Shown piece by piece: positions 1-64,000 of a stretch of DNA of 64,000 bases. A program made the position numbers and the translations under genes. The stretch covers positions 11,780,001 to 11,844,000 of the forward strand of contig JBHGNT010000010.1 of NCBI GenBank assembly GCA_043228905.1, written 5' to 3'. The DNA is from Azolla caroliniana (taxonomy: Eukaryota; Plantae; Polypodiophyta). The notes beneath the pieces were generated by a model that saw nothing but the letters and a program-made list of their open reading frames with translations, did no database searches and was not told the DNA's origin. How positions within the stretch are numbered: the first letter of the stretch is position 1; every line of letters begins with the position of its first letter.

Positions 1-414
1 TCTTTGAAGACATGGTTGATATTTGTCGATTTTTAGGCGGAGATCTCGCTATCGTGCTTCGTGCTCTATGTGCTCTGTTTGCTCTGTTTCCTCTTGTGTT
101 TCGTGTGAGTGAAATATGACGAGGTCTTCCTATTTATAGGGATTGACCACAGTGGTTAAAGTAACCACAGTCAGCTTAACCAGGGTTGGCAAGCGTGAGG
201 TTAGTTAGTTAGTAACCACAATCACATTAACCTGAGTAACTTATGATTGCATTAATGATTACAAAGTAAAACTAACATATTGATGAGTATTCTATAGTCA
301 AAATAACTTACAATGACTTTGAAGGTCATGAAGGAAACAATGATAGAGGTTCATCAATGAACTAATGATTGATTACTTAAATCAACATTTTTATGACTCC
401 TTAATTGCTTTGTA

Positions 415-790
415 TTAAAGATGTGGGCATGAATGAACCAATGATTGAAATGTCTTATATTTAAAATGGTGGGCATTAATGAACCAATGACTGAGAAGTT
501 CTATATTAAATATGGGTGCCTTTAATTAACCAATGATTTTAACTTTAATCCAACATATATATGGCTTAATTATATTATACTTGATTTAACTTCATATAGA
601 CTAGTTTAAGTAATTATTAATATGTTAAATACAATTACTATATTAAAAATAATAATTTTTTATGTATTGTATTAATATAATATTAAATAATATAGACATT
701 ATATTGAGGGCGCTTCTATTTAGAGAAGAGTTTATGTTTTGAGAGGAGTTTATGTTTAGAGAGGAGTATATGTTTAGGGAGGAGCTTATT
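415..790. repeat. Short degenerate tandem repeats upstream of the transposase
   Basis: About three ~47-bp units containing GGGCATxAATGAACCAATGA (415-540) and about four ~18-bp units GAGAGGAGTTTATGTTTA (721-790). Confidence 0.7.
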
Positions 791-847
791 AGTTTTTTGC
801 CTTAGCCTAAGCACATAACTTAAAGAGCTCTGTCTAGACCTTAAGCC

Positions 848-3595
848 ATGAGTGAAGATTCACCGTTCTCGATTGAAGAATATTGTTTGTCATCAGACTC
901 TTCGTTTTCTACTGAAGAATATTGTCTGTCGACAAACTCACCCTTTTCTATTGAAGAATATTGTCTGTTGACAGACTCGCCATATTCTATTGAAGAGTAT
1001 TGTGTGAACTCATCTTCACCTACAACGAATATGAATAATGACACATGTGAAGAGTTCTCTATTGAAGAATACGATATTAATAAAGATACGGAGAATGAAG
1101 GCAGTGCCAATGAAACATCGAATATCATGGGCAATGGTCACAACAGAGAATTGGATAGTAACAAGGTTACACCAACTTCTATGCAGGAAGAGAAATCTGG
1201 AAGCCCTATGCATATTAGAAGAATCCCACGAAGAATTCTTCTGGCTAGATTTAACTTGGTGACATCTAATAAACAGATTGGATTTGATGTCAAAAAAATA
1301 TGTTGTGCTCGTGGTTGTATGTCTATGATTGGAAAATCAAAGTTGCGAGAATTAAGGCGATATTATTTTTCGATGACTGGTGATGAGCAAGACACTTACC
1401 TCGGGTCAAATATGCAACTAGTGTCTGACAAATGTACGGGGATCAAAGTATCATTCGAGTATTATATCTTCCGTGCGTGACAGATATGTAGAGTTGCATT
1501 CAAAATTGCGTTATGTGTTAGTAACATGCGGCTACATAGACTACAAGAACATCTACTTATGCTCAATTGTAAAGAGGTTCCAAGTATGAAAGGTGCAATT
1601 GGAAGATATGCTATTGGTTGGATGAAAACTTACTTTCAGTTAAATTGTGAAGTAATGCCCACTACAGGTAGGATGCACCTTTCTGATAATTACACACGTC
1701 AGGAAGTTTATGATGTCTATCGTTCTGATATGGTGGGCTCACGTAATAAGTCTGTCACATATAGCCAATTCACAAGACTATGGAGAGCTCGGTTTTCAAA
1801 TGTTATCATTCCACGTAAAGTACACATGGGGTATTGCTCCATTTGTGCAAATCTTAAAAGTTTGGCTAAAGGTGCAAAGACATCAATGGAAAAGGATATG
1901 AGTAAGAAGTTACTACAAGAGCATCGTGAGGCACAATCGTTAGAACGAAAGAAGGTGATGCATTATAGAGAGAAGTGTTTGAAGAGGCCCGAACAATACA
2001 TGTGCTTAATGATAGATGGCATGGACCATAAGAAGACGTGCTTGCTGCATATGCGGAGGCTCCCCAAAGACGTCAATGATGAGTGCCTTGTTCAAATGCA
2101 CTTGGTGGGATGCTTGGCTTATAATAGGTCAGTTGGACCTCACGTCTTCATTACATACCCCAATGTTCACAATGAACCTAACCTAACAGTTACAGTGATT
2201 CACCGAGTTTTGATGTCTGGGGGCCAACCTTTCCCCCCTGTTCTATACATTCAATTGGAGAATACTACTAGAGAGAACAAAAATTCAACTGTGTTTGGCT
2301 ATCCAAGTATGGTGGTCAACCAAGGATTGTTTAGGAAAGTGAAAGTCAATTTTCTTTTGGTTGGCCACGCACATGATCATATAGATCAGATGTTTAGCCA
2401 TGATGCTTTCACATTACCTAAACTATTTGATGTCATTTGTGATGCATATACACCACGCCCAAAAGTGTTACACTCAAAGGAGGTATATGACTTTAAGAGA
2501 TATATATTAGATGGGGGTGTTGGGAATGTTAAAGTGCTTGCCCAGTTAAACAATATAAGCTTCAATCACATTTTTATGATAAAGAAAAATGAAATAAGTG
2601 GTTCTACACTTTTGTATGCTAAACAATATTCATCTTCTACAACATGGGAACCTGAAGGTGGTTGCCAGTTATTACTTTGTATGCCGAGTACAATTGTCCA
2701 TGGAGCTAAGCAAATGCCAATTGAGAAGAAAGGACAGTTGCAGAGTGACTTGGTATTGGAACAAAAACGGTTATGGCTCCAAGCCTTAGAAGAAAAAAGA
2801 AAGCATATTAAGGCCGCCAAGAAATATGCCACACATCAAGACACGTCATGGTGGGATGTATTTTATAGTGATCAAAAAGGAATTATAGACAATTGTGTAT
2901 TTGGTGATAATTGGAATTTGGAAACGCTATTCACATGGTCGCTGCAGCACGATCGTGTAAATAGAACTCCGGAGCAACCAGCAAATGCGATTAATGACAG
3001 TTTGGTCCATCCACAACAAAGAGACATTTATGTGGGACCAAGGATGACCAAAGCAGCCGAAGGTAGATGGCAAGGCAATTTGCAAGAGCTCACGGCGGGG
3101 ATGTTGATTGCAACGCCGACTGATGAGAATTCACATGGCCACCAATTTTGGGTTGGTAAAATTCTAGAAGTGCTAATGCATGAAATAGAAAACACTATCA
3201 AGTCTATAAACATTCATTGGTACAACACTAGAAGTGCAAATGCTTTTACAGGTAAGTATACATTGGAGATGATTGAATGCCCAACAAGAAGGGGAGGTAG
3301 GAGGAAGCGAAACATTTGTAAGACCTCTACCCTTGATATCTCTGATGTGGATATCATTGTGTACGACTTCACACTTACAAAAGCCGGATGATTAAGGAAG
3401 TCAACAATGGATATAATAAAAGAAAAATTACCAGGTCTACAAGGTGGCTCGAGTCAAAGGCAAATGAGATCTGCTACATATAATCTAGAGTCAAACCATT
3501 TGGTTTATGACGAAGATAATGCACTGATTGGTACATCCGAGGATGACGAGGAGGAATCGTCATTGTATATTAGTTATAGTAGTGATTCTCCGTAA
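848..3595 (+). pseudogene. Sola-like (DUF7869-type) DDD transposase, ~915 codons, broken by two in-frame TGA stops
   Basis: ORFs 848-1480, 1526-3391 and 3407-3595 share one frame and are separated only by TGA at 1478-1480 and 3389-3391 (read-through YIFRA*QICRVAF and TKAG*LRKSTMD). Motifs MIDGMD, LYIQLENTTRENKN and FLLVGHAHDHIDQMFS resemble the D...DN-x-x-x-NKN...GH-x-x-x-x-D signature of Sola-type transposases. The family assignment is from memory, not a search. Confidence 0.7.
860..1015 (+). repeat. 39-bp coding tandem repeat, 4 copies (13 aa, S-P/S-F/Y-S-I/T-EEYC)
   Basis: SPFSIEEYCLSSD / SSFSTEEYCLSTN / SPFSIEEYCLLTD / SPYSIEEYCVNSS, plus a degenerate fifth copy FSIEEY near 1052. Confidence 0.9.
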
Positions 3596-3993
3596 ATGAA
3601 TGATCATGAATGTATTTTTGGCTATTAAGTGTAAATACATTCCGCTTGTAACAAATCGAGTAATATAAAAGCATGTGTTTTGAATACTTATGATTTCTAA
3701 AAAATCGTTTCTTATAAAATAACATTGGTTGTAAAGTTTGTGATATAAATTGAGAATGTAACTTTTTGAAAGTCCTCTTTTTTTAGTTACTTCTAAATCA
3801 CGAAAATAGTGAATTTTTAACCTTTTTCATAGTATGTTTGAACATGTATGACACTGGTATAAATGTGTTTTGTAAAATCATTGAAAAAGACCTAAAATCA
3901 ACCAAAATTTTCCTTATCCTTCCATTTATGTGCTTGATCCTTCCACTTGTGAACGCGGACGTGTTTCCTACACAACCGGTGTGCAAGGTTGTG

Positions 3994-6900
3994 TCCGGAT
4001 GGGGAATGAAGGAACATGCTGAATTGTCGACATAGAAGATGTGTGGATGACAACTCCAATCGGATGCAAGTTGCTGCTGAAGGATGTCCGACACATTCTG
4101 GAGGTTCAACTGAACCTGATATCAGTCGGTCGGCTAGATGATGAAGGCTACACGGGTAGCATCCGGAACGGTGTGATGAAGTTCAGCAAGGGGAGCCTGA
4201 TAGTGGCTCGGGCTCGAAAGGTCAACACATTGTACCTGATGAATGTCCGGTTATGCCTGGAAGAAGTGAACATTGCTTCCAACACTACCGGTGAGCTGTG
4301 GCACAAGAGACCATGTCACATGAGCGAGAAGGGGATGAAGACGCTTGCCGATGACAACCTCATTCCGGTGAAGGACGTGCATCTTGAGAAGTGCACCGAC
4401 TGCCTGGTCAGTAAGCCGAACCGGACCTCTTTCCGATCAAGGCCACCGATGAGACGTAATGCACCACTAGAGTTGGTGCATACTGATGTGTGTCAAGTGG
4501 ACACGAAGTCACATGGCAGATTCGCAGTACTTCGTGACGTTCATAGAGGACCAAATCCGGAAACTATGGGCCACACCGTTGAAGACAAAGGATCAGGTGT
4601 TATCCGTCTTCAAAGAGCTCCATTCAAGAGTGGAAAGAGAAATTGGCCGGAAGCTGAAAGAGGTTCAAGCAGATAACGAAGGAGAGTACCGGGGGTAGTT
4701 TGAGGAGTATTGCCGCTCAAAGGGAATCCGGCTCGAATTTACCGTGCCGAAGATGTCGGACCTAAACGGGCTGGCCGAGAGGATGAACCGGACCATAATG
4801 GAGAGGGTTCGGAGTATGCTAGCACATGCAAGGTTACCCAAGACGTTTTGGGCTAAGGCATTGGCGAAAACGACGTACGTGATAAACAGATCATCCTCAG
4901 TGCCCTTGGACGGAGACATGCCGAAGAGAGTGTGGACCGGTAAAGAAGTGTCTTACCCACATCTAAAGGTGTTTGGGTGTCTCGCTTACGTTGGCAAAGT
5001 TGGATACAAAGTCCCGGCCTTGCATATTCCTCGGATACGGCGATGATGAGTTCGGCTACCGAGTGTGGATCCGATCGACAAGAAGGTTTTCCGGAGTCGA
5101 GATAGGGTTTAGGGTTTAGGGAGGACAAGACCCTTGCCGATTGGGAGTCAGAGAAGAAGATAATGAACTCCGAGTCGACCAGTAAGGATCGGTTCGATGA
5201 GATTCGGACCTACCCGGCTAAGAGCCGGTTGACCCTCTAAGAACAAGTCAGTTACGTTGAGGATACCGAACCGGCATAAGAAGAAGAAGAGGAAGCTGAA
5301 ACCGGAACCGGCCAAGACCCCGAATCGGATTCGGATGAAGAACAAACAGAGAAGCCAGTTGCCAAAATCCAAAGATGCAGATATCCTCTCAGAGAGAGAA
5401 GGGCCCCCCGCAGATTTCCGAATGTAGAGCGCGTGCTACTAACCGATGAGGGGGAGCCGGAAAGCTTCGAAGAAGCAAAGGAGGACACCCACAACCGCAA
5501 GTGGTTGAGTGCCATGCAGGAGAGATGGATTCCCTACATGAGAACCACACGTATGAATTGGTGGAGTTGTCGAAAGAAAAGCGGGCACTCCGGAATAAGT
5601 GGGTGTACAAGTTGAAACCAGGAGATGCCGGCAACCCCCCAAGATACAAAGCTAGAATCGTGGTGAAGGGGTTCCAGCAGAAGAAGTGCATTGACTTCGA
5701 CGAGATATTTGCCCCGGTAGTAAAGATGACTTCCATATGGACGATTCTGAGCATAGCAGCAGCATGGACCTCGAGGTAGAGTAGTTAGACGTGAAGACGG
5801 CATTCCTCCACGGCGACCTCGAAGAGGAGATCTATACAGCAACCAGAGGGATTTGTGAAGAAAGGGAAGGAGCACCTGGTTTGGCGGTTGAAGAAAAGGC
5901 TCTAGGGATTGAAGCAGGCTCCCCGGCAATGATATCGAAAGTTCGACTCCTTCATGACCGATCAAGGGTACCACAAGACGCAGGCCGATCACTACATATT
6001 TGTGAAGAAGTTTGAAGGTGGAGACTTCCCGATACTCCTCCTGTACGTGGACGACATGTTGATCGTCGGACAAGACCAAGTCAAGATACGGATGCTGAAG
6101 AAGGCTCTGAACCAGACCTTCTCAATGAAAGACCTAGGTCCGGCAAGACAGATACTGGGGATGCAAATCATCCAGGACCGGTCAAAGAAGCAACTGTAAT
6201 TGTCACAGGTGAAATACGTGACAAAGGTGCTTCAGCGGTTCAACATGTCAGACGCGAAACCGGTCGGATCGACACTTCTGGCAAACTGCAAGATATCCAG
6301 TAAGTAAAGCCGGAAGACGAAGGCAAAGAAGGCGGATATGATGAAGATACCATATGCCTCTGCCATCGGGAGCTTAATGTACGCAATGGTGTGTACCCGA
6401 CCGGATATCGGATATGCAGTCGGAGTGGTGAGCCGGTTTATGAGCAATCCCGGCAGGGAGCACTAGAATGCGGTAAAATGGATACTCCGGTACTTGAAAG
6501 GCACCTCAACCTTGTGTCTCTGATTCGGCTCCGGTAAACCCCAACTTGACGGTTTCATCGATTTGGATTTGTCGGCTAATGCGGATACCAGCCGGTCAAC
6601 ATCCAGATATGTTATGACATTGGCAGGGGGAGTTGTTTCGTGGCAGTCGAGGTTGTAGAAGATGGTTGCGTTGTCAATCACGGAGGCGGAGTACATGGCG
6701 TCTGTGGAAGCCGGCAAGGAAATACTATGGATGAAGGACTTCATCGAAGAGCTAGGGATCCAGCAAGAGGAATATCGGCTCTATTGCAACAGTCAAAGTG
6801 CCATCCACCTTGCAAAGAACACAACATATCATTCTAGGACAAAGCACATCCAGCGCAGGTACCACTAGATCCGGGAGCGAGTAGAAGATCGAGAGTTTCT

Positions 6901-7638
6901 GCTAACGAAAATCCACACGGAGGAGAATGGGTCGGATACACTGACCAAAGTACTGACACCCGACAAGCTGGACACAAGCCGGAAGCGAATTGGACTGACC
7001 AGACATCCCATGCCGTAGTGAAGGGGGAGTTTGTTAGGATTTCGGTCCCTTCGGATGGTATGATGAAGGCCCAATGAGAACCGGATGATGAGTACCCGAC
7101 AAGGAAGACCTGATGAGAATCGGATGACGCAGACCCGGTGAGAACCTCTCACCGGATGAAGGGACATAGATGTCAATATGTTTCTATTAGTCCATTATGG
7201 CTATATTTGTAAATAGCTCGAAAGTCATATTAGTATAAATATGACCTAGGGCAAACACGATTATTGTGGTTGTCATTATTTTCTGTATAGTGTTATTGGT
7301 GTAACTATTGTACAGAGCGTAGTAGAACGAGATAGAGAGACAGAGATAGAGTGAGTCTCTGTTGTAACCGCCGCGAGGCGAAGATTGTGAGCACGAGGTC
7401 ATTGCCTCTGTGTTCCCCAATTGTATTCCTCTTGACGTAGTGATAGTTTGGAGTCTTTGGGCTCCCATGGTTTTTCCCTCTCAGGGTTTTCCACGTTAAT
7501 ATCTTGTGTACTCTCTTGTTTACAGTGTTTTGTGTATACGTGCATCTATCTCCACATTCCCATTTCTGTGTTTGTAATTCTCAAAGAAGTGATGGAAGAC
7601 TCGGTTGTGGCTAAGCATTATTCTGCATATTCTTTTCA
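3994..7638 (+). mobile_element. Ty1/copia (Tnt1/Tork-like), 5'-interrupted and degenerate: integrase, RT, RNase H, PPT and 3' LTR
   Basis: Motifs ELWHKR, LELVHTDVC, NGLAERMNRT, YKARIVVKG, LLLYVDDMLI and HSRTKHIQRRYH, with many stops and frameshifts. PPT GTGAAGGGGGAG at 7018-7029. LTR TGTTAGG...TTTTCA at 7032-7638. Confidence 0.9.
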
Positions 7639-8580
7639 ATGCCCTTGAGCTTTTGAAATTTCATCTCATGCCCCTGAGCTTTTGAAATTTCCTCTTCATA
7701 CCCCTCTTCTCTCTCTTCTTTCCGTCTTTTTCTTCTTTGTCACTTTCTTCTTCTACGTCTTCTCTCTGTCTTCTTTCGGCGTTCTTCTTCTCCTTCCTTT
7801 CTATTTATGTCTTCGTCTGTGTCTTTGTCTATGTTTATGTCTGTCTAAGTCGTTTCTGTTCATCGGTCGTCGGTTGTGCCTGTCCATTGGCCATCTGTCG
7901 ACCGTCGCCGTCACCAACTGTCTCACGGCCATCTCTCAGTTCAGCCGGCTGAGTCGTCGGTGGTCGTGTCTGTTCGGCCAGTGTCTTTTTGGTCGTCTCT
8001 CTTGGGTGGTTGTTTGGCCATACTTTCGGCTGCGCATCTCGGCCATATTCCTTGTCGCGCGTCTCGGCTATGGTCTTCGCTGCGCGTCTTGGCCGTGCTG
8101 TCAGTCGTGCTTCTTGGTCGTACTCTCGACCTTGCGTCTCGGCTATGCTTTTTGCCGCGAGTCTTAGCCATCGTTTTTCGGCCATCACTTGGCCGTATTC
8201 TTGGCTGCATTTTTGGCGATACTCTTGGCCATGGTCATTCTCGACTATTGCCATCAGTTCGGTCGGCTAGGATTTGTTGTTTTCTAGGTTATGTGGAGTG
8301 GCCCTCATCTCTCTCTGTGTCCATGACTTTGTTTTCCTTCTTCCGACCATCTCAACCATGGTCGTCTGTCCACTAGTTGTCGGATGTCGGCCGTCTGGTT
8401 GTTTGCCTCTGGTTGTCCATGGCTGTCAAGCCAGCTTTGTTCGATGGCTGGCACTCGACCATCTCTGTTTCAGCCATCCTGTTGCTGCTAGCCATCATTG
8501 TTCAGTCGCCGGCTGTCAGATGTCAGATGTCTATGTCCGTAGCCTGATGAGCTATATCCATACTCTGCATTAGCAGACCA
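7639..8580. repeat. Low-complexity, internally repetitive fragment, possibly the terminal region of a Mutator-like or non-autonomous DNA element
   Basis: Duplicated 30-mer ATGCCC(C/T)TGAGCTTTTGAAATTTC (7639-7692), a CT-rich tract, then degenerate GGCC/GTCG-rich repeats. No recognisable protein. Confidence 0.3.
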
Positions 8581-8808
8581 ATCTCAAAGAATTACAATGA
8601 CTTGTTCTCAGATAATGACGAGCTAGAAAACGCCATGTCTAGGCTTCCTTGTGTGGCTCCCCCCATATTCTTACGGGGGTAACACATGGCATGCCTATGG
8701 ATAGGAACACACCACCAGCTGCCGAGAAAGGCGAATCCAACATCCATTATTTCGTTTTCCAACAGCCCGGACATTATGCCACTCAATGTCATGAACACAT
8801 GACCATTA

Positions 8809-8881
8809 TGGCGTCACCCGGACTTGAACCTCGAACCTTGTAATTCATACTTGAAAACCTCAACCATTAAGATAGCTTATT
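8809..8881 (-). other. tRNA-shaped Pol III A-box/B-box module in LTR U3 (also 13245-13317 on -, and 34987-35059 on +)
   Basis: The minus strand reads TATCTTAATGG-33 nt-GGTTCAAGTCC-GGGTGACGCCA, which matches tRNA positions 8-73. The acceptor stem does not pair. Confidence 0.55.
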
Positions 8882-8944
8882 GTTATATGAAACAATAAAA
8901 GCTACTTCTTGTATTACATTGATTATTGTAAAAACTCTAGATTA

Positions 8945-9041
8945 TTCTAGAATGTTCTAGAATGTCCTAGAGCATTCTAGGTCTAGAACATTCTAGAACA
9001 TTCTAGAAATCTCTAAGCTATTCTATAGGAACCTATAAATA
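8945..9041 (+). promoter_or_regulatory. Heat-shock-element array and TATA box in the chromovirus LTR (repeated at 13381-13477)
   Basis: TTCtaGAAtgTTCtaGAA (8945-8962), GAAcaTTCtaGAAcaTTCtaGAA (8986-9008) and TATAAATA (9034-9041). Confidence 0.7.
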
Positions 9042-9828
9042 AGCGCATACATGTATTCTCAAATCAATTCGAATCAAACTGTTAGAACCAAGGATAAAAG
9101 ATAGAGTGATGGAAGAAGGATAGAGAAGAATGGATGTATAAGATAGAGAAAGAAAGAGAATGGATACAAGATATGTAATGAGAGCTACGTGTATGGTTGC
9201 TTCGTCGTCACATCAAGACTACCCGACCATGTGCTAAGCTTGACTATCAACGCTTAGGTCCTTTTGTCATCACGGCGCAGATTAATGATGCAACATTTCG
9301 TCTTAACCTTCTTGCACATATGCGGCTTCACCCTGTCTTTCATAGCTCTCTTTTGGAACCTTGCCACACCTCTTTAATTCCTGATCGTGTCGTGCCACCA
9401 CCGCCTTCTGTACAACTTGTGGACGGCCCCGAATACGAGGTAGCTGCTATTCTCGATTCTAAGATTGTGCGCAATAAGCTTTATTATCTAGTTGATTGGC
9501 TTGGTTATCCTCCGAGTGATCGCACTTGGGAACCCATCGATAACGTTTGTAATGCTGAAGCTCTGGTCAACGACTTCCATCGTCACTATCCAAACAAGCC
9601 CGGCCCAACAATGTTAACGCCAACTTCCACTCGGCGTTCTCGAACCAGGGATAGTGTCATGAACACATGACCATTATGGCGTCACCCAGACTTGAAGTTG
9701 ACAACTGGGTGTTCTAACTTGTACTAGGGCTGAGAAAACTCTACTAACATGCTTGGAAGAAATGGAACCCACACTAGGTTGTACATATCTAGGGTTGTCC
9801 AACCAAATGGCTCCTATTTTGGCCGGAC

Positions 9829-10992
9829 TTATTCGTTTGACTCCTCTTCTAATTGGCTTAGGACTTCAAATTTATTGGACAAGGGTGGATTATTCATAAT
9901 ATTAGATTCACTAACTACTTCTAAAATGTTGGACTCATTTTTATTGTCATAGTGAATTTGATTTACCTGACGTCTCGGCCTACGGGAGCAATGAATGGCT
10001 ATATGTCCTGGACCTCCACAATATAAGCACAAATGGTTTGCTCGACGACGTTGCTTCTCTTCTTCTGACAACGGTCCTCGTCGTTGAGTCATATCGATCT
10101 CCATGGGTGTAGGACTATCCATTGGGACTGGACTACGTGTTTGCCTTGGAGTTGGAGCAGGGCTATACATTTGCCTTGGGGATGATTGCGCCGTTACTGA
10201 TGCAGAAGTTGGTGTGAATCTAGATCTTGTTATTTGTTGTTGTCGCTCACATCGACGCTCAAAAAGGTGATTATCACACCATATTGCTCGACTAATAGCT
10301 TTTGTAAGTGACCTTGGATCCTCGGGGAAGGTAAGAAGTAAGTCTTTGACATCACTACGAAGGCCTGAACGGAATTGCTCCATTAGGGCTTGTTCATCCC
10401 AAGGAATATCGCTTGCGATGAGGCGGAAATTGGCAGCATATGTTGAAGCTGGTTGATCACCTTGACGAAGTGTACGAATCTTGTTGATAGTTGTTCTCGC
10501 CCCATCAGTATCTCCGAAACAAGCCTTAAATTCCTTGATAAATTCCTCGAAATTATTCAGTAGAGGAGAATTGGTCTCTAGCAATGGAGCAAACCACGAC
10601 AACGCTATGCCAGTCAATAAAGTGCCCACTAGCCCGACTCGTGATGCATCTGTTGGATAACGTGCGGGATGCATTTGAATCACCAACCGTACTTGATTCA
10701 AAAAACCTCGGAAATGCGCCCTCGACCCATCAAATTTAGCTGGGAGGCTAATTTTGGGCTCCTTGATAAGTCCCTGACCTTCAACCCTTTGTTGTTGTAA
10801 CACGACGATTATCGACTCTAACTGTTGCACTCGTCGCGTGAACTCCTCTTGTTGTTGTTGCTTCTCTATAGTAACCTTTTGTAGATCCCCAAGTAGACGT
10901 TGATTCTCTACTTCAAGAGATGCGAACTTGGATTTAAGGTTCTCCATTTCCGCAACAAGGGTGAGATATTCTTCTGAGTTAATGGCAGCCAT
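9829..10992 (-). CDS. Intact chromovirus Gag (387 aa, capsid plus CCHC knuckle), inverted relative to its element
   Basis: Open ORF from MAAINSEE containing EPKISLPAKFDGSR, LRQG, TPMEID and CLYCGGPGHIAIHC. Confidence 0.85.
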   Translation of the reverse strand: MAAINSEEYLTLVAEMENLKSKFASLEVENQRLLGDLQKVTIEKQQQQEEFTRRVQQLESIIVVLQQQRVEGQGLIKEPKISLPAKFDGSRAHFRGFLNQVRLVIQMHPARYPTDASRVGLVGTLLTGIALSWFAPLLETNSPLLNNFEEFIKEFKACFGDTDGARTTINKIRTLRQGDQPASTYAANFRLIASDIPWDEQALMEQFRSGLRSDVKDLLLTFPEDPRSLTKAISRAIWCDNHLFERRCERQQQITRSRFTPTSASVTAQSSPRQMYSPAPTPRQTRSPVPMDSPTPMEIDMTQRRGPLSEEEKQRRRANHLCLYCGGPGHIAIHCSRRPRRQVNQIHYDNKNESNILEVVSESNIMNNPPLSNKFEVLSQLEEESNE

Positions 10993-11049
10993 GGTTTCAG
11001 GATGGTTACAAAGGAGGATAAGAGAGAGAGGATGGTTACATAGCAACAA

Positions 11050-12374
11050 TTGCGCCAAGTGGGAGGCAAGGAGGACCTTTTCTTATTTGCAGTATCAGTG
11101 ACACCTTCTAGTGTCACTCAAGGGAATTCAGACATCCAAATTCCCAAAAAATATCAAGACTATGCTGATGTTTTCGACAAAGTCAAAGCTAGTGTTCTTC
11201 CAAAGCATCGGCCGTACGACTGTCCTATTGATCTCCAACCAGGAAAAGAGCCTCCGTGGGGTCCGATTTACAATTTATCACCCACTGAGCTTGAGGTTCT
11301 TCGAGAATACATCGAGGAAAATCTTGCACATGGTTATTCGACATTCAAAGTCTCCAGCTGGTGCTCCTATCTTTTTTGTGAAGAAAAAGGACGGCTCCTT
11401 TCGTTTGGTCGTGGACTATCGAGGCTTAAATAAAGTCACCATAAGGAATACGTATGCTTTACCTTTAATCTCCAATCTCTTAGAACGCATTGGTGGGGCA
11501 AAGAATTTTACCAAAATTGATCTAAGGGGTGCATATAATCTTGTTCGAATTCGGCCGGGAGATGAGTGGAAAACAGCATTTCGTACTCGGTATGGTCATT
11601 TCGAGTATCCAGTCATGCCTTTCGGGCTCACAAATGCACCTGCCGTATTCCAACATATGGCAAATGACATCTTCCGGGATTTCTTGGATATTTTTCTAAT
11701 CATCTACCTAGATGATCTATTGATTTACTCTAAAACACAGGGGGAGCATGATATACATGTGCGGCAAGTACTTGAACGCCTAAGGAAGTATGGTCTTTAC
11801 GCCAAACTTGAGAAATGCAGTTTTGATTGCAAACAAGTCGAATTTTTGGGATACACTATTTCATCCCAGGGTGTTTTCATGGACCCGGCAAAAGTCCAAA
11901 CAATATTGGAATGGAAACCCCCATGCTCAGTTCGGGATGTCCAGTGTTTCCTCGGATTTGCGAACTTCTATCGCAAATTCATACATAATTATTCAAGCAT
12001 TGTGTTGCCCCTTACTCAACTCACCAAGAAAAATCAAGCATTTTTTTGGAGTATCGAAGCGGACAAGGCTTTTACGCAGCTGAAAGAGGCATTCACATCA
12101 GCACCCATCCTAGCACATATTGATCCTGAAAAACCATTTACTATTGAGGCGGATGCATCAGACTTTGCATTGGGGAGTATCCTATCGCAACCAGGCGAGG
12201 ACGGGTAGATACATCCAGTCGCGTTTCACTCGAGAAAGTTTACTGTTTCGGAGATAAACTATGAGGTGCATGACAAGGAGTTACTAGCTGTGGTCGACTC
12301 ATTCGAGCAATGGCGTCATTTTCTAGAAGGATCACCTCATCAGATTATCATTTATAGTGATCATAAAAATCTCT
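11050..12374 (+). pseudogene. Chromovirus reverse transcriptase and partial RNase H
   Basis: [49 protein letters not shown] and EADASDFA. Frameshift near 11335, stop at 12206-12208, and a deletion junction to the integrase after DHKNL. Confidence 0.9.
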
Positions 12375-13238
12375 TGCAAACTCTCTTCGGCTTATCATCC
12401 ACAAACTGACGGACAAACAGAGCGCACAAATCAAACGCTCGAGCAATATCTTCGATGTTTCATTAGTTATCAACAAGATGATTGGAGTAAAATTTTACAT
12501 CTTGCCGAGTTTGCATACAACAACACGGTCCACTCTTCTACCAAAGTTACACCTTTCTTTGCCTACATCGGCAACCACCCTCGATGGTGCATATTGGATC
12601 TTCCCGAGGTGTCACGAAACCCTAGTGCAGCGCATCACCTCCATCGACTACAACAAATCCAGTTCGAGTTATCGTCACATCTTCAGAAAGCGCAAGCACA
12701 CCATAAGACCAATGTCGATCGACATCGTCTTAAGTCTCCGTTTAAGGTTGGTGACCGTGTATGGTTGCTTCGTCGTCACATCAAGACTACCCGACCGTGT
12801 GCTAAGCTTGACTATCAACGCTTAGGTCCTTTTGTCATCACGGCGCAGATTAATGATGCAACATTTCGTCTTAACCTTCTTGCACATATGCGGCTTCACC
12901 CTGTCTTTCATAGCTCTCTTTTGGAACCTTGCCACACCTCTTTAATTCCTGATCGTGTCGTGCCACCACCGCCTTCTGTACAACTTGTGGACGGCCCCGA
13001 ATACGAGGTAGCTGCTATTCTCGATTCTAAGATTGTGCGCAATAAGCTTTATTATCTAGTTGATTGGCTTGGTTATCCTCCGAGTGATCGCACTTGGGAA
13101 CCCATCGATAACGTTTGTAATGCTGAAGCTCTGGTCAACGACTTCCATCGTCACTATCCAAACAAGCCCGGCCCAACAATGTTAACGCCAACTTCCACTC
13201 GGCGTTCTCGAACCAGGGATAGTGTCATGAACACATGA
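12375..13238 (+). pseudogene. Integrase C-terminal half plus chromodomain (its 3' part is duplicated at 9188-9696)
   Basis: [33 protein letters not shown] and chromodomain motifs. Confidence 0.9.
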
Positions 13239-15028
13239 CCATTATGGCGTCACCCGGACTTGAACCTTGAACCTTGTAATTCATACTTGAAAACCGCAAC
13301 CATTAAGATAGCTTATTGTTATATGAAACAATAAAAGCTACTTCTTGTATTACATTGATTATTGTAAAAACTCTAGATTATTCTAGAATGTTCTAGAATG
13401 TCCTAGAGCATTCTAGGTCTAGAACATTCTAGAACATTCTAGAAATCTCTAAGCTATTCTATAGGAACCTATAAATAAGTGCATACATGTATTCTCAAAT
13501 CAATTCGAATCAACACCAGTCTTTAGCTCTCATTACATATCTTGTATCCATTCTCTTTCTTTCTCTGTCTTATACATCCATTCTTCTCTATCCTTCTTCC
13601 ATCACTCTATCTTTTATCCTTGGTTCTAACACTCAAGGGCAAAGGCCCCGCCGTCAATACAATTATGGCGGAAGTTCAGCAAGTTATGACAAGGCAGCTA
13701 ACTAAAAATGTTGATTGGACCACGCAAGATGAGATATGTAAGACAGCCCAAGCATGTGTCGAAAAAGCAAACGAAGCCAATACGGAGCGCATGCGGCAGG
13801 AGTCCGCAAACAATGTGGGGCCATTAGAGGAAGACATAATATCCCTAGATCCCATATGGCAAGCACTGGCACACTGCGAAATAACACTAACCATGGAGAA
13901 ACTACTTCAATTAGTTCCACGGTTCCGTCAAGCCATCGAGGATCGCATAACGGGTAGACCTGAGGGCAGCGTCTTCGCCAATTTTATGGACGTTAGCAAC
14001 GGACGAACGGTGGTGGATGACCACAATCCAACTATTAAGTTGGTATTACACGGTCAGGAAATCACAGGATGCGTAATTGACAGGGGCTCTAGCGTCAATG
14101 TAATTAACGCAAAGACATGCGAACAATTGGGAATTTCAGAATGGGAAACTTGCCTGTTTTAGCTTCACATGGCAGATACCCACTCAGTTCGGCCTTTAGG
14201 CTTAATCTGAAAATTAGGCATCTCGGCACTAGTCCTCGCCCTCAGCGCTCCGGGAGCGTATCCAATGCTGCTTGGTAGACCTTGGCTTCGTTCGGCAAAT
14301 ATCAAACAAAGCGATTTGGAGTGGATGAAGTTTCGAAGAGCGACGGGTGAATGCAATCTGGTTTTTGCCAACATTTGTCCCTCTTTGGCGCATGCCGGTG
14401 GATGTGCGGTTTGGTGGGGTGGATGTCCTGGAGAAAACCGGCCTTAGCTGGAATCAAGGGATTAGGCGCATGAATCGGCGCTTACGCGTGAGCACACAAA
14501 CTAACACTTTGTGCATAACTAGGAATAGGCCGGCATAATGTGAATATCCTAGGTAGAATATATTAATAGTTTAGTAAATCGAAGCGGATTTCTGACCGAA
14601 GGGGCAAAGAATAAAGGAGATGTGACCAGGATGCAACGGTCCCTCCCCGACGGCCTGTAAAAAAGGAAGGGGAGAAGAGTGAGATTAATATTGAGAACGA
14701 CACGTTGTTAGACTGGGAACCGAGCTCTCTCCTCCTTTGTCATTGTTCACTGTGGGTTTTGGGTCGGTTGCCTCTGCTTCGAGGAAAGCCCAAGTGCCTC
14801 TGGTAGAGGCTCCACTATGTGCGTGCGTGGGTGTGTGATCTCTTGTGTTGGGTCTGTTCCCGGCTCGCCGGTTGTAATCTTGTCATCGGTATAATTATTC
14901 TTATTATTGGATTTAATTCTCCTATTTTTCTGTCTCTCAATGTTTTCCTGTGTGGTTCCCTTCATTGTCTGGTAGCTGCGCGTCTCTCTTCGTTCTGTAC
15001 AACTAATCAGAAGCGGGTATTCGTCGGT

Positions 15029-15032
<4 letters not shown>

Positions 15033-15094
<62 letters not shown>
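15033..15094. repeat. (CT)n microsatellite inside the gypsy LTR
   Basis: About 30 CT units. Confidence 0.95.
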
Positions 15095-15099
<5 letters not shown>

Positions 15100-15178
15100 T
15101 TCGATCTCTTGCACTCCTCGGTCCAAGGCCCCCAGGGTCCCGCCTTAGTTTCTCACGCGTAAGCGTAACAACACGACA

Positions 15179-18100
15179 CCGCGTTCTTTGCGAGGTGGAT
15201 GGCACTTTGACTGTCGTAGTGTTGCCGAAATTCCTCCTGTTGGATCCCTAGCTCTCCGATGATATCCTTCATCCAGATTACCTCTTTACCGACTTTGACG
15301 GCCGCCATGTACTCCACTTCCGTTGTTGATAGTGCAACGGACTTCTACAGCCTCGACTGCCATGATACGGCCCCCCCTGCATATGTCATAACATATCCGG
15401 AAGTTGACCAACTGGTATCCGCATCAGCCGGCATATCCGAATTTGTGAATCCTTCAAGTTGGGGTTTTCCGAAGCTGAATCGGAGGCACATACTCAGGGT
15501 GCCTTTCAAGTACCAAAGTATCCACTTAACCGCGGTCAAGTGTTCTCTTCTCGAATTGCTCATGAAGCGGCTGACTACTCCAACAACGTATCTGATATCC
15601 GGCCGGGTACACACCATTGTATGCATCAAGCTTCTGACAGCAAAGGCGTATGGTATCTTCATCATCTCCGACTTCTCTTCCTTCTTCCTCGGACTTTGCT
15701 CTCCTGACAACTTGCAATTTGTCAGAAGTGTCAATCCAACCGGCTTCGCATCTGTCATGTTGAGCTGTTGGAGGACCTTCCCCACATACTTCTCCTGTGA
15801 CAGCCACAACAACTTCTTCGTCTGGTTCTAGACTACGTGCATACCCAATATCTATCGCGCCGGACCCAAATCTTTTATTGAGAAGGTCCAGATCATGACC
15901 TTCTTCAGATTCTCCATTTTGGTTCGGTCCGGTCCGACAATCAGCATGTCATCCATATATAGTAGGAGTATCAAGAAGTCTCCTCCGTTCAAATTCTTCA
16001 CAAATACACAATGGTCGACTTGTGTCTTGTGATATCCTTGATCGGTCATGAAGGAATCGAACTTCTTGTACCGTTCCCGGGGAGCTTGCTTCAATCCGTA
16101 TAAGCTCTTCTCCAACCGGCATACCAGGTGCTCCTTCCCTTTCTTGACGAATCCTTCCGGTTGTTGCATGTAGATGTCTTCTTCGAGGTCTCCATGTAGG
16201 AACGTCGTCTTGATGTCTAGTTCCTCTACCTCGAGGTCCATGCTTGCCTCTATCCTCAACACTGTCCGGATGGATGTCATCTTCACGACTGAGCCAAAGG
16301 TCTCATCGAAATCCACTCATTTCTTCTGATGGAACCCTTCACCACAATGTGGGCCTTATACCTTGGTCGATTTCCGGAGTCTCCTAGTTTCATCTTGTAC
16401 ACCCACTTGTTCCGGAATGCTCTCTTTCCCTTCGGCAACTCTGTCAGTTCATATGTGTGGTTCTCATGTAGGGAATCCATCTCATCCTGCATGGCACTTA
16501 ACCACTTGCGGTTGTGGATGTCTTTCTTTGCTTCTTCAAAGCTTTCTGGCTCCCCCTCTTCGGTCAACAACACATCCTCTGCATACGGAAATCTCTGGGG
16601 GGTTCTTCTCTCCCTGAGAGGATATCTTCTTCCTTGGTTCTTGTCCACCGGTTCCTCCGTCTAATCTTCATCTGAATCTAATTCGGGGTCTTGTAAGGTT
16701 TTGGTGTCCTGATCTTCTTCTTCTTTGATCGGTTTGGTCTCTTGTCCAACTCCATCCGGTTCTTCAAGTGTTATCATGCTTCCGTCCAGATGGCTCCCTT
16801 TGGTCGATCCAGAGTCTTTTATCTTCTTCTTCGACTCCTAGTCGGCAATAGTCTTGTCTTCCATGAAGACTATGTCTCGACTACGTAACACCTTCTTGTC
16901 GACCAAGTCCCACACTCGGTATCCAAACTCATCATCGTCGTATCCAAGGAATATACATGGTCGGGTCTTCGGATCCAACTTCTCTCTCTTGTCCTTTGCT
17001 ACATGCATGTAGGCGAGACACCTGAACACCTTCAGATGAATGTAAGATACATCTTTACCGGTCGAAGGGTGCTGAGGGTGATTTGTTTATCACATAGGTC
17101 GTCGTCATCAGCGCCTCAGCCCAAAACGTCTTGGGTAACTTAGCATGTGCAACCATGCTTCAGACTCTCTCCATGTATCTTACCTTTAGATGACGGTAAG
17201 ATACATCTTTACCGGTCCATGCTCTCTGCGGTGTGTCTCCGTCCAAGAGTGCGAAGGGTGATCTGTTTATCACATAGGTCGTCGTCATAGCGCCTCAGCC
17301 CAAAACGTCTTAGGTAACTTAGCATGTGCAAGCATGCTTCGGACTCTCTCCATTATGGTTCGGTTCATCCTTTCAGCCAGTTCGTTCAATTCCGGTGTCT
17401 TCAGCATGGTGAATTCGAGCCGGATTCCCGTCGACCAACAGTACTCCTTGAACTGCCCCCAGTATTCTCCTTCGTTATCCACTCAAACCGTCTTCAGCTT
17501 CCAGCCGGTTTCCCTTTCCACTCTCTCATGGAAGTCCTTGAAGATGGATAATACCTGGTCCTTCATCTTCAGCGGTGAGACCCACAACTTTCGACTGTGG
17601 TCGTCTATGAACGTCACAAAGTACTGCGATCTGGCATGTGACTTCATGACCACTTGGCATACATCGTTATGCACAAGTTCTAGCGGGGCATTCCATCTCA
17701 TCGGTGGTCTTGACCGGAAAAAGGTTCGGTTTTGCTTTCCAACCAAGTAGTCGAAGCACTTCTCAAGATGCACGTCTTTAACCTCCGGAATGAGGTTATC
17801 TTCGGCAAGTCTTCTCATCCCTTTCTAGCTCATGTGACACAACCTCTTGTGCCATAGCTCACTAACAGCTTCGGATGCCATATTCACTTCCTCCCGGCAG
17901 ATCCGGACATGCATCCGGTACGGTGTGTTGATCTTCCGGGCTCGAGCCACAATCAGGCTCCCTTTGCAAAACTTCATGACTCCATTGCAGAGGCTACCCG
18001 TGTAGCCTTCATCATCTAGCTGACCGGTTGATATCTGGTTCAACTGAACCTCCAGAAAGTGTCGAACATCCTTCAATAGCAACTTGCACCCGGTTGATGT

Positions 18101-19662
18101 CGTCACCCACACGTCTCCTATGTTGATAATTCAACACGCACCTTCATTTCCCATCCGGATAGAACCATGATCTCCGGCTTTGTACAATGAGAAGCGCATC
18201 CAGTCGGGATTCAGATGGAACGACGCTCCAGAGTCGACCACCCAGGTCGTTTCATCGCTAACAAGATGTAGCTCACTCTCCTCGATGATTAGTTGTAGTT
18301 CTTCTTCACTTGTCGTGATCGCCGACGTTCCTTTCTGATCCGAACTCCTCCGGTCCGGACCCTTCTTCAAGTCTGCACTATCAGTTCCTTTCTCCTTCCG
18401 GAAATGTTGGCAATTCTTCTCGAAGTGCCCCGGTTTTCCGCAATAAAAGTAAGTGGGCATTCCCCTTGACTTCAACCTCGTCCCCGATTTGTCTCAGTTT
18501 TGGGGACTCCGATTCCGGACTCTTCCCCAATTATGGTCATATTCCGTGACCAAGGCCTTCAAATCGGTTCCAAACTCCCGGTCCTTCCAGAGAGCTTCTT
18601 CATCTAGCAAACTCGAATTTACCATTGCTAGGGACAACTATTTTCCTTCCGATCCGGCATTGCCCAAAGTGACAACTAGTGTCTCCCAACTATCCAGGAA
18701 GGAACCGAGCAAGAGCAACACAAGTACCTCGTCGGCTAGTGGTACTTCTAGCGAGTTTTTTTGGTTTATGGGCCCCTGGAATGCATTCATGTGCTCCGCC
18801 ATACTGGATCCATCTTGGTACCGGATTCTCACTAACTTCCGGAATACCGAAACCCGATTTACAGTGTTCTTGCTCTCCAGCATGGTGCCGATTTTCTCCC
18901 AGAGCAATGTGCCTTACTTTCTTCATTAAAGTTGTTGTACAGGCTCATGTCGATGAAGCACCGAATATATGATGTTGTCTTCATATGCATCACCTCCCAC
19001 GTCCTGGCATCGATATTGTCCGACCTCTTGTCTCCAAACTGCACCGGCAACCAAAGATCTTTGACCACGAGCATGTCCCTCATCTTCAACTTTCACACTA
19101 GATAGTTTGAGCCGGTGAGCTTGAACATGCTTCTGAATGACTCTTCCATTTTCTTCAAGGTTTAGAACCTTTCTCTAATACTACCGAGTCTTAAACACTC
19201 AATGGAAGAAATCAGGAAATAGAGTTAAGATTAAGGCACTTACTTAGAATGAGATGACACCATATGTTAACGTGGAAAACCCTAAATGGGAAAAACCACG
19301 GGAGCCCACAGACTCCAACTATCACTATGAGAAAAGAATACAAAGCAAGACTCAGAGGCAACGACCTCGAGCTCTATGTCTTCGCCAACCGGTGGTTACA
19401 ACAGAAAAGCTTTCTGTATCTCTCACACTCTCGCACTCTCTCTATCTATCTCTATCTATAGTGATAACAACAACATCTTCACACATTCAAGTGGTTGCCC
19501 TAAGTCATATATATACTTATTTGACTTTAGGACTATTTACAAATATGGCCATGACAGGCACACCAGAAACATATATCCCTGGATCTGGTTCACACCAGAT
19601 TCATCCGGATCCGTCTGGTCTGGTTCATTCAGATCCCATCCGGAGGGACCGAATCCCCAACA
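15179..19662 (-). mobile_element. Ty1/copia (Tnt1/Tork-like), degenerate: 5' LTR ~19187-19662, gag from 19149, truncated in RNase H
   Basis: MEESFRSMFKLTGSNY gag start, knuckle YCGKPGHFEKNC, protease WVVDSGAS, integrase, RT LLYMDDMLI. The LTR begins TGTTGGGGATTCGGTCC, like the LTR at 7032. Internal ~150-180 bp duplication at 17035-17355. Confidence 0.9.
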
Positions 19663-22600
19663 TTACAGGCCATAATACTTGCGGCGAAAATCTTCTTTAG
19701 ATTTTCCTAGGCCTCCTTCAGCGTCTTTGCATCTTGAATGTAGCCCAACAACTGGTCGTGCACACAGGATGAAAGGCAGTACAAGACTCTACTTGCCGTC
19801 TGCTCCCACGCCGGAAAATCCTTGTGGGTCAACTTTAGCGCTACCTCACGAAGGCTTGTAGTGTGAAATGGCCGAAGGCCGACTGCTTCCACCCATTGTG
19901 GGTCACAAGCCACTTCGATAGAGCTCTCAAGCTCTTGTTCGGCTGCTACCTTCATTGCGAAGGCATAATGATGGGCCATATACTCGTTGTAGCCGAACCG
20001 ATGACTAGGTTCTTCTCTTGAGATGAACGTCGGAGTTTTTCATTTGTCGATGTGAGCACCTTTTGTACTCTGGGTGTCCACATGATGGGTACACCAAATT
20101 CATTGTCTAGTGAGCAAGCCGACACATCCGAATCATTGTTGTTGGGGTGGACGACTTCATATTCGAGAATCTTACATTTGCCTTTGTTTGATTTTGGACT
20201 TTGTCGCGACATGCTTTGGTCGCTTGAAGGCTCGAGTGGTCCACTTAGCTCAATAGAGCTTGGACTGTCCTTTGGTAGAGGACTTGGCTGAATACCGTCA
20301 TCCAAGTTTATGTTGAACTCTTCCCTGGTCGAATCGGATGGAGCCAAATCGGGCTCATACCATGATGCCGATTCGTCAAAGACTACAACATGACTTACCC
20401 GAACTGCTCGGGTTGAAGGGTTGACGCACTTGTAGGCCTTTTTCTTGGACGAGTATCCTACAAGGATACGTTTCTCTGACTTTGCGTCGAGATTTTGTCG
20501 TTGTTCGTTCGGGATGCATACATTCGCAATGCTTCCGAACACTTTGAGGTGTGACAGGATCAGCTTCCTTCCAACAAGGAGCTCGTATGGAGTTAGCTCA
20601 TGCACTCCATTACTGGTGCATCGATTCATGAGAAGTGGATGTTGCTTCTGCCCAATAGAAGTTCGGCATGTGCTTCTCATGCATCATGGCGTGTGCAACC
20701 TCGAGTATGTGCTGATTCTTCCTTTCGGTGACTCCATTTTGTTGGGGTGTGTGTCAGCTTGTGAATTCTCTCCAGATGCATTCACCTTGGAGGTGGGAGG
20801 TGAATTCGTTGGAGAAGTACTCCTTGCCTCCATCCGATCGTAGGCATCGAATGTGTTTGCCGGTTTCTTTTTCGACTTGGCTCTTGAGCTTTTGAAAGTG
20901 GGAGCGCACTTCACTCTTCTTCTTCATCGGGAAGCTCCACGTGTAACGAGATTAATCGTTGATTAAGGTGACGTAGTATCGGCATACCCCGATCATTGGC
21001 GTTTGAGTCGGTCCCCATACATCCAAATGTATGATGTCGAGGAGGCCTTTGCTTACGTAGCTCTCCTTCGAGAATGGAAATCGATGTTGTTTGCCGAATT
21101 GACATGCTTCGCACACTCAGTCGACTCGTTTCGACTCAAAGGACAGAAGTCCGATGACGACTCCCTTTGATTGCATAGCTCGGAACCGTTGGAGGTTGAT
21201 GTGACCGATTCTCTTATACCACAACTCAATGTGTTGGCCGGTTTCTTTTTCGACTTGGCTCTTGAGCTTTTGAAAGTGGGAGCACACTTCACTCTTCTTC
21301 TTCATCGGGAAGCTCCACGTGTAACGGGAGTAATCGTTGATGAAGGTGACGTAGTATCGGCATCCGCCGATCATCGGCGTTTGAGCCAGTTCCCATACAT
21401 CCGAATGTATGATGTTGAGGAGGCCTTTGTTTACGTAGCTCTCCTTCAGGAATGGAAATCGATGTTGTTTGCCGAGTTGACATGCTTCGCACACTCGGTC
21501 GACTCGTTTCGACTCAAAGGACGGCAGTCCGATGACGACTCCCTTTGATTGCATAGCTCGAAACCGTTGGAGGTTGATGTGGCCGATTCTCTTATGCCAC
21601 AACTCGATGTTCATCTTGGTTTTGAGACCTTTGGCATACATGGCTGATTTCACCTCTTTCGAATCGAGGATGAACATTTGATTATCTCTCTGTCCCCTAG
21701 CTATGAGTCAGCCATCTTTCTAGATAAAGCATCCTTCGTTGTTGAAACGAACTTGCATACCTTGCTCCATGATTTGGTCGACCGAGACCAAATTATTTGT
21801 TATTGTAGGCACGTGCAAGAAATTTTTGATGCAAGTTCATTCACCTTCTTTCCCAAATGGGACATTGCCGATGTGTCGAATGGGATGTGTGGTGTCATCT
21901 CCCGTCTCTATGAAGGCAGTTCGATCCGGCATTCTTAAGTCACGAAACCATTCTTGGTGTGACATCATATGATGTGAGGTGCCAGAGTCGACGAACCACA
22001 CGTCTTCCGAGTTGGAGGTGCTTGTGGAGTCGGTGGCTGACATAGAGTTCGCTCTATGTCTCATTACGAATAGCCCACCATAGTCGTCGCATTTGGAGTT
22101 GGTGGCATACTTTGTAGTTTTCGGTTTGTCGAAGTCGACTCACTTCTCTTCTTTCAGCACTCCTCTTCGCGGTGGCCAATTTTACAGCAATAGTTGTAAG
22201 TAGTGGGCCTCATTTTCCGACCTTGTTCTTCATGGAAGCTCCCCCTTATTCCGAAGGTTCCTCGATGGCTTCCGTTGTCTTGCCGAAGGTTTGTATTCCC
22301 TTCATGAGATGGGCCAAATGGACCTCTTCTACTGCCACGACCTCGTCCTCGGCCACCATCCGAATTTGAGGAGAACATTTTTCCTTCCGACATCTTGCTC
22401 TTAGTTCGAGCGTGGTTCTCTTCAACTAGTAGCATTGATTGATGTTTGAAGAACGAAGGAGGGTTTTCCCTAGCTAAGATTTCCGTCCTTAATGGGTCGA
22501 ATCCTTGTGCGAGGCCGCCCAAGTATACTTGAATCATCTCGTCTTCGTTGACGTTTATGTTGATGGACCCAAGTGAGTCGCAAATGCTCTCAATCTTGGC

Positions 22601-24225
22601 AGTGTAGTTCGACACAGACATATCTTTTTGTTGCATGTTGTTCAACTTTTGCCGGAGTTGAAGCTTGCGGGCGGTCGTGTCAGCGGCGAACATCTTCTTC
22701 AAATTCTCCCTCGCGTCTTTAGGCGTCTTGGCGTCTCGAATGTGGCTAAGCATGTGATCGCGGACACATGTTGCCAAGCAATACATTACCTGACTCGCTC
22801 CTTGCCCCCACGTTGGGTAGTTGGAGTTTGTGATGTCGAGTTTGTTTTCGAGTGCACCATTGATGTAGCTCCAATACCCTTGGCTGACTAGGTATTGGTT
22901 CATCTTGTACTCCCAAGATGAATAATTGCTCCAATCTAGCTTTTCACTAGGGAGCAAGCTACCCATTTGTGTGTTCATGTTGTTGTAATGTCTTCCTTTT
23001 TGTCTTTTCTTCCTTTGGTCATGAACATGTGCTACATAGCGGCACAACGGTAGCAGATGGCCGGATTTGTTGTCGGCTTCTCGAACACACAATCACGAAG
23101 AGTTGGGTGGGCGTAGTGGATGTACTAAACCACATGGTCTGATACCATGTTAATAATTAGGTAATTAAGCAAGGGTTAATTAATGTCTAATTATGTGAGT
23201 AGTTAAGCAGCAAAAGATTATGTGATATGTGTGTGAGAGGAAGAGAGAGAGGAAGTTACACTTATCAGCAATAATATAAATGGGGAAAGATTAACAAGAG
23301 TGTATATTAAAAGGCATCATCAAGTTACAAAAATACCCACAATGAGCTATATATACATCTCATGTGCAAAGGTGCACATGTGTGAGTAAAATATAGGTAC
23401 AAAGGTGTAAGTCCTATATTAAATGTACTTGGGAGTGGAGGATCTAGAATATCCCACTTAAGTACAAGGTCCAATTTAAGGATTTAAGGGTCAACACACT
23501 AACTAGATTCAAATCTAGGTAACTACTAAGTTACGTGGTTGACTAAGTAACTAAATCTAGTTGAGCTTGATATCTCAACACCTCCAGTAGTCATGCCTGA
23601 GCAAGTACTGGTGCATCTTGTATTCCCATGATGTGTAGTTGCTTATGTTCAACTTTTCTATCGGAAGAGCACCACCCATTCCCTTGTCCATATTTCATGT
23701 CTGTACTTATCCGGAGATTAAGAGCTTGTCTGTGTTGAAATGCTTGTCGACAACACAGGATTCTCAACCCTCGTGCTCTAATGCCATGAAAAGATTTAAG
23801 TGCGGAAGCTAAAACAGAACACAACCGGCTTAGCCGGACAACAACAAATATAACAACAAGAAACAATGGAGAAAACACAAAATGCGGGAGAGATGAGATC
23901 GCTAAAGACCAAAAAAACATAGATTCAAATAATACGCTCTATATCTACAAGTGTGCTCAGAGAGCACTTTTATACAAGCCCTGACAATGGGCTAACATGA
24001 GTAACATCAATACTTTAATGCTCATGAATGAGCCTGACACTAACTCGGCCCATAATATTCCTATTTACTAGCATAGGAATATAGGCTCCTAATGCTATAA
24101 TTACCTATTAAACTAGGAGCATAAGCCTCTAATGACCTGCCGGCCCCCCGCCGATCTGGCCCTCCACTGATCCAGCTCTCAGCTTACTAAGCCGATCCAG
24201 TCCATGTTGAGCTTGCTTCTCAACA
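19663..24225 (-). mobile_element. Copia family C 5' remnant (LTR ~23790-24225, degenerate PBS, gag start ~23690), split by copia B1; gag resumes at ~19860-19663
   Basis: MDKGMGGALPIEKLNISNYTSWEYKMHQYL...YWR stops at the B1 LTR (23580). EVALKLTHKDFPAWEQTASRVLYC continues the same gag, collinear with the gag at 58817-59500. Confidence 0.75.
19860..23580 (-). mobile_element. Copia family B copy 1: 5' LTR 23148-23580, tRNA-iMet PBS, gag-protease-integrase; RT, RNase H and 3' LTR missing
   Basis: TGTTGAGATATCAAGC...AACA followed by TGGTATCAGA. Motifs MNTQMGSLLPSEKLD, WFVDSGTS, ELWHKRIGH and IHSDVW. 378-bp tandem duplication at ~20853-21605. Confidence 0.9.
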
Positions 24226-24799
24226 ACTATCTAGCTTGAGTTTAACCTAAAACTCGATCGAGTCCAACCCTTGTATTCCTTTCATTTTCTCCATCATTGA
24301 CAATAAGTTTTGGATGGACTATAACGCCATTGTCAACTCAGCATTAGGAGGTGTGTGTACCATGCAATTGGCGGTTGGATTTGTAATGTGAGGCAAAGTC
24401 GATCTCAAAGTTGAGTGCGGCATCGAGCTGGGATCTCGTTCATTGTGGTGTTGGTATGATGTCTCTTCAAGAAGTGTTTGTAACCCACCATCATGGTATC
24501 GGGTAGGGTTTGATGTGGCAGCCTCTTCGTTGGTCTCTATTTGGGCCACCTCGATTGGTCTTGTGAGCTTCAATTTGAAGAGACTCGTCCAGGTAGAAGT
24601 GGCCATGTCAAACTATTTAGGACTCGTCGAATCTTGGTGAATATTCGACGAGTGGCTACTCGCCGAAGGTTGAGGGCATGTTTGACCAATTAGACTCGAC
24701 ATGTTTTTTCTTTAGGGGAATGTTTGACACGTTAACTCGTTGAATGTTGGTGAATGTTTGACGAGTGGCTACTCATCGAAGGTTCACCCTGACTCCAAG

Positions 24800-27700
24800 A
24801 AATATGCCTACGTACTACGCTAGGATCGTAGGCATATAACGGCCCACTGGTTACAATCCGATCTGGCTCTCCGATCCGGCTATTGGTTCTGGATACCTAT
24901 CTAGCTCTCTGTTCCGGATACCGATCCGGCTCTGGCTTATTCAGCCGATCCGGATCCAATTGAGCTTGTTCTCTCAACACTCCCCCTCAAGCTCGGCTTG
25001 AGGTCAGATCGTGGTGTCAGTGTTTGCCGAACCTTGCAATCAGCTTCTTCTAGCATCTTCTCTCCTTGCTCGCGCTCCTAGACCCGTCTGATCCACGCAC
25101 CTCGACCTTCTCGGTCAGCTTGCATGCTCGTTCGTTTGGCCATCTATTGATTTGACTCCTCCGAATCGCCAGCCTTTGATTCTTTCTAGCTCTTGTCCAA
25201 ATTGGCTATCTCCAATTTGTCTTCAATCTTTAGGCCCTTTACCACGTCGGACCACGTTCAGGTCTTGGCCTTCTCCTTCCGGTTAGCTCTGTCCTTCTTG
25301 ACTCTATCATCGTCGCCGCTTGTTCCAACTTGTTCGGATGTGCCAACTTCTTCAATCAACTCTGCTCTCTTTTTCTTCTTGTCTCCCCTTGTTTCAGTTT
25401 CCTTCTCTCCGGCTCCTTGTTCGGTACCGTTACCTGCCTTTCCGGTTTCTGTTTCGGTTCTCCCCATACTAGTATTGGTTCTCCTCCTCAAGTGCGGCAA
25501 GTCAAGATGCTAAAGACCAAGCATCTCCGAAAAATGTTACAACTTGTCGGTCCCAAAGGCCTTGGTGAAGATGTTGGCAACCTGCCGATCCATCCGTACA
25601 TATGGGAGTTCGACTTCACCACTGAGGACCTACTCGTGTAGAAAGTGATAATGCACTTCTATATGCTTCGTGCGAGCATGGAGACAGAGTTCCTAGCAAG
25701 TTGTGAATTGTTCATGTTGTCGCAGTAGATCGAGATCGGAGTCTGAATTTCGATTCGTAGGTCTTGCAGCAACCATCGAAGCCATGTCGCTTCACATATG
25801 GCTATGGTAGTGCCCCGATACTTGAAAGAGCCAATGTCGTTGCTTTTTACTGCTCCACGCAACAACCGCACTACCTAGAGAGAACATGTAACCGGATGTG
25901 GATTGTCGATCCAACGCATCACCGGCCTAGTCGACATTTGTATTCGGTGCATGCATTAAAGGTGCTCCACAGTCGACTTCTTCGTGAACTCACTTATCAC
26001 CCCGACCGGATAGCTGATGTCAGGTCGGGTGATAGTAAGATATATTAGGCTCCATACAATCTGTCAAAACCGTGTCTTGTTGCAAGCCGATCTGGATTCG
26101 GGATGAAGCTTTAGGTTCCGGTCCAAGGGTGTGGAGACTAGTCAGCAATCGCTAAACTTGAACAGCATATTTAGCACATAGTGTCGTTGTGAGAGCAATA
26201 TGTCGTCGAGGGTATGAATCACTTCGATCCTGAGGAAGTAATGGAGGTTCCCTGGTCCTTCATTTTGAATTCGTCCGATAGTTGGGACTTCACTCGACGG
26301 ATTTAAGCAAGGCCAGGTTCGGTGATGACTAGATCATCCATGTATAACAAGATACATACCGGACCTTCCGAACCTTTCCGGATGAACAACGAAGAGTCTG
26401 ACTTCGAGGCCACAAACCCCATTTTACGCAACCGAGTGCATGATTTTCAAATTCCAAGCACGGGGGCTTGCATCAAGCTGTAAAGCAACTTCTTGAGCCG
26501 GCAAACTGCCGACTTGTTCATCTCCGATTGAAATCCGGGGGGCTGGATGATGTAGACTTGTTCTTCAAGGTCATCTTGAAGAAATGCATTCTTCACGTCC
26601 ATTTGGTGAAGATGCCACCCCCTTGCCACAATAATTGCTAGCACCACACGAACCGTCATCATCTTCGCTACCAGAGCGAAGGTCTCGTCATAATCAATTC
26701 CATGGGTCTGCGTATACCCTTTGGCCAACAACCGAGCCTTGTACCGGTTGACCGAACCGTCAGTATTATACTTTACCTTGTACACCCACTTGCAACTGAT
26801 TGTTTTGCAATGTCGGGGAGGGTCAACTAGGTCCCATGTGTTGTTGGCATCGAGTGCCCGCATCTCTTCCTCCATAGCGGCTCTCCATTGCAGGTCCTTT
26901 GCTACTTCTACGTAGCTCTCCGGCTCATGCACTTCCGCCACCTTTGTCATGTACACATAGTGATGTGCCATGTACTCATTATACCCATACCGTTTGACGA
27001 GGTTCTTCTGGTGGGTCCATCGCAATACCTTTAGGTTTGGTCGATTTCAAGGCCCTCTTGGCCGGCTTGGACTTCGTCTCCGAAGGTCCATCTTCGTTTT
27101 ATCTGGAATTAGATTCACTCCGATCCGACTCTTCTTTGTCGGTGTCGTACTCCGACATTTTCTTCTTCCCCTTCTCTTTGCACATGAACCGTCTCCTCGG
27201 TTCCTTGCGCAGGCAGAGCACGGTTGAGTCTCCACTACTCACCTGCTCTTCATCCTACTAGTATTTCCGACTCAACTCTTCATTTGGCTGGCTTGACAGC
27301 CGGAATGAGATCGGACTCTCATCCAGAGTTCCGAACTCTTCTTCTTATTCTGCCCGGATTGTTTCCGGTTCACTGACCTCATCTTCCGGAATCGGGTCGG
27401 AGTCGGTAGAGAGTACCATGATGTCGATTCGTCAAATTCAACATCTCAGCATTTACTCGGACTGTCTTTGTCTGCGGGTTATGGCACTTATACCCCTTTT
27501 GCTCATGGCAGTAGCCGATTAGTATGCAGTTCTCCGACTTCGGGTTCAGCTTTCTCCGCTTCTCATCCGGTACATGCACATAGGCTACGCTACCAAATAC
27601 CCTAAGCTGCCTTAAGTTCAGTTGCACCATAAATATCGCTCATGTGCTGACATCTTATCCCCGATCCGGTTTTGGTGTAGATGGTCGTCCAGACCGCTTC

Positions 27701-28843
27701 AGCCCAGTAGAACTTGGGCATGCTCTTCTCTTCCAACATTGCTCATGCCGCCTCCACATTTGACTGGTTCTTCCTTTCGGCCACACCGTTTTGTTCCGGT
27801 GTGTATCTACAACTGCTATAGATAACTATTGAATTGGCCGAAAAAGTACTCTTTTCGGCCATCTGACCGCAGACACTTGATCTTCCTCTCCATTTCCCGT
27901 TCCACAAGACTTTGTAGGTTCTAGAAACAGTCAAAAACTTCTCTTTTCCTTTCGATCAAGTAGATCCATGTGTGTCAATTGTAGTTGTCGATGAAGGAAA
28001 CCAAATATCAGCTCCCGCCAAGACTAACATTTTGTGTCGGTCCCCATACATCCGAATGTATCAAGTCGAGCTTGTTACAGCTCCGATTTCATTCGGTAAG
28101 AAACAAAAGTCGGTGTTGCTTCCCAAGTTGGCAAGCTTCACAAATTCGGGCCGTCCGGCCACTAAATTTCGGAAGTCCGAACACAACCTGTTTCTTCTGC
28201 AGGTCTTGAAGCCTTTGGTAGTTAACGTGGTCGATTCGCTTGTGCCATAAGTCGATATCTGATTTGACCTTCTTTCCTTTTGCGAACAAAGCGGTGCCGA
28301 CGCCATTTGTGTTGAGGATGAACATCCCCCCGTCTCGGCGCCCTTGGGTGATGATCTGGCCCTCTTCCTCAATGAAGCACCTGAGATGCGTAAATTGCAC
28401 CTACATCCCCTGGTCGACGATCTGCCCGACCGACACCAGGTTCTTTGTGATTGTCAAGACGTGAACCACATTCATAAGCTTCCATTGTTATCCGACATGA
28501 TTCAAGGTGACTTCTCTGACATGCACGATCGGGGTGAGGAGTGTCATCTCTGGTTTCGACAACTCCCGGTTGCTCTAGCTTTTCCAGAAACGAGAACCAC
28601 TCTTCATGGCTCGTCATATGGTTTGATGCTCCAGAGTCAACGTACCACACTCCCTCCAATCCAGAAGTTGTCTTCTTCATTGAGTTCGCCTTGTGCTTCA
28701 TTACAAAGGTTGGCCCTTTTCCAGTCTTTTATGGATCCTTCTGATCCTTCAACATAGTGCGAGCTTTGTCGGTTCCCTTCTCTAGCCTTACAGAATCCGG
28801 ATTTACCCATATCGACGGACTTCTTCCAACATTCGCTCTCCCG
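24800..28843 (-). mobile_element. Copia family C copy 1: protease to RNase H, 3' spacer, PPT and truncated 3' LTR (starts at 24979)
   Basis: WYVDSGASNHM, DLWHKRIDH, YKARLLAKGY and HQMDVKNAFL. PPT TGAGGGGGAG abuts TGTTGAG. Interrupted at the gag knuckle by the chromovirus-2 LTR end at 28844. Confidence 0.88.
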
Positions 28844-28860
28844 TGTCGAGACTCGTGAGT

Positions 28861-28880
28861 GGGGGGGGGGGGGGGGGGGG

Positions 28881-28944
<64 letters not shown>
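28861..28944. repeat. G23 homopolymer fused to a (GA)n microsatellite
   Basis: Read directly; lies within the chromovirus-2 LTR. Confidence 0.95.
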
Positions 28945-29196
28945 AATGGAAATGAGATTATATTATGAGGAAACAAGGTTACAAAGAGTGGGCTAAGGCT
29001 AAAAACTGGTGTCGAACTGAATGAGTTGTGATGAATGAATAGACACCTATTTATAGATCCTTATGGAGTATTCTAGAATGTTCTAGAATATTTTAGATAT
29101 TTATGATATTTAATATAATCATGGAATATCCGAGAATGTTCTAGAATACTCTAAATATCTTGTGATAACTAATAATATATTTATTAAATTATATAT

Positions 29197-32100
29197 TGTT
29201 CAGAATTAAGCTCAACTTGGTCTAGTGTGTGAACTCACCTTGAGAGTGAATAGACACTCCAACGGTCAAGAGTCACCATTATGTCACCACTTTGTATTCT
29301 AGCATTTAGTATCAGTCATAGAATCATATTCTATGACACATAATTTATGAGCTTTCACATTCCTCATGCTCCATGAATCTTGTAGTTAATGAAGAGAGAG
29401 GGTTACTATATAAAGCACCCTCCTCCCACCTTGTATAATGTTGAGTCTTACTCATTGTCTCTCTCATACACACACAGTTCATATCTATTCCGCTGCACAG
29501 AATCCATCTCTTGATTCTTTACATGGTATCAGAGCGACTTGGTAGCTCGATCTAGCCCATCCGCGTGTGTTGTGTCCTACGCCGACGACCAAGAACCGGC
29601 TCATCGCTATCGTAACCTCTCTACATAGCTCACATTCGAAGAGAGAAGAAGAAGAAGAAGAAGAAGAAGAAGAATCGACATAATTGTTAGGAAACAAGTC
29701 CCTCCGGATGGGAAGTGAGAAGAACAGTGTCAGCCAAAACCGGATGACAAGTACCCGGCTACGGAAGACCCGGTGAGAACCGGATGACGAGTACCCGGCA
29801 AGAGCCAGATGGTGAAGCCCCGGTGAGAACTGGATGTGGAGTACCTGGCAACGGAAGACCCGGTGAGAACCGGATGATGTGTGCCCGGCAAGCGCCGGAT
29901 GATGCAGGCCCGGTGAGGAGTGCTCACCGGATGAAGGGACATATTCGTAAATATGTTTCTAAGAGTCCATCGGGGCTATATTTGTAAATAGCCGAAAAGT
30001 CATATTAGTATAAATATGACTTAGGACAAACTTTAGTTTGTTGTTGTTATTCTTGTTGGTGCAAGATTAGAGCATGTAACTGTGTACAGAGAGAGAGAGA
30101 GAGAGAGAAAGAGGTCGTTGCCTCTATTGTAACCGCCGCCTGTGGCGAAGATAGCAAGCTCGAGGTCATTGCCTCGGTGCTTCACTATTGTACATTCTAA
30201 TATAGTGATAGTTTGCAGTCTGTGGGTTGTCGTGGTTTTTCCCTAGTTTGGGTTTTCCACGTTAACATCCTGTGTACTCTTCTCTTCACTGTGTTGTGCG
30301 TTCATTACCCGTTTACTGTGTTTGATTCTAGGCTCGGTTGTGGCCGAGCGCTGTTCATCGGGAGCGTGTATTCTTGTCAATAATGAATACTCAAATGGGG
30401 AGCACTCTCCCTACCGAGAAGTTGGATCGAAACAACTTCGCATCTTGGGAGTACAAGATGCACCAATACCTTGTCGGACAAGGCTATTGGAGCTACATCA
30501 AAGGAGCGCACGAAGACCGACCCGTCGATACGGCTCCCGGATACGCGACATGGGAGCAAGCCGCAAGCCACGTGATGTATTGCTTGGAAAAATGTATTCA
30601 CGATCACATGCTCGGCTCCATTTGCGAAGCCAAGACGCCAAAGGAGGCATGGGAAAATCTACAAAAGATTTTCGTGGCGAACACAACCGCAAGAAGGCTT
30701 CTACTCCGTCAAGAGTTGAACAACATTCAACAACGGGACATGTCCATCACGACATACTCTACACGCACTCTAACGGAGGAAGAGGACACGGATGAGCAAG
30801 AGGACGATTCGTCCAAGGAAAAGGCGGATGAGGTCCGACCTACGACAACAACTCCCAATTTCGGCCGCCAAACGAAAGCCAGCGAGGAACCTTCGCAAGA
30901 AGGGGGAGCTTCCACTCCGGCCCGAGCCGTCAAAACGCAACCAAATGCGGATATTGTGGAAAGCTCAGCAACCACGAAGAAGAGTGCCAAAAGAAGATGT
31001 GTGAATCGGCTTCCACAAGCCAACAACTCACGAATTATGCGCACAATTCCGACTACGAAGAGTATAGTGGAATGTACGGGCACAACTCCGACCGAGGCGG
31101 AATGTTCATGATGAAACATAGAGCAAACTCTATGTTGGCCTCTACCTCAAATAGTGCCCTCAATCTGGAGGATGTATGGTTTGTTGACTCCAGAGCCTCA
31201 AACCATATGACATCTCATAAAGAATGGTTTCTCGAACTTCGAGAGCGACCCGGTTATGTTGAAACCGGAGATGACACGGCGCACCCGATTCGGCATATCG
31301 GAAATGTTCCGTTCGGCGAAAGAGGTAAGCAAACATACATTAAAAATGTCTTGCATGTTCCCACCATCACGAAGAACTTGCTCTCGGTCGGCAAAATGGT
31401 TGAGCAAGGGATGCAAGTACGACTCAACCCAGAAGGGTGCTTCATCGAAAAAGAGGGCTGAATCATCACGCGCGGAAGAACAGAGGGCCGGATGTTCATT
31501 CTCGTTCACACGAGATGAAATCCGCCATGTTTGCAAAAAGCACGAAAGCCGACTCTGACATAGAGCTATGGCACAAGCGAATCAGCCACGTCAATCTCAA
31601 CAAACTCAAAGCAATAAAATCGAAAGGAGTCGTCATTGGACTCCCGACATTCAAAGAGAAGGAGATTGAAGGTGTATGCAAAGCGTGCCAATTCAACAAG
31701 CAACACTGACACCCATTCCCGAAAGAGTAGAACGTGAGCAAAGGTCTACTCGACGTAGTCCATTCCGACGTATGGGGACCGGCGGAAACGGCTACATTCC
31801 GCGGATGCCGATTTTACGTGCTCTTCATCGACGACTTCTCCAAGCACACGTGGCTCTATCTGATGCAGTAAAAGAGTGAAGTGTTCGGACACTTCCAAAG
31901 GTTTAAAAACGAAGTCGAAAAAGCCACTAGTCATCATGTACGATGCCTTCGATCGGATGGCGGTAAGGAGTACTTCTTGGACGATTTCACGGCGTATCTC
32001 CGAAAGGAAGGAATTCGGCGAGAATTCACTTGCTGACACACTCTGCAACAAAACGGAGTAGCCGAGCGCAAAAATCGGCACATCCTCGAAGTAGCGCAGG

Positions 32101-34979
32101 CCATGATGAACAAGAAGCATATACCCAAGTCATATTGGTCCGAAGCTGCAAATACGATCATCTACCAAATGAACCGGTGCACAACATCTAGAGTGCATGA
32201 GGTCACTCCGCACGAAAAATACTTCGAAAAGAAGCTGGATATTCGACACGATAGCATACGTGCACATCCCCGACGAGAAGCGTCAAAAGCTTGACCCGAA
32301 GTCGTAGAAATGTATCCTCGTAGGATACTCACTGGAGCAAAAGGGGTACAAGTGCTACAACCTCTCAACTCGAAAATCTCGAGTAAGTCGAGATGTTGTA
32401 TTTGACAAGTCCGCATCCTGGTATGAACCAGAGACAACTTCGACTCCGACTCCGCTCGACCCAGAATCCGCCGAACAAGAGATAGAGGATGAAGATCGCC
32501 TTACACACATGTTCGAATAAAGTCCGATCACGACCCGATTGAGCAGAGCACAAAAGCCTTTGAGCGATCAAAGCACATCACGACCTAGCCCGAAGATAGA
32601 CAAAGGCAAGGCGAAAATGTTGGAATACGAAGATGATCGCTTCGACGACGATGAGTTGACTCACTCACTCGACAGTGAGTTTGGCGGCTTCGATGTACCA
32701 ATCGGAGCTAAGAAAGCCCTCATCTCTGCAAATGAAAAGCTTTGTCGCTCCACCCATGAAAAGAATCCAATCAGCCGATTCGGCTACAACAACTACATGG
32801 CATATCACTATGCCTTTATGATGAAGGTGGCGGTAGTATGCAAGCCGGAAACATTTTCCGAAGCAGCCAAGGATCCGCGATGGATCAAAGCCATGAACGA
32901 GGAGATGCAAGCACTACACAAGAACGAGGTGTGGGATCTCATTCCCACCTCACCACACAAAAAGGTGATCGGATGCAGATGGATTTACAAAGTGAAGTAC
33001 AACTTCGAGTGTTCCGTCAACCGCTACAAAGCGCGACTTGTAGCGAAAGGCTACGCACAAACACACGGAGTTGACTACGAAGAGACCTTTTCCCCGGTGG
33101 CAAAGATGATGACAGTACGGACCATAATTACGCTTGCCGCGGCGAAAGGGTGGCACCTCCATCAAATGGATGTCAAGAACGCCTTTCTACAAGGCGAATT
33201 AGAAGAGGTGTACATGATACAACCACCCGGCTTCAACTCGAGCACCCATCTGAAAGTTGTATGCCGACTCAAAAAGCCACTCTACGGCCTGCCACTCTAC
33301 GGCCTCAAGCAAGCATCGCGTGCTTGGCATTCAAAGATAACGCAATATCTTCATCAAATTGGCTTCTGTAAGTCAAAATCGGACAACTCCCTCTACATAC
33401 GAACGATTCCGCAAGTCCGATCGTCATCATCTTATATGTGGATGACCTAGACATTGGAGGTGAGCATCTCGTCGAAATCAATAAGGTCAAATCCCTCCTT
33501 TCCGAGAAGTTCAAGATGACGGACATGAAGGAGCTCCACTACTTCCTCGGCATCGAGATAATTCGAACTCCGGCCAGAATCATGATCTCTCAATGGCACT
33601 ACATCCTCAACTTGTTATACAAGTTCGGTATGGCTGACTGCAAATCCGCGGCAACTCCGCTCAATCGCAATCTCAAACTAGATGTAAACTCCGGCACTAA
33701 AGCGTGTGAGTCGACTCAGTATCGGCAACTCATCGGGAGTCTCATCTACCTCACGATCACACGACCCGATCTCAGTTATCCAGTCGGTCTCTTTAGCCAA
33801 TTCATGCAAACACCACGTGATACTCACCTGGATTGCACTAAGCGAGTTCTACGATACATGAGCGGCACAATGAATTGCGGCATCCTCTACAAGACCGCGA
33901 TGCCAATACGACTCGAGGGGTACACAGACGCCGATTGGGCCGGCTACAAAGCCGATAGAAGATCAACCTCCGGATTTGTTTTTTCCCTCGGCAGCGGAGC
34001 AATATCATGGAGCAGCAAAAAGCGACCAACCGTCGCTCTTTCGAGCACAGAGGCGGAATACAGGGGCACGGCAGGATGGCTCAAAGGGATACTCAAGGAC
34101 CTGGGCGTACCTATCAAGGATCCGACTTCCCTTTACTAAGACAACATGAGCAGTATCTATCTGGCTCGGAACCCGGTGTTCCACGCGCGAACAAAGCACG
34201 CACTATCACTACATCCGAGAGCTCGTTCTAGCTGGCGATGTCGACCTACAACACATTAGCACCAATCTCCAAACAGCCGACATGTTCACTAAAGCCTTAG
34301 GAGCCGACAAGCTATGGCAATTCATGAACAATCTCGGATTGACGATCCCTGACCTGCCAAGCTTGAGGGGGAGTACTGAAGAAACTACGCAATAACACGT
34401 GGATTCCGCAGCTGCGCAACGAAGTCGCGAAGAGCCGATCTACCGCGCAAAGCCGCGAAGAAAGACACAAGCCCAAGCACAGACTTCGCAACTATGCACA
34501 ACACAAGCTGGAGCATGGATTCCGCAACTCCGCATAAATGCGAGTCAACATGAGTCAACGCGGACTCCGGAACGCGAGTCGAAGCGGATTTCGGATACCG
34601 TCTGAAACCGACCTGACTTGAGCTTGAGGGGGCATGTTGAGAATCAAGCTCAACTTGGTCTAGGGTGTGAACTCACCTTGAGAGTGAATAGACACTCCAA
34701 CGGTCAAGAGTCACCATTATGTCACCACTTTGTATTCAAGCATTTAGTATCATTCATAGAATCATATTCTATGACACATAACTTATGCGCTTTCACATTC
34801 CCCATGCTCCATGAGTCTTGTAGTTAATGAAGAGAGAGGGTGTCTATATAAAGCACCCTCCTCCCACCTTGTATAATGTTGATTCTTACTCCTTGTCTCT
34901 CTCACACTCTCTATCTCTCATACACACACACAATTCATATCTATTCCGTTGCACAAAATCCATCTCTTGATTCTTTACG
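29197..34979 (+). mobile_element. Near full-length degenerate copia family B copy 2 with both LTRs (29197-29523 and 34635-34979) and TSD TATAT
   Basis: TATAT at 29192-29196 and 34980-34984. Perfect PBS TGGTATCAGAGC at 29524-29535. gag starts at 30383 with an internal deletion, followed by protease, integrase, RT, RNase H (YTDADWAG) and PPT. Confidence 0.93.
29685..30379 (+). mobile_element. Solo LTR of the Tnt1/Tork-like family with TSD ATAAT
   Basis: TGTTAGG...TTGTCA, with ATAAT at 29680-29684 and 30380-30384. Homologous to the LTR at 7032-7638. U3 has ~40-bp repeats CCGGATGA...CCGGTGAGAA at 29740-29935. Confidence 0.92.
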
Positions 34980-37900
34980 TATATCATATATGTTATTATA
35001 ATGGTTAAAGGTTTAACATATAGACCAAGACGTCTTGGGCTCGAATCCTTGTAAGGCCAAAATGTATGTCTTCATGATATTATCCCCCCTTTTCGATGAC
35101 GAGTTCCACGAGTCGGAAGACAAGATTTCGAACTTGGCTTATGTGGATATTTGTTGTGAAATGCAGCAACCATTTCGGAGGCATTAGCAAGATTCTCGAG
35201 AGGTTCCCATGTTCGATCATTAGGTGTATAACCTAACCAGTCAACCAAATAATACAGTTTGTTGCGAACGATCTTGGAGTCGAGAATGGTAACAACTTCA
35301 TATTCGGAGCCATCCAAAACATCGATTGGAGGTGGGGGAGATGTAAGACAGCCTGGAATAGAGCTGGTTGTGTACGGCTCCAAAAGTGAAACATGGAAGA
35401 CCGGGTGAAGATGCATATGAGGGGGAAGATCAAGGCGAAATGCCACATTATTGATCTTACCTGATATCACATATGGGCCAAAACGTTGATAATCCAATTT
35501 GTAGCAAGGTCAGGTTGTTTTAATGCGCGACCTTGTAAAAGCCATACTCGATCTCCCACTTGAAACGTAATCGATGAATAACGTCAATGATGGTCGGCAA
35601 CCTTCTTTTGAGTGTTTTGAGCATCACATAAATGGTGCAAAAGGATATCTTGAACTTCTTGGAGTCGGACAAGCCGATCTTTAGCAGTTGGGTTTGTCAG
35701 GAGTTTGGGATGTTCAAACACAGTCCAACGAGGATGGTACCCAATGTTTGCAAAAAATGGGGAATATCCAGTAGAAGAATGTTCTAAGTTGTTGTAAACA
35801 AATTCCGCCAAATGTAATAGATCAACCCAATCATCTTGTTGATAGTTGACAAAACAACGAAGATATTGTTCTACTGTTTGGTTGGTGTGCTCACTCTGCC
35901 CGTTAGTTTCTGGATGGTAGCCGGAAGAGAGTTTGCAAGAAGTATGTAAGAGTTTGAAGATGTGTCGCCAAAATTTTGAGATGAACTGGGGACCCCGATC
36001 ACTGATAATATCATCGGGAAGACCATGATGCCGAAACACCTCTCGCATGAGTAACTCGGTTGTCTCTTGGCTCGTAATGGCCTTTGTGCAAGGAAGAAAA
36101 TGTGCCATCTTGGTAAAACGATCTACTACCATGAGAATAGAGTCAAAACCCTTGGAAGGTGGTAGATCCGTAATGAAGTCCAATGAAATAGATTTTCATG
36201 GACTCTCAGGAATAGGCATTGGTTGTAATAAACCCATATGGATGATGTCGAGGTTTTTTGGATCGGCAACATGTATCACAACTATGAACATAATCCGTAA
36301 CAAAATGGCGAAGTTGTGGCCACCAATACCTTCGAGAAATTAGCGCCAAAGTCTTGTGGATGCCGAAATGTCCAGCCATTGGTGTGTCATGACATTGTTG
36401 CAAGACTTGGAGTCGAGAAGGAACATCAAGCACATATAAGAGATTTTGTCGAAAAAGTAAACCATCATGCCAATTGAACTAGTTGTAGTCTTGATGAGGA
36501 TTTTGAGATTGTGAACAAGAAGCACGATCTAGGATAATATGGTTCAGAATGTCTTGGGCGAATTCATCGGTCTCAATATGCTCCCAAATGGAGTCCAGAA
36601 GACACGAATCCCCGGGTGTGTCTATAGCATGGAATGCCATTAGTCGTAGATGGCCAGGACCCAAGAAGATTTGCTTCTGACTTTCAAATGCAGCCTCTCC
36701 TAGTTGAAGTTCCATATACGAACGCCGAGATAAAGCATCTACTTTTCCTTGTTGTGTCCCAGGGCGATATAGAATTACAAAATCAAAACGAGTTAAGAAT
36801 TGCGCCCAACGTGCTTGTTGACAACTCAAGACTCGAGCACTTTGGAAGTACGTTAGATTTTGTGATCATTATAGACAATGATTTGTTGAGACGAACCCTC
36901 TAGAAAATGACGCCATTGTTGAAAAGAATCCACAATGGCAAGAAGCTCTTTGTCGTGAATCTCATAGTTGATTTTTGCAGCTTCGAATTTCCATGAATGA
37001 AAAGCCACAGGGTGCAGGTGGCCATCATTGCTAATCTGGGATAATACACTTCCTAGTGCTAAGTCCGATGCATCAACTTCGAGTATAAAGCACTTCAATG
37101 GATCAACATGCATCAAAATTGGTGCGGATGTAAATGCTTGCTTTTATCCTTCAAATGTAGAGTTTGTATTTATACTCCACATAAATGGTTGATTCTTTTG
37201 TGTCAATTGAGTGAGGGGCAATACGATCTTTGAATAATCTTTGATGAACTTGCGATAAAAGTTTGCGAACCCCAAAAAACATTGTACATCTCGCACAGAC
37301 TGTGGTGTTTGCCAATCCAAAGTTGTTTGAACCTTTGCTGGATCCATAGAGATGCCATGTGAAGACACTATATGTACCCCAAAAATTCCACTTGACGTTG
37401 GTCGAAATTGCACTTCTCCAATTTTGCATAGAGACCATATTCACGCAACCGTTGCAATGCTTGTCGAACATGTATATCATGATCCTCTTGAGTTTTTTAC
37501 TAGATAGATATCATCCAGGTAAACTATGACGAAAATATCGAGGAAATCTCAAAAAATGTCATTTGCCATATGTTGGAAAACTGTTGGTGCATTTGTGAGA
37601 CCAAATGGTATCATTGTATACTCAAAATGACCATAGCAAGTATAGAAAGCAGTCTTCCATTCATCCCCAGGATGAATTCGAACAAGATTTGTAAGCACCT
37701 CGAAGATCTAACTTTGTCAAATACTTAGCTACATTGAGGCGTTCCAGAAGGGGGCTCTAAATCAATGGTAGAGCATATCAGTTTCGAATAGTTACTTTAT
37801 TCAATCCTCGATAATACACGACCAGACGAAGTGAACCATCTTTCTTCTTAATGCAAAATATGGGTGCACCGCCAGGAGATCTTAAATGCTAGATAAACCC

Positions 37901-38184
37901 ATTCGTCAAGTTATCATCGATATATTCCCGAAGAACCTCTAGCTCCGTGGGCGAAAGGTTATAAATTGGCCCCCATGGAGGCTCCTTTCCAAGCTGCAAA
38001 TCAATCGGGCAATCATATGATCGATGCTCTAGTAGTTTATTGGCCTTTACCTTATCAAACATATCAAAGAATTTTATATATTTCTTCGGTAGTTGGACCC
38101 CCAATTCTTGTGAGCTCGATGTGGGAGTTGCTAAAACTGCGAACACCAACATGTTTTCCTTCCGCCTTCCTCACGTAACTGATG

Positions 38185-41100
38185 TGTTGAGATATCAAGC
38201 TCAACTAGTTTAATCTAGTTATTCAACACATGTAACTTAGTAATTACCTAGATCGAATCTAGTTAATGTGTTGACCTTAAGTCTTTAAATAGGACCTTGT
38301 ACTTAAGTGAGATATTCTAGATCCTCCACTCCTTAGTACATTTAATGTAGGACTTACACATAAGTACCTATGTTCTACCCACACATGTGCACCTTCGCAC
38401 ATGGGTTGTATATATACCTCATTGTGGGTATTTTTGTATGTTGATGACACTTTTCAATATAGTCAATCTCCCATTTATCTTCATGTTCATAAGTGTAACT
38501 TCCTCTCTCTCTCTCTCTCTTCCTCTCACACACTCTCACGTGCATATCATACTAATCTTCCGCTGCTTAACGTAACCATATAATTAGTCTCTAATTAACC
38601 CTAGTTAATTACCTAATTACTTAACATGGTATCAAAGCGCGTGGTTTAGGAAATCCACTAAGCCCACCGCTTATTCGTGATTGTGTGTTCGAGACACCGA
38701 CAACAAATCCCGGCTATTCGCTATCCGCTACCGTAGTGCCGCTACAAAGGACGTGTACGCGACCAAGAGAAGAAAAACAAAATGGAAGACACAACAATCA
38801 ACATGAACACACAAATGGGAAGCTCACTCCCTAGCGAAAAGCTAGACCGAAGCAACTATTCATCTTGGGAGTACAAGATGAATCAATACCTTGTCGGCCA
38901 AGGGTATTGGAGCTACATCAACGGCGCACAAGAAAACAAACCTGAAACCACACATGCCAACTACCCAACGTGGGAGCAAAGCGCGAGTCGGGTACTGTAT
39001 TGCTTGGCAACATGTGTAAACGACCACATGCTTAGCCACATTCGTGACACCAAGACGCCCAAAGAGGCGTGGGAAAATCTCAAGAAGATTTTCGCCGCAG
39101 ACACATCCGCACGCAAGCTTCAACTCCGGCAAGAGTTGAACAACATACGACAAAAAGAAATGTCCGTGACGGACTACACCGCCAAGATCAAGAGCATTTG
39201 CGACTCTCTTGGCTCCATCAACGTCAACATCAACGAGGACGAGATGGTGCAAGTATGCTTGGGCGGCCTCGCACAACGATTCAACCCGTTGAGAACGGCA
39301 ATCTTGGCGAGAGATACCCCTCCCTCGTTCTTCAACCTCCAATCAATGCTATTGGTTGAAGAAAACCACATTCAATCAAAGACCAACACATCGGAAGGAC
39401 AAATGCTCTTCTCCGATACGAATGGTGCCCATAGACGAGGTTGAAGCGAAAGAGGTCAATTCGACCTATCCCACGAAGGGAATACACAATTTCGGCAAGG
39501 AAACAGAAGCCATCGAGGAACCTTCACAAGAAGCGAGAGCTTCCACGCCGAACAAGGTCGGCGAACGATGCCACCTACGTGCAACTATTGCGGCAAAATC
39601 GGCCATCGCGAAGAGGAGTGCCGAAAAAGACGAAGCGAGTCGGCCTCAACAAGCCGGCAACTCACAAATTATGCCGCAAACGCGGAATACGCGAACTACG
39701 GCAGACTCTTCGTGATGAGGCATAGAGCGAACTCTATCATGGCCTCCGATCCCGCAAACTCCGCAAGCACCTCCAACTCCGAACACGCGTGGTTCGTAGA
39801 CTCCGGCGCCTCGCACCACATGACGCCGCACCAAGAGTGGTTTCGCGACTTGCGAACGCCGGATTGACCCGGCTACATAGAGACCCGAGATGACACTTTG
39901 CATCCCATTCGACACATCGGCGATGTCCCATTCGGGAATGAAGGTGAGCAAACCTGCATCAAGAATGTCTTGCACGTGCCCACAATAACAAAGAATTTGG
40001 TCTCGGTCGGCCAAATCGTGGAGCAAGACATGCAAGTCCGCTTCAACAATGAAGGTTGCTTCATCGAGAAAGACGGCCGACTCATAGCCAAGGGACGGAG
40101 AGACAGTCGCTTGTTCATACTCGACTCGAACGAGGTAAAATCAGCCATGTACGCCAAAGGTCTCAAGACCGAGACAAACATCAAGTTGTGGCACAAGCGA
40201 ATCGGCCACGTAAACCTCCAACGGCTTCGCGGAATGCAATCAAAGGGAGTCGTAATTGGACTTCCGGCCTTCAAATCGAAACGAGTCGACCGAGTGTGCG
40301 AAGCATGCCAACTCGGCAAACAACATCGACTCCCATTCCCAAAGGAGAGCTCCGCAAGCAAAGGCCTCCTTGACATAATCCACTCGGACATATGGGGACT
40401 GGCTCAAACGCCGACGCTCGGCGGATGCCGCTACTACGTCACCTTCATCGACGACCACTCGCGCTACGTGTGGATATACCCAATGAAAAAGAAGAGCGAA
40501 GTGCTCTCCCACTTTCAAAGGCTCAAAAGCCAAGTGGAGAAAGAAACCGGTCGGCACATTCGATGCCTACGATCGGACGGGGGACAGGAGTACTTCTCTG
40601 ACGAGTTCACCTCATACCTCCAAGGTGAAGGCATTCGTAGAGAATTCTCATGCCGACACACTCCCCAACAAAACGGAGTAGCCGAGAGAAAGAATCGGCA
40701 AATACTCAAGGTAGCACGCGCCATGATGTGTGAGAAGCACATACCGAACTTCTATTGGGCGGAAGCGGCATCCACAGCTGTCTATCTCATGAATCGATGC
40801 ACCACAAATAGTGTGCATGAGCTTACTCCATACGAGATCTTCGTTGGAAGAAAGCCCATTCTCTCGCGCCTCAAGGTGTTCAGAAGCATGCTAATGTACG
40901 CATCCCGAACGAAAGTCGGGAGAAGCCTGACGCGAAGTCAGAAGAATGTATCCTCATAGGATACTTGTCCGCGAAAAAGGCGAACAAGTGCTTCAACCCT
41001 TCGACCCGAGCGGTGCGGATAAGTCGCGACGTCGTTTTCGACGAATCGGCATCTTGGTATAAGCCCGATGCGACTCCATCCGACCCGATCGAGGAAGAGT

Positions 41101-41670
41101 TGAACGCCAACTCGGACGACGAAACTCGGCCAAGTCCTCCACCGAAGGACAATCCAAGCTCTACCGAGCTAATTGGCCCACAAGAGCCTCCACGCAATGA
41201 AAACACGTCGCGGCCAAGTCCGACATCGGACAAAGGCAAAGGTAAGATGCCCGAATACGAAGTTGAGGTCCACCCCGACGACCGTGATTCGGATGATTTG
41301 GCTCGCTCACTAGACAGTGAGTTCGGTGTACCCATCATGAGGACACCCGGAGTAAAGAAGGCCCTCACATCGACAAACGAGAAACTCCGCCGCTCATCAC
41401 GAGCGAAGACCCAAGTCACTCGTTACGCCTACAACGAGTATATGGCCCATCACTATGCCCTCGCGATGAAGGTAGTGTCCGAACAAGAGCCCAAGGATCC
41501 AAGCCTTCATCACAAGCTTGAGGGGGAGAATAAGCCGCGGAGATCCGCGCAACAAAGCCGCGAAGAGCCGAGCAACGAAGCCGCGGAAAGCCACGCAACG
41601 AAGCCGCGAAGAGCCACGCAACGAGGCCACGAAGACGCGAAGAAAGTCATGCAACGCCGCGAAGAAAGAC
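38185..41670 (+). mobile_element. Copia family B copy 3: 5' LTR 38185-38626, PBS, gag-protease-integrase; RT/RNase H deleted and 3' end truncated
   Basis: Same LTR family as 23148-23580. TGGTATCAAAGC at 38627. gag starts at 38782, knuckle CNYCGKIGHREEEC, integrase ORF 39898-40959. The sequence jumps from EQEP(KDP) to the PPT-like CTTGAGGGGGAG at ~41517. Confidence 0.9.
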
Positions 41671-41674
41671 CTTA

Positions 41675-44012
41675 TTATAGTGGGTTGTGCATATGGTCCA
41701 AAGTGCCCAAAATCGTGTCCATTGGAGAAAATAGGCATTGTCGGATAGGGCGCATGGAATTTCTCCAAATATCCAAAAGTGTTTACCAAACCTTCGGCTA
41801 GGAAATGTGTGATAAAGAGATGACTTAGTCTTTGTACAAATGTTGTAGTGAATGAACAAGTTCATAATAATTGTGCGACTGTTTCCAATCGTCCACCACA
41901 TCTTGCACAATGCGGTGAGGCTATCGATCTCTTTTGAAGATTCGAGCCAGTCAGGAGCACACCCATAAGCATCTCCATAGGAATACCCGTTGCTTAAGTG
42001 GAAGACCAGAGCTTCATAAGCTTACAAGCATGTTATTCCACCAAGACTACATTTTGTGTAGGTTCCATAATGCATTTACAGGTTCGTCAAACCATGGGAC
42101 ATGTTGCAACAACATATACACTAAATGTGTTGTAATGTTATGCATTGGAATAACAATGTTCCCTTTTTGTAACATCCAATCCTGAATCCTACGATCTCCA
42201 TTGAGGGGTGGCACAGGTACTAATGAAAGCACCAACTCAATGACTTGATTCCATATAACGAGATGATGTGGCCCAAGATTATAACGACATGTCATGTCAT
42301 TGAAGTGCAATAAGTGACCTTGGTCATTTACCACATCTTCAATTGATTTCAGCCCCTTCTTTGCTAAAAAATAAGCTTTCCTAGGCTCTTGTTTAGTTAA
42401 TGACTGTGGGAATATAGCACTCCAGTGTAAGCTTTCGAGGCGTAAAGAGTTCCCTGATTTTGAATTCCTACCTCTCCATTTTATATGGTGCAATACATCC
42501 TTCCAGTGCTTTAGAAGCTTTGAGCTAAACGGACAACCTTTGATGTGCCCGTCAAGCTTTCCAAACACTACATCCCAATTATTAGTTTCCCATGAACCAA
42601 ATGACTTAGTTTTCAAACATATCAGATAGCATTCTTTCCCAAGGCAATGTTTTTTCAGCAAATTTCGGCAATAAAGTAGCTTTTCTAGCCAACATATGGA
42701 AATGCAAATTAAGAAAATTTAGCCCTCCACTCAATCATGGAGTGCATATCTTCTCTAGTGATAAAAGTCGTATACCTCTATGCGACTTCTTAGAGCACCA
42801 AAAGTTGCATATGATTTCTGAGTTAATCTTTTGTATCATGTGTTTTGGCCAATCAATCATAATTAAGTAATAATGCATATAAGCCATGAATATTGATTGC
42901 ACTATCCTCAATCTGACATGGCGTGGGCATGTTGCAATCTTCCAATAGGTTAGCTTTTGTCTCACTTTTCGCAAAACCCATTCAGCCTTTCTTTTCCCTA
43001 TTGCATTCCATCCCAATGGATAGCCAAGATGTCTAACCATTTCATTTGGGCTAACAGCCTGACCTGGCCACAGAAGTTGATGCCAACTATATGGTGTCAA
43101 GGGTAGAAGTTTGGACTTGTTGAAGTTAACATGCAATCCAGCAACCAATCCATACAATTTGAGGGCATCCATAATCACCCTCATATCATTTGGATTGTTT
43201 TGTGTTCGGAATGATGTATCATATGCATATGCTTGAGCCACAAAATCATGTTCTTCTTTCATTTGCAAACCATGAAGTTGACCAATTGATACTAGATGAT
43301 CCATGTACAATAGTTGTGGATGAGTTGCGATTGCATACAACAATGCACTTACAGGACAACCTTGTCATACTGATTTGGCTAACCTCCATGAATCTGTCAA
43401 TTCACCCTCAATAATGCATGAAGATGTGCTAGACCCATAAAGCCAATAGATTACTTGAGACATTTTCGGACCAAATCCTAGTTTGACCATTGTGGTTGCC
43501 ACAAAATCCCATTGGATGGTGTCAAAGGTCTTTTCAATGTCAATTTGCATGAGCAATACATCTTGTTTGGTGTATTCCAATATAAGCATTAGCAATATTA
43601 TCTGTAATTTGCCTTCGAGGAATGAACCCGTACTGGTTTACGTGTATGCATCCCAACAAAGTGTCCTTAATACGATTAGCAATTATCTGTTCAATAAGTT
43701 TGTAGATCACTGGCATGAGAGTGATTGGTCGCCAATCCAAAAAAGATTCACACAGTTTCTTTTTGGGTATTAATTTGACCAAACCTTCTTTCCATGAGAT
43801 CAACATATCCCATTGTTGCCAAGCATTATTTGTCATAGATAAGATTAAATCCTTAAGAACATCCCAAAATTTTGTAATGAACTCTAACATAATACCATCC
43901 CAACCAGGCGCTTTGCCTTTCCCGAGGCCCTTTCGAGCCGCCAAGAGCTTCTCCATTGTGAATGTTGCATCCAAAGCAATAACTTTATCAACACAAATAG
44001 TGGGTTGAAACA
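41675..44012 (-). mobile_element. L1-clade LINE ORF2 fragment (RT plus C-terminal zinc-binding region), degenerate
   Basis: GKAPGWDG, WRPITLM, QYGFI, IDIEKTFD, QAYAYDT (YADD-like) and HLGYPLG. Confidence 0.85.
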
Positions 44013-46585
44013 CCATGCACCAAATGTATCGATATTGATGATGTCAATAAGGAAATAAAGAAGATGGCGAGTGGAAAAGCAACATACATAACCCATGTCT
44101 CAAGTGAGCTTTTAAAATGGACAAGACCACATACTCGTCATTTGATACTGACAATTATAGAGCAAGCTATAAAACAAGGCTTTCCAAATGATTGGCTTAT
44201 GAATTGGATTAAACCAATATTTAAAGCCGGAGATAAGAATCAAGTATCAAATTATAGTACTTACAATAATGGTGAGTTCAACTATTGCTAAATTATATAG
44301 CACTATTATGGAGCAAAAGCACATGGGCTAAAAGTATAAGCAAAAGAGCACTTGGGCAAGCAGGATTTAGACCAAAACACTCCACTGTGGATCTTTTGGT
44401 CACATTGAGAGTAATCATGGAAGAGAGTTGACTATAAGGAAAAACACTTTATTGTTGTTTTGTTGATTTCAAGAAAGTTTTTGATACCATACCATGAAGT
44501 GAGCTTTGGAATAGAATGGTAGAGACTAGCATGCCATTAGAGTACCGAGTGTTGTTGCACGCCTATATGAACAAGTTAAATGTCAACTAAAAATGGATAA
44601 TGGATTCTAAAAGTACTTTTTAAGTCATATGGGGGTCAAGCAAGGATGTCCACTATCACCCACACCCTTTGCATTATGTATTGATAAATTAGAAGAAGTG
44701 GCGAATAAGGTTGCAAGATAAGAAGGGTGAATGACATCAAATTGATGCAACATGTTAGCTTATTGCATCTATATGCAAATGATGTGGTACTCTTCTCATA
44801 TGATGTTGATAGTAGAGATCGGCAACGGCAGTCGTTTACTTGATTTAAGAATTAGGGTTTAGAAAGTTAGAAATTAGACACTTCGAAGCCATAGGCAGAG
44901 AGACAGAGAGACAGGAAGCCATAGGCAACAGACTATTGAGTGACGAGACAAGGAGGGACAGAGAGGGAGAGGGAGCTTGACAGGGGATTCGTGGACGTCA
45001 GCCGACAAATCATAGTAGTCTACGAAGAGGGAATCGTGGAGGTGGGACTTGGAACTGTTGAATTTGGACTCATCGATGGTTAGACCGAGGGGGTGGGAGT
45101 TATGAGGAGAAGAAGAGTAGGAGGAAGTGGTAGTGGTGTTTTTTGGGTTTCTTCATCTTTTTTGTCCCAAACTAGTTCCTAAACTGGTTTAGGGATCGGT
45201 TCAAGTTTGAGAACCCCAAAATGGTTTGGGTTTAACCGGTTTGGTTTGGATAAGGCCAACCTAGTTAACCTTAAACTTAACCGTTGTCGATTCCTAGTTG
45301 ATAGTATGCAACATTTACTTGGGGTATTAGAAGAATTTTACCATAGTAGTGGACTAGCAGTGAATGTGGAGAAAACAAAAATGGTGGCAGTGCAAACCAA
45401 CCAACCTCATCATTAGCCCATGCTATCATATAGAGATGAACATATACAATTTGTTTAAATCTTTAAATATCTTGGAATTGATGCACCTGCCACAAATAAA
45501 TGTAGTGCGTGCTTTGATTCTAGGCTTCAAGCCAGTTGGAAATCATACTACCTTTGGGAGAACCAATGCAACCAAAGTGATACTTGTGGATGGGAAGTAA
45601 AACTAATGTTGTTCAATGCCAAGGTAACTCAAGTATTTCTTTATGGAGTACAAGTATGGGGTGGCACCATCTCTCTTAATGCATGGAATGAGATTGAGAA
45701 AATTCAAAAGATGTTCTTAAGGAGGCAATTAGGATTTAAATGCACTACCTCTTACCAGGTTATGCTCTTGGAAACACGTGTTCAGCCCATAAAAATATTG
45801 GCACTCCAAAGAGTATATAGATATATTACAAAGGTCAAGAATATGCCGAATCATCGATTACCACATCTTGCTTGGAATGTTGGATGTAAGCTACAAAAGA
45901 ATCATAAGAGTAAAATTCTCTCATCCGGTTGGGTTGTCGACATAAGAAAATGGTTTTGAAGATGGGGTGTGGATGATCTTTTAGAGCTTTCGGGTGATAC
46001 TATGCAATATGTAATGATTGAGGAAAGGTTGGTGGAATCATTAAGGATGAAGTGGAAATATGCTAAGAGGACAAAGCTAGAATACTAAATTGCAGATGTC
46101 AACCCTGAATGTTTGTCTCAATATAAAGCAAGAATGCCTATTGATTGTATCCAACCTTGCATCATTACCAATATGAGTAGTAATGCTCGTAGAGCCCTTA
46201 CACTACTTCGCACTCAATCTCACAAGTTAGGTATTGAAGTTGCATCACGGCATTAAAATGTAACAAATTTAAAGCCATGTAAAGTATGCAATGAAGGCAT
46301 AGTATAGGATGAATGTCACTTGCTCTTCACATGCTCGGCATATAGTGCAATTCGTCCAAGATATGCTAACATACTAAGAGGGAGTGATAACTTAAGTGCC
46401 ATACTTAAGACACCACCTAGAAGGTTGAGCTCATATGTGTGTGCTATTCAAGCGTAGAGACTTTTTACTTCAATGTATGAATACCCCTTTTTAAGAAGGA
46501 GACACATATCAAGAACACATGTATACTCTAGTCCCATAGGTCAAAATTGGCCTCTTTAATTGACGATAAAAATTCTAATTCTACT
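44013..46585 (+). mobile_element. RTE/RTEX-like LINE, 5'-truncated and degenerate, interrupted by a hAT MITE
   Basis: IKPIFKAGDK, QAGFRP, CFVDFKKVFD, GVKQGCPLSP, LYANDV, FKYLG, and C-terminal SHKLGIE...CKVC...DECHLLFTC. Confidence 0.8.
44813..45296. mobile_element. hAT-type MITE (484 bp)
   Basis: 8-bp TSD GTTGATAG (44805-44812 and 45297-45304). Imperfect 16-bp TIRs TAGAGATCGGCAACGG / CCGTTGTCGATTCCTA. Subterminal GGTT/AACC repeats. Confidence 0.9.
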
Positions 46586-46620
46586 TCATGTCATAGAACT
46601 TCATCATTAATTTGTCACAT

Positions 46621-47372
46621 CAACAAAGATTTTGGTCCATTTCATATAATGTTCTGAATGTACATTTCCAATGACAATAGTCTTGCACAAGGTTTTGGTA
46701 CAATTTCACCTACTAATGTTCCAATCTTACTAATCAATTAACAGTTTGCGTTGTCTCATAAGAGGACATTCGATCTGTCAAATATTACACCATCCAGTTT
46801 GCGTTGTCTCATAGAGAACATTTCAACAAGATTTTGGTCCATTTCATATAATGTTCTGAATGTAAATTTCCAATGACAATAGTCTTGCACAAGGTTTTGG
46901 TACAAATTCACCTATTAATGTTCCAATCTTACTAATCAATTAACAGTTTGTGTTGTCTCATAAGAGGACATTCAATCTGTCAAATATTACACCATCCAGT
47001 TTGCAATTTGCATACTCCATCTGATCTATTGACATAAAGACTACATTTAATATATGATTAAACCACCACTGAAAATAACATTCACGGCTTCATAACAATA
47101 ACATGAGAGCATGTATGTCTCTGCCTCCAAGACATGGGGGATGTTACCTATGATGGTCATGTTTTGGTTTGTCTCATAACAGCATGTTTTGCCTTTCCAA
47201 TATAAGACCATTCAGTTTGCAATGTTGCATACATCTGATCTATTGGGACATATAAAGACAAGATTTAATATATAATTAAAACCATCATTGAAAATAATAT
47301 ATACATTGTCATAACAATAGCATGAGAGAATGCCCGTCTCAAAGACATGTGGGGTGTTACCTATGATGGTCC
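46621..47372. repeat. Two adjacent ~200-bp tandem duplications downstream of MO25
   Basis: 46621-46802 is near-identical to 46824-47004. ~46996-47158 matches ~47213-47371 with more divergence. Confidence 0.85.
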
Positions 47373-47762
47373 CACTGGATAGTCATGCAACGTAAGAAAC
47401 ATTATCCATTATTACTACCACAATAGATTCAACTCATTAGGTATTTACTCATTAAGCTACAAAATAGTTTTTGGAGTCCGAAATAGTTCAATCTTTCACG
47501 ATTGTGCGATGTATCCACATGCCTTCCCGAATTTTAAAAACATGTGATATGTACTCTCTTTGTTTTGGTTATTTATGAAACAAGGCATATATCACCATCG
47601 CATACAATATGGTCAGACATAAAAAATTGATACACATTATGTGGAGTATGGTATCCTAATCATTTCGGATCCAGCAACATGCAATTAAGAGAGTACACAA
47701 GTCCGATTCACTATGGAACAAAAACAGCAGAAACAAAGAGGCTCTATGAGGATGCACACTGG

Positions 47763-50700
47763 CTATGATGACTTTTTCGGCTCAAGTTCCGAGATCTCCT
47801 TTAGAACCTGAGCTTTATCTTGATCGAATTGTTCATCCTCTGGGAGCAACAGAAGATGTTGGCACATAATAAGCCCCAGGAGGCAAGACTAAGAAGCGGC
47901 CACAAAAATGAAAAAACTGTTAAACACAGCAACACCAATCCATACCTTTGTCAGATTTGAATTCACTGAAGAAACGGAGCAGCTTACTCCGATTCGCAAG
48001 CAAAATTGTTACGATATCCGGTGGCTTGTTAGCATTTGCCACAAATATCTTGCGAGAAAAACCAAACAAAAAACGCTCAAAAAATGTACGCTCAAAATCT
48101 GTATGTAGATACTTTTTGTTATTTACCTTGAAAACATGGAAGGCTTCCACCTGAATATTCTTGCTGGATTCCTGTGAGAGAACAAAAGAAAGAAGGCATT
48201 TATGGCAGGCATATACTTTCGGTCCAAATTGTTTTGAGTAAACAATAATCATAAAAAGATAAAGAAACTGAAGTTTGAGAGCAGTATACCAACTTTAAGA
48301 AGATCCATCAAGACTTTCAGATTGTCTTTGGAGCTCACATATCGCATCATCACACTTGAATTTGACCGATCGAGCAGCATATCCCCTAATAACTGTCAAC
48401 AAAAGAATGAAATGAGAAAACAAACACTAAGAACAAATTTCACTCTTTAGAGACTTAATTTTCTTATATTTTGCTTTTTACTTTTTTTCTGTAAGACTGC
48501 CACAAATTTGCTAAAAGACAAATGTTCTGCTTATACACTCACTTTAACAGCCTGGCGCCTCGTGATATAATTTGGTGACTTCAGTAGCTTACTGTTATAC
48601 TCCCCAAAGAACTGTCCACAAGTTTGTTTTATGTTTTAGGCAAATGAAATAACATCTTAAAATTTCAAGGAAAATCCGAAAAACCACAATTCTTTGAAAG
48701 TTAAAGAACTACTTTCTGAATGTTCGTACATTTACACATTGATTCAACATAAAAATGAAATTTTCAAAGCACTACTTTCCAATATGCGTATTCACATTGG
48801 TTAAACATATCAATATACATAGAGACATGAGGCACTTACTGCATACACGCATGTACACATCCACCAAAATGCATACAGCATACACATAGACATGCCTAGA
48901 ACATATAGATATACATAGAGACATGAAATAAATACAATATACACACACATGCACACATATCCACAGATGTGCATACAGCATACACCTATACACTCATAGA
49001 TTGACATATTCGCATTCGTGGGGTTTCCCATTCGAATGCAAACGAATACGAATATGAATGCATGGTCAAGTATTCGTTTAACAAAAAGAAAAGAAAAGAA
49101 GAGTCCATGAACTCCCTCTTTAGTTTCCTAGGATATAAAAAAAGGGAACAATAAAAGAGGGACTTGACACTAATAAATTTTTATAGTAAATGTAAAAGTA
49201 TTCGTTTTATTTTTAATGAATAAATTAATTAAATTAAATTAAGGTTCATTAATTCCTCACTTTTTCTTCTCCCAAAATTTATGGATATTTTTATCTCCCA
49301 AAATTTATTTCATATTTCTATAATAAATATAAAAATATTCGTTTTTTTTAATTAATTAAAATAAAGGTTCATAAACTCTCCCCTTTTTTATTTGACACTA
49401 GTGATAAAGGAGAGTTAATACTAATCATATTTTTATAATCTATTAATGAATAATTTTTCTTTTTTTAGTGAATTAAATTTATTTATTTTTAAAATAATTA
49501 ATTAATTAATTTTTTGTATATTTATTTTGCAAAACGAATGGTTTTATAATATTCTTAGGGCCATTCCATATTCTTGAATATTGTGAATATCATGCATGGA
49601 GAATATCACGCATGTGTCAATCTATGTATACACCTACACACACGCATGCACCATGGATACACATACACCATACATGCATACAAATATGAAGACAACTACT
49701 CTAAGCACTTACCCAGTCATAGTTTTTCGTTAAAAACTCCAATACAGTTGACTTGTGCCTTGTCAGAAGCTCCTGAAACAGATTATCCAGTCAAAATAAG
49801 AAAAATAAAACCCATACATTTAAGATCTGCCATACATTTAAGGAAATTATTCTTGATAAGATAAATGTATGGCAGATCTTAAACGACGTTGCATTTGCAG
49901 CTAAGCTATACAAATTACTATTCTATCATCTACAAATTAAATACAATTTCTTGATGCCACTGACCTTAAATGTGGCAGCTGCATCAGATTGAACATCAAA
50001 ATTAGGTATCTCCAAGTAATTGAAAAACTTCCTCACATTTCCAGACTCCAAGACATATCTGTGAATGGATTAAAGAGAGACATGTGGATACCATAATAGA
50101 TTATAGACAAAGAGAAGGCAGAGTCAATCAAGAATTAAACGTCATGTAAATCATCACGATGCAAGCAAAATATTATAGCGATTCACACAATATATATTCC
50201 CAAACTGCACTATAGCACACTTTAGTTGAAATAACCACAGAATATAGCTTTCACTTACAAACAAACTCACTTTGCTGCAGTTTGATGTCTTATGCACTCT
50301 CGAAGCATTGTGCCATAGTGAAGTGCCATATCGGTATTCTCGTAACTGAATTATGTGCATACAAAACAACAATGAGTTGACGTGTGATACATGAACTTTC
50401 TTGTTCTGGATTGTGGACTGTTGTGAAAACAGCAACTAATAAATAAGGCTTAATGAATAAACAACATGAAAATAAAAAGACAACAGACACAATGTAATAG
50501 AAACAGTGAAGGTAAATACTCTAATCAAGTTAAATCTTATCTATGAACCTTCATTTAGCGATAATGAAGCGTAGAATGAACCATGATAATTGCACTCAGA
50601 CAAGCAATGATGGCAAGTATATCCATACCCATCCACAAGTATATCCAGAAGATCTTTATTGGACTCCAAATAATCACTCGCAATCAATCGAGAATTCACT

Positions 50701-51570
50701 TGTTGGCGTTGGAGATTCGCAATGACTTGGGTAGCATCCTTCCTTGTCTGCCAGAAAGGAAAACAAAACATAAGCACCAATTCTATTCACATGATCTTAT
50801 CAATAGTGCTATCCATTCAGTTTATATATTTGCCTCTAGCTCTAGCTTTGGGAGCAATAGAATAAGAATCCTCATGATGTTCTCTCGGAAGAACTCCTGG
50901 GTCATTTGTGCACAAGCTTCAGGTACAGGTTCACTTTCGGAGTTCCCATAGAGAATCACCTTCATCTCCCTTATGTTTTTTCCTAATTCCACCATCTAGA
51001 ATCCAAAAGAAAAAAAAAACATGGATTAGTACGAAACAATACATAGGAATTTACGTATGCCCTCATGGGATGATTGCTTGGTCAATTCTCTTTAATGTGT
51101 GGTCTAGGTGAATGTCTAATAAGAACCCATAACTGAATCAACTCTAGTAAGAATTTCGTTAGTGTTCACTTTGTTCTTCGAACATGTGTTTAATCCTTCC
51201 CATTACTGCATCAACTCTTCAAACATGGGGGTAATTTTCTCCAATAAGACAGACCCCACACTATTGAATCAATTCTTCAAACATATGTGCATACTACACC
51301 ATAGACACTCATATATGGATACAACCATACGCGCGCGCACCTATATGCATACCATATATGAACGCACACGCATATAGCATACGTACATACATATACAACA
51401 TACATACGTATAAACAGGCAATTCTTAAGTAGCATCAAAGGAAAGAGTACCTTCTCTTCTCTCTTAGTCTCACGGGAGACCGGAAAGGTATCCACATATG
51501 CCAAAAGCTCTCTGGTGGCTCTCACGAGCTCTGCGGGAGTTCGAGGTTTCGACTTGAAGATCCCCTTCAT
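47763..51570 (-). CDS. MO25: MO25 / calcium-binding protein 39 family scaffold protein, 340 aa, 11 coding exons
   Basis: Exons: 51570-51451, 50995-50834, 50747-50629, 50345-50271, 50058-49965, 49772-49713, 48611-48543, 48392-48294, 48171-48127, 48048-47946, 47839-47763 (1023 nt, phases consistent). Hallmark motifs [58 protein letters not shown] and [15 protein letters not shown]. Confidence 0.96.
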
Positions 51571-51572
51571 CG

Positions 51573-51977
51573 TTTTTTCTTTCTCTTTCTCTTTCTCTTT
51601 CTCTTGCTCTTTCTTTAACACGAGGTGGACAAAAAAACAAAGAATTCTACACAGCAACACTCATTGGGAAGATCTCGCTATTTCTTTGTTTCTTCAGACA
51701 CAGGAATTCGGGTTTCTATGCTCGTTCTGCCCTCTTCCAAATCTAAAACAATCTTTAAAGACAAGGAAAATGGGAAATACTAGAGAAAACACTGCTGAGA
51801 GCAGACGCCAGTTCAACAGGTCGCCATGCCTACACCTCTTCTCTTCATCATTTAACCTAATGCAGGGAATATCACTGTTTGTTTCTCTCTCTCTCTCTCT
51901 CTTCTCTTCTCTTCTCTTCTCTTCTTTTTCTTTTCTTTTTCTTTTCTTTTTTTTTTTATGTGATCGATCTCTCTCTT

Positions 51978-52041
<64 letters not shown>

Positions 52042-52260
52042 CTCAGAGAAGAACGATATGAAATACGTCCCTACATACATACATACATACTACAGAAAAA
52101 ACCTATGTATACATATATATGTATGTTGGTGGTACATGTACATAATATGCATGGGTGGGAGTCGGGACACATACACATACATATACATATGCATGCATAT
52201 ATGTATGTTGCTACTTGTGTGTGTTTGTCTATACACATACATAGTGGACACCAATTTTGG
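51573..52260. repeat. Microsatellite cluster in the MO25 5' UTR/promoter: (TTTCTC)n, (CT)n, (TG)n(AG)n, (TACA)n
   Basis: Read directly. Confidence 0.85.
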
Positions 52261-53846
52261 GGGAGGGTAGGAGGAAGGGAGGAGACAGAGACAGAGTGAA
52301 GGGGCGGGGCTGGGGGGGATCAATGAATGAATTTCGGAATGCCTCACTCACTATTTGGGGGTTGGGGGGAGCCTCACATGGGGTAGCCTTTTGGACTTAT
52401 TGATTTATCTATCATCCACATAGCAATGCTATGGAAAAAAGACTTGACCATTGATGACTGAAAGAGAGAGAGAGAATGCACATTACATTAATCGAATGTT
52501 TGCAAAGTATTTATTAATTTGAGGATGTTTGTTTATTGCATTGAGCACGTGTAGCTTTTCTCGTCTTTGTGTGTCTTCGATTGGCAATGATTGACCAAAT
52601 GTGGACCAACCCTGGAATGTCCATGTGTCCCAGATATGTTGCCATAACATGTGTGTGGATTTATGTGGCCTACGTAATACTTTTCAATTAAATGTTTTAA
52701 CTATAGGATAAGTGTGGATCTTCACTATTCTTGATTGTTCTCACTATAAAACACAATCAACATTTGCCCTCTAGCAAATGGGGTGGAAAATGTGTGTTGA
52801 GAAGTCTTCTTTCACATCAGTTGGAACTAACCTTACATGAAAACTAATTATTTTCAATGTTGATTTGATTGGTTAGCAGTGCACAATGTTCTCTTAATCC
52901 AATTGTTTGTGGGTTCCATTTGCTAGTACAATTTTGTTGTTAAAGGGGGGACGGGGCAGGTCACCCCGATAGAACTTTTGTGGGTTCCAAATATAAAAAA
53001 ATTCCTTTTCCTTTTCTATTTGAATCATGCCATGCAATTTTCCAAGTGCTTTTAGCGTTCACAAATGACCCTAACATCTAACTAAGGAAGTATCACCTCT
53101 AAGATATGAGTTCCGAGACATTTAACCAACAAGTAGGAGATAATTACGAGAGCAATCTATCGCCCTTGAGATAATGAGCATGTCAGGTTAGAAGTGTTAA
53201 CTCATGCCCCCTCAGATTGGCATGTCATGTTAATTTCTCAATGATGATTTATTTGTTAAATAGAAGAATTGGTGGAGGGTGTGGTTGTTAAATGGGTTGG
53301 TCATGGTGTGAAATCGATATATTTTGCTGTGTAAACATAATACTAAAACTTTAAGAGATAGAGAGGTGTTTTTTAATGAAAAAGATTATACAAGCAATTA
53401 TATCACCCAAGCAAGATAACCATATCATGTGCAACTTAGGGTGACATTGGAACCAAAGGGGTTGTGGACCGTGGTATGTTATCAATGTGCTATTGTAGAA
53501 ATTATGTTCTTTGTCATGTCATAATTGTTCATATGTCTATTCATAAAAGAAATATCATAAAGTTAGGGGAACCTTGAGAGTTATTTCTAACTCCCTAATC
53601 TAGATTCAATGTGTGGTGATGTGGAAACCACCATATTCATTGGGCTACACTTGCTTCTTCTTCATTACTGATAAAGGGGGGTTGTTATTTGTCAAATCCT
53701 CCAATCCAGTAGATATTTCCAAGTCTTCATACCATAATTCTAGCCATACTCATATACCAATATTTGTATCATACTCATATGTGAAAAGGCTCTGAGTATG
53801 ATTGAAATCCATACGTGATACATAGATATATACATACATTGTACAT

Positions 53847-53896
<50 letters not shown>

Positions 53897-53931
53897 AGGG
53901 AGGGAGGGAGAGAGAAGCTTCTTCTTCTTCT
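53847..53931. repeat. (TG)n(AG)n(GGGA)n(CTT)n compound microsatellite
   Basis: Read directly. Confidence 0.9.
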
Positions 53932-54353
53932 AAATTTGTTGTTACTATTATTGTTGCTTTTATTGTGACTGAATTGCTATTGGCCATGGCATAAGCTCCT
54001 CCTCCTCCACACCCCCCAACAAGTCCCAACGTTAGACTCAACCTCTATGAATTCATCTTATCCAACCACCGCATGAGTGAACCCCACTGATCATCTCTTG
54101 CCATGATGAGTAGGATCGTTTTATGGATGGTTTTAGAGCTGCCATATACCGGCCAGCTCCTCCCAAGACCATTACCCTCTCCACTATAGATACTATGAAA
54201 CCTTAGAAACAAACTTTTCTTCACCAAGATGGGAATCAACTTTTGGAGAATGGTCTTCGAATCCTATTTCGCACTCCTCAGAATTTTGTTTCACTCCTTT
54301 TCATTGGTCAGGCTTCAAGTCACGACTAATATCAGAAAAAAACCCTAAAAAAA

Positions 54354-54455
54354 TGTAAAAGTAAACGTGTGGAAGCGTTCGACAAACCGGCTCAGCCGGA
54401 TAGCAACAAAAGATAAGAAGAAAACTTAACACAAAGAGAGAGAATACGCGTACGC

Positions 54456-54497
<42 letters not shown>

Positions 54498-57400
54498 AAA
54501 ACGTAAAAGTAGATTCAAAATAACAAATAGTTCTCTATACATACAATGTGCTCACACAACACTATTTATACAAGTCCTTAGAAGGACAAACAAACGTACA
54601 ATGTGCTTCAATGCTCCTACGAGCAACTGACACTAACTACGAGACAACAACTACCTAGTAGTCTAGGCTACTACTAGGCTTCCGGTTCGCACTCAAATCC
54701 GGCTCTCCGATCCGGCCAGTTGTTTCGGCCGGTTGTTTCCGGATACCGATCCAGTTCTTGGCTCAAGATGTCGATCCGACTTAGGCTTATTCAACCGATC
54801 TGGATCCGGTTTACCTTGCCCACTCAATACTCCCCCTCAAGCTCAACTTGAGGTCGGATCGTGGTGTTAGTGTCTGTGGCACCCGGTCCTTCCATACCTC
54901 GACCTTCTTGATCGGCTTGTCTACTCATCAGGCCCATTTCAGCTCCCTCGTTGCTACGACTTCGACGCTTGTCGACTCGTCGATTCCTTCATGTTGGCGT
55001 TGACTTCCTGTGCATCCTCGTCCGTTTGGCCTTGAGTTGATCCGGCTCTTCCGAATCCCACTGTTGAACCAAACCGGTTGTCTCTGATTCGTTCCAGCTC
55101 TTGTTCGAATCGGTCACTCCCGATTCGTTCTGACTCTTGTCTGAGTCGGTAGTTCCCAACTCATCTTCTGGTTTGAGGCCATTCACAACATCAGACCATG
55201 TCTAGGTCTTGGCCTTCTTCTTCCGGTTGGCTCTATCCTTCTTGACTCTACCGCTTCTGCCGCTTGCTCCGACTTGTTCGGATGTGCCGACTCCTTTGGT
55301 CGACTTGGCTTCCTTTTTCCTCTCATCTCCCCCTGTCTTGGTTCTTCCCTCTCCGGTTCCTTGTCCGATGCCCTCACCCTCTTCTTTGCCTCTCCCCCTC
55401 AAGTGTGGCACGTCAAGATGTTGAATGCCAAGCATTTCGGTGAAGTGCTACAACTTGTCCGATCTGCGTGGTTTGGTGAAGATATCGACAACTTGTCGAT
55501 CCATCTGAACATACTGAAGTTTGACTTCACCACTCAGGACCCGCTCATGCACTAAGTGATAGTGCACTTCGATGTGCTTCGTCTGAGCATGGAACACAGG
55601 GTTTTTGGCGAGCTGTATGCTACTTATTTTAGCGCAGTAGATCATGATCGGGGTCGGTACCTCGATCCGGAGGTCTTGCAGCAGTCGTTGGACCCAAATG
55701 GCTTCATAGGTGGCAATGGTAGCGTCCCGGTATTCAGCCTTAGTGCTCGATAGAGCCACTGTCGACTGCTTTTTGCTGCACCACGCAACAACTGCGCTAC
55801 CTAGGGAAAACATGTAACTGGAGGTGGATCGGCGATCTGATACATCACCAACCCAGTCGGCATCGGTGTATCTGACTAGCTCTTCAGTTATACCATACCA
55901 GTATAACAGTCCCTAGTCCTTTGTGCTGCTCACATATCGCAATATTCGATGCGCGCACTGAAGGTGCTCTACGGTTAGCTTCTGCATGAACTGGCTGATC
56001 ACTCCGACCGGATAACTTATGTCGGGTCGGGTGATTGTTAAATAAATGAGGCTTTCGACAATTTGTTGGAACCATTTCTCATTGTAGGCCGGTCCGGAGT
56101 CGGGATGTAGCTTTAGGTTTTGGTCCGGGGGCATAGAGATCTGTCGATATTCCGTCATGCCAAACTTGTACAACATATTCAACATATAATGGCGTTGTGA
56201 GAGCAATATGCCGTCCGGAGTTCAGGTCACCTCGTTAAGGTCCCCCAGGTCCTTCATTTCAAATGCGTTTGATAGCTGGGACTTCACTCGGCCGATTTCA
56301 TCGAGTCTAGGTCCGGTGATGACTAAATCATCTACATAAAGCCAAATGCAAACCGGGCCGTCTAGACCGTTCTGGATGAACAATGAAGAGTCGGACTTAG
56401 AGGCCACAAACCCCACCTTACACAACCAATGCGTGATCTTTGCATTCCAAGCTGGAGGGGCTTGTTTCAAACCGTAAAGCGACTTCTTGAGTTGGCACAC
56501 TGTTGACTTGTTCATCTCTAATTGGAAACTGGGGGGTTGGGTCATATAGACCCGTTCTTCAAGATCACCTTTTGAAAAAGATGCCATCCCCTTGCCGCAA
56601 CAACAACCAGTACCACACGAACCATCGTCATCTTCGCTATCGGAGCAAAGGTCACGTTGTAGTCGATTCGTGGGTCTGTGCGTATCCCTTCGCCACTATC
56701 TGGGCTTTGTATCGGTTGACCGAACCGTCGGTGTTGTACTTTACCTTGTACACCCACTTGCAACCGATTGGTTTGCATTGTCGGGGTGGGTCAACCAGGT
56801 CCCATGTGTCGTTGGCATCTAGTGCCCACGTTTCTTCCTCCATAGCAACACACCAATTTGCGTCTTTCGTTGCTTCTGCATAACTCTCTGACTCACGCAC
56901 TTCCGCCACCTTAGTCATGTACGCATAGTGATGCGCCATGTACTCATTGTACCTGTACCTCATGATAGGGTTCTTCTGGCGGGTTGACCGACGTAACTTG
57001 TCATTACCCGGTTTGAGGCCCATTTTGGCCAGTTCGGACTTCCTTTCTGAAGATCCGCCTTCTTTCTTTCCGGGATCAGACTCGCTTCAATCTGACCCTT
57101 GACTGCCGGTATCGTATTCCAACATCTTCTTCTTCCCCTTTTCCTTGCGAGTGAACCGTCACCTCGGTTCCTTGTGCGGGGAGAGCATGACAGAGTCTCC
57201 ACTACTCACTAGTTCTTCATCTGACTGGTCATCCCGACTCAACCGCTCATTCGGCCCACTTAGCTGGAATGAGATCAGACTCTCTTCTAGAGTGCCGAAG
57301 TCTTCATCTTCTACCTGGACCTCCTCGGGCTCACTAGCTTCATCTTCCGGAATCGGGTTGGAGTCGGAGGTTGGAGTCGGTAGAGAGTACCATGATGCTG

Positions 57401-60042
57401 ACTCATCAAACTCGACATCTCGGCTTACTCAAACTTGCTTAGTTTGGGGGTTATAACACTTATACCCCTTCTGCTGATGCGAGTAACCAACTAGGATGCA
57501 CTTCTCCGACTTCGGATCTAGCTTCCTCCGCTTCTCATCCGGTACATGCACATATGCTATGCTACCAAATATCCGAAGGTGCCTCAAATTTGGCTTGTGC
57601 CTGAAATACAGCTCGTGTGCAGACACCTTGTCACCGATCCGGTCTTGGATGTAGATGGCCGTCTGGACCGCCTCAACCCAGTAGAATTTGGGCATGCTCT
57701 TCTCCTCCAGCATTGCCCTTGTCGCGTCAACAATCGACCGATTCTTCCTTTCGGCCACACCGTTTTGCTTTGGTGAGTATCTGTAGCTGAATTCTCTTCA
57801 AATTTCGGTTTGCTGTAGATAACTGTTGAATTGGCCGTAAAATTATTCTTTTTCACCATCCAACCGCAAGCACTTGATCTTCCTCTTCGTTTACCGTTCA
57901 ACCAAGCTTTGAAGGTTCCGAAAACACTCAAAGACTTCGCTCTTCCTCTCGATGAGGTAGATCCACATGTGCCGGCTGTAGTCATCGATGAAGGAGAAGA
58001 AATACCGACTCCCGCCAAGATTAACGTTCTGTGTAGGTCCCCATACATCCAAATGTATTAGATCGAGTTGTTACGGCTCCGATTTTGTTCGGTGGGGAAT
58101 GGAAGCCAGTGTTGCTTCCCGAGTTGGCAGGCTTCACAAATTCTGGCTTTTCGGCCGCTAAATTTCAGCAACCTGTAAACAACTTGTTTCGATTGCATGT
58201 CCTGAAGCCTCCGGTAATTGACGTGGCCGATCCACTTATGCCACAGGTCAATGTCTGACTCAAACTTCTGTCCTTTGGCAAACATAGCGGTGCCGACATC
58301 ATTAGTGTTGAGGATGAACATCCTCTCGTCTCTGCGCCCTTGCGCGATTATCCGGCCTTCTTCCTCAATGAAGCACCCAAGGTGCGTAAACCGCACCTGC
58401 ATTCCCTGGTCAACGATTTGTCCGACCAATACCAGGTTCTTTGTGATAGTCAGAACGTGTAATATGTTCATCAGCTTCCCCTTTTGTCCAACATGGCTTA
58501 AACGGACTTCTCCGACATGCACAATCAGGTGAGGGGTGTTGTCTCTGGTTTCGACAATCCCCGGTCTTCTCGGTTCCGGATACTTCTAATCCTTTTGCGT
58601 AGTGCGAGCTTTGCCAGTTTTCCCGACCAATTTTTCCGGATCCGGATTTGTTTGAATCGGCGCGCTTCTTCCAAAACTCGCTCCCCTGTGGCCCTTTTTG
58701 CCACAGTACCAGCATTCCGTGTCAGCTTTTCCTTGCCGGCTTCCGGCGCCGCTTTGACTCCCCCTGCTTGTGGAGGGTCTAGAATTGCTATCGACACCAT
58801 CTTTGTGCCTTCGGTTCTAATCTTGCTGGCCGCCTCCATTGTGTGCCGACTCACCTTGTCCATCATGTCCACGGGGCCGATCTGTCTCTGTGTACAACAT
58901 CCGGTCGTCCGATTGAGTGGTCCTCGACCAACTCACGTGGTTTTCTTCGATCATTAACATCGATTGCAAGTCGAAGAAAGTCGGTGGCTTCACTTGGGTG
59001 CAGATCGCTGTCCGGATTGGCACGTACCTTTGCGCTAGACCACCGAGGCAGATTTGTACCATCTCATCTTCATCCACTGTCATGTTGATGGACCCCAGTG
59101 CATCACAAATCTCCTTTATCTTGGTGGTGTAATCCGTAACCGACATGTCTCGTTGTCGGATGTTGTTCAACTCTTTCCAGAGCCGCAACTTACGAGCTAT
59201 GGTACTCAGGATGAAAATCTTCCTCAGATTTCCCCAGGCCTCCTTCGGTGTTTTTGCATCCTTTATGTAACCAAGCATCTGGTCGTGCACATAGGACGCG
59301 AGGCAGTACAATACTCTGCTTGCTCCTTTCTCACATACCGGTAAGTCCTCGTGTGTCAACTCTTGCGCTACCTCGTTTGTTCGTTCCACGAAGCTCCAAT
59401 ATCCATGCCACAATAGGTATTGGTGCATCTTATATGACCCGGACGCATAGTTGCTCCGGTTAAGCTTCTCTGTTGGAAGTGAACTCGCCATTCCTTTGTC
59501 CATATCTTCTTTCTGTCTGTTCTTACCGGGTTCTAGGGTTTGTCTACGAAAGTAAGTGTCGGATGCAGAGATTCTCAAACCTCGCTCTGATACCATGTAA
59601 ATGTTAATGTGCGAAAGCGTTAGATAGAACCGGCTCAGCCGAATAGCAACAGAGAATAAGATGAAGGTTTAATGGAGAAGCTTAATACACAAAGAGTATA
59701 CACGGGAGAGACAGAGAGAGAAGAACATAAACTTTGATTCAAAAATAATAAAACCACTCTGTACATACAACATGCTATAACAACACTATTTATACAAGTC
59801 CATAAAGAACTGATAGAAGTACTGACAAGTATTTTAATATTCCTACGTGCGAATGACACTAACTACGAGACCATGATTACCTAGTAGTCTAGGCTACTAC
59901 TAGGCTTCCGGTTCTCGCTCGAATCCGGCTCTCAGATCCGTCTCACTGATCCGGCCGGTTGTATCCGGATACCATCTGGATACCGATCCGGCTCTTGTTT
60001 TTGGATACCAATCCTGATCCGGTTGAGCTTGCTTGCTCAACA
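54354..60042 (-). mobile_element. Copia family C copy 2, full layout but degenerate: 5' LTR 59596-60042, 3' LTR 54354-54829
   Basis: Perfect PBS TGGTATCAGAGC at 59595-59584. gag MDKGMASSLPTEKLN, integrase, RT WLYVDDLVI, RNase H HAQTKHIEVHYH and PPT at 54830-54838. No matching TSD. Confidence 0.9.
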
Positions 60043-60249
60043 GAACCCTTCTTTGAAAATGTGATCTGTATCAAACACTTGGAGCGAAAGAGTCCCCATC
60101 CCAAAAGAATTTGCATATGGTTCAAGGATAAATCCAAAAGGACAAATGACTTATTTAGATCCATAATTGTCAACATGTGTCTTTGTGATTACAATTTCCT
60201 CCCAATAAATTTAATATCAAAATGTGAGCATAAATTAGAAAGAACTTTT

Positions 60250-60950
60250 CCATAATACCATTACAACACATTCAATGTATATGTTGTTACAACCTGTCCC
60301 ATGGTTTCACGAACATGCAAATGCATTATGGAGCCTACAGAAAACGCAGTCCTGGCGGAAAAACAGGCTTACAAGCTTATGGAGCTCTGGTCTTCCACTT
60401 AAGCAACGAGTATTCCTATGGAGATGCCTATCGGGTGTGCTCCCGATTGGGTTGAATCTTCAAAAGAGATCGATAGCCTCACTACATTGTGAAAGATGTG
60501 GTGGACGATTGGAAACGGTCCCACACTTATTATGGACTTGTTCATTCATTACAACATTTGTAAAAAGACTAAGTGCATCTCTTTATTATCGATTTCCTAA
60601 CCGAAGGTTTGGCAAATACTTTTTGGATATTTGGACAAATTCCGTGCGTTCTATCCAACAATGCCAATTTTCTCCAATGGACACGATTTTGGGCACTCTG
60701 GGCCATTTGGACAGCCTGCAATAATAAGGTCTTTGATGGAAACCAACTACATGAAGTTAGCTTCTTTAAGCAATCCCTCAGGCAATCTCTATTTGATTGT
60801 TTGCAACTTAGAGACATCACACTACAAATTTACAATCTTTACTTTGTGTGCTTTTAAGCTCTTTAGTGTTTAATCGACACTTGTATATTTTTCTTTATTC
60901 TTTGTGGGTGTTCACCTCACTTTGAGGGTTTCCCACTAGTAATAAAAGTG
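60250..60950 (+). mobile_element. 3' fragment of the same L1 family as 41675-44012, in the opposite orientation
   Basis: YMLLQPVPWF...FLWRCLSGVLP...CERCGGRLETVPHLLWTC; the reverse complement aligns with ~41675-42140. Confidence 0.85.
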
Positions 60951-61350
60951 TTACTGAAAAACGAACTTTTCCATAATAATGATTGGCTAACAATATTGTG
61001 GTCAACAATATTCTACAATGGCTTTGACCTTAACCATATGCACTCTTTTTTTTTTCCAAAATGAAGCTACTTTCCCATTAGTTAGGAAGGATTATTACAA
61101 AGGGACTATACAAGGAGGCTTAAACATAGATCGGGGAATCTCCCTCCGATCAAGTTCAAGAAAATGAGACTAGTTACATCGCCTTTCGGATTGATTACTT
61201 AATGTAAGTGCCTATAGCTAAAAACGGTGCCCTTTAGTGATGGCTAGTACGAGACAACTCCTAGGGTCGACAACGAAGGGAGGGTGGTAAGTGAGACAAA
61301 AACAACCAGCGTGGGGGCTGGTAGTTCCACCTCGGGCCACTTCCTCCTTG

Positions 61351-61838
61351 TGTCACCATAGGCGTTGTTGTGAAGAATTCCGGCTATAGTGTGAAACCGG
61401 GGTGGAATAGGGCGAGTCGGTGGTGTGCAACATGTGCACATGTATAGTAGGAAACAATGTATAGAATATGGGGAGTATTTATCCCACATTGTAACACATC
61501 CCTCTCCTTGTTCTATAAAAGGAAGGGAGCGCCTCTTGTGAAGGGGTTGCCCATTTTGAGTTAGGGGGATATACCACTTAGGTCGAAGGTGTGTTAGTTC
61601 TTCTTCTTCTTACTTTAGAGTTCTTTGAGGTCTTCTTCTTTGTGTATGTTTAGGGTTTTAGCCTGGTGAAGAGCCTGGATGTTCAATGGGGGCTTACTTC
61701 TGCTCGGCCTCCTATGCAAGACCCTACTTGGCGTGACGAGCCCGAGAGCTCCCCGACGGCGGCTTGGTGGAAGACTGTTGTTGTACCTAGCCTACCTCAG
61801 TCCGGCTCGGAGCCAGAGTTGTATCTTGCTCTTGTTTG

Positions 61839-61870
<32 letters not shown>

Positions 61871-64000
61871 TAGTGAAGTTCTGCGCATCTGTGTCTTTGT
61901 CAGTGTCTTTGGAGTTCCTTCTTTCTGGTTTTTGTACATAGGATGCGTGTGCCTAGTCAGTGTTGCGTGTGCGCCCTTTTCCCTCTCTCATACAGTTGCT
62001 CCCTGTACGTATCCGGAGCTCCCAGTACGTATCCGGAAACGCTCTGGTTGGTGTCTTGGCCGGTTGCGGGAAGAAGTGAGGCTCGACCTTCCATACTCCG
62101 TCTCTCTCTCTCGTTCGAGACCCCCGTGGTCCCGCCCCTTCTACACGCATGTGCGTAAAAACACGACATATTTGGTGAACCCGACGTGAAGGGCGGCAAG
62201 GGAGAATGGAGTTGGAAGAAGACGACTTCACACAACTTTTTGTCGAAGTGGTGAGGGAGTTTGGATGAGCAACAACAAGACAAGAGTCGGCGCACCAAGC
62301 GGTTGAGCGATTGGTCGAAAGAGTCGGCCGTTTCAGCAGGGACAAGGTCCCATTCCACTTGGAAGACTACAACACGGAAATGGAGGAGCGAGACGTAGAC
62401 GAGGCGTTGAGGCTGGAGTTCTTCTGTCGGGTCGTCGTCGTCCGTATGCATGCGGAAGTGAAGGAGCTCCGAGAAGCTCATAGTTCGTGGGAGGCCTTTG
62501 AAGAGACGCTCATGCAGGCATATGGAGGACAGCAGAAGAGCCGGGGACGACACGACTTCGACTAGTGGGTTGCATCGGCGAAGACCCACCAGGGCGCGAT
62601 GAAGGCGTTCTAAGAGTTCGAGCGGCGGCTTGCTCGGCTCCCAGAGCGGGAACAAGGTTTGGTGGGGGCGGACAAAGTCCTGTTGTTCGTTAAGTCGATC
62701 AATCGAGCGGAACAGGAGGCCATTGGGATTGAGCTTGAAGATGAGGACAGAGCGAATGGCCTTACGGAGGATTGGTTGAAGGTTGGAAGGGTATGCCAAC
62801 GGCTAGATGATGAGTAGGCCGAGAAGGCTAGGAGGAAGGTGTGCAACGGTGCACCATCACAGCGGGAAGAGGTCGAATGACAAAGAGAATCGACAAGGCT
62901 CGACTTCAGGGCCAGGATTGCGAAGGCGTACGCAACACTCGAGGCAATGATTGAGGAATAGGAAAGATCGAGGCCGCAAGCCGAAGCCAAGGAGACGAAC
63001 TTGCCCCACGAGATGGCAGAAGATCGGTACGACGGTGCCACGGGAGAGGGTGCGGAACAAAACGCCCTCTCGACTTGTGGAGATAGAACGGCCGAGGACG
63101 AGGCCGAGATACCGACCGTGGAATCAGAACGTTGGGACTGGTGGTTTCGGGCTCGTCAGCCCGGAATTCCGGACATTGGAGAAGCAAGCCCAGGTGGGGC
63201 TTGTGCGATCGGTAAGAAGACGACCACCGACCACGAGGAGCCGGTGGCTACGGACAAGGGCGTAAAACAGATGGGCAATTCTTCGCGTCTTCCCACACTT
63301 TCTCCCGAGACGATGGTAGTCGGGCTTGAGTGCCCACGTGAGTCCCATGAGGAGGAAGGCGGCAGCGTGAGACCGAGAATCATCGGCAATACGATATGGG
63401 GAAAGAGTGAACAAGAGCCCTCGGAACCGATTCTGGAGAACTCGGCATTCGGGCCCTTAGACCCATGTGAGACTGAGGAGATGGATGACAGTATCGAGGA
63501 GTCCTGGCACGATGCTAGTGAAGATGGATGGGAAATGGCCTGCGAGAAGGTCGACGAAGAGATCATGAAACGACCCGACCGGGAACCGAACCGCACGGCA
63601 CTCCAATTCGGGTGGAGTGCGATCTGATCATGGATTGTTCGACCGGGGCCAGAATCGGTATGTGGGTGCTGATACGGGAGAGGGTGCGGAACGAGCTGCC
63701 CTCTTTTACATGGGGAGAAAGACCGATCGGGCGAAGGTCAGGAATCGAAATGAAGGTGATCAAGGGTTTGGAACCCGTCTGGCAGGATCGACATCGGAGC
63801 CGAAAATTCGGACATTGGAGAATCAAGCCCAAGCAGGGCTTGATTGATCACAGAGCGGATGCTATCCACCGGCACCACTAAAAGGGTTGGTGGCCCCGGA
63901 GGAGTCGTCGTGAGCCATTACGAAATCGGTGTCCCCACATCTTGACCAGAGACTTCGGCAGTTCGAGCCAACATGGCAACGTGAGACCGAAAGAGATGGA
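61351..64000 (+). mobile_element. Non-chromovirus Ty3/gypsy 5' part: LTR ~61351-62168, tRNA-Trp PBS, degenerate gag from ~62206
   Basis: TGTCACC...ACACGACA with a TATA box at ~61514. PBS TGGTGAACCCGACGTGA at 62173-62189. Gag-like VGRFSRDKVPFHLEDYNTEM with stops. The LTR start is inferred from similarity to 14621. Confidence 0.8.
62173..62189 (+). promoter_or_regulatory. Primer-binding site complementary to the 3' end of tRNA-Trp
   Basis: Reverse complement of the plant cytosolic tRNA-Trp 3' end (...UCACGUCGGGUUCACCA), recalled from memory; starts 5 nt after the LTR-terminal CA. Confidence 0.75.

What the first reader, a model, noticed from the sequence alone, without database searches (positions are those of the whole stretch)
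8787..13631. Young chromovirus scrambled between intact ends: LTR-driven antisense gag, an inverted LTR tip and a duplicated chromodomain block
Seen, in order: LTR 5' part (8787-9077, +); LTR 3' tip inverted (9080-9187, the reverse complement of 13524-13631); a copy of the integrase tail, chromodomain, PPT and LTR start (9188-9696, matching 12756-13264 with ~2 mismatches); complete gag plus the protease N-terminus inverted (9697-~11050); RT and partial RNase H (+); a deletion; the integrase C-half; and the full 3' LTR. The PBS, protease core and integrase N-half are gone. The gag/RT junction sits on the palindrome CAATTG (11047-11052). Known: rearranged TE copies such as maize Mu killer silence their family in trans. 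Inference: multiple template switches or autointegration-like events made a copy that still integrated, or it was shattered and repaired in place. Its promoter would yield antisense gag RNA plus a 108-bp fold-back duplex, making it a candidate family-silencing locus.
Basis: partly seen in the sequence, partly recalled or inferred. Interest (0 to 1): 0.72.

Follow-up and report, generated by a model that had tools for sequence, protein, structure and literature searches.

The report
Self-priming retrotransposon's recurrent LTR flip
This scrambled jumping gene is one of about 30 copies of its family whose left end is flipped at the same 12-base spot, the spot that likely lets the element start copying itself without a tRNA, so it is likely a repeated copying error of that shortcut rather than a one-off silencing gene.

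Summary
The anatomy is real: a young chromovirus with a 5-bp target duplication and five internal junctions. It is not a one-off. Intact siblings carry, after the 5' LTR, a 12-base reverse complement of LTR bases 280-291, the Tf1-type self-priming layout. The first junction switches strands exactly there. That junction occurs 28 times in the genome, nearly always with a different second junction and, where both ends were found, usually with a target duplication. Predicted equivalents occur in two other families with different primer sequences (20 and 4 hits). One copy is a bare 616-bp LTR palindrome with a perfect target duplication. In-place flips of the loop were not found in this family, nor flips at a longer inverted repeat in the same LTR (0 against 286 normal). 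Best reading: the plus-strand strong-stop DNA folds its PBS end onto the self-primer sequence and is extended backwards; the product still integrates and its middle is patched by microhomology joins. The CAATTG junction claim is wrong, and the silencer role is untested. No paper found and no earlier scan note describes this.

The parts
8782..8786 (.). Left copy of the 5-bp target-site duplication (CTCAA)
8787..9077 (+). 5' LTR bases 1-291: U3 with TG end, TATA box at 9034, and the first 12 bases of the predicted R region
   Evidence: 3 mismatches to the 3' LTR
8945..9008 (+). Palindromic U3 repeat with five overlapping three-unit heat-shock-element-like motifs (motif definition recalled); its 21-bp inverted repeat served as control
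9066..9077 (+). Junction 1 core: 12-base predicted self-primer, the reverse complement of the PBS of intact siblings; the strand switch lies here
9078..9187 (-). Inverted piece: the two bases between LTR and PBS, then U5 and R back to LTR base 302
   Evidence: shares a rare U5-end variant with this copy's own 3' LTR
9188..9696 (+). Duplicate of integrase tail (SH3-like, chromodomain), polypurine tract and LTR bases 1-42; blunt left join, 8-base microhomology on the right
   Evidence: shares four rare alleles with 12756-13264
9697..11030 (-). Inverted leader end, complete gag frame (10995 to 9829) and protease N-terminus lacking the catalytic motif
11031..11037 (+). Seven-base templated insert at junction 4, a copy of bases from 11001 onward, followed by a 3-base overlap with pol
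11038..12373 (+). pol: RT (frame broken near its start) and partial RNase H (stop at 12208)
12366..12373 (+). Junction 5: 8-base microhomology at a 900-nt deletion of the RNase H end and integrase N-half
12374..13222 (+). Integrase C-half, chromodomain with aromatic-cage residues, polypurine tract
13223..13631 (+). Complete 409-bp 3' LTR (TG...CA)
13632..13636 (.). Right copy of the target-site duplication (CTCAA)

Best explanation
This is a PBS-less copy of a young chromovirus whose 5' LTR switches strand at the 12-base repeat shared by the LTR and the PBS, a junction that recurs in many separately inserted copies and likely arises when the plus-strand strong-stop DNA pairs its PBS end with the predicted self-primer sequence and reverse transcriptase extends it backwards. 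Shown: the repeat, the junction, its recurrence in three families, the target duplications, and the different downstream junctions. Inferred: (1) the family primes like Tf1; (2) the plus strong-stop DNA (U3-R-U5-PBS) snaps back on itself or on another plus-sense strand, giving a finished U3 end followed by an inverted R-U5 loop; (3) the minus strand, left without its partner, restarts by microhomology further down the element, which inverts gag; (4) integrase inserts the U3 and U5 ends together; (5) the middle is joined by microhomology and short templated inserts, either by RT jumps before integration or by host end-joining after it, which I cannot separate. The copy is predicted to be unable to retrotranspose again.
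For: All 12 intact siblings have the same PBS-position motif (one with one change); in 11 of 12 its exact reverse complement lies in the LTR, 32 nt after the TATA box in the window. DNA folding gives these 12 pairs probabilities of 0.78-1.0 in three siblings. The exact junction occurs 28 times (31 with a shorter pattern) against 357 normal LTRs and 122 normal LTR-PBS joints; 5 of 39 copies picked by their RT region carry it. Second junctions differ among the 28 except L043/L044. Of 20 with both ends found, 12 have a perfect and 6 a one-mismatch target duplication. Patterns predicted for two other families, 62-71% identical in aligned stretches, gave 20 and 4 hits. L101 is a 616-bp LTR palindrome with TAGGG on both sides. 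L033, L045 and L048 keep the U5-PBS-inverted U3 strand as such. Inverted tips end near the loop base: 13 of 22 at LTR 290-310, or 13 of 30 counting the left-out copies as misses, p 4e-4. Inverted inner pieces end at or near the PBS edge in L034, L046 and the window, and at LTR base 1 in L058. Controls: reciprocal in-place flip 0; flip at a 21-bp U3 inverted repeat 0 against 286 normal. About half of Tf1 cDNA carries a single-stranded PBS at its 3' end (PMC11042837, passages).
Against: No cDNA intermediate was observed; the transcription start and primer cleavage are inferred. The three-duplex structure needed by Tf1 is not clear in the folds, which show the central duplex and a short extension. 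L102 and L054 read on from the inverted LTR into the polypurine tract and integrase like an ordinary minus strand, which RNA mis-priming explains equally well. L033 and L048 tips run past the loop (269, 184). One family-2 copy, L079, is a complete in-place flip. Two of 20 copies with both ends have no target duplication and 8 of 28 have no right end in the stretch fetched. Four of 9 inner inversions end at unremarkable places. The 509-bp duplicate in the window is not predicted by the model. All counts are exact-pattern counts of unequal stringency.
Confidence: 0.6

Rival explanations
1. Mis-priming at the RNA stage: the 3' copy of the primer sequence in the genomic RNA, or a plus strand stalled after R base 12, pairs with the PBS and primes a minus strong-stop still attached to U3.
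For: The junction reads exactly as primer plus minus strong-stop. Tips cluster where a cleaved template would end. L102 and L054 continue into the polypurine tract and integrase.
Against: L101 and L058 stop at LTR base 1 with no polypurine tract, which needs a DNA template starting at U3. No tip ends at LTR 280-289, where an uncleaved RNA would end.
Confidence: 0.17
2. The flips arose after insertion, by replication template switching or break repair at the 12-bp inverted repeat in the chromosome.
For: Microhomologies and short templated inserts (window junction 4, L039, L052) resemble polymerase-theta repair (recalled). L079 is a clean in-place flip.
Against: No reciprocal flip in family 1. 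No flip at the longer 21-bp repeat in the same LTR. L101 has two U3 ends inside one target duplication. The window's duplicate is no younger than its LTR pair (2 of 509 against 4 of 399, p 0.41, a weak test).
Confidence: 0.1
3. Whatever its origin, this locus acts as a trans-silencer of its family through antisense gag RNA or a fold-back duplex.
For: TATA box retained at 9034; 1,334 nt antisense, 97.0-98.6% identical to siblings. Aberrant Ac transposition makes silencing loci in maize (bioRxiv 2020.01.07.897926, abstract).
Against: The duplex is 108 bp with arms 4,336 nt apart and needs read-through to the end of U5. There is no long inverted duplication of gag or pol. Other copies carry similar antisense pieces.
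Confidence: 0.15
4. The structure is an assembly artefact.
For: No listed contig from other samples spans junctions 2-5, and no raw reads of the assembled individual were available.
Against: Perfect target duplication; tip and duplicate share rare alleles with this copy's own 3' end yet differ from it at 1 and 2 places. Short-read contigs cross the junction-1 core in 3 of 4 runs laid, under three organism labels, though with fewer than the tool's 31 letters on each side.
Confidence: 0.05
5. Autointegration of the U5 end into the element's own LTR.
For: The U5 end does appear joined inside the LTR.
Against: The join keeps the two bases beyond CA and the 12-base PBS match, sits at one site in 28 copies, and both outer ends are joined to host DNA.
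Confidence: 0.03

Closest known systems
Tf1/Sushi self-priming elements and the plant Tcn1 clade (PMC6317226, PMC4600332, bioRxiv 2022.12.06.519325; passages read)
   Same: PBS complementary to an LTR sequence just after the TATA box; chromodomain with aromatic cage; named RT neighbours mostly fungal and amphibian.
   Different: Those passages predict or show priming in intact elements; none describes integrated copies whose LTR flips at the primer site. Placement in Tcn1 itself was not tested on a tree.
Integrase-independent Tf1 insertion through single-stranded PBS and PPT ends (PMC11042837, passages)
   Same: A single-stranded PBS copy at a cDNA 3' end pairs with a wrong partner.
   Different: There the partner is chromosomal DNA and integrase is bypassed; here it is the element's own R sequence and 5-bp target duplications point to integrase.
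L1 twin priming and 5' inversions (recalled)
   Same: A recurrent inversion class left by a second priming event during reverse transcription.
   Different: Non-LTR element, random breakpoints, priming from target DNA; here one fixed breakpoint in an LTR element.
Mu killer and Ac killer loci (Ac: bioRxiv 2020.01.07.897926, abstract; Mu killer: listings and recall)
   Same: An aberrant product of the element's own transposition that could give antisense or double-stranded RNA.
   Different: DNA transposons with inverted duplications and measured siRNAs and silencing; here a 108-bp distant duplex and no expression data.
Parvovirus terminal-repeat flip and flop, and P nucleotides from hairpin opening (recalled)
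   Same: A loop closed by an inverted repeat reappears in inverted form after copying or opening.
   Different: Those are programmed steps; here it looks like a dead-end error.

Membership tests
Ty3/Gypsy chromovirus | gag-PR-RT-RNase H-integrase order with a chromodomain at the integrase C-terminus | tested here: met
   Pfam hits and the order of pieces in intact siblings
Ty3/Gypsy chromovirus | TG...CA LTRs, polypurine tract, 5-bp target duplication | tested here: met
Tf1/Sushi-type self-priming group (incl. Tcn1) | PBS complementary to the element's own LTR | tested here: met
   11 of 12 intact siblings exact, 1 with one change; no tRNA search was run
Tf1/Sushi-type self-priming group (incl. 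Tcn1) | Transcript starts at the primer sequence | tested here: inconclusive
   Only spacing: TATA at 9034, primer at 9066
Tf1/Sushi-type self-priming group (incl. Tcn1) | Three-duplex (pretzel) RNA structure | tested here: inconclusive
   Central 12-bp duplex and a short extension in three siblings
Tf1/Sushi-type self-priming group (incl. Tcn1) | Primer released by cleavage and used by RT | not testable with these tools
   Needs biochemistry
Tcn1 clade | Chromodomain with aromatic cage | tested here: met
   Y, W and Y align with the aromatic positions of solved chromodomains; cage positions recalled
Tcn1 clade | RT groups with Tcn1 references on a tree | not tested
   No named references; named neighbours at 55-62% are mostly fungi and amphibians, with two from a seed plant and one protist
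Tcn1 clade | Host is a moss or club-moss | not tested
   Host not determined; an unreviewed note calls this genome a fern
Killer-type trans-silencing locus (Mu killer, Ac killer) | Long inverted duplication of transcribed element sequence | tested here: not met
   Only 108-bp arms 4,336 nt apart; gag is inverted but not duplicated
Killer-type trans-silencing locus (Mu killer, Ac killer) | Transcript, siRNAs and heritable silencing in trans | not testable with these tools
   Needs stranded RNA, small RNA and genetics
Autointegration product | Processed CA end joined to an internal site (recalled) | tested here: not met
   Two bases beyond CA and the PBS match are kept

The most novel reading that the evidence does not exclude
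Self-priming has a built-in cost: the complementarity that lets the RNA prime itself also makes the plus strong-stop DNA prime itself. Integrase then inserts hairpin-derived ends in concert and the host joins the middle, so one in eight or more insertions of these families (perhaps half in family 2) are dead copies with an LTR promoter firing into antisense element sequence. This would be a genomic footprint that proves and maps self-priming in any genome, and a self-made source of silencing RNA for the whole Tf1/Sushi group.
Probability: 0.35. Interest if true: 0.8.

Novelty: new variant of a known kind. Interest (0 to 1): 0.63.

Why it matters
Self-priming in plant retrotransposons is so far a prediction from sequence (PMC6317226, passages). 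A junction that joins the primer sequence to the inverted U5 end, in dozens of separate insertions and three families, is DNA-level evidence that this pairing is used and shows where second-strand transfer fails. It gives a simple pattern search for any genome with Tf1/Sushi-type or TAR-type elements, and a class of copies that LTR finders would likely miss because the 5' LTR is cut at base 291.

Tried and rejected
CAATTG as the junction: rejected. Other copies of this exact scramble: none; only the window spans junction 4 among 40 scored hits and no other of the 28 shares junction 2. No RNA holder listed. Contigs of four other runs did not bridge junctions 2-5 in the listed rows; a hole there proves nothing. 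Run X2 showed no listed contig across junction 1. The first normal-PBS pattern for family 2 hit only its source copy and was replaced; the replacement also matches flipped copies and favours them, and L083-L085 share one second junction, so 17 flipped to 9 normal overstates independent events. L081, L091 and L055 match the junction patterns but have little or no alignable tip. Host-derived filler at the junctions, which would have pointed to repair after integration, was not seen in the 28 copies; the fillers that could be traced matched the element, and L037 carries a nested element. One search used a faulty reference and was redone. The Atlas added nothing. Three primary or review Tf1 papers were not held. 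Earlier scan notes: nothing on this junction.
Full report
1. Observation. CTCAA flanks both ends, the 3' LTR is 409 bp, and the three duplicated pairs differ at 3 of 291, 1 of 108 and 2 of 509 bases, so the insertion is young; I have no rate to date it. Against intact sibling L022 the copy lacks the PBS and part of the leader, 405 nt of the protease region and 900 nt across RNase H and integrase. The tip carries a rare U5-end variant found in this copy's 3' LTR. The duplicate shares four alleles with 12756-13264 that are seen in at most 1 of 24 siblings. All pieces therefore come from one parent.

2. Junctions. Junction 1 lies in a 12-base overlap at 9066-9077. Junction 2 (9187/9188) is blunt. 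Junction 3 has 8 bases of overlap (9689-9696). Junction 4 lies at 11030/11038 with a 7-base insert copied from 30 nt upstream; CAATTG at 11047 is native to pol. Junction 5 has 8 bases of overlap.

3. What junction 1 is. Twenty siblings were fetched by their RT region, and 12 had two full LTRs. All 12 have two bases and then the same 12-base motif after the 5' LTR (one with one change). In 11 its exact reverse complement lies in the LTR, at base 280 in 9 of them, 32 nt after the TATA box in the window. This is the layout of self-priming in Tf1 and Tj1 (PMC4600332 and bioRxiv 2022.12.06.519325, passages) and is predicted for plant Tcn1 and TAR elements (PMC6317226, passages). The window reads U3, primer sequence, the two spacer bases reversed, then U5 reversed: a switch exactly at the primer/PBS pair.

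4. It recurs. The exact 29-base junction occurs 28 times, the window included, and 31 times with a 23-base pattern; normal LTRs give 357 and normal LTR-PBS joints 122. These patterns differ in stringency. A fairer figure is 5 of the 39 other copies picked by RT region, 13%. All 28 were tiled: second junctions differ except in L043/L044. Twenty had both ends found: 12 perfect target duplications, 6 with one mismatch, 2 with none; 8 had no right end in the stretch fetched. They are separate insertions, not daughters of one scrambled parent.

5. It generalises. From intact 5' ends of two other families lying in the fetched loci I predicted their junctions before searching. Family 2 gave 20 hits and family 3 gave 4. 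The families are 62-71% identical in aligned stretches and have different primer sequences. In family 2, 6 of 20 show a perfect and 1 a one-mismatch target duplication; the rest were not resolved or did not match. In family 3, L101, L102 and L103 have perfect duplications and L104 looks like a duplicate of L103.

6. Controls. The reciprocal joint of an in-place flip was found 0 times in family 1 and once among 20 in family 2 (L079). A flip at the longer 21-bp inverted repeat in U3 was found 0 times against 286 normal copies. Short-read contigs cross the junction-1 core in X1, X4 and X14 but not in the listed rows of X2; one covers the whole 64-base stretch; none has the tool's 31 letters on each side. 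Junctions 2-5 of this locus have no read support either way.

7. Mechanism. The plus strong-stop DNA ends in a PBS copy; about half of Tf1 cDNA keeps such a single-stranded end (PMC11042837, passages). In a self-priming element that end is complementary to the molecule's own R start, and folding with DNA parameters pairs them with probability 0.78-1.0. Extension gives U3-R-U5-PBS-inverted U3. L101 is that molecule and nothing else, 616 bp inside a perfect target duplication. L033, L045 and L048 keep the same strand joined to the interior. Most copies show its complement. Tips stop near the base of the loop: 13 of 22 at LTR 290-310 in a hand-made list. That list left out L033, L048, L037, L051, L053, L055, L106 and L107 and merged L043/L044; counting the eight as misses gives 13 of 30, p 4e-4 against an even spread. 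Of 9 inverted inner pieces, 3 end at or within about 45 nt of the PBS edge (L034, L046, window), 1 at LTR base 1 (L058) and 1 runs through the LTR into the polypurine tract (L054); 4 end elsewhere. This fits a minus strand that lost its partner and restarted by microhomology. Whether the halves were joined by RT before integration or by host repair after is open: templated inserts occur (window, L039, L052) but no host filler was traced. The 509-bp duplicate is not predicted by the model and must be an extra jump or a captured fragment.

8. Silencer idea. The promoter region is retained and would read 1,334 nt of antisense gag and protease, 97.0-98.6% identical to 12 siblings (one aligned over 756 nt only). 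The fold-back is short and distant, there is no long inverted duplication as in Ac killer loci (bioRxiv 2020.01.07.897926, abstract), and L034 and L054 carry similar antisense pieces. It stays a possibility for the class, not a property shown for this locus.

9. Family. A Ty3/Gypsy chromovirus by domains, with cage residues in the chromodomain and mostly fungal and amphibian named RT neighbours. It works like a Tf1/Sushi element. Membership of Tcn1 was not tested on a tree, and the host was not determined.

10. Novelty. Ten full-text searches were run. The five aimed at this junction class returned 0, 1, 1, 5 and 4 papers; I read passages of two of them and only the listings of the rest, and saw no description of it. 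Passages of PMC2864245 (plus section 7), PMC7466625 and PMC11899658 were also read. The library lacks most subscription journals, and three Tf1 papers could not be opened, so fold-back Tf1 cDNA may be in print. No supplements were read; those of PMC6317226 list self-priming predictions and may bear on the family assignment. L1 twin priming, polymerase-theta inserts, parvovirus flip/flop, P nucleotides and the Mu killer structure are recalled. Earlier scan notes hold nothing on this.

11. Verdict. Observation confirmed with two corrections. The single locus is a dead copy; the interest lies in the class it belongs to, a recurrent, site-specific LTR flip tied to the self-priming repeat. New variant of a known kind, interest 0.63.

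Noticed in passing
L101 (G000:C2, element starting near 3115286): A 616-bp element made only of an LTR and its inverted U3, 3 mismatches over 261-nt arms, inside a perfect 5-bp target duplication: an insertion with two U3 ends.
   Followed up: yes
L072-L100 (family 2): Under one shared pattern, flipped 5' ends outnumber normal ones 17 to 9; the pattern is biased and some copies are duplicates.
   Followed up: partly
window 8945-9008: U3 holds five overlapping heat-shock-element-like motifs, suggesting heat induction (motif recalled).
   Followed up: no
L043, L044, L045 (G000:C9, 1.91-1.97 Mb): Three flipped copies in a cluster share flanks crosswise, pointing to a later local duplication or inversion.
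   Followed up: no
L054: The inverted piece runs gag-PBS-LTR-polypurine tract-integrase tail, a continuity like that of a one-LTR circle.
   Followed up: no
L048: The inverted U3 continues 19 nt into the polypurine-tract side before jumping to gag, which could mark the length of the plus-strand primer.
   Followed up: partly
window 11366-12205: Named RT neighbours are mostly amphibian and fungal. If the host is a fern, as an unreviewed note says, this would extend the group's plant range: a PCR survey found no Tcn1-like clones in ferns (PMC2864245, section 7).
   Followed up: partly
window 13632-14162: The element sits in another repeat with a gag/protease-like frame (my reading, no Pfam hit); other runs show uninterrupted copies across this site.
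   Followed up: no
window 35181-38097: A related chromovirus on the minus strand, 67-70% identical in pol; priming site not examined.
   Followed up: no

Follow-up and report, generated by a model that had tools for sequence, protein, structure and literature searches.

Antisense tRNA-type promoter modules in the outer U3 of Gypsy retrotransposon LTRs of Azolla caroliniana

Results

Two chromovirus families in the window

The window analysed here, a 64-kb stretch of a 523-Mb assembly, contains LTRs of two Gypsy families, referred to as family 1 and family 2. Family 1 is represented by a rearranged element at 8787–13631, bounded by a target site duplication (CTCAA at 8782–8786 and 13632–13636), the 5' half of which carries an inversion, a duplication and a deletion. 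Its 5' LTR (U3 and the start of R; 8787–9077, plus strand) is followed by an inverted segment with U5 and the self-priming primer-binding site (PBS; 9066–9187, minus strand), the inversion beginning at the stretch of complementarity between R and PBS; by a duplicated block comprising the 3' end of pol, the polypurine tract (PPT) and the first 42 nt of the LTR (9190–9696, plus strand); and by an inverted gag region (9689–11030, minus strand). The pol region (11038–13238, plus strand) encodes reverse transcriptase (RT), the start of RNase H and, beyond an internal deletion, an SH3 domain and a chromodomain (approximately 13002–13154) with Y/W/Y cage residues. The 3' LTR (13223–13631, plus strand) has a TATA box at 13471 and a PBS-complementary stretch at 13503–13514.

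Family 2 is a 5'-truncated, minus-strand element, and a copia element (29197–34979, plus strand; target site duplication TATAT) has inserted into its 3' LTR. The start of this LTR (U3) lies at 34980–35079 and the remainder, beyond the copia insertion, at 28844–29196; the PPT occupies 35080–35093 and pol, from RT to chromodomain, 35111–38097 (all minus strand). The 5' LTR is outside the window.

Pfam models RVT_1, SH3_Tf2-1 and Chromo matched family 1; the chromodomain of family 2 was recognised by tblastn and translation. Both chromodomains carry the aromatic cage (Y..W..Y) by which group I is described (PMC3350952, PMC6317226). Evidence of self-priming comes from a copy of family 1 (L293) with a 12-nt complement of the PBS 32 nt after the TATA box, and from four relatives of family 1 in which an 11–12 nt complement lies 32–33 nt after the TATA box; one further element has no exact match. 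One 5' junction of family 2 (L089) appears to resemble the start of R. An aromatic-cage chromodomain and self-priming are described for the Tcn1 chromoviruses of mosses and club-mosses (PMC6317226, PMC3350952). By chromodomain, cage residues and self-priming, families 1 and 2 are Tcn1-like chromoviruses; the RT tree used below holds only elements of this genome.

In several independent copies the LTR is broken or inverted exactly at the PBS-complementary stretch of R (9066–9187 of the window; L024, L086, L099 and L230:4979–5301), a recurrence that suggests a repeated error of self-primed reverse transcription. Elsewhere in the window, a 636-codon open frame at 1481–3391 contains a DUF7869 domain (E = 4e-38) and bears no relation to the finding described next.

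A tRNA-type A box and B box in antisense orientation

Read on the antisense strand, the outer U3 of both families contains an A box and a B box at tRNA-like spacing, the arrangement of a type 2 Pol III promoter. A first-pass annotation of the window had reported three such sites (8874–8809 and 13310–13245, minus strand; 34994–35059, plus strand) about 20 nt inside the LTR start. All three are present, each with a gap of 33 nt between A box and B box. With LTR starts at 8787 and 13223 (family 1) and at 35079 (family 2), the modules end 22 nt inside the LTR in family 1 and 20 nt inside in family 2. The module of the family 1 5' LTR spans 8809–8881 (minus strand) and consists of an A box (8874–8864), a 33-nt spacer that includes an AGGT pentamer, a B box (8830–8820) and tRNA positions 63–73 (8819–8809). 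Its counterpart in the 3' LTR spans 13245–13317 (minus strand; A box 13310–13300, B box 13266–13256), and the family 2 module 34987–35059 (plus strand; A box 34994–35004, B box 35038–35048, with C at tRNA position 54). A truncated third copy of the family 1 module (9677–9696, minus strand), with part of the B box and positions 63–73, lies within the duplicated block. The annotation had assigned these sites to two different families. The boxes do occur in both; however, both are related Tcn1-like lineages with homologous LTRs and thus do not count as independent cases.

A relaxed A-N31–34-B pattern matched three times in the window, compared to 0.015 times on average (at most once) in 200 dinucleotide-shuffled versions, a comparison that flatters the sites because the pattern was modelled on them. 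With tRNA models built solely from 16 tRNA genes of the same assembly, the three sites ranked first to third in the window under a sequence-only model (16.0, 13.3 and 12.0 bits; E 0.0006–0.011) and again under a model that includes structure (14.2, 12.4 and 11.3 bits; E 0.07–0.54). Scored by a matrix derived from nine cytosolic tRNA genes, the family 1 module reached 27.9 bits, inside the range of the nine training tRNAs (27.8–34.0), and the family 2 module, changed at position 54, 18.6 bits.

The resemblance does not extend to the fold. ARAGORN called none of the three sites as a tRNA, and the low-threshold Rfam tRNA search that the annotation had recommended returned no match to them at E up to 10. 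The annotation's remark that the stems do not pair holds for the family representatives: in tRNA register the acceptor arm has 1 of 7 pairs in family 1 and 2 of 7 in family 2, and the remaining stems have 3/4, 3/5 and 3/5 pairs and 3/4, 2/5 and 4/5 pairs, respectively, which is not a cloverleaf. On these grounds, and with structure adding 0 bits for the window sites, we rejected a working tRNA gene or a tRNA-shaped RNA; the sites are tRNA-like in sequence motifs, not in fold. The annotation had also stressed a terminal GCCA at tRNA positions 70–73. The sites read as it said, but the emphasis is unsupported: positions 63–73 show background identity (0.30), and GCCA survives in 3 of 11 chromovirus family representatives. 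A relic PBS was likewise rejected: if the terminal CCA is read as a tRNA tail, the stretch that follows the B box is 8 rather than 11 nt long, and these elements are self-priming.

Other features of these LTRs deserve record. In the family 2 spacer (34999–35037) there is a palindrome of 14 nt, together with a hairpin (5-bp stem, 7-nt loop) that is out of tRNA register. Between module and TATA box, families 1 and 2 have in common tandem, hairpin-forming palindromic repeats of TCTAGAA type (8945–9008 and 13381–13444), which resemble heat-shock elements. The LTR of the copia element (29197–29320 and 34635–34760) has a weak antisense A/B-like arrangement with 40-nt spacing; it scores 11.9 bits in most copies and 17.3 in one, and may be chance or a decayed module.

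The module among chromovirus families

The chromovirus sample began with 261 sequences, which gave 124 chromodomain matches; an LTR start was called for 93 of these (31 were missed by the purine-tract rule), and the LTRs fell into 18 clusters. Matrix scores were compared to a background of 6,640 windows from 400 kb sampled at fixed positions. On the antisense strand of LTR positions 1–120, 17 of the 18 chromodomain-linked clusters exceeded background at p<0.03; the sole negative (C15) is a copy truncated in the module. The sense strand of the same interval gave 2/18, and positions 121–240 gave 0/18 on either strand. Four tRNA-primed Gypsy elements scored as controls (two families with a tRNA-type PBS, which we take to be of tRNA-Met type) had no module.

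Comparisons between families used 11 clusters; seven single copies with deletions or duplications in the module were excluded. The A-to-B spacing is 31–33 nt in 9 of the 11 representatives and 35 and 39 nt in the other two, compared to 32–33 nt in host tRNAs and 29–41 nt in identically anchored controls. Among chromoviruses, the B box lies anywhere between 5 and 39 nt from the LTR edge. When the second lineage described below is included, all 15 U3 modules are antisense, lie 5–201 nt from the LTR edge and are upstream of the TATA box. Genome-wide, a B box plus GCCA pattern matched 90 times, compared to 7 for a reversed control, the 90 being a mix of tRNA-Val genes, a third LTR family and chance matches. 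A first look at three module-carrying families gave 843, 518 and 2,330 candidate copies.

Not every family has strong boxes. Those of C9 and C12 score 10.1 and 10.9 bits. In family 2, position 54, an invariant T in tRNAs, is C in all 32 copies sampled by similarity to the window copy; variant copies with T occur, and the family has amplified to hundreds of copies despite the C. The site is thus dispensable, or decaying, in some lineages.

The copia element of the window lies 7 nt upstream of the position in the family 2 module that corresponds to tRNA +1, a location in keeping with a landing pad or decoy, attracting other retrotransposons that target Pol III genes. Against this, approximately 30 other copies of the same copia family had their flanks scored and none had a site of at least 15 bits beside the junction; the best flank (L362, 14.7 bits) contained no module on inspection. 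Of 150 module-bearing LTR matches, 21 end early, and their break points show no clustering of foreign insertions upstream of the module. Attraction of other elements also leaves unexplained why the carrier keeps the boxes. We consider this explanation very improbable, on a test that covered one copia family only.

A second Gypsy lineage with the same arrangement

Several of the strongest windows in the background set are LTRs of Gypsy families that lack a chromodomain (N1, N2 and N3). The RT of this lineage is 25–27% identical to that of family 1 and forms a long, separate branch in the RT tree. One member (L242) encodes RT, RNase H and an integrase zinc domain, with no Chromo match among the four open reading frames scanned. 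Seven regions were examined, and all six elements with LTR pairs have an NCGN target site duplication. NCGN target sites and the absence of a chromodomain are described as the mark of Phygy elements (PMC6317226), and we refer to the lineage as Phygy-like; N3 is assigned to it by shared PBS only.

N1 carries a tandem pair of antisense modules whose boxes are near-canonical and whose spacers have diverged; N2 and N3 carry one each, and the A-to-B spacing is 32 nt in all four. A link between module and self-priming is excluded, because the tRNA-primed Phygy-like families carry the module too. N1 has, in addition, a sense-oriented A/B module approximately 70 nt after the TATA box (L377 LTR, about 500–560), kept in 25 of the 25 copies found with it.

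What is conserved and what is not

Among the 11 chromovirus representatives, pairwise identity is 0.65 for the A box, 0.70 for the B box and 0.73 for the pentamer (tRNA positions 44–48), compared to 0.30–0.36 for the spacer, the acceptor positions and the DNA upstream. In identically anchored controls the boxes reached 0.39–0.45 and the pentamer 0.29. The pentamer, with an identity of 0.66 across lineages and 0.69 to host tRNAs, is absent from the scoring matrix, and its conservation is therefore not circular.

The annotation had proposed that boxes be compared with spacer, and the boxes are indeed better kept: in global alignments of six sister pairs, 114/134 box positions are identical, compared to 112/170 spacer positions and 148/240 flank positions (Fisher p = 0.0002; the pairs are not independent). 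Within families, in copies sampled by other regions, columns with shared variants number 19/192 in boxes and pentamer compared to 38/196 in spacer (p = 0.01); set against spacer and flanks together (71/471, p = 0.08) they are not clearly rarer. All these p-values are optimistic, since copy sets and pairs overlap. LTR contigs from a sequencing run labelled as another organism, restricted to contigs at least 80% alike, show differences shared by two or more contigs at six positions of the spacer and one of the B box (62), and at none of the A box.

Terminators behave differently. The distance from B box to the first T4 in chromoviruses is 0, 18, 41, 46, 69, 95, 111, 116, 360 or 389 nt, or T4 is absent; in all four Phygy-like modules it lies inside the LTR, 5–33 nt after the B box. 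These distances bear on the proposal that the module yields a functional product: a short outward Pol III RNA, antisense to U3 and PPT, such as the annotation had suggested, that would tune reverse transcription, silencing or expression of the element. Productive transcription needs both boxes at their proper spacing, and these are kept; T4 is near the B box in the Phygy-like modules and in C7 and C11 (at 0 and 18 nt); and foamy virus LTRs yield Pol III RNAs from A and B boxes (PMC3993851). The T4 that the annotation had placed at 35090–35093 in family 2 is there, and it is kept in 18 of 20 family 2 3' junctions; however, it belongs to the purine tract, which persists for a reason of its own. 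Family 1, as the annotation had said, has none (in 544 nt downstream of the 3' LTR module). The scatter of distances weakens the proposal in chromoviruses, although the terminator test is itself weak, because 6 of 12 sampled host tRNA genes also lack T4 within 80 nt. Against the proposal, too, a transcript from the 5' LTR would enter random flanking DNA, and the transcribed sequence beyond the boxes shows background identity. A functional outward RNA is, in our judgement, unlikely.

Outside the boxes, the best match of a module to any of nine host tRNAs is 16–27 of 48 positions, and the best isotype varies between families; no single donor isotype was found among these nine cytosolic types, many isotypes being outside that set. 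C8 is an exception to the loss of fold, with an acceptor arm of 7/7 and a score of 28.1 bits with structure compared to 16.1 without. Such features invite a further explanation, use at the RNA level during reverse transcription: the U3 of the genomic RNA could pair with a host tRNA, or minus-strand DNA could mimic a tRNA, and so aid strand transfer. Pairing between tRNA and U3 has parallels in HIV-1 U3 and in the two-part primer site of Ty3. The fixed antisense orientation makes the genomic RNA complementary to tRNA, pentamer and exact tRNA spacing are structural features of tRNA, and the acceptor arm of C8 fits as well. But chromoviruses self-prime, as the PBS complements of the five elements above indicate, and the conserved columns are those common to all tRNAs, with no isotype constant between families. 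The chance that this is the main explanation appears small.

Relationship to a SINE-like repeat

A dispersed repeat of 201–216 nt, with 25 copies 95–98% identical to the query copy (L425–L449; also L138:1860–2025), has in all 25 a tRNA-type head (score 20.6–30.1) and (GA)n on the 5' side, and in 17 of 25 an A-rich tail. The combination of tRNA head, short body, A-rich tail and dispersed copies is that of a tRNA-derived SINE. Direct repeats flanking the copies fall within (GA)n runs. In 24 of the 25 the body contains a second, oppositely oriented A/B module (scores 12.9–24.3).

The head is identical to the C8 module at 62 of 73 positions and to that of C4 at 57 of 73; the remaining modules match at 35–45 of 73. 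For families 1 (35/73) and 2 (40/73) no donor was found. Head, C4 and C8 modules form one clade in the module tree (support 97/98), the inner order of which is unsettled. In the RT tree C1 is sister to C4 (99/96); in the module tree C1 groups with C9. The conflict suggests replacement of modules at the same place: a fresh SINE head may have replaced the module of C4 and C8, or the SINE may have been born from the module. Either way, a SINE-like element with a near-identical head has spread recently, which indirectly supports Pol III promoter activity of such modules. Of 12 matches that appeared to place SINE flanks within LTRs, 11 are artefacts, because the C7 reference copy itself contains the SINE.

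The annotation's idea of a captured tRNA-derived module gains support from these data: the module appears to be kept by selection on the boxes, and it extends to many more families and to a second Gypsy lineage. Likely sources of the captured modules are the heads of tRNA-derived SINEs. A capture could, of course, leave no more than a neutral relic, a single old SINE or tRNA insertion that hitchhikes in the LTR without present function. Because the chromovirus families share ancestry, most of them could go back to one capture; signs of decay are seen in family 2, C9 and C12, and single copies with deleted modules occur. Yet spacer and flanks have fallen to 0.30–0.36 identity while boxes and pentamer remain at 0.65–0.73 with fixed spacing. 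The same arrangement in a lineage with RT about 26% identical, and the placement of C1 with C9 rather than C4 and of C4 and C8 with the SINE, count against it further. We regard neutral persistence as improbable.

In a different setting, a repeat family carries tandem tRNA-like A/B arrays beside a Helitron-like terminal hairpin (L225:385–500; L405–L424), with 945 candidates at first look. An upstream CAA motif, found in 7 of 15 modules and 9 of 30 control windows, was uninformative and was set aside.

Discussion

A mobile Pol III factor site?

A and B boxes are the sites that TFIIIC reads in tRNA genes (PMC13578239). Judged from the alignments, the features retained in the LTR modules are those that TFIIIC reads there, and not fold, isotype or terminator; the module is probably a selected site for Pol III factors, of some function. 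As to which function, we see roughly an even chance, arguing by analogy, that a captured Pol III promoter is kept as a TFIIIC site that protects the Pol II promoter of the LTR.

The mechanism would be as follows. The antisense A box, variable-loop pentamer and B box of the outer U3 would be retained because TFIIIC and the Pol III machinery recognise them in the DNA, and TFIIIC would bind at the module. Because the module lies between LTR edge and TATA box and points outward, TFIIIB would sit upstream of it, on the TATA side. Each LTR would then be laid out as two promoters back to back, that of Pol II facing the element and a tRNA-gene promoter facing outward, and the complex would block heterochromatin, or read-through transcription, from the flank and keep the promoter open. 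Precedents exist in yeasts: in fission yeast, tRNA genes that retain the A box and assemble Pol III act as barriers to heterochromatin (PMC2040200), and in budding yeast, intergenic Pol II transcription is blocked by Pol III complexes (PMC4228148). The insulator that the annotation had offered as one option fits both the position and the conservation of the module.

Several points argue against protection of the promoter. The fission-yeast barrier is orientation-independent and so does not, alone, account for modules that are always antisense. In the 3' LTR, such a complex could impede full-length transcription of the element itself; Gypsy families primed by tRNA have amplified with no module; and the conserved pentamer, which lies outside the classical B box, may point to a constraint at the RNA level. 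The B-box substitution of family 2, the weak boxes of C9 and C12 and the sense module that N1 has after its TATA box also count against this reading. In the literature examined we found no report of barrier activity by plant tRNA genes.

A broader proposal, to which we give somewhat less than an even chance, is that such autonomous LTR retrotransposons have on repeated occasions taken SINE heads into the outer U3 and use them as TFIIIC/Pol III barriers that travel with the element, keeping heterochromatin-seeking elements transcribable, scattering thousands of boundary sites and exchanging modules between LTRs and SINEs. It is a puzzle how promoters stay usable in retrotransposons that insert into heterochromatin, and an 11-nt B box in each LTR makes one answer testable by point mutation. 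If TFIIIC does bind, thousands of LTR copies would be Pol III factor sites, far above the number of tRNA genes, with effects on chromatin boundaries in plants. The module common to an LTR family and a SINE-like repeat is, in addition, a specific example of exchange between SINEs and LTRs, as has been proposed for Cassandra and Helenus.

Comparison with known systems

The closest parallel is Helenus, a group of TRIMs with tRNA-derived LTR sequence in which boxes A and B are conserved and which form no working tRNA; an origin by insertion of a SINE into an LTR has been proposed (Kojima 2024, PMC10886601). Helenus and TRIMp3, however, are non-autonomous, noncoding and under about 1.3 kb, whereas the elements described here are 5.3–7.5 kb long with gag-pol and a TATA box. 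The Helenus promoter is, moreover, proposed to drive transcription of Helenus itself; the U3 module described here faces outward and is thus unable to make genomic RNA. The same paper states that "not a few" Repbase LTRs contain tRNA-like sequence, the analysis in the sections consulted being of TRIMs only, so that the bare occurrence of such sequence in LTRs may not be unique to the elements here. Cassandra and Ajax TRIMs also have a Pol III internal promoter captured in the LTR, but it is of 5S type (A, IE and C boxes), drives the transcript of the element and belongs to non-autonomous elements (PMC10886601).

Simian foamy virus, an autonomous element, likewise has A and B boxes within its LTRs, in Pol III miRNA cassettes beside a Pol II unit; these cassettes differ in that terminators and hairpin products have been shown by experiment (PMC3993851), whereas no conserved terminator or product is seen here. 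Yeast tRNA-gene and B-box barriers (PMC2040200) and extra-transcriptional Pol III sites (PMC4228148) resemble the proposed action, the shielding of an adjacent domain by TFIIIC/Pol III assembly, but are fixed host loci; the predicted site would travel in every LTR, and in a plant. As for the carriers, Tcn1 and Phygy of mosses are described by cage chromodomain and self-priming (Tcn1) and by NCGN target sites without chromodomain (Phygy), and the sections consulted of these descriptions (PMC6317226, PMC2864245, PMC3350952) make no mention of tRNA-like or Pol III sequence in LTRs. Nor did we find a description of antisense tRNA-type boxes in Tcn1 or Phygy LTRs in the literature covered, a body from which most subscription journals, Repbase entries and the supplements of PMC10886601 and PMC6317226 are excluded.

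Ty3, which inserts upstream of tRNA genes (bioRxiv 10.1101/2021.07.27.453949), offers a last comparison: its LTR, too, ends up beside an outward-pointing Pol III promoter. Ty3 targets host genes via TFIIIB, whereas the elements described here bring the promoter themselves and would carry with them the tRNA-gene neighbourhood that Ty3 gains by targeted integration.

One of the 40 listed copies of the family 1 LTR lies approximately 800 nt from tRNA-Arg genes (L025; G000:C4:19570875–19573992), which at this frequency is probably chance. Genes for tRNA-Lys, -Ile, -Val and -Arg occur in this genome in tandem arrays that include numerous variant copies (L031–L039, L048, L275 and L276).
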